This document shows positions 1 to 24,805 of a stretch of DNA of 24,805 nt, in pieces. The notes beneath the pieces are model-generated. The model was not told the origin of the DNA. It ran no database searches and saw nothing but the letters and a program-made list of their open reading frames with translations. Position 1 is the stretch's first letter; the number at the start of each line of letters is the position of its first letter. Source of the stretch: Candidatus Bathyarchaeia archaeon (lineage in GTDB: Archaea; Thermoproteota; Bathyarchaeia; TCS64); the NCBI GenBank assembly GCA_050014495.1, contig JBEKDF010000040.1, positions 1 through 24,805 on the forward strand. Direction: 5' to 3'. A program made the translations under genes and the position numbers.

Positions 1-857
1 AGGAAATCCCTAACGGTCTCAATGTAGAGATCTCTCTCCTTTGATAATGCATCGTGTCCACTCTCTCTGAATATCGCCAACCTCGATCCTCTAATCCCGC
101 GATGAATCGTCCTCGCACATACAGGTGTGACAAGGTCCCGTGCTCCAACAGTCACGAGCGTCGGAACGCGTATCTGCTTCAGCTCCCTCTTCACATCCCA
201 CGACGCAAGATTGCCGGTCACGGTGAAGGCCTCGGGTTCCCCCATCATGACCTTCAAGATCTTAACGTTGCTCGTCGTGATGGCTGATTCGTAAGGTGTC
301 ACTCGTAAGTCTGAATAGTGCCTCTGCATGAACTCTGCCACCGCCTCCTTGTACCTCGGGTCATCGAACATACCCTTCGGTTCACATTCTTCGATGGCCA
401 TGCGTTTCTCAGCCGGTAGCAAGGAGATAAGCCGGCGTAGCTCCGCGACCCACTCTGCTGTACTGGCGTACCCACTCGAGACGATGAGACTAAGGAATTC
501 CCCTGGGTGGCTGAGGACAGTCTGAAGTGCAAGACAACCACCGTAGCTGTGTCCCCATAGATGAACCCGACCCAGGCGCAGACTTCCGCGGACCGCCTCA
601 ACTTCGTCAGAGGATTGCTCAATTGTGTAGTTTCGATATGAGCTGGGCTTCTCTGATTCTCCGCACCCAAGCTGGTCATACCATACAACTCGGTATCCCA
701 ATGGCGCAAGGTCCGCCATATTGATCCCCGTCCAGTGGTCCGAGCCGGGTCCGCCGTGTAAACAGAGGATGGTGCCCTTTGAGGGTCTCCCGATTGACAC
801 GTAATATATGCGATGGCCTTGAGTCATGACGAATCCATCTTGGAACATTAGGGCCAT
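1..857 (-). CDS. Proline iminopeptidase-like alpha/beta hydrolase (S33 family), 3' end beyond window
   Basis: Not in ORF track (no stop inside the window). Manual translation from ATG 857 (alt 848): MALMFQDGFVMTQGHRIYY..LCLHGGPGS..VVWYDQLGCGES..VHLWGHSYGG..PTLVTVGARDLV..SGH; HGGPG, GxSxG nucleophile, Asp and His all present; frame stays open to base 1. Confidence 0.9.
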   Translation of the reverse strand, partial: MALMFQDGFVMTQGHRIYYVSIGRPSKGTILCLHGGPGSDHWTGINMADLAPLGYRVVWYDQLGCGESEKPSSYRNYTIEQSSDEVEAVRGSLRLGRVHLWGHSYGGCLALQTVLSHPGEFLSLIVSSGYASTAEWVAELRRLISLLPAEKRMAIEECEPKGMFDDPRYKEAVAEFMQRHYSDLRVTPYESAITTSNVKILKVMMGEPEAFTVTGNLASWDVKRELKQIRVPTLVTVGARDLVTPVCARTIHRGIRGSRLAIFRESGHDALSKERDLYIETVRDF

Positions 858-890
858 TCTAAAACACTATAGAATACTGGGGCCCTAATG
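846..890. promoter_or_regulatory. Bulged inverted repeat covering the peptidase start codons
   Basis: CATTAGGGCC (846-855) / GGCCCTAATG (881-890) perfect 10-bp arms, inner ATTCTA (856-861) / TAGAAT (870-875). Confidence 0.5.
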
Positions 891-942
891 GAATATATAT
901 CGCGTGCGTCGTCGCTACAATATATTAGGTTGTCTAAATCTG

Positions 943-1521
943 CTATTGAGAAGTAACCTGATTTGATGAGGAACTAACTAAATCATATCCACCAAAACGC
1001 ACCGAGTCACCCCTCCCGACAGCCACCCTATTCAACTCATTCGACAGAAACTCGATCAAGCTGAAGTAGTTAGGCATATCCGCCCTCACCCTCCAATCCT
1101 TCACGATTGACTCATACTTCTGCCAGAACGCGGTAACGTTCGTCGGGAATATATCGTATATGAGGTCCGCGTCTATCCAACCCCTCTTGAGGAGCACCGC
1201 TATTCCCTCGAAGTAGTTCTCAACTGAGAGGATGTTCTTCTTGGGGAACGGGTACTTCCTGTAGTAGTCCTCTGGGTCCTTCCACTCTCTCGACATTATC
1301 TCGAAGTAGCGCTCCACGAAGTCTGGGTCGCGGAACTCCTCGTATATCTGTGTGAATAGCTGGGCTTGGCGTGTATCGAGTTCCCTGTCTCTTGTTTCCT
1401 GGGTCCGTCTATTGGAGTTGATGTAGCTTCTGACTCCTATGAATGCGGCCGTTAGTGTTCCAATCACCCCAACTACTTGAGCGACGTATGCGGTCGCTTG
1501 CAGAGTAACTAAGTCAACCAT
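943..1521 (-). CDS. DUF4760-like protein with N-terminal membrane anchor (paralog 1)
   Basis: 192 aa; N-terminal hydrophobic helix, DTRQAQLFTQIY, YFEGIAVLLKRGWID, FWQK motifs typical of DUF4760-like proteins (family call from memory). Confidence 0.75.
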   Translation of the reverse strand: MVDLVTLQATAYVAQVVGVIGTLTAAFIGVRSYINSNRRTQETRDRELDTRQAQLFTQIYEEFRDPDFVERYFEIMSREWKDPEDYYRKYPFPKKNILSVENYFEGIAVLLKRGWIDADLIYDIFPTNVTAFWQKYESIVKDWRVRADMPNYFSLIEFLSNELNRVAVGRGDSVRFGGYDLVSSSSNQVTSQ

Positions 1522-1526
1522 TAATC

Positions 1527-1571
1527 ATCACTGGATTAGAGTCAGGTGGAAGTGAGGATAAGGCTATTGAG
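1527..1571 (-). repeat. Conserved upstream module, copy 1 (putative promoter/leader or recombination site)
   Basis: + strand ATCACTGGATTAGAGTCAGGTGGAAGTGAGGATAAGGCTATTGAG; 38 of 45 aligned columns identical to 2103-2146; core 1542-1562 identical to 4254-4274. Confidence 0.9.
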
Positions 1572-2097
1572 CCATTGGTCTCGGGGTCTCTGGGTGCTGC
1601 TTCTTCCATATCTCGTAAATGACGTTGTACAAATACTCCATGCCCTCAGCCATAGTTGGTCTATTCATATTTACCCTAATATCTATGAACATTGGCCCCA
1701 ATTTCTGCCAGAACACGACCACATATGCGGACATGAGGTCCTCCACCAGCGTGGGGTCTATGAAGCCCCGCATCACGAAGACCCCTAGGCCCTCGAAGAA
1801 GCTGCCGACTATGTTCACCTTCTTCCAGATCTCTGGGTTATTGGGCCCGAACTTCGAGTTGAAGTCGCTCCAATCCCTGTACTCTAGGGCGATTATGGTA
1901 TTCCACGCTTCCTGGAACTCGTATTCGCTCCACCTCTGGTAGAGGTTCATGAGGAGCTGGGCCTGTCGTGTGTCTAGTGTCTGCTTGCTGTTTCTCTGCA
2001 TGACCCTCATGTTCATCACGTAGTAGGCTGCTGCCACTAGTACCCCTGTGGCCGCCACCATGTAGTAAGCAGCCTGAATCTCAGATAGATCCACCAT
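1564..2097 (-). CDS. DUF4760-like protein with N-terminal membrane anchor (paralog 2)
   Basis: 177 aa; MVDL start, TM helix, DTRQAQLLMNLY, FFEGLGVFVMRGFID, FWQK, clearly homologous to 943-1521. Confidence 0.75.
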   Translation of the reverse strand: MVDLSEIQAAYYMVAATGVLVAAAYYVMNMRVMQRNSKQTLDTRQAQLLMNLYQRWSEYEFQEAWNTIIALEYRDWSDFNSKFGPNNPEIWKKVNIVGSFFEGLGVFVMRGFIDPTLVEDLMSAYVVVFWQKLGPMFIDIRVNMNRPTMAEGMEYLYNVIYEIWKKQHPETPRPMAQ

Positions 2098-2102
2098 AAT
2101 TA

Positions 2103-2146
2103 ATCACTGGTTAGAGTCGGGTGGAAGCGGGAATAAGATTATTGAG
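2103..2146 (-). repeat. Conserved upstream module, copy 2
   Basis: + strand ATCACTGGTTAGAGTCGGGTGGAAGCGGGAATAAGATTATTGAG; differs from copy 1 by one indel and six transitions. Confidence 0.9.
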
Positions 2147-2161
2147 TGGACATTCACTCAA
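2142..2161. promoter_or_regulatory. Near-perfect palindrome between divergent genes (candidate operator)
   Basis: TTGAGTGGA-CA-TTCACTCAA, 9-bp arms with one mismatch. Confidence 0.45.
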
Positions 2162-2226
2162 CTGCCTCCTCCTCTGAGATGCCCAGGTTTTAAGTGGCTG
2201 AGTGAGCTCGCCGTGATGGTGATATA

Positions 2227-2517
2227 ATGGACCTGGAGGAGGCGTCAAAGAAGGTCTTCGAGGATGCAATGAATCGGTTTGAGAATGATGCCATGAAGAC
2301 ACTATCAAACCAGGAGGACCGAGAGGCCCTAGCAGAGTTAATAGTTGAATGGAGACGGCTGGGTGAGAGAACGCTGTTAAAGTTGTCGATGAATCAGCCC
2401 TGGAATATGCCGTTGTATTTTGCATTGTCGGCTGCTGTTCTTAATCGTAGGGAGATCAACAGGCTCAGGAAGAGTCTGGTTACCAGCGGGAAAAACACGG
2501 CTTCATCCTCACCCTGA
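2227..2517 (+). CDS. Small alpha-helical hypothetical protein, weakly reminiscent of PolB2-associated arCOG07300-like proteins
   Basis: 96 aa ORF with GGTGA SD-like motif just upstream; EDREALAELI...P...NRREINRLRK pattern; family resemblance by eye only. Confidence 0.6.
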   Translation: MDLEEASKKVFEDAMNRFENDAMKTLSNQEDREALAELIVEWRRLGERTLLKLSMNQPWNMPLYFALSAAVLNRREINRLRKSLVTSGKNTASSSP

Positions 2518-2647
2518 GCCTCATCCTATGGGGCGGCGATATTGGCGCATAAAGGTCGGGGGCGGAGCGAGGGTGAGGCTGTAAAGCCCCACGACAACTA
2601 AACCAGTATAGGCGCCACTACTTTATAGATTTCAACGTAGAGAAGTT

Positions 2648-3379
2648 TTATTCTCTACCGGCTTCTACACCTACAACCAATATTGGGAATGGCAGAATCT
2701 CCTTGAACGCCTCTATGTCCTGGGTCACATTGCTGTATCTCGGCTCTTTATAGGTGGGAACTATGAATACCAGAGAATCAAGCTGGCCTTGCTGATACGC
2801 CCATAGCGATCTAAAAAGACTCCTATGGATCGCATCAATCAACGACCTCTCAATCTCCACCCCCGTCTTAGAGCTATATGCATCCAATCTGTACCCCGCA
2901 ACTGGGAACTTCGATACCTCGGTCTCCCAGCCAGATTTACGGAAAACCCCCTGTACAGCGTCATGATCCTCTGATGAGGAGAGGTCAGTCAGATTAGCCG
3001 CGTTTAGAATTACTTGAAGTTGTTTTTTCCTTTCAAGAAGCTCCGATGCGTTCTTGTAGCTGTAAATATGAGTATTTGAGTTAGGCCCAGACTTCATGGA
3101 GGGTGTAGTCTCCTGTTTTCTGATTGCTGTTGTACTATTGGTGAGACAGTATAGTCCTAATCCGATTCTTGTCAGTACCCGGTATTTATCGGGTATACTG
3201 GAAGAGGTGCTTTGAGGGACCATATCCGCCATCGTTGTCCCCACATCTTTCTACCTTTCTCCATATTTTTTCACTATTATTTTTTTGACTTCTGAGATAG
3301 AACCGGTACCTCCAAGTTCATTCAATGCCTCGATTATGGCGTCTTGGAGGGTGCCTCTGTCGGTGGATAAAGGTGACAT
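2648..3379 (-). pseudogene. Winged-helix + PD-(D/E)XK endonuclease (BglII/BstYI-like catalytic motif) interrupted by one in-frame TAG
   Basis: ATG 3379 reads MSPLSTDRGTLQDAIIEALNELGGTGSISEVKKIIVKKYGER, TAG at 3253-3251, then KD and continues in frame into the 2648..3244 ORF, which carries RLDAYSSKTGVEIER. Confidence 0.7.
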
Positions 3380-3483
3380 GAGAGTAATTTCATGTTTCGG
3401 CGATATATATGGTCCTAAAGTATGCTCGCACGTGGCTTAGGACAGTAAATTAAAGTAGAATAATGCAAAACAGGGTGGATGGT

Positions 3484-3905
3484 TCAAGTTTCTTTGAAGT
3501 CCGATATGTCCCCGATGGCTTTGAATCCGTCGAACCCTTCTTCGATTAGGCTCTGGTCTTTAAGCTTTTGAATGATTTTCTTAACTTCTTCATGTGCGAT
3601 GTCAGTCACGCGAGCAATCTTTGTGAGACTTTGATAATTGGAACCTTGACATGCACGCCAAATCCTAGCGGTCTTATCCTCGTCCCTATACTCATCGGGT
3701 CCCTGAAGCTAAATACATCTCCAATTGCCTGAAAATCCTTGTTGCCGTGAAAGGACTCATCGATGAGTCCCTGGTCCTTGAGCGCATAGATAATCTTCTC
3801 AACCTCAGCACGGTCGATGCCAGAGTCACGAGCGATCTTCGTTAGACTTAGGTGGCCGTAGCCTGAAGCAGCCTTCCAGACCCTTTCAACCTTGTTTATA
3901 TCCGT
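3484..3905 (-). pseudogene. Tandem double winged-helix/HTH protein, ACG in place of a start codon and a frameshift near 3700
   Basis: Frame A: KVERVWKAASGYGHLSLTKIARDSGIDRAEVEKIIYALKDQGLIDE..FQAIGD; frame B (-1): KTARIWRACQGSNYQSLTKIARVTDIAHEEVKKIIQKLKDQSLIEE..FKAIGD..stop at 3484. GGTGA SD-like motif precedes ACG at 3905. Confidence 0.75.
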
Positions 3906-4223
3906 TCTTTTTTCACCGTCTTCTATTTTGACTTATAACTATATGTCATTTTAGTGCATTCCACACTTGTATGCATCAGAACGAATATGAGATGTGACCT
4001 AAGTGAGGTTATGAGAGACTGTAGTAGAATAGACGATTTTCACCCAAATTCTCTGTAAAATCCTTCCTATTTCCTAAAATCTCCATTTTAGGCGCTATCC
4101 CCCGTTTAACGGGTGAATAGTTAAATGATGGCAAATAGATCAGTCGCCGTTCATTATATAATCTTACAGTTTGTTGTTTGGAACATAGCGGAGAGTTCCA
4201 ATTGATCAATTACATATTCCGAA

Positions 4224-4251
4224 GCTGAGCATATTCTAAGTTATAGTTGAG
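4224..4251. other. dif-like 11-6-11 candidate tyrosine recombinase site
   Basis: GCTGAGCATAT-TCTAAG-TTATAGTTGAG; left arm 8/11 to E. coli XerC arm GGTGCGCATAA, right arm 6/11 to XerD arm TTATGTTAAAT. Confidence 0.3.
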
Positions 4252-4253
4252 TA

Positions 4254-4274
4254 TCAGGTGGAAGTGAGGATAAG
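4254..4274 (-). repeat. Conserved module core, copy 3 (orphan, no downstream DUF4760-like gene)
   Basis: TCAGGTGGAAGTGAGGATAAG, exact 21-nt match to 1542-1562. Confidence 0.9.
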
Positions 4275-4440
4275 ATATTCGACCTCTTTCACCTCGCCAC
4301 CCGCACGCTAATGTGTCAAACAGTACACACGCTGAAAGCCTAAGCCGATGATTGCACATGCAACCCTCTGAACCAAATTGATTCAACTCGAATGATTGCA
4401 ACTATAACCAAGATCGATCTATTTCTCTACGGGACACCCG

Positions 4441-4599
4441 ATGTCAAAGCGAATTGATGAGGCGAAAGAAAAGAACTATGAAACGAGAGAGCACCTGCCC
4501 TACTGGATGAGTGAGCTACTCAAGATGTGCGACGAGGCTATGGAGAAGCAACCCCAACCATCTTCAACGAGAGACAACCCCACGAAATCTAAAAAGTAA
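4441..4599 (+). CDS. Small hypothetical protein (52 aa)
   Basis: Below ORF-track cutoff: MSKRIDEAKEKNYETREHLPYWMSELLKMCDEAMEKQPQPSSTRDNPTKSKK; TATA-like ACTATAA ~35 nt upstream and T-tract after the stop. Confidence 0.45.
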   Translation: MSKRIDEAKEKNYETREHLPYWMSELLKMCDEAMEKQPQPSSTRDNPTKSKK

Positions 4600-4600
4600 T

Positions 4601-4617
4601 AAAATAATTATTTTTTT
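4601..4617 (+). terminator. AT-rich palindrome with oligo-T tract
   Basis: AAAATAATTATTTT (4601-4614) perfect palindrome running into T7 directly after the stop at 4599. Confidence 0.4.
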
Positions 4618-4709
4618 ACGGACATCTGCCAACGTTCACGGATTATAGTCATGTAGAGGTAGGGATGACTCGCTTCTCTGGATCATCTACTGAATATTTC
4701 TCTATTAGG

Positions 4710-4934
4710 ATGAGCTTGACGCGCACAAACCTGTACCTGCGGCAATGGGAGGAGGCGGTCGGCACGCTGGAGAAGATCGACACCAACGAGCTGACACTGG
4801 ACACCGGAGTCCTTGAACTACCCACGGAGACGCTCCAGAAAACCAGCCTCACGGAGCTGATCAGCAGAAGAGTCGCCGTCCTCAGAACAGACGACCCAGA
4901 CCACCCATACCTGATCCGCGAAGAGAAGAACTAG
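4710..4934 (+). CDS. Small hypothetical protein convergent on the integrase
   Basis: Likely start ATG 4710 (track start 4665): MSLTRTNLYLRQWEEAVGTL...RVAVLRTDDPDHPYLIRE; stop overlaps the integrase stop (CTAG 4931-4934). Confidence 0.65.
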   Translation: MSLTRTNLYLRQWEEAVGTLEKIDTNELTLDTGVLELPTETLQKTSLTELISRRVAVLRTDDPDHPYLIREEKN

Positions 4935-5923
4935 AGCAACCCCAGCCTCGGGACAAGCGGGAGATACTCCTCCCTGAGCTCTGAGAACGGAATATGATCA
5001 TATACATCCACCGCCTCTCTACGAGAATCTCCGCGAAGTTCCTTCAGAAACTCCCTACTCATACCCGCCCTGCGAAGCTCCGTCGTCAAGAAGTGCCTGA
5101 AGCAGTGCGGGCTAAAGTGGTCCTCAAGCCGTGCACTAGAGGGGTCACTCAACCCCACCCTCTCCGCGTTACCCGACACGACCTTATACACGATGTTACG
5201 CCCAATCCGCTTACCACGATCCCCGATGAACAGAGCAGTCTCCCCATTCGCTACGTAGTCCGCCCTAACCTTCAGCCACCTACCCAGCAACACCGCTGCC
5301 TCATCATCGAAGGGCACCTTGCGGTTGCTCCTCTTCCGCTTCGGCTTCAACTGGATCCCGCCTAGACGCCAGTCGATGTCGTCTATATCCATCGAGATCA
5401 GCTCACCCTTCCGGACACCCGTCTTCGCGAATATCGCCATAATCGTCTTTTCCTGTAGGTCCAACGTAGAGTTGATGAGGGTGGACGCCTCCTCGACGCT
5501 GATCAGCTTCCTGCCCTCGGGCTCCACCCTCTTCTTGTAGGTGTTCAGGTAATGCCTCTTGAAGGCGGGGACGAGGTTCGTCTGGGTGACTTCCTCCCAG
5601 ATGAGGAAGTTGTAGAAGCCGCTCAGCGCCGTGTAGTAGTTACTGATGTTCTTGTCACTCAGCGGCTCACCATACCGGTTATGTCGTCGCTCCTTCAGGT
5701 AGTCGAGCAGAGCCTCAAGCTCATGCTTTCCCGCTAACGGCAGTGTTGAACCCAAGTTGCTGAGGAAGCTGGATATGATCCTGAGCCGCGACTCGTAGTT
5801 CTGCCAGCTCGACTTCGGGCTTCCTCTCCTCTGATAGTATTTGATGTAACGCTCGATAAGCTGCGCATCGCTAGGGAGAGGGTGACTCGACACGTTTGTC
5901 GTCTCTACTCTTTCCATGTCCAA
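4931..5923 (-). CDS. Tyrosine recombinase/integrase (XerC/D-like)
   Basis: N-terminal core-binding-like domain; KTGVRKGEL (Arg), KPKRKR (Lys), SPHCFRH (HxxR), LRGD, VDVYDH (Tyr). Confidence 0.95.
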   Translation of the reverse strand: MDMERVETTNVSSHPLPSDAQLIERYIKYYQRRGSPKSSWQNYESRLRIISSFLSNLGSTLPLAGKHELEALLDYLKERRHNRYGEPLSDKNISNYYTALSGFYNFLIWEEVTQTNLVPAFKRHYLNTYKKRVEPEGRKLISVEEASTLINSTLDLQEKTIMAIFAKTGVRKGELISMDIDDIDWRLGGIQLKPKRKRSNRKVPFDDEAAVLLGRWLKVRADYVANGETALFIGDRGKRIGRNIVYKVVSGNAERVGLSDPSSARLEDHFSPHCFRHFLTTELRRAGMSREFLKELRGDSRREAVDVYDHIPFSELREEYLPLVPRLGLL

Positions 5924-6426
5924 CCCTTCCCCGATGCTCTGATCAAGCCGTATTCGTGCAGGTTCTCGATCTGGCTGAGGATACCCTTCACGACCTCCGT
6001 ATCACGGGCATTAACCCCTAGTTTGCCTAGAATCTCTGTGGAAGTGTGGAGTCCGGGTTCTCTGAGTACCTCCACGAGTCGTTTATCATAAGTCCGCTTG
6101 CCTTTGAAGCCCTCTTCGGTGAAGACCCTGCTACGATAAACTTGTAGGTCCTCTTCCAGTTTCTCCACTAAGAGTTCTAGGTGACCTATGCGCTTGTCCT
6201 TCTCATTGATCTCCTTCCGAAGTGTAGTGTTCTCCTCGATCAGTTTGGTTCTACTGTTGTAGTTTTCGTCTTGCTCTAAGCTGAGTGAGTTCTGGACGTG
6301 GTCTATGACGAATTTCGATATCGGTACCCCGGCTTCGCTTGAGAGTGTCTTCCACTTGTCCGTTAGTTGCTGTGTTGGTGGGTAGACGTAGATGGCTCTC
6401 TTCTTGAGTGACTCGTCTTTGACCAA
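5905..6426 (-). CDS. Putative DNA-binding protein (RHH-like N-terminus, coiled coil, winged-helix-like C-terminus) coupled to the integrase
   Basis: RAIYVY strand then two helices (WKTLSSEAGVPISKFVIDHV); central heptad-rich segment; C-terminal LHEYGLIRASGKGWTW; 3' end overlaps the integrase start. Confidence 0.7.
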   Translation of the reverse strand: MVKDESLKKRAIYVYPPTQQLTDKWKTLSSEAGVPISKFVIDHVQNSLSLEQDENYNSRTKLIEENTTLRKEINEKDKRIGHLELLVEKLEEDLQVYRSRVFTEEGFKGKRTYDKRLVEVLREPGLHTSTEILGKLGVNARDTEVVKGILSQIENLHEYGLIRASGKGWTWKE

Positions 6427-6478
6427 GATTCTCTGGTTTTGTGTTCTGTTTCTGGGTATTTAGCAGTTACTAGTAAAA

Positions 6479-6563
6479 TGGTGCAGGGGGTGGGGTTCGA
6501 ACCCACGGAGGACTAACCATCAGGTCCTAAGCCTGACCCCTTTGGCCACTCGGGAACCCCTGC
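6479..6563 (-). tRNA. tRNA-Leu (anticodon TAG), CCA encoded, no intron
   Basis: GCAGGGG acceptor stem pairs with CCCCTGC-A-CCA; anticodon arm TCAGG-CTTAGGA-CCTGA; long variable arm; GGTTCGAACCC T-arm. Confidence 0.97.
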
Positions 6564-6747
6564 AGCACCCACAAATGTGATCGGGGGTAATTTAAAAGGT
6601 ATCTGAGGTAGTCAACCCTTTGATATTTTGTTAAATTTAATAATTCTTCATTATTAAGCACGTGACGCAGCCCCTAAAAATCCAAAACCAAGCATCCAGG
6701 GGGAAAGAGATAAGGTTCCCTGGGGCTAATTCAAACGCGTGTGTACT

Positions 6748-7380
6748 ATGGAAATCAAATGGTTAGGCCATGCGAGCTGGATGGTAAAGGCTGCGGGAAA
6801 GGTCATCTATATCGACCCTTATGAGGGGGAGTACATCCCTAAGGGTGAGCTTGTACTCGTGAGCCACTCCCATCAGGATCACTGTAAAGAAGATAAACTG
6901 AAGCAGGCTCTCGGTCCCTCAACGATCTTCATTGCTCCAGCTGACTGCAACAAGGCGGGAGTGAAACCCACAACCCTCAATCCTGGTGACATGATGAAGA
7001 TCGGGGACGTAGAGGTCGAGGCCGTTTGGGCGTATAATATGAAGAGGTTCAGAAGTCCAGGAGTTCCCTTCCACCCTAAGGGATTTGGCGTCGGGTACAT
7101 CATACGAGCTGAGGGAAAGACCATCTACCATACGGGGGATACTGAGTTCATCCCCGAGTTGAAGACTTTGAAGGGCATCGATGTTATGCTCTGCGCAACC
7201 GGCGGCACATACACGATGGATAACGACGAGGCCGCGGATCTCGTCCTCGCGATAAAGCCAAAGGTCGCTATACCCATGCATATTTGGGACACCGACCCGA
7301 TGGTATTCAAGAAGAAGGTGGAGGCGGGCGGTGCCACCAAGGTCGTAATCCTCAAGCCCGGTGACATCTACAAACCTTAG
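6748..7380 (+). CDS. MBL-fold metallo-hydrolase (UPF0173/UlaG-like)
   Basis: MEIKWLGHAS, IYIDPY, SHSHQDH, IYHTGDT, AIPMH motifs; ATG 6748 preferred over track start 6739. Confidence 0.9.
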   Translation: MEIKWLGHASWMVKAAGKVIYIDPYEGEYIPKGELVLVSHSHQDHCKEDKLKQALGPSTIFIAPADCNKAGVKPTTLNPGDMMKIGDVEVEAVWAYNMKRFRSPGVPFHPKGFGVGYIIRAEGKTIYHTGDTEFIPELKTLKGIDVMLCATGGTYTMDNDEAADLVLAIKPKVAIPMHIWDTDPMVFKKKVEAGGATKVVILKPGDIYKP

Positions 7381-7399
7381 TCTTTCTTCCCGCACGTGC

Positions 7400-7942
7400 T
7401 TAAAGGCCAAGTATCTTTAGTATCTCCCGCCTCCTCACTACGCGATAAGCGGGGTGGTAAGCCTCCCTGTACTGGGGGGTATGGTGCTGAGGCTGGGGGG
7501 CGTTCTTGTCTAGGCCCTTATTTATGGCATCGACCTCGTCATGTTCAAAGTTAAGCTGCCCTGACCAGACAAGCTCGGCGAAAGCGTCCCATACGTCTAC
7601 GAAATGCGTGGGGTCCCCAGTGATCTCCGAGTTCCTCATAGCTTCCATCAGGTGGTTGAGGGAGTATCCCTCACGGATGTAGGGGCGGAGGTTCACCCGT
7701 ATAACCGAGCCGTCGAGGGAGACACTCTCTATCAGGGGATCCCCCGGCTGGTCGTTTATGTCGACACCGGCCACCTCCTTCTGGAGATACTCCCAAGCGC
7801 CTGGTCCCATTATATGCCCGACGCCGAATACGCCTTGGTAGAGAAGCTTGTAAACGTCTTTCGCCCTCATCGCGGGTCTTGCACCTTTATGCAAAATGAT
7901 GAGCTCAGCGACCTTCTTCCAAGAACCCATATCTTTGACCAC
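7400..7942 (-). CDS. Conserved hypothetical protein
   Basis: 180 aa; motif-like DVYKLLYQGVFGVGH, RVNLRP, HHTPQYREAYHPAYRVV; function not assignable. Confidence 0.75.
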   Translation of the reverse strand: MVKDMGSWKKVAELIILHKGARPAMRAKDVYKLLYQGVFGVGHIMGPGAWEYLQKEVAGVDINDQPGDPLIESVSLDGSVIRVNLRPYIREGYSLNHLMEAMRNSEITGDPTHFVDVWDAFAELVWSGQLNFEHDEVDAINKGLDKNAPQPQHHTPQYREAYHPAYRVVRRREILKILGL

Positions 7943-8004
7943 TCTGAATCAGCTAATTAAGGGCGTCGAGGTTTTATCGCTTCATAGACAATACGTTAAA
8001 GCGT

Positions 8005-8997
8005 ATGTCTCTAGAGGTTTTTGGGCAAAGGGTCCCACGGAGTTCTGCCGAGACGTTTCAAGCCAAAGTGGGTGAGTTCGCGGATGGCACCCCAATATCG
8101 CTGACGGTCCGAGTCGCTGTCGGAGCGAGGGGTGGACCTAGGGCAGCGTTGCTAGGGGTCCAGCACGGCGACGAGTACAGTGGGATGGAGATCAGCAATA
8201 GAGTATTCGACGGTTTGAACCCCAGTGAGTTCAGGGGGTCACTCATCTCCATCCCCGTCTCCAACCCTCTCGCCTTCAACGTGGCTGAGCGCGCATCCCC
8301 TCCTCCTATGGGGTACGAGAATCTGAATATGAACAGGGTCTGGCCCGGGGACCGGAATGGGCTTATGATGGAGCGGATAGCAGCAACAGTTTGGGACGAG
8401 GTAATCAAGGGATCCGATCTAGTCGTTGACCTCCACGAGGGGGGCCGAGCCTTCATGGCTAGATATATTCACGCCCGCGGGACCCCTGAGACAGAGAAAC
8501 TCGTCGGGGAGCAAAATAAAAAGCTCTACAGACTCTTCGGACAGGGTGTGCCTGTCCTCGGAGGTGTCAACACCCATCCAAGCATGATGGGGAGTCTCAG
8601 TATACAGGCGGGACTCGTCGGGATACCCACTCTAAGCCCTGAACTGGGTGGCGGAGGCAGACTATGGGATGATCTGGTCTCGACAGGTGTGCAGGGCGTG
8701 AAGAATGTCCTTATCGGTATGGGAATGATGAATGAGAAGCCAATAGACTCCGACTCTAAGCAGCTGGTTAGTGACGGGAGCAGCTGGCCGAAGACCGAGC
8801 ACGGCGGTGTGATGTATAACAGAATAGAACTCGGTACCGTTGTCGAAAAAGGAACCCTTCTAGGTGTACTCAAGGATACAGCAGGGCGTGTCTTAGAGGA
8901 GTGCAAAGCGCCCTACAAGTCCGTGATCTTCGACACTAGGTACCAGCCAACCATCTACCCAGGGGACTGGACCTATCATTGCGGGCGGCTAATCTAG
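8005..8997 (+). CDS. Succinylglutamate desuccinylase/aspartoacylase family (M14-like)
   Basis: HGDE, NPLAF, NMNRVWPG, DLHEG, ELGGG motifs and C-terminal biotinyl-like barrel. Confidence 0.9.
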   Translation: MSLEVFGQRVPRSSAETFQAKVGEFADGTPISLTVRVAVGARGGPRAALLGVQHGDEYSGMEISNRVFDGLNPSEFRGSLISIPVSNPLAFNVAERASPPPMGYENLNMNRVWPGDRNGLMMERIAATVWDEVIKGSDLVVDLHEGGRAFMARYIHARGTPETEKLVGEQNKKLYRLFGQGVPVLGGVNTHPSMMGSLSIQAGLVGIPTLSPELGGGGRLWDDLVSTGVQGVKNVLIGMGMMNEKPIDSDSKQLVSDGSSWPKTEHGGVMYNRIELGTVVEKGTLLGVLKDTAGRVLEECKAPYKSVIFDTRYQPTIYPGDWTYHCGRLI

Positions 8998-9663
8998 CTT
9001 CTTCCTCTCCACGAGCTTGATAGCTCCCCTGGGGCAGGTGGAGACGCATAACCCGCAGCCAAAGCACCTTGTTCTGTCGTACTTCTTCTTAGACTCGACC
9101 ATGCTCCGTGCGCCGAGGGCACATCTATCAGCGCACTTCCCGCAGTTAATGCACTTCGATTCGTCGTCTACTGCTATGAGCTTCGATGTGAGGACCTGAG
9201 TTGTTATCCCATGGCCAATTATGCCGCCCAATGTGTGGCAGCAACAGGTGCAGCAGCTGCATATTAGCTGGGGCTTCTCCTCTCCCTTGAAGACATAGGC
9301 CATGTGGACGAGTCCCGCCTCGTGGCTTCTTCTGAGCGCGTCGAGCGCCTCATCCACGTTGACCCTGCGGGTATGATTGTTCGGCCACTTCTCGGCGTAA
9401 TCGTTACCCACGTTCACGGCTAAGCAGGTGTCAAGGGGTGAGTCGCAGTTGTGGTGGAGCGTACGGCACCCGCAGTCCTGGAGGAAGATGTTCTCCGAGT
9501 CCCTCAGGATCTTCTCCACCTCGCTTAGGTCGAGGACCCTATGCTCCGCTTCCATCTCCACGTTTACTGGTACTGCCACTGCGGAGGTCAGATCACCCGC
9601 GATGTCTCTAAGTTCCTTCTCACTGTAATAGCTCCGTTCGTCGGTTTTCTTCTTATGTGGCAC
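8989..9663 (-). CDS. 4Fe-4S dicluster protein with extra Cys-rich N-terminal region
   Basis: CGCR, C..C, ICSCCTCCC, then CINCGKCADRC and CFGCGLCVSTCP. Confidence 0.88.
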   Translation of the reverse strand: MPHKKKTDERSYYSEKELRDIAGDLTSAVAVPVNVEMEAEHRVLDLSEVEKILRDSENIFLQDCGCRTLHHNCDSPLDTCLAVNVGNDYAEKWPNNHTRRVNVDEALDALRRSHEAGLVHMAYVFKGEEKPQLICSCCTCCCHTLGGIIGHGITTQVLTSKLIAVDDESKCINCGKCADRCALGARSMVESKKKYDRTRCFGCGLCVSTCPRGAIKLVERKKLD

Positions 9664-9740
9664 GATTTCTAGGTGTGCCAGCCACTTATAAAAAAGGTCA
9701 TCTGAAAACGATTATCTCTCGCGAGGTCTCCGTTCTTAGT

Positions 9741-10208
9741 ATGGTTAAAATAGGAGTAATGATCTGCGACAGGAACCGAACATGCACCGGGAACAAGTGT
9801 TTCAAGTCCATTATCGAAAGAGACGGCGTCTTTTCCAAGTACCCCAAGGACGAGCCAATTGAGGTCGTTGGCTGGATGGCATGTGGGGGCTGCCCTGGGG
9901 AGCGCCTCGAGGCCGCACCAGCAGACATGAAGAAGTACGGCGCTGAAGTCATTCTACTCGCGAGTTGTTACTTGGCTGGATATCCTATCTGTCCCTACAT
10001 TGAGGATCACAAGAAGTACATAGAGAATGTCGTCGGCCTACCAGTTTTAGTGGGGACACATCCGATGCCCGCAAACTACATCAAGGCACACACTAAGGCG
10101 GAGGACTGGAAGAGGGACAGCGCTGAGAAGTGGCTGACTGATATAACTGGCGACCAAGGTAAGGCAGATAAGTACGACTCCACGAATCCCAACTTCCTAA
10201 AGAGGTAA
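9741..10208 (+). CDS. CGGC domain protein
   Basis: MVKIGVMICDR..CTGNKCF..CGGCPG..ASC..CP..VGTH; ATG 9741 preferred over track start 9657. Confidence 0.9.
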   Translation: MVKIGVMICDRNRTCTGNKCFKSIIERDGVFSKYPKDEPIEVVGWMACGGCPGERLEAAPADMKKYGAEVILLASCYLAGYPICPYIEDHKKYIENVVGLPVLVGTHPMPANYIKAHTKAEDWKRDSAEKWLTDITGDQGKADKYDSTNPNFLKR

Positions 10209-10330
10209 CCCTCTTTACCAGCTACCCCTAAATTCTAACATCAAATCCGAGGATAGGGAGCTGGAGGGGATAAAGCGGCGAATGCTCGAGAGGATGATTA
10301 ACCCGCTGTCGAAATTGAATACCCTTAGGA

Positions 10331-10489
10331 GTGGGGGTCGTGAACATCCTTACGGATGCGAACTTCGATCAAGCTGTGGTTGGCGTCACGCAGCCCCTCC
10401 TCGTAGACTTTTGGGCGGATTGGTGCATGCCCGCGCGCGTGCATCACGGGCTCCGTCTCCTAGCTCTGGGTCCTAGCTACCTTTACTGA
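10331..10489 (+). pseudogene. Truncated thioredoxin (N-terminal third)
   Basis: GTG 10331: [34 protein letters not shown], then similarity is lost (second Cys absent) and the frame runs into the convergent ybaK 3' end. Confidence 0.8.
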
Positions 10490-10945
10490 TGTGATTTTAA
10501 GCGCTTTCTGTATCTCCACTGGGGTAATCTCGAGTATGAAGCCACGCTGCCCGCCATTTATGTAGAACCTGGGCATCTGGAGGATGGTCCCCTCAGCGTA
10601 TACGGGCATTTGACGCTTCGTGCCGAATGGGCTTATGCCTCCGACGAGGTACCCGGTGTGGCGCTGGGCGTCCTTCACTTCGCAAGGCTGTACAGCCTTA
10701 GCACTGATCTGACGTGCGAGGTCTTTGAGACTAACCTCCATGTCCCCGTGCTGGAGCACCACGATGGGCTCACCGTCTTCCCTCTGCATGATGAGCGTCT
10801 TCACGACGTCGTGGAGATCAACACCGAGGCCCTCAGCCGCTACATCGCTTCCCTTCCTCTGGTAGTCGTAGGTGTGCTTCGTGTAGGCCACCCCAAGACC
10901 GTCGAGGTAGGCTGTGGCGGGGGTGGACGGGAACCGCTTCGACAT
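10460..10945 (-). CDS. ybaK: YbaK/EbsC family aminoacyl-tRNA deacylase
   Basis: True start ATG 10945 ([11 protein letters not shown]); [24 protein letters not shown]; the longer 364-aa track ORF is antisense to the next gene. Confidence 0.9.
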
Positions 10946-11023
10946 AGTCACAGATTTCCCTCTAAAGCCGTTTAGGGTTATCGGCGCCATATATAAAATA
11001 CCCCATACCCAATGTAGAGGGTA

Positions 11024-12145
11024 ATGGTCAGTATTGAAAAGATCAGGGCGGACTTCCCAGTCCTCAAGGAGTGGGTTTACCTCGACAACGCCTTCGTCGG
11101 ACTCATGCCCCGGCAAGTTCGTGAGGGTTATATTCGCTGGGTGGACGAGTGGTTCGGCTTCGACATTGGGAAGAGAACGATCCTTGACGGGTGGTTGGAG
11201 AAGGCTGGTATCGTCAGGGGGATGATCGCGTCCTTCATCGGGGCATCCCCTAAGGAGATAGCGTACACTATGTGCACAGGCTCTGGCCTCAATATAGTTA
11301 TCAATGGTACTGAGTGGGAGAAGGGGGACAACATCGTCTTCCCCGAATGGGAGCACAACCCGTTGGAGACATATATGACGAGACGCGCGGGTGTTAAGTC
11401 GAGGGTCTGGATGTCGAGGGACGGGAGATTCGACGTCTCTGACTTGGAGAAGCTCCTCGATGACAGGACCCGGCTCGTTCAGGTGAGCCAGGTTAGCTAT
11501 GTTAATGGTTTCAGGGCGGATCTCGGGGAGGTCGCTAAGGTCGTCCACGAACACGGAGCAAAGCTACTTGTGGACGCCACACAGGCCGTCGGCGCTCTCA
11601 AAGTCGATTACAAGCGGGACGGGTCTGACTACGTCTCATTCGCCCCCTACAAGTACCTGATGGGCCCTGCAGGCCTCGCCTTCCTCTACATTGATGAGAA
11701 ATCAATTCCTGAGCTCACCCCCGACCGGACGGGGTGGAAGAACCAGATCTGGGAGGGAGCCCACGCAGAGGAAAGAACCCCTGAGGACACTGCCGAGAAG
11801 TTTGAGTACGGTACAATAAATTTCCAGGGAGTCTACGCCATGGAGGAGTCGCTAAAGTACTTGAATCGTCTTGGCATGGACTACGTCGAGAAGAGGGTGC
11901 TCGACACTACTGGGTATCTGCACAGGCGGCTTGGCGAGCTTGGGAAGGAACTCTGGACGCCGGAGGGGAACGAGTCCCCCGTCGTCAGTTACAATCAGGT
12001 GGGCGCTGTCGAGCTCGTGGAGAGGTTGAAGAGGGGAAAGATCAAGGTCACCGGACGCGAGGCCCATGGTGGCCATATGAGGGTCTCAGCCCACTTTTAC
12101 AACACACGAAGCGATGTCGACAAACTCATCGAGGCAACAAACTAG
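11024..12145 (+). CDS. Class V PLP-dependent enzyme (cysteine desulfurase/selenocysteine lyase-like fold)
   Basis: VYLDNA, EH, LVDATQAVG, PYKYLMGPAG (PLP Lys), RVSAHFYNT. Confidence 0.9.
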   Translation: MVSIEKIRADFPVLKEWVYLDNAFVGLMPRQVREGYIRWVDEWFGFDIGKRTILDGWLEKAGIVRGMIASFIGASPKEIAYTMCTGSGLNIVINGTEWEKGDNIVFPEWEHNPLETYMTRRAGVKSRVWMSRDGRFDVSDLEKLLDDRTRLVQVSQVSYVNGFRADLGEVAKVVHEHGAKLLVDATQAVGALKVDYKRDGSDYVSFAPYKYLMGPAGLAFLYIDEKSIPELTPDRTGWKNQIWEGAHAEERTPEDTAEKFEYGTINFQGVYAMEESLKYLNRLGMDYVEKRVLDTTGYLHRRLGELGKELWTPEGNESPVVSYNQVGAVELVERLKRGKIKVTGREAHGGHMRVSAHFYNTRSDVDKLIEATN

Positions 12146-12159
12146 CCTAGACTACTTCT

Positions 12160-12184
12160 GAAGGCGAAGCGAAACTTCGCTTTC
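12160..12184 (+). terminator. Hairpin after the class V gene
   Basis: GAAGGCGAAG-CGAAA-CTTCGCTTTC, 10-bp stem with one G-U, 15 nt after the stop. Confidence 0.35.
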
Positions 12185-12281
12185 ACGACTCAACTGGAAG
12201 TGAAAATACTTACACGCGTAAAAATAGTCTAAAAGACCTTTTAAGAATATCAAATCCCTCCTATTGGCAGGTTAATCAACG

Positions 12282-13106
12282 TTGATTGAGATTCGTTTCC
12301 ACGGCAGGGGCGGGCAGGGCGCTGTGACTGCCGTAAAGATATTGGCAGCAGCAATATACCTCGAAGGAAAATATACGCAGGCAATTCCGATGTACGGCAC
12401 AGAAAGGCGCGGCGCGCCCGTTGTCGCCTTCTGCCGCGTCGACGATACTCGCATCATGGAACGCGACCTTGTACACGAACCCGATATAGTCGTCGTCCTC
12501 GACCCCCTCCTAAGCAGAAGCGTAGATGTCACGGAGGGTCTCAAGCCAGGCGGCCTTGTACTCATCAACTACCCGGGCACTTACAAAGAGACGGGGCTCG
12601 CCGGCAACTTCAAGATTATAACCGTCGATGCCACAAAGATAGCGCTCGATGTCATAGGGAGACCTATTACGAACACAGCGATACTCGGCGCATTCGCGAA
12701 GGCGACGGGGCTCGTTAAGCTTGAGTCTCTAGAGGAGGCAATCAAAGGTGAGCTGCCGAGCAGAATCATAGCTACGAATGTCGAGACGATGCGGAGGGCC
12801 TACAAGGAGACCTCCGCTCAGGCCGACGCCTCAGGCCTCAAGCAGGCTAAGATAGTCAAGAAGGCGTCCACGGCTCCGCTCATCTCCTACTCCAGAGTTG
12901 TCTCAGACTGGAGGGTTTCGCACCCGGTTATCGATAAGGCGAAGTGTGTGGGGTGCAAGAGGTGTTGGGTTTACTGCCCAGAGATAGCGGTGAGTATAGT
13001 CGATGGGAAGGCTGAGATTAACTACGACTATTGTAAAGGTTGCGGTATCTGCTCCGAGGAGTGTCTCGTGGGAGCGATAAAGATGGAGAGGGAAGAGGTG
13101 CAATGA
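12282..13106 (+). CDS. 2-oxoacid:ferredoxin oxidoreductase gamma subunit fused to delta (ferredoxin) subunit
   Basis: [21 protein letters not shown]-terminal [15 protein letters not shown] and [11 protein letters not shown]. Confidence 0.93.
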
Positions 13107-13107
13107 G

Positions 13108-14364
13108 ATGAAGTCAGAAGTAATGGTCGGTAACAAGGCGGTCGCCTACGCGGTTAAGCTCGCCAGGGCAAACCTAATAGCAGCGTACCCAATCACACCC
13201 CAGACCACTATCGTTGAGTATCTATCTGATTTCGTGGCGAGCGGAGAGCTTCCCGCGGAGTTCGTGACGGTTGAGGGAGAGATCACAGCGCAGCTCGTCT
13301 GCCTCAGCGGCTCCATCGCGGGCGCAAGGGCCTTCACGGCCACCTCAGGGGAGGGACTGCTCTATATGTCCCACGCCCTCCACCACACAGCGCGCTACTG
13401 GGCACCAGTCGTCATGGCGGTCGTGAATAGGAGCGTCAGGACGATGCAACCCGACCACACAGACCTCCTCGCACAGAGGGAGACAGGCTGGATACAGCTC
13501 TACTGTGAGAACAACCAAGAGGTCCTCGACACAGGCATCATGGCGTACAAGATCGCCGAGGATGACCGTGTACGCCTCCCCGTCGCCTTCGCACTCGACG
13601 GCTATGTCCTCAGCTTCACTGCTGAGCCGGTCACAATTCCCGAGCAGGATAAGGTCGACAGCTTCCTCAAACCATTCAAGAGCAAGTACCCCGTCCTGCC
13701 GGAGACCTGGGACGCGGAGCTGGAGGAGTATAAGAAGCATTGGCAGCAGGGTAAGGGCATCAACGAGCCATTCACGCCCTTCACGGGCGACGAGAACTTC
13801 TCACACCTCACGATGATCAGCTGGGGAAAGGGCCATGACCTCCAGTGGAGGTGGAAGGCGCACCAGGAGGCGATGATGAGGGCGAAGAAGGTTATAAAAG
13901 GGGTTGACGAGGAGTACGGAAAGCTCTTCGGTAGGAACTACGGCGGGCTGCTCGAGGAGTACCGCTGCGATGACGCCGAGGCAGTCATCGTCGCCATGGG
14001 CACGCTCGCAAGCACATCACGCGTCGTCGTGGATAACCTGCGGAAGCAGGGCAAACACGTCGGCCTTGTCAAGCTCAAGTCCTACAGGCCATTCCCGGAC
14101 GAGGAGTTCAGGGACATCGGGAAGAGAGTCAAAGCCATCGGAGTCATTGACCGCAACATCTCCCTAGGTGAGGGAGGCATCGTCTACGGTTCCGTGAGAA
14201 GCGCTGTCTATGACCTTGATGAGAGACCGAAGGTCCTCGGTTACTATGCTGGACTCGCGGGGAGGGAGGTCAGAGTAAGGGATATAGAGAAGGCAGCCGA
14301 GAAGACTCTGAAGGCAGCTAGTGGCGAAAATGTGGACTCCCCCGTCAGCTGGATAGGGGGTTGA
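13108..14364 (+). CDS. 2-oxoacid:ferredoxin oxidoreductase alpha subunit (PorA-like)
   Basis: AYPITPQT, TATSGEG, VNRS, RPFP, GLAGRE motifs. Confidence 0.93.
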   Translation: MKSEVMVGNKAVAYAVKLARANLIAAYPITPQTTIVEYLSDFVASGELPAEFVTVEGEITAQLVCLSGSIAGARAFTATSGEGLLYMSHALHHTARYWAPVVMAVVNRSVRTMQPDHTDLLAQRETGWIQLYCENNQEVLDTGIMAYKIAEDDRVRLPVAFALDGYVLSFTAEPVTIPEQDKVDSFLKPFKSKYPVLPETWDAELEEYKKHWQQGKGINEPFTPFTGDENFSHLTMISWGKGHDLQWRWKAHQEAMMRAKKVIKGVDEEYGKLFGRNYGGLLEEYRCDDAEAVIVAMGTLASTSRVVVDNLRKQGKHVGLVKLKSYRPFPDEEFRDIGKRVKAIGVIDRNISLGEGGIVYGSVRSAVYDLDERPKVLGYYAGLAGREVRVRDIEKAAEKTLKAASGENVDSPVSWIGG

Positions 14365-14368
14365 TTGT

Positions 14369-15265
14369 ATGAGCAAGAAAATGAGCATACTGGATCTCCG
14401 CGAGGAGGAGGTCATGTGGCCAGGTAACCCCGCTTGTCAGGGTTGCGGTGGATCTATCGTTGGTAGGCTAATCTTCAAGGCTCTGGGCAGGAACTCAGCG
14501 CGCGTCGAGGTCGCCTCGTGCGCACCCGGCTTCATGAACATACGCGTGCCCAGCTTCTTCGGCCCAGCTTTCGAAGGCGCTGCAGCCTTCATGACGGGTC
14601 TCTCTCGGGGCTACAAGATCATCGGTCGCGAGGACATTGTGGTCGCGGGCCTCATCGGCGACGGTGGGACGGTGGATATTGGGTTCCAGGGCCTCTCTGG
14701 AGCTGCTGAGCGGAACGAGAACGTGATTTGGTTCACATATGACAACGAGGCATACATGAACACGGGCGGGCAGCGGAGCAGCGCCACACCCGAGTACGCA
14801 CAGACTACGACGACACCAATCGCGAAGATGAGCAGGGGGAAAACATCGGAGAAGAAGAATGTCCCAATGATAATCGCCCTACACCATGTACCATATGTCT
14901 CAACAGCCTCGGTTGCCTACCCCGAGGATCTAACGGCGAAGATCGTCTACGCTAAGGAACTCAAAGGATTTAGGTACATGCATATATTCAGCCCCTGCCC
15001 AACGGGCTGGGGTACTGACCCAAAGGACACCATCAAGATCGCGAGACTATCCGTCGAATCGGGCCTCTGGCCCCTATACGAGATACTGGACGGGCGCCAC
15101 ATGAAGCTGACCTACAAGCCTAGGGAGCTGAAACCCGTCTCCGAGGTGCTCAAGATGCAGGGTAGGTTCAGGCATCTTAACGACGAGGAGATCTCGTCCA
15201 TACAGGAGGCTACAACGGAGAACTGGTCGCGGCTTCTGTCGATAGATGGCAAGGACATCTTCTAG
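14369..15265 (+). CDS. 2-oxoacid:ferredoxin oxidoreductase beta subunit (TPP-binding, PorB-like)
   Basis: ACQGCG, GDGGTVDIG, DNEAYMNTGGQRS, SPCPTGW. Confidence 0.93.
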   Translation: MSKKMSILDLREEEVMWPGNPACQGCGGSIVGRLIFKALGRNSARVEVASCAPGFMNIRVPSFFGPAFEGAAAFMTGLSRGYKIIGREDIVVAGLIGDGGTVDIGFQGLSGAAERNENVIWFTYDNEAYMNTGGQRSSATPEYAQTTTTPIAKMSRGKTSEKKNVPMIIALHHVPYVSTASVAYPEDLTAKIVYAKELKGFRYMHIFSPCPTGWGTDPKDTIKIARLSVESGLWPLYEILDGRHMKLTYKPRELKPVSEVLKMQGRFRHLNDEEISSIQEATTENWSRLLSIDGKDIF

Positions 15266-15357
15266 TCCCCGCCATCGATAGCTCTACTCCGAAGTGAACC
15301 ATATTTCTCGTTTCGGGTAATAACCACAGAGTGATAGCGTAGGGGAGAGAAAGGCTC

Positions 15358-15618
15358 CTAGCCCCATCTGGAGACGAGGAACTGAACCACAATCAGAGTC
15401 GCGAACCAGAAGATGAGGTCCAACGCAAGAAACATCACGTCCACGGACCATCTATTAACAGGCCCAGCAATCGTGTCAAGTGTGTTAGTGCCCCATATCA
15501 GTGGCAGTCCATAATCGACCCTCATGAGATCGGGGACTGAGTAAGTTGAACCCCAAAGCATTGCGACAAGCGCCACAACGACAGCGACTACGCTCGCGAC
15601 CAAAACAGTATTTTTCAT
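15358..15618 (-). CDS. Small two-TM membrane protein
   Basis: 86 aa; two hydrophobic segments flanking YGLPLIWG. Confidence 0.65.
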   Translation of the reverse strand: MKNTVLVASVVAVVVALVAMLWGSTYSVPDLMRVDYGLPLIWGTNTLDTIAGPVNRWSVDVMFLALDLIFWFATLIVVQFLVSRWG

Positions 15619-15748
15619 TGATGATCTGGCGAAATGGGGCTAATTATAGCTATCGTGAGCCCTCCACAATAATGATACAACTATATAGTTATGTCGTTAT
15701 GACCACTCTACGTCTAGCGATGTAGGGCTTAAAGCTGGTACCTGGGTT

Positions 15749-16555
15749 ATGACGGCGATACTCAAGTGGGCTGGGGGGAAGAGGAGCCTGATACAGGCCA
15801 TCCTCGCAACATTCCCGCCTGATTACGAGGAACGCCCGTATCACGAGCCCTTCATAGGTGGGGGCGCCGTATTCTTCACCGTCAAACCTAAGAGAGGAAC
15901 CGTGAACGATGTCAACCCACGACTGATAAACTTCTACAAGATCGTGAGAGACGAGCCAAACAAGCTCATCGCAGAGGCGTCAACCTATAGATACGATAGG
16001 GATACCTACTATAAGCTAAGGGATAGGTTCAACGAGGGTAGACTCCCCCCGATAGAGGACGCCGCCCTCCTTCTCTACTTGAATAAGACGGGGTATAACG
16101 GTCTCTACAGGGTTAACAGCAGAGGCGTCTTCAATGTCCCCTTTGGTACATACAAGAACCCCACAATTGTCCCAAAGGAAGACATCTACTCCGCGAGCAA
16201 GGCACTGAGACGGGTGGAGATCAAGAACCAAGACTTTTCCTATCTCCTAGATTCCACCGATGAGGGAGATGTCGTCTACCTAGACCCTCCCTACGAGCCT
16301 CTCAGCAGGACATCCAACTTCAACACTTACAGCCCAAATGGCTTCCCCTGGGCTGAACAGATTAGACTAAGCAAGATGATCCGCGAACTCGATGCACGCG
16401 GCATCCTATTCGTCCTAAGTAACAGTGAACCGGTCAAGAAGCTCTATAAGGGCTTCAATACCACGACCGTGCACGCCAACCGCAGCATAAACATGAAGAC
16501 CACCGGTAGAGGTCCGATAAAGGAGATCATAGTAACCAACATTAAAAAAAAGTAG
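15749..16555 (+). CDS. DNA adenine methyltransferase, Dam/D12 family
   Basis: LKWAGGK, EPFIGGG, NGLYRVN, FNVPFG, YLDPPY, LSNS. Confidence 0.93.
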   Translation: MTAILKWAGGKRSLIQAILATFPPDYEERPYHEPFIGGGAVFFTVKPKRGTVNDVNPRLINFYKIVRDEPNKLIAEASTYRYDRDTYYKLRDRFNEGRLPPIEDAALLLYLNKTGYNGLYRVNSRGVFNVPFGTYKNPTIVPKEDIYSASKALRRVEIKNQDFSYLLDSTDEGDVVYLDPPYEPLSRTSNFNTYSPNGFPWAEQIRLSKMIRELDARGILFVLSNSEPVKKLYKGFNTTTVHANRSINMKTTGRGPIKEIIVTNIKKK

Positions 16556-16798
16556 GGTAATTTACCTAATCAGAAATAGTAACTCTTCCGATGAAGGTAT
16601 CTTTAAATCACGTGTGTAAGAACAAAATAAACCGAAGACCTTCCACCACACCTCCACGATGAATTAAAATAGTTAAACCCGCTAAACAGTAAAAACAGCT
16701 AAAAAAGCGAAAATGTGGCGATGGCAATAGACCCCCTTTGTACATGCGCTAGGAAACAGACCCCCAACTATTATCAAGCCAAACGAGCAACAGCTACC

Positions 16799-17077
16799 GT
16801 GGATACTCTCCTTCTCGACGCCGGCAACCTATTCCTATTCCTAAGCGGCTTCCTCATGCTCTACACCGCATATAGGGACAGGAAAATCCTAAGGGGCTAC
16901 AACCTCCCGGGAACAATCCTAATCGTCCTCGCCATAGGACTCGCCCTCGCCTACTACGCTCAGCAGGGCTACTGGCTCAGCTTCGCCCTAACTCTACCGA
17001 ACTACACCTACTGGCTAATCGTCTGCACATCGATTATAAAACGGAGGTTCAGTCCCACACCCGCTCTAGAAGCCTGA
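16799..17077 (+). CDS. Small three-TM membrane protein
   Basis: Likely start GTG 16799 (track start 16715); three hydrophobic helices; possibly PQ-loop/SemiSWEET-like by size only. Confidence 0.6.
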   Translation: MDTLLLDAGNLFLFLSGFLMLYTAYRDRKILRGYNLPGTILIVLAIGLALAYYAQQGYWLSFALTLPNYTYWLIVCTSIIKRRFSPTPALEA

Positions 17078-18278
17078 ATGCGTTCCCACCCATCACCTTA
17101 CCAATCTCCCCATCACTGAAACCATTCGCCACCATCCATCGAGCGATGTTTGTAAACTCCGAAGGGTTCTCCAACCCCCTGACGTAACCTGGGTCAACCT
17201 CTCCCTTAGGCACCGGGAATTCCCCAACTTCGCTTGCCCCTGGTCGCTTGTAATGACCCATACGCCTTGGGAGCCACACACTGTAGAGCGCCTGATGATC
17301 ACCATACAGTGAGTCGGGACCGCAACCGACGTGGTTAACCCCCATCACGTCAATACAATAGGAAAGGCACTCTCCATAACTGTCGATGCTCCCGATCGGA
17401 TGCTTACGCGTCCTCAGACCCCTTCCCGCCCCACCGATGCCGAGCAGACCGTCGCTCTCCGCCAAAGCATGCAGGAACTCGTCACCGTTCGTATGCCCCT
17501 GAGCAATCGCCCCTGGACCACTATGGCTGTTATAGATAGGGTCTTTCGACGCTTCGATCGTCTCAAGTGCGGTCTGGTCATTCGTGTGACCAACATCGAC
17601 CAGCATTCCAACCTTATTCATCCTTCTCACAGCGTCATAGCCAAAGTCCGTCAGCCCAGAGTCGAGCCTTGTTTCACCCATGCCTCCCCCGAGCATGTTC
17701 GATTCTGAGTAGCAGATGCCCATGCTCCTGACACCCAAGCCATAGAGAACATCCACTCGATCTACTTCATTCTCGATCGGAGTTGCTGACTCGAGGCAGA
17801 GGACTAGCGCTATCTTCCCATCTCCATGTGCCTCATTTATATCACCAACGCCCCTGCAGTGTGTAACTGTCCTCTGATGAGCGAGATCACAGAGCCTGAT
17901 ACCGATATCATGAACAACATCGTTCCACTTCCACCCGCTAAAGCTAGTTATGTAGCTCATCCCGTCCATCATATGATCGAAGACACAATCCACACCCGCC
18001 TTCGCGAGATCCTCGTATGCGGTGAACTGCCTCCCCAGCCCGTTGACCTCAGACAGCTGAGTCATGTTCTCAGGATAAAGAACCGGGTGTTCATGCAAGT
18101 CGACGATCGTGTTGGCCTCAATGAGTCTCTCGAACCTCTCCTCGTCTATCCTCGAAAGGGGAATCCGGTATTCAGGTACTCTCCCTACACCCTTTGTTAG
18201 ATTGAATACCCTGAAGTCAAAACCAGCTTCAAGGTAACTATACGCTCTATAACCATCCCATTCCTTAGCCCCACCCAA
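17049..18278 (-). CDS. Membrane dipeptidase family (peptidase M19)
   Basis: DLHEH, LES, GLTDFG..VRRMNKVGMLVDVGH, SHSG, HVGCGPD, KVMGGNAFRL. Confidence 0.9.
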   Translation of the reverse strand: MGGAKEWDGYRAYSYLEAGFDFRVFNLTKGVGRVPEYRIPLSRIDEERFERLIEANTIVDLHEHPVLYPENMTQLSEVNGLGRQFTAYEDLAKAGVDCVFDHMMDGMSYITSFSGWKWNDVVHDIGIRLCDLAHQRTVTHCRGVGDINEAHGDGKIALVLCLESATPIENEVDRVDVLYGLGVRSMGICYSESNMLGGGMGETRLDSGLTDFGYDAVRRMNKVGMLVDVGHTNDQTALETIEASKDPIYNSHSGPGAIAQGHTNGDEFLHALAESDGLLGIGGAGRGLRTRKHPIGSIDSYGECLSYCIDVMGVNHVGCGPDSLYGDHQALYSVWLPRRMGHYKRPGASEVGEFPVPKGEVDPGYVRGLENPSEFTNIARWMVANGFSDGEIGKVMGGNAFRLLERVWD

Positions 18279-18381
18279 AATAGATCACTACAAAATTCAC
18301 TTAACTAATAAAAGACGATTCCGAGGCCAATTACAATTTATATCCCTCGCAGAAAGCAAAGTAGTATAGGAGAATTCTCAG

Positions 18382-18666
18382 TTGCCCATTACAAAGGTCG
18401 ACGGAAACAGGAAGGAACACAAGGTATTCCTATATACCCTTAGCACCTGTGGCTGGTGCAAGAAAACGAAGGAGCTACTTAAGCAGAAGGGTGTAGCATA
18501 CGAGTACCTCGATGTAGATAACATTAAGGCTGAAGAGCGCAAGGCCGCTATAGAGGACATCCAAAAACGTAACGCTCCTCTCGGCTTCCCAATCGTCATA
18601 ATAGATGATACTAAACTCATCAGTGGATACCAACCCGACGAGATAATAGGGGCTCTAGGACTTTGA
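18382..18666 (+). CDS. Glutaredoxin (NrdH/methanoredoxin-like)
   Basis: LYTLSTCGWCKKTK, GFPIVII, ISGY. Confidence 0.9.
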   Translation: MPITKVDGNRKEHKVFLYTLSTCGWCKKTKELLKQKGVAYEYLDVDNIKAEERKAAIEDIQKRNAPLGFPIVIIDDTKLISGYQPDEIIGALGL

Positions 18667-19193
18667 GTATAACTTTAGATAAAGTGAGGCAGCGAGCCGA
18701 GGCCGATGCAAAGATGCATGGCTACTACCTAACGCCTGACCCAAAGTTTCTCCAGGACCTTCTGGAGGGCCTTAAGACGAACGAGCAACGTTATGGTTAT
18801 CCATCCTGCCCTTGTAGGCCCGCGACTGGCGTCTTCGAGCAAGACAGGGACATTATGTGCCCATGTGACTATCGCGATCCAGATGTCGCCGAATTTGGAG
18901 CTTGTTACTGTAGCCTTTACGTTAACAAAGAGATCTATGATACAGGTAAACCTACACCCATACCGGAACGTAGGCCACCGGAGAAGATGTTTCCAGAGTT
19001 GGCGGCAAAGCCCTTAATCGAACAAAAAGCCACCTCAGCAGCAATCCAAATGAACGAAAAAAAACTATGGTATTGCAAGCAGTGTGGTTACGTTGTATTC
19101 CGCGAGGAACCTCCTTACATCTGCCCCATTTGTAGGGCGAAAAAGGAATTTTTTACATTAATCAAGCTGGATGTTATTCAGAAAACAGGTTAG
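18663..19193 (+). CDS. Ferredoxin:thioredoxin reductase catalytic subunit with C-terminal rubredoxin-like domain
   Basis: YGYPSCPCR, CPC, CYC; C-terminal WYCKQCGY..P..CPIC; 4-nt overlap with the glutaredoxin gene. Confidence 0.92.
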   Translation: MSITLDKVRQRAEADAKMHGYYLTPDPKFLQDLLEGLKTNEQRYGYPSCPCRPATGVFEQDRDIMCPCDYRDPDVAEFGACYCSLYVNKEIYDTGKPTPIPERRPPEKMFPELAAKPLIEQKATSAAIQMNEKKLWYCKQCGYVVFREEPPYICPICRAKKEFFTLIKLDVIQKTG

Positions 19194-19251
19194 TTCACAT
19201 ACACAGGGCTAGATTAATTTTTGTTAAGGTCAATTCACTTGCGTCAGTGGT

Positions 19252-19695
19252 TCAGCGTGGCTTCCAACGGTCGATCTCAATCTTTATCGAGTTGAGGCTA
19301 AGTTGGATGTCCCAAACGAAGAGCACAAGTGAAATAACGAGAGCAAAGAGACTCGCAGAGAACTGAATCTCGATGATCTCCTCAAGCCCCGCCCCAAATG
19401 TAACCGTAATAAATATTGAAAAAATGATTGTGGCTACAAAGAAGATACTCAGAACCGAGAATGTAACTGCAGCTTGGAGCAGCCTCGCCCTCTTGTAAAG
19501 GATGTCGATCTCCTCAAGCAACACCACTTTTTGCATTCCGTCCACTTGCTTGATCTCACCAGTTAGCGCCCGAATCCTATCGATGGGGCGACCAAGCCTA
19601 TTCGTCATGGATAAGACCAGGAGCCCGACTCCACTGATCAAGACACAGGGAGCAAGCGACGTCTGTAATACAATCAGAAGATCGGAGATGTTCAC
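19252..19695 (-). CDS. DUF2721-like membrane protein
   Basis: LQTSLAPCVLISGVGLLVLSMTNRLGRPIDRIR, RARLLQAA, three TM segments. Confidence 0.8.
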   Translation of the reverse strand: MNISDLLIVLQTSLAPCVLISGVGLLVLSMTNRLGRPIDRIRALTGEIKQVDGMQKVVLLEEIDILYKRARLLQAAVTFSVLSIFFVATIIFSIFITVTFGAGLEEIIEIQFSASLFALVISLVLFVWDIQLSLNSIKIEIDRWKPR

Positions 19696-19923
19696 GCTTC
19701 ACAAGGTGGAAAAGTGGGTGATATAAACTTGTTTCAAGGAATAGATGAAGTCTATAAGACTCAGAACATAAACGTGTAAGATGATTATTTACGAATTGAT
19801 CTAAATCAGTAAAAACCTATAAATCAAATGTTATTCTCATGAAACGAATTTAACTTAAGCTGAAACATTTAGATCTATTTAAACTATTTATATACTTGAA
19901 TGTACCCTTTATAAGGTAACGCC

Positions 19924-20250
19924 ATGAGGTTCGTCCAACTTCGGTCCCTAAGGGACCTTATAATGCTCGTCGCATCTTCCCCCTCTAGCGGGGTAATCCA
20001 GCACCTAGTCAACGGTTCTTCACATCTCTACTTCCTGGTGGGAGGGACGTTACATGAGATGTTCCTTTATTTCGTCAAGGAGAAGGATCAAATCAGTGGT
20101 AATTTCATTACTTACAACAGTTATAGTGGAGAAATCGGTACGTCAGAAAAGGTGCAACATGAGCCAAATGTAAGCAGTTTCCCCGTTGTAGAGATAATAA
20201 ATCAGGATCTGCTTCCAGCGGATCTATTGAGTAGACTGGATGGCCTCTAG
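19924..20250 (+). CDS. Conserved hypothetical protein (crenarchaeal-type)
   Basis: 108 aa, first gene of the TBP cluster; VQLRSLRDL...PVVEI pattern recalled from TACK hypothetical proteins. Confidence 0.7.
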   Translation: MRFVQLRSLRDLIMLVASSPSSGVIQHLVNGSSHLYFLVGGTLHEMFLYFVKEKDQISGNFITYNSYSGEIGTSEKVQHEPNVSSFPVVEIINQDLLPADLLSRLDGL

Positions 20251-20256
20251 CCATGG

Positions 20257-20877
20257 ATGTTTGGTGAAGATCAATTGGCTGAGAAAGAACAGTTAGCTGT
20301 GAAAGAGCAATCAGCTCTGAAGAAAGACCTACACATAAGCATTGAGAATGTAGTCGCCTCAGCGACCCTCGACCAGAAGATCGACCTGCTCGCAATAATG
20401 AAGGTTTTTCGTAACGTCGAGTACCGTCCCAAGCAGTTCCCTGGCCTAGTCTTTAGGTTGAAGAGGCCGAAGACCGCGACGCTAATTTTCGGCTCAGGGA
20501 AGATGGTGTGCACAGGCGCTAAGTCGGAGAAGCAGGCGCGAAGCGCTGTGAAGAAGGTCGTTAGAGAGCTGAAGACCAATGGAATAATAATCCTTGGTAA
20601 GCCAAAGATCGTTATACAGAATATAGTCGCGTCGGCGAATCTTCATGGGAAGATAGACCTCGAGACCGCGGCCGACATCATGGACAACGTCATGTATGAG
20701 CCTGAGCAGTTCCCCGGTCTCATCTTTAGGATGGGTGACCCGAAGGTCGTCATGCTCCTCTTCGCAAGTGGCAAGCTCGTATGCACGGGGGCGAAGCATG
20801 AGGACATGGTACGAGAGGCAGTTGAGAAACTACACGGCATCCTAGAGGACTACGATCTCATATACTACGAGGAATAG
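20257..20877 (+). CDS. tbp: TATA-box binding protein
   Basis: Two repeats: IENVVAS..YRPKQFPGLVFR..LIFGSGKMVCTGAK and IQNIVAS..YEPEQFPGLIFR..LLFASGKLVCTGAK; alternative start TTG 20275. Confidence 0.98.
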   Translation: MFGEDQLAEKEQLAVKEQSALKKDLHISIENVVASATLDQKIDLLAIMKVFRNVEYRPKQFPGLVFRLKRPKTATLIFGSGKMVCTGAKSEKQARSAVKKVVRELKTNGIIILGKPKIVIQNIVASANLHGKIDLETAADIMDNVMYEPEQFPGLIFRMGDPKVVMLLFASGKLVCTGAKHEDMVREAVEKLHGILEDYDLIYYEE

Positions 20878-20893
20878 TCGGGAGGACCCCCGC

Positions 20894-21247
20894 GTGTCCC
20901 ATAAGAACAGCCTTGAACAGCGTGCTCTAAAGATTATCTTTGAAGCAGGGGAAGATGGTATAATGCAGAGCGATCTCTGGAAGGGACTCGGCGTAAGCAG
21001 TAGGGAGGGATCGAGGCTCGCCCTCCGCTTTGAAGAGAAAGGTTCAGTAGAGAGACGTAAGGTATTACACGAAGGAAGGTGGAGCTACAAGCTGTTTAGT
21101 AAGAAAGAGTTGGTCACTATGGACAGTATAGAGGGGTGCCCATGCATGATTTGCGTGGATATCGACAAATGCTTTGAGAGCGGCATCAGAGATCCCGTCA
21201 GCTGCCAAGAATTGACAACCTGGCTCACTCCCCGAAAGGCTGATTAG
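20894..21247 (+). CDS. TFE-beta / RPC34-like protein (winged helix + Fe-S cysteine cluster)
   Basis: GIMQSDLWK.LG.SSREGSR winged helix; C-terminal PCMIC-x5-C-x7-PVSC..LTTW. Confidence 0.85.
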   Translation: MSHKNSLEQRALKIIFEAGEDGIMQSDLWKGLGVSSREGSRLALRFEEKGSVERRKVLHEGRWSYKLFSKKELVTMDSIEGCPCMICVDIDKCFESGIRDPVSCQELTTWLTPRKAD

Positions 21248-21257
21248 CAAGCCCCCC

Positions 21258-22358
21258 ATGGGGCTATCTAAGTTGGACCAGAGGGTTAAGGAGATTATAA
21301 AATACGGCGTTGCCTTCGCCGTATTACTAATCGCTTTCTTCGGCGGTACCTACATCCTCAGGGGAGTACTCGGAACAGAGTACCCAATGATGGTGGTGGT
21401 CAGCCAGAGCATGGTTCCTACCCTAGGGGTTGGTGACTATATTCTCGTGGCAAAGATACCGAATGTGAACCAGATCACGGCTGCTCCTCCTCCAGATGGG
21501 GAAATTATCGTCTTTTTGAAACCGGGAAGTAATGATGAATACATCGTACATAGAGCGATCAGTAGAATCGACTCGAATGGCTCTGTCAGTTACGTAACAA
21601 AGGGGGATAACAACTTCTCCGCAGATGGAACACCTGTGCCCTCCACGAATGTTATGGGTGAGGTGGTTGGTCATATTCCAATGATTGGGTACTTCAGTCT
21701 CTTCATTAAGACAATGAGGGGCTTCTCATTAGTCATTGGATTCATGGCGCTTGCCTTCTTCATTGATTATATCATGCCGGCGAAGAGGCCAGCGGTTGGC
21801 AAATTCCCGGTTTTATCCCTTGCGCCCCTGTTAGTGGGTCCAGTGATCGTGGCCAGCTTGTGGTTTATCCAGAGTAACACTGCGCACCTAGCCCTCGACA
21901 GCCTCTCGATAGCCACCTGGTATTTGGCATGTTTATTGATTCCCCTAGCATTCCACGATGACGATACGGGGGTCATGGTCTGGCTCTATGACTTGGTTTT
22001 AATCATGATCCCCATCGCATGCGACGTGACGTGGTGGACGGATTACATCACACCTAGCAATTGGTGGTATAGTACGGGGAGCACTGTACCAATTAACTGG
22101 TTCCTGATGCAGGAGCAACCTGCATTCGATGTAGTCTTCAACTCTATTCTGAGGTCACTTTTGCCAGGTGTAGTGATCTTCATAGTCATTATGTATGCAA
22201 AACGGAAGGGTTGGGAACCCTTCGATTCATGGCATAGGAAACTGAGGAATGCTCCACCCGAAGCGCCACCAGTAGATATTGATACCCTCGCCCAGGAGCC
22301 AGTACCATCGACGATTACCCCAGACGCAACTGATGAGCATGAGCCTCCAAATATGTAG
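21258..22358 (+). CDS. Signal peptidase I (Sec11/S26B type) with extended C-terminal membrane domain
   Basis: SQSMVPTL (Ser), GD, IVHRA (His), TKGDNN, then several extra TM helices and a Pro/acidic tail. Confidence 0.9.
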   Translation: MGLSKLDQRVKEIIKYGVAFAVLLIAFFGGTYILRGVLGTEYPMMVVVSQSMVPTLGVGDYILVAKIPNVNQITAAPPPDGEIIVFLKPGSNDEYIVHRAISRIDSNGSVSYVTKGDNNFSADGTPVPSTNVMGEVVGHIPMIGYFSLFIKTMRGFSLVIGFMALAFFIDYIMPAKRPAVGKFPVLSLAPLLVGPVIVASLWFIQSNTAHLALDSLSIATWYLACLLIPLAFHDDDTGVMVWLYDLVLIMIPIACDVTWWTDYITPSNWWYSTGSTVPINWFLMQEQPAFDVVFNSILRSLLPGVVIFIVIMYAKRKGWEPFDSWHRKLRNAPPEAPPVDIDTLAQEPVPSTITPDATDEHEPPNM

Positions 22359-22601
22359 GGTCATTGAAAATTTCAACATAGTAGCTTGAGTATGTCAGCC
22401 CTTATGATTATCCCTTTTGCGCACGCATCGACGAAGCTAAGAAGAAATTTAAGGAATAGGAGCTGTCGAGTACAAAGATTTGATTTTGTTATTTTGACCC
22501 AGTCTCGCATACTCAGTAAACACATCAATATTTCAAAAAGGCATCGAAAAACTAGCAGTAAGGGCTATAACGTTGACCCATTTCATCTATCCTGATCCAA
22601 C

Positions 22602-23633
22602 TTGGAGAATGTAAAGGTCGTTTCTTATGGTATAGGCGTTATCGGTCAAAAGCTGGCGACACACCTCTTGGAGAAGGAGGGTGTGGAGATCGTTGGCGCT
22701 ATCGACATTAACCCCAAGATTGTAGGCAAAGATCTCGGCGAGGTCATGGGGAGGAAAAAGCTCGGCGTCAAGATCAGCGACGATGTCGATATGGTCCTCG
22801 AGGCGACTAAGCCAGATATTGTCACCCATACGACTATGAGTTATCTGAAGCAGACCTACACTCAGTTTGAGGGTATACTAAAGCATGACGTGGACGTCGT
22901 TTCTACCTGCGAGGAGTTGAGCTACCCCTACGCGACTCTAGAGGGAAAGAAGTACGCTGAGAAGCTTGACAAGGTGGCTAAGAAGGGTAAATCGACTATC
23001 CTCGGGACAGGAGTCAATCCGGGTTTCGTGATGGATACTCTTCCAACGTTCCTCACAGCTGTTTGCCAAAAGGTGGATGATATCTACATTGCACGCCAAA
23101 TGGACGCAGCTACTCGTCGTATACCCTTCCAGACAAAGATTGGCGCAGGCCTCAAGGTGGATGACTTCAAGAATAAGATCGCGAGCCATGAGATCACAGG
23201 CCACGTTGGCCTCGAACAAAGCATACAGATGATCGCAGATGCATTGGGTTGGGAGCTAGACGAAATAAAGGTCGAGACCCCTAACCCTGTTGTTCTTAAG
23301 AAGGATGTGGCGAGTGAGGCGATAAAGGTACCCAAAGGCTTCAACGCGGGTTCAATGCAGATGGCTTATGGCATCGTGAAAGGAAAGAAACTGATAACTA
23401 TGGACTTCAAGGCTTACATTGGTGCTCCTGAGGAGTTTGACTCTGTTACGATTAAGGGCGTTCCGCCAATTAACGAGAAAATCAGTCCTTGTACCCATGG
23501 CGACTATGCGACAATCGCGATTACAGCCAATATGATCCCGCTAGTTATTAATGCTGAGCCGGGTTTCAAAACGATGATTGACCTCCCAGTGCCCCATGCC
23601 ACGCCAAAACATATGAGAAAATATATCAAATAA
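22602..23633 (+). CDS. DapB-like / 2,4-diaminopentanoate dehydrogenase (Ord)-like NAD(P)-dependent amine dehydrogenase
   Basis: GIGVIG Rossmann motif, VVSTCEE, GTGVNPGF, GHVGL, GD.AT, A.PG. Confidence 0.85.
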   Translation: MENVKVVSYGIGVIGQKLATHLLEKEGVEIVGAIDINPKIVGKDLGEVMGRKKLGVKISDDVDMVLEATKPDIVTHTTMSYLKQTYTQFEGILKHDVDVVSTCEELSYPYATLEGKKYAEKLDKVAKKGKSTILGTGVNPGFVMDTLPTFLTAVCQKVDDIYIARQMDAATRRIPFQTKIGAGLKVDDFKNKIASHEITGHVGLEQSIQMIADALGWELDEIKVETPNPVVLKKDVASEAIKVPKGFNAGSMQMAYGIVKGKKLITMDFKAYIGAPEEFDSVTIKGVPPINEKISPCTHGDYATIAITANMIPLVINAEPGFKTMIDLPVPHATPKHMRKYIK

Positions 23634-23777
23634 AACTCTCCCCTAGATTCCTCTGAAGGGTTTTTCAGTCCCATTGTTTGAAATAGTGGCTTAACGTTTT
23701 TTCAGCGTCTTCCTGATAAGATCATCGCTGGTGATTCATTAGTGAGGAAGTATTCGAGTAGTGAATTAACAACTTTC

Positions 23778-24587
23778 TTACTCGGTTTTCTCCCATTTGA
23801 AGCGCATATTCGCACTCTTCTTGGTAGCCGCTTCAACGGCGTTCATGAGTGCAGTACGGAGCTTACCGTCTTCTATCTCATAGATGCCGTCGATGGTGGT
23901 TCCACCGGGTGTTGTTACCATCTCTGCTATCTCGGTCGGCTTCATTGTACCATCGAGAACGAGCTTTGCGGCTCCCAGAACGGACTGAGCAGCTCCACGT
24001 AGGCTCAGCTCCCTGGGGAGCCCAACCTTAAGGCCCGCGAACATCATTGCGTCGATGACTATGGCGACGAAGGCTGGGCCACTGCCTGTGAGGCCGGTGA
24101 CAGCATCCATGTACTTCTCTTCTACCTCTGTGCTCGTCCCCATGGTATCTAGCAGTGCTTTCACGATCGTTTTATCTTCTGAACTTACTTTTGGGTCGCA
24201 TGTATAGGCAGTGAAGCTCTCGCCGGCGAGGGCGGCGATGTTGGGCATACTACGGACGTACCTTGCCTCTGGAACGGCGTCGCTGTAGTACTCCAGTGGT
24301 ATGATTGCGGCTGTGCTGATCACAAGTTTACCTGCGATTTCCTTCTCTATTTCCTTCAAGATGAGGGCAACGTCAGTTGGTTTTACGCAGAGGAAGACTA
24401 TGTCAGCCTTTTTTGCTGCCGCCTTGTTGTCTGTTGTGACTTCGGCGCCGAGCTCCTTCAGCTTCTTGAGTGCCTCGAGGCTTCGGCGTGTCGCAATGAC
24501 TTTGCCAACTTCATCGGACTCCTGGAGGCACTTGACTATGGCACCTCCGATGACGCCTGCACCTATTACAGCAACCGTTCCGACCAT
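23778..24587 (-). CDS. proC: Pyrroline-5-carboxylate reductase
   Basis: IGAGVIG, LCVKP, RSMPN, GSGPA, VTTPGGTT. Confidence 0.95.
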   Translation of the reverse strand: MVGTVAVIGAGVIGGAIVKCLQESDEVGKVIATRRSLEALKKLKELGAEVTTDNKAAAKKADIVFLCVKPTDVALILKEIEKEIAGKLVISTAAIIPLEYYSDAVPEARYVRSMPNIAALAGESFTAYTCDPKVSSEDKTIVKALLDTMGTSTEVEEKYMDAVTGLTGSGPAFVAIVIDAMMFAGLKVGLPRELSLRGAAQSVLGAAKLVLDGTMKPTEIAEMVTTPGGTTIDGIYEIEDGKLRTALMNAVEAATKKSANMRFKWEKTE

Positions 24588-24674
24588 TACTAATACGCCA
24601 ACAAACCGTGAACGGAGCTAACTATTAAGAATTGGCTCAATTTATCAAATGTTACGTGAGCGTGCAATGCCAAA

Positions 24675-24701
24675 GGTATTGTCGGTATTGATCACAATAC
24701 C
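24675..24701. promoter_or_regulatory. Candidate operator upstream of proC
   Basis: GGTATTG-ATCA-CAATACC (24684-24701) plus an extra GGTATTG half-site at 24675-24681. Confidence 0.4.
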
Positions 24702-24805
24702 AATCCTGAACCAAATATCTTAGCCATTATCATAATGATGCATTGCCGAGTGCGCGCTGCCTTGTCCCGAAATTACCCCGATATTGGTTTTAAATGGTCT
24801 TAATT

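Follow-up and report, generated by a model that had tools for sequence, protein, structure and literature searches.

CRISPR spacer acquisition is proposed to descend from casposons; to our knowledge, the casposons described so far are rare and have one or a few targets in a genome. According to excerpts of the casposase literature, casposases require a 13-15 bp segment, which is duplicated, together with an adjacent leader, elements stack in tandem arrays, and excision can lead back to one site (PMC5137440, PMC8464041, PMC4779613, PMC10359463). The excerpted description of a proposed family 5 is of stand-alone Cas1 proteins near type I-A, without a C-terminal HTH and mostly without PolB, whose elements have inverted ends (Salgado et al. 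2022, PMC9755687). Integrons and CALINs, archaeal integrons included, are described as rows of one- or two-gene units with a conserved site at each joint (Ghaly et al. 2022, PMC9668308).

The DNA considered here, called the window, is a stretch of 24,805 nt from the 3.1-Mb genome of a peat-derived Candidatus Bathyarchaeia archaeon (Table 1). It contains copies of a short module. The 13-bp core of this module is also present where elements with inverted G4/C4 ends are joined, and a stand-alone Cas1 is encoded in some of these elements. Since the core is common to the joints of Cas1 elements, we consider it the likely landing site of polymerase-less, casposon-like transposons, whose Cas1 insertions likely help to build the gene rows. 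Because the plain gene units are mostly without a duplication signal, the role of Cas1 as row builder is put no more firmly than that.

Table 1. Features of the window (nucleotide positions)
Feature	Position	Strand	Basis or remark
Proline iminopeptidase-family gene	1..857	-	TIGR01250 above cut-off; off left edge
Decayed third DUF4760 start, GC run ~901-915	895..941	-	Resembles start of a paralogue on contig C29
Third module, left block; holds gene A stop codon	942..950	-	Run contigs
DUF4760 gene A, 192 aa, cargo	943..1521	-	ORF, Pfam
Module copy 1; holds gene B stop codon	1527..1571	-	Sequence comparison
Copy 1 Shine-Dalgarno-like GTGAT	1527-1531	-	Sequence
Copy 1 conserved 15-nt arm	1542-1556	-	Sequence comparison
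Copy 1 13-bp core	1557-1569	-	Candidate casposase landing site; TATA-box position
DUF4760 gene B, 177 aa, cargo	1564..2097	-	ORF, Pfam
Module copy 2, degenerate; 13-bp core 2132-2144	2103..2146	-	Sequence comparison
96-aa ORF, matches no known family	2227..2517	+	Profile search
Weak type II restriction-endonuclease-like ORF, 198 aa	2648..3244	-	Pfam BglII E 0.014, below cut-off
Two overlapping small winged-helix-like frames, ~50% alike	3484..3932	-	Probably decayed
'Orphan': rare 13-bp core 4269-4281 and 15-nt arm 4254-4268	4254..4281	-
Tyrosine integrase, tRNA-Leu island	4931..5923	-	Not IntI
tRNA-Leu(TAG), likely integrase attachment site	6479..6563	-

The coordinates and counts of a sequence-only reading of the window are all borne out. 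The two module copies (1527-1571 and 2103-2146) are identical at 38 of 45 positions, with one gap and six substitutions, all transitions, and the gap between genes A and B (1522-1563) is 42 nt long. GCTATTGAG is present at 942-950 and 1563-1571, TATTGAG at 2140-2146, and CTATTGAG also at 20224. The exact 21-nt core recurs at 4254-4274, and the integrase ORF ends 657 nt from it. Both genes belong to DUF4760 (Pfam E 1e-15 and 8e-14), and their proteins are divergent (33% identical).

This pair is a small piece of a genome-wide module system, whose repetition exceeds chance by far. The 21-nt core occurs 73 times exactly in the 3.1-Mb genome and 171 times with up to 3 mismatches; the reversed core and five shuffles gave no match. 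A weight matrix set to at least 16 bits finds 196 module sites, and none in the reversed genome. Close neighbouring modules nearly always share their orientation (114/119), with a spacing of 80 to 2,000 nt (mode 550-650). A DUF4760 start follows 94 of the 196 sites. A check proposed with the sequence-only reading, whether the module also precedes unrelated genes, was run, and it does; the proline iminopeptidase family, with 19 members, is its most frequent neighbour other than DUF4760.

DUF4760 is the favourite cargo of the module units. The family has expanded to 92 hits in this one genome, 86 of them full-length open frames. The gene B protein is predicted by a model to be all-helical, with a long hydrophobic N-terminal helix. 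The predicted DUF4760 fold reaches a pLDDT of 92.6 with a 30-sequence input and 44 with a single sequence, and a Foldseek search with the 30-sequence model gave no significant match (best E 0.17). The literature found for DUF4760 is unrelated.

One module of the window is hidden by the assembly. Positions 942-950 had been taken for a separate short repeat that brackets the units, and are instead the remnant of a third module. This assembly misses 55 bases between 941 and 942: they are present in contigs of six of eight public runs (X1-X6), the left part of them is present in X7, the contig of X8 ends at 941, and the assembled 941/942 junction is seen in none of the eight. The 55 bases comprise the complete third module and a short, dead DUF4760 start; in metagenome locus L079, a full module is likewise followed by the decayed stub seen here at 895..941.

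On the gene strand, the consensus of the core is C(A/C)ATAG(C/T)CTTATC. To its right lies one of two interchangeable arms, either the module arm, which leads to a ribosome-binding site and a start codon, or CCCCAAACCC; to its left lies either a gene end or GGGTTTGGGG. Flanks change partners at the core, and the module does mark exchangeable gene units, as had been suggested. In 14 pairs of sites with near-identical upstream flanks, positions -8 to 0 are shared (7 mismatches, where unrelated sequences should give 54), whereas sharing is lost at positions 8-21 (30 vs 31.7), a pattern predicted by insertion directly after the core. Where the near-identical flanks lie downstream (18 pairs), sharing at positions 8-21 is partial (22 mismatches, between 12.9 and 40.8), as predicted by deletions between repeats. 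These 18 derive from 26 in the pooled test, after two artefact pairs were dropped and each site was used once; under the strict filter, this genome alone yields none.

The core recurs in a second setting. Some elements bounded by CCCCAAACCC and GGGTTTGGGG encode Cas1 and have the same 13-mer on both flanks. In this genome, a right end adjoins a left end at 13 junctions and a module at 11, with no such junction of either class in the reversed control. Rules that use a single end also pick up spurious sites (a lone left end is called 28 times in the genome and 10 times in the control, a right end plus the other arm 15 and 4 times). The right-end/core pattern is found in 26 of 71 family genomes vs 2 control hits, and such an end is found no more than 2.5 kb away from 7 of the 10 cas1 hits of this genome, compared with 5.9% of random points. 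Untemplated 'written' C/A tails were considered and rejected, since the tracts turned out to be paired inverted ends around Cas1.

Individual elements show the expected arrangement of repeats and ends. In genome G081, a perfect 13-bp direct repeat lies outside the CCCCAAACCC/GGGTTTGGGG ends of an element whose Cas1 is 69% identical to the intact Cas1 of this genome. In G016, a 3.4-kb Cas1 element without any ORF longer than 383 aa has two identical flanking cores. Terminal inverted repeats, short and of low complexity, surround cas1 in G081 and at three places in G016 (C13, C10, and C20). Among 23 end-to-end elements, the cores are identical at positions -4 to 0 in 12 vs 6.6 after shuffling (p 0.007), and of 23 rare cores at right ends, 3 are matched by an identical core upstream, with 0.26 expected; positions -6 and -5 show no excess identity (13/23 vs 12.9). 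Going by these comparisons, end-bounded elements do have a target-site duplication, whose left border in this genus is placed only approximately.

The Cas1 proteins form a distinct clade (support 100/100, in a tree of Bathyarchaeia rows only). Three residues were checked, and the catalytic E, H, and one D are kept in 9/10, 9/9, and 8/9 of the rows that cover them. The best solved-structure match is 4N06 (E 2e-19), followed by casposase 6OPM (E 5e-12); the proteins here have ~340 aa, vs 431. Only one of nine hits in this genome is full-length, the intact copy on contig C80 (1669-2646, minus strand). Cas2 is not found in any of the four genomes searched, no PolB is found among 34 ORFs chosen from nine Cas1 loci, and loci of the clade show no repeat array, since the single candidate repeat proved to be a stretch of N. 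Viral contigs yielded neither an exact match to the core nor a confirmed Cas1 relative.

Within the window, the region between the left edge and the 'orphan' site looks like such an insertion. The core variant of the 'orphan' site accounts for only 2 of the 235 cores in the genome, and its second copy is 4.3 kb away, just left of the window on contig C91, where it abuts a casposon-type right end, GGGTTTGGGG. This end and core follow the proline iminopeptidase-family gene that runs over the window's edge. C91 was joined to the window through an exact 122-nt overlap, and contigs of runs X4, X5, and X8 show the same 39 letters left of position 1. Identity between the two copies begins exactly at the first base of the 13-mer, and a 28-bp direct repeat (far copy 4254..4281) brackets ~4.3 kb. 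The 'orphan' site is spanned by a 2,950-nt contig of run X4 and by locus L100. Positions 4254-4274, once proposed as an empty receptor, make more sense as one half of a landing-site duplication, the half at the far side of a 4.3-kb insert, and the rare-core pair reads as a putative target-site duplication around both DUF4760 genes. The unit has the duplicate and a right end only, with no left end. Three other copies of its 96-aa ORF were found, one of them a fragment 50 nt upstream of the intact C80 cas1. The restriction-endonuclease-like ORF, which also matches PADLOC REase_II (E 8e-4), is cargo of a unit spanning 4253 to 2147.

In the mechanism we propose, Cas1 would first insert units at the core and thereby duplicate it. 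Units that start with, or carry, a module arm would make two complete landing sites from one, so that sites would multiply in a single orientation; the 4.3-kb unit with its two DUF4760 genes would be one such insert. Units would then be lost or reshuffled by deletion or excision between direct repeats, a process proposed to have erased most duplication signals. Finally, the module would double as promoter and translation start, and a gene landing behind it would be expressed.

Several results weigh against a general role of Cas1 in the rows. Among plain module-to-module units, rare cores are repeated upstream in 6 of 147 (3.9 expected). Adjacent left blocks are identical in 22 of 117 cases in this genome vs 12% at random, their mean mismatch being 2.26 vs 2.33; the pooled figure is 74/240 vs 63 (p 0.03), a difference confounded by genome. 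Plain DUF4760 units have no inverted ends, and of 26 end-to-end intervals, three contain an inner module and two a DUF4760 gene. The Cas1 clade has no match in the module-bearing genomes G005, G013, G141, and G189 or in the single-contig G021, and is present in G081 and G086, where the module is absent. Across 18 genomes of the genus, the module count correlates with cas1 hits (rho 0.70) and more strongly with assembly size (0.79), values for kin that are not independent. A fuller version of the proposal, in which a Cas1 without polymerase or Cas2 builds integron-like gene arrays, the landing pad is the promoter, each unit brings a new pad, and one membrane-anchored family has been amplified to ~90 variants, is offered only tentatively.

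The strongest alternative holds that the module is the ancestral promoter/leader of DUF4760, which multiplied as genes were duplicated and as its copies underwent homologous recombination or slippage with one another, and that Cas1 elements use it as a safe target and build no rows. We regard it as unlikely, though a good deal speaks for it. A module site is present at 93 of 111 DUF4760 5' ends, most of the others having a degenerate site, and DUF4760 paralogues are mosaics with breakpoints within the gene start; a DUF4760-like MV(D/E) stub also opens many unrelated genes. The missing duplication signal of plain units and the arrays in genomes without a Cas1-clade match point the same way. The core starts ~38-41 nt ahead of the ATG, within an interval enriched for TTTATA-type boxes in 1,266 other genes, and this position fits an archaeal TATA-like box (~25-30 nt before the transcription start), although the sequence is non-canonical. 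Judged from this placement, the module probably carries expression signals. A bacterial promoter/terminator scan stayed at chance level with models that do not cover archaeal promoters. However, ordinary genes show no upstream enrichment of CTTATC, unrelated gene ends carry the core's left half, with a stop codon inside it at 25 of the 196 sites, and the upstream-sharing pairs diverge right after the core, with arm mismatches at background, which homology-driven exchange would avoid. The window unit, moreover, begins with a module arm and yet is bracketed by a core that is unique to it in the genome. The null explanation of the sequence-only reading, a duplicated promoter/leader, is partly right, the module lying at TATA and Shine-Dalgarno positions, but a promoter alone leaves the core-sharing inverted-repeat elements unexplained.

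A second alternative, that some other site-specific recombinase swaps units at the core through circles, integron-fashion, while casposons share the site, seems to us quite improbable. It would account for an exchange located between positions -1 and ~+11, for the common orientation of neighbours, for a left block that moves with the upstream unit, and for variation that is not linked across the core (mutual information is at most 0.04 across it and up to 0.30 within). Against it, resolvase-family serine recombinases have no match in this genome, reverse transcriptases none in five of five genomes, and tyrosine recombinases none in the module-bearing G011, G015, G018, G004, and G021; of the mobility families represented in the 1,098 ORFs that neighbour sites, just tRNA-type integrases, IS transposases, and Cas1 recur. 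Nor is there a hairpin at the junctions.

Known kinds of recombination site were also compared with the module. For a loxP-like site (arms TTANNNTCA/TGANNNTAA, 8-bp spacer), the exchange falls left of the spacer or at its start, and other genera retain just the core and CTCA. The arm of the module bears what we take to be a dif/Xer-like resemblance; such a site was rejected for want of a second arm and of any tyrosine recombinase that tracks the module. An attC-like hairpin, or pairing of own end with own leader in a circle, gave no signal, since 199 junctions folded no better than shuffled ones on either strand, with linear or circular pairing. A tRNA-derived site was likewise discarded, the best match to 41 tRNAs being 16/28 and the shuffled mean 15.5.

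The idea that the module is a substrate of the integrase encoded at 4931-5923, which would use 4254-4274 as receptor, draws on the distance of 657 nt between this integrase and a module and on a different tyrosine integrase in G002 that is divergent from a long module array (71 bits on TIGR02249). It is highly improbable: only 14 of 196 module sites have a tyrosine recombinase match of any kind at 5 kb or less, integrase homologues occur in 6 of 71 family genomes, sit beside tRNA-Leu(TAG) where a tRNA is detectable (G016 and G099), and include a 91% identical copy in G016 with no module in the 19-kb stretch examined, and G086 and G099 have the integrase but no module match. The module, when checked, does not track this integrase family, and by sequence comparison the integrase is a bystander. 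The Rfam scan of 800-7000 found the tRNA-Leu only, and contig C31 has, close to one of its ends, a copy of the 3' part of tRNA-Leu(TAG).

Insertion by Cas1, the reading we favor, matters because the same 13-bp core is found with a Cas1 clade close to the CRISPR type and in ~200 gene-start modules. Enzyme, end sequence, and target are now concrete enough to ask if Cas1, unaided, is able to assemble whole genes into repeat-insert-repeat arrays. If so, the integrase-less cassette rows of Bathyarchaeia would have a named enzyme, one that would be a compact site-specific integrase for kilobase cargo and would, much as in CRISPR, naturally write whole genes as 'spacers' into a site that renews itself. 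Titles and abstract openings of the literature on Bathyarchaeia with integrons, gene cassettes, or casposons describe no such arrays.

How does this system compare with those already known? As in integrons, in the excerpted accounts, units share one orientation, stop codons overlap the site, and unit order differs between genomes; unlike there, most of the module lies ahead of the gene and not after it, and we found no IntI (the local integrase scores 26 bits on TIGR02249 vs a cut-off of 265), no folding attC, and no attI near the integrase. The earlier notion of an integron-like system with a non-IntI recombinase thus survives in its layout of exchangeable, co-oriented units without IntI or attC, but not in its choice of the neighbouring tyrosine recombinase as enzyme. 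With casposon families 1 and 2, as portrayed in excerpts, the elements share a Cas1 integrase, terminal inverted repeats, a 13-15 bp duplicated target with leader, tandem stacking with a common duplicate, and single-site excision (PMC4046053, PMC4779613, PMC5137440, PMC6614799, PMC8464041, PMC10359463). Cas1 here stands alone, outside a cas operon, with conserved catalytic residues, as in casposons; the family B DNA polymerase of families 1-4 was not found, the ends are short and of low complexity, many units have ordinary cargo and no Cas1, most units have no inverted ends, and the target, present in ~200 copies, is in promoter position and not tRNA-like. Compared by description only, family 5 is alike in its stand-alone Cas1 with intact catalytic residues, its inverted ends, and its lack of an HTH and mostly of PolB, and the similarity ranking is compatible with it; the excerpted text gives no target site, duplication, Bathyarchaeia, or gene arrays (PMC9755687). 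Finally, the rows resemble a CRISPR array, as excerpted, in having a repeat that Cas1 insertion would duplicate beside a leader (PMC5137440), but no Cas2 was found, and the units are gene-sized and unequal in length, each with a leader arm of its own.

The module, a repeat of about 45 nt that precedes DUF4760 genes and contains a core (13-bp or 21-nt form) and a 15-nt arm, was first described in a sequence-only reading, whose coordinates and counts were re-derived on the window and all proved correct. The window corresponds to contig C40; the genome totals 3.1 Mb in 92 contigs, and the sequencing runs containing the window are peat or wetland metagenomes. In this genome the 21-nt core occurs 73 times without mismatch and 171 times when up to 3 mismatches are allowed (0 in reversed and shuffled controls), and a module weight matrix finds 196 sites versus 0 in the control. 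The genome was assembled from a metagenome and is 7.5% contaminated, so co-assembled strains may supply some of these copies. Among 185,579 species genomes, Bathyarchaeia records account for 52 of the 53 loci with the exact core. Within the genus, 13 of the 17 further genomes have the core, against none of the 23 examined from other genera; a shorter form occurs in 40 of the 71 family genomes.

Module sites less than 2 kb apart share orientation in 114 of 119 cases, mostly at a spacing of 550-650 nt. Of the 196 sites, 94 are followed by a DUF4760 start, 28 by another ORF and 19 by a dead MVD-like stub; for the remaining sites the next 120 nt of that strand are empty (52) or the contig ends (3). 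The 28 other ORFs show that the module also stands before unrelated genes, a point that the earlier reading had proposed to check; another genome, G012, has 14 module sites and zero DUF4760 matches. A diverged module type, its core read as CCATACTCTTTTCTT and followed by CACTTC, stands before DUF4760 and other genes at four loci (L225, L238, L239 and L371, in genomes G021 and G141); the single-contig G021 has 0 matches to tyrosine recombinases and 0 to the Cas1 clade of the end-bounded elements. Many arrays also hold an ORF-less unit of 80-100 nt, and the window holds a second dispersed repeat (Table).

Coordinates of module-related and neighbouring features
Feature	Location	Strand	Remark
ORF-less core-repeat unit	C85 ~1147-1229	minus	3-4 degenerate core-like repeats ~30 nt apart
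ORF-less core-repeat unit	C7 91908-91989; L010 1398-1494; also L031, L035		
Second dispersed repeat, ~95 bp	window 2499-2602		includes degenerate copies of the right half of the core; at least 8 other matches in the genome, more in relatives
Short imperfect A-rich direct repeats	window 16667-16712		intergenic gap
Dam-like DNA methylase ORF	window 15749-16555		motifs judged by eye; far from the restriction-endonuclease-like ORF 2648-3244
Island tRNA-Leu region	window 6467-6563		loose end of run contigs at 6467
Copy of tRNA-Leu 3' end	C31 32969-33005		close to contig end
tRNA-Leu(CAG)	C21 20243-20334		97% identical
CAP12/Pycsar-type TIR-domain protein	L343 670-1497		Cas1-element cargo, defence-like
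Weak Shedu-like nuclease	L329 5605-6288		Cas1-element cargo, defence-like
Provirus-like gene block	L346 2028-5316 (C18)		weak capsid match; between tRNA-Pro integrase and truncated cas1

The units proved exchangeable, as had been proposed, since their flanks swap partners at the module core. Positions are numbered on the gene strand with CTTATCC as 1-7, and a flank comparison of 527 distinct sites, each used once, yielded 14 upstream-sharing and 18 downstream-sharing pairs. Positions -8 to 0 follow the upstream flank (7 mismatches in upstream-sharing pairs versus 54 expected if unrelated) and do not follow the downstream flank (63 versus 70 in downstream-sharing pairs). In upstream-sharing pairs, positions 8-21 differ as unrelated sequence would (30 mismatches versus 31.7); downstream-sharing pairs have them in common in part (22, versus 12.9 if shared and 40.8 if unrelated). 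The likelihood does not discriminate among exchange points between -1 and about +11. Module variation is linked inside each block, but not from one side of the core to the other. A folding comparison shows no hairpin at module junctions. Breakpoints also occur within the gene start of DUF4760 paralogues, indicating that ordinary homologous exchange is at work as well.

None of the eight run assemblies covering the window shows the junction 941/942 as assembled there: six have an extra 55 bases at this point, one shows part of that insert, and one stops. The insert completes a third module and adds a short dead DUF4760 start; thus positions 942-950, once read as a separate short repeat, are rather part of this third module. 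A second allele, present in three runs, joins a truncated core to a GC run at this very point, and in a metagenome locus (L079), where the peptidase gene, stub and module recur, another small gene stands upstream. Together, the insert, the second allele and this locus suggest that the window's join was probably made in assembly from two alleles. The joint itself is variable in nature. GC runs lie at truncation points in the window (901-915) and genome-wide, with GCGCGCGC counted 828 times on both strands; they also truncate modules and make the second allele.

Truncated module sites have GGGTTTGGGG to the left or CCCCAAACCC to the right, or GT/CA variants. Between the right and left ends, the inverted termini (G4/C4 type) of casposon-like elements, there are 13 right-end/left-end junctions, along with 11 right-end/module junctions; both counts are 0 in the reversed control, in which the rule for detecting lone ends yields false positives. 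Cas1 emerged from a clustering of 1,098 ORFs near module sites, and such an end is found no more than 2.5 kb from 7 of the 10 cas1 matches in the genome, versus 5.9% of random points. In G016 and G012, cas1 lies between end junctions and forms a tandem row with units of 0.6-7 kb that lack Cas1; the row terminates in a module. The repeat length is fixed at 13 bp by an element in G081 whose Cas1 is 69% identical: it shares these ends, and its direct repeat, of other sequence, is perfect over 13 bp; in the window's genus, the repeated 13-mer is module positions -6 to +6. In G232, the 13-mer adjoining one element is nearly palindromic and leads into CTCA, with which the module arm begins. Across the family, 26 of the 71 genomes show the right-end/core pattern (control, 2 matches). 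End-to-end elements show a duplication signal at -4 to 0 (12 of 23 versus 6.6, p 0.007) and none at -6 and -5. This Cas1 clade stands apart from the family's CRISPR-type Cas1 (support 100/100), and its checked catalytic residues are conserved. Cas2 was not found in the 4 genomes searched, nor PolB among 34 ORFs from Cas1 loci.

The DUF4760 genes of the window appear to lie within such a bracket. The end of contig C91 overlaps the window start by 122 identical bases, and run contigs have the same 39 letters left of window position 1. Past its peptidase gene, C91 has GGGTTTGGGG and then a core variant shared by no more than 2 of 235 cores. Its second copy is window 4269-4281, within the 'orphan' core and arm (4254-4281); from the 13-mer's first base onwards, the two are identical over 28 bp. 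The rare pair and the right end suggest that both genes lie in a stretch bracketed like an insertion that duplicated its target, in which a transposon right end closes one side and the module arm acts as left end. The arm itself may be the genuine left end, or a deletion reaching back to an inner module may have removed the true one. Positions 4254-4274, formerly proposed as an empty or receptor site, would instead belong to the second copy of the rare core. A similar bracket of 4.0 kb is present on C15, with a core variant that occurs 4 times.

The neighbouring tyrosine integrase (4931-5923), once proposed as the module's enzyme, is a bystander: its homologues occur in 6 of the 71 family genomes and adjoin tRNA-Leu(TAG) in both other genomes with a detectable tRNA, and no tyrosine recombinase match was found in the module-bearing G011, G015, G018, G004 and G021. 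Two genomes have a homologue and no module match. The G016 integrase, 91% identical, matches the window solely from 4674 rightwards, with no module in the 19 kb examined, and only 14 of the 196 module sites have a tyrosine recombinase match of any kind within 5 kb. An integron-integrase profile ruled the protein out as IntI. The loose end of run contigs, the tRNA-end copy on C31 and tRNA-Leu(CAG) on C21 likely represent the other boundary of the integrase island and a paralogue.

DUF4760 has 92 matches in the genome, at a median pairwise identity of 31%, and 86 of 130 profile matches are full-length open frames. The paralogues join about four N-terminal anchor types to diverse C-terminal parts genome-wide (e.g. 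C50, C72, C74, C75, C77, C84), and several are translationally coupled pairs without an intervening module. For the predicted model (window genes 943-1521 and 1564-2097; pLDDT 92.6), the top rows of two structure searches are the helical C-terminal part of the plant immune proteins EDS1/PAD4/SAG101 (Foldseek E 0.17-0.6; VIA-align Z 9.7, rmsd 3.5 over 122 residues, next unrelated row Z 6.7). This likeness of a model is under the threshold for helical bundles and serves as a lead only.

What sequence establishes is a common core, interchangeable arms, Cas1 within some end-bounded elements and 13-bp repeats around some. In the mechanism we consider most likely, Cas1 would insert at the core, units starting with or carrying the module arm would renew the landing site, and deletions between repeats would remove units and scramble cores. 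The module would also be a promoter and translation start, because its core begins about 40 nt before the ATG, where other genes have a TATA-type box, and a GTGA motif follows. Alternatively, the module may be a family promoter spread by homology that casposons merely target. Several findings count against the Cas1 mechanism: plain module-to-module units are without inverted ends and have at most a faint duplication signal; a module lies inside only 3, and DUF4760 inside 2, of 26 end-to-end elements; several module-bearing genomes have no match to this Cas1 clade, and 2 genomes with that clade lack the module. Module count correlates with cas1 matches (0.70) and, more strongly, with assembly size (0.79).

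The proposed insertion by Cas1 at the core has a parallel in casposases, which are described as requiring a duplicated segment and a leader and as stacking in tandem (PMC5137440, PMC4779613). One is reported to make a 13-bp duplicate and to tolerate varied ends (PMC8464041), another to need only five terminal bases (PMC6614799), and casposon excision in vivo to leave a single site (PMC10359463). Module rows resemble integrons in layout, and to that extent the earlier integron-like proposal stands, but they fail the tests for IntI and attC. In its probable chemistry the system resembles a CRISPR leader-repeat; module arrays fail the spacer-length test. The end-bounded elements pass the casposon tests except for PolB and, compared by description, resemble the proposed family 5 casposons (PMC9755687). 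In their anatomy, plain DUF4760 units do not qualify as casposons. No paper on such gene arrays was found in the open-access full-text literature. The module system is real and genome-wide, a new variation on the casposon theme.
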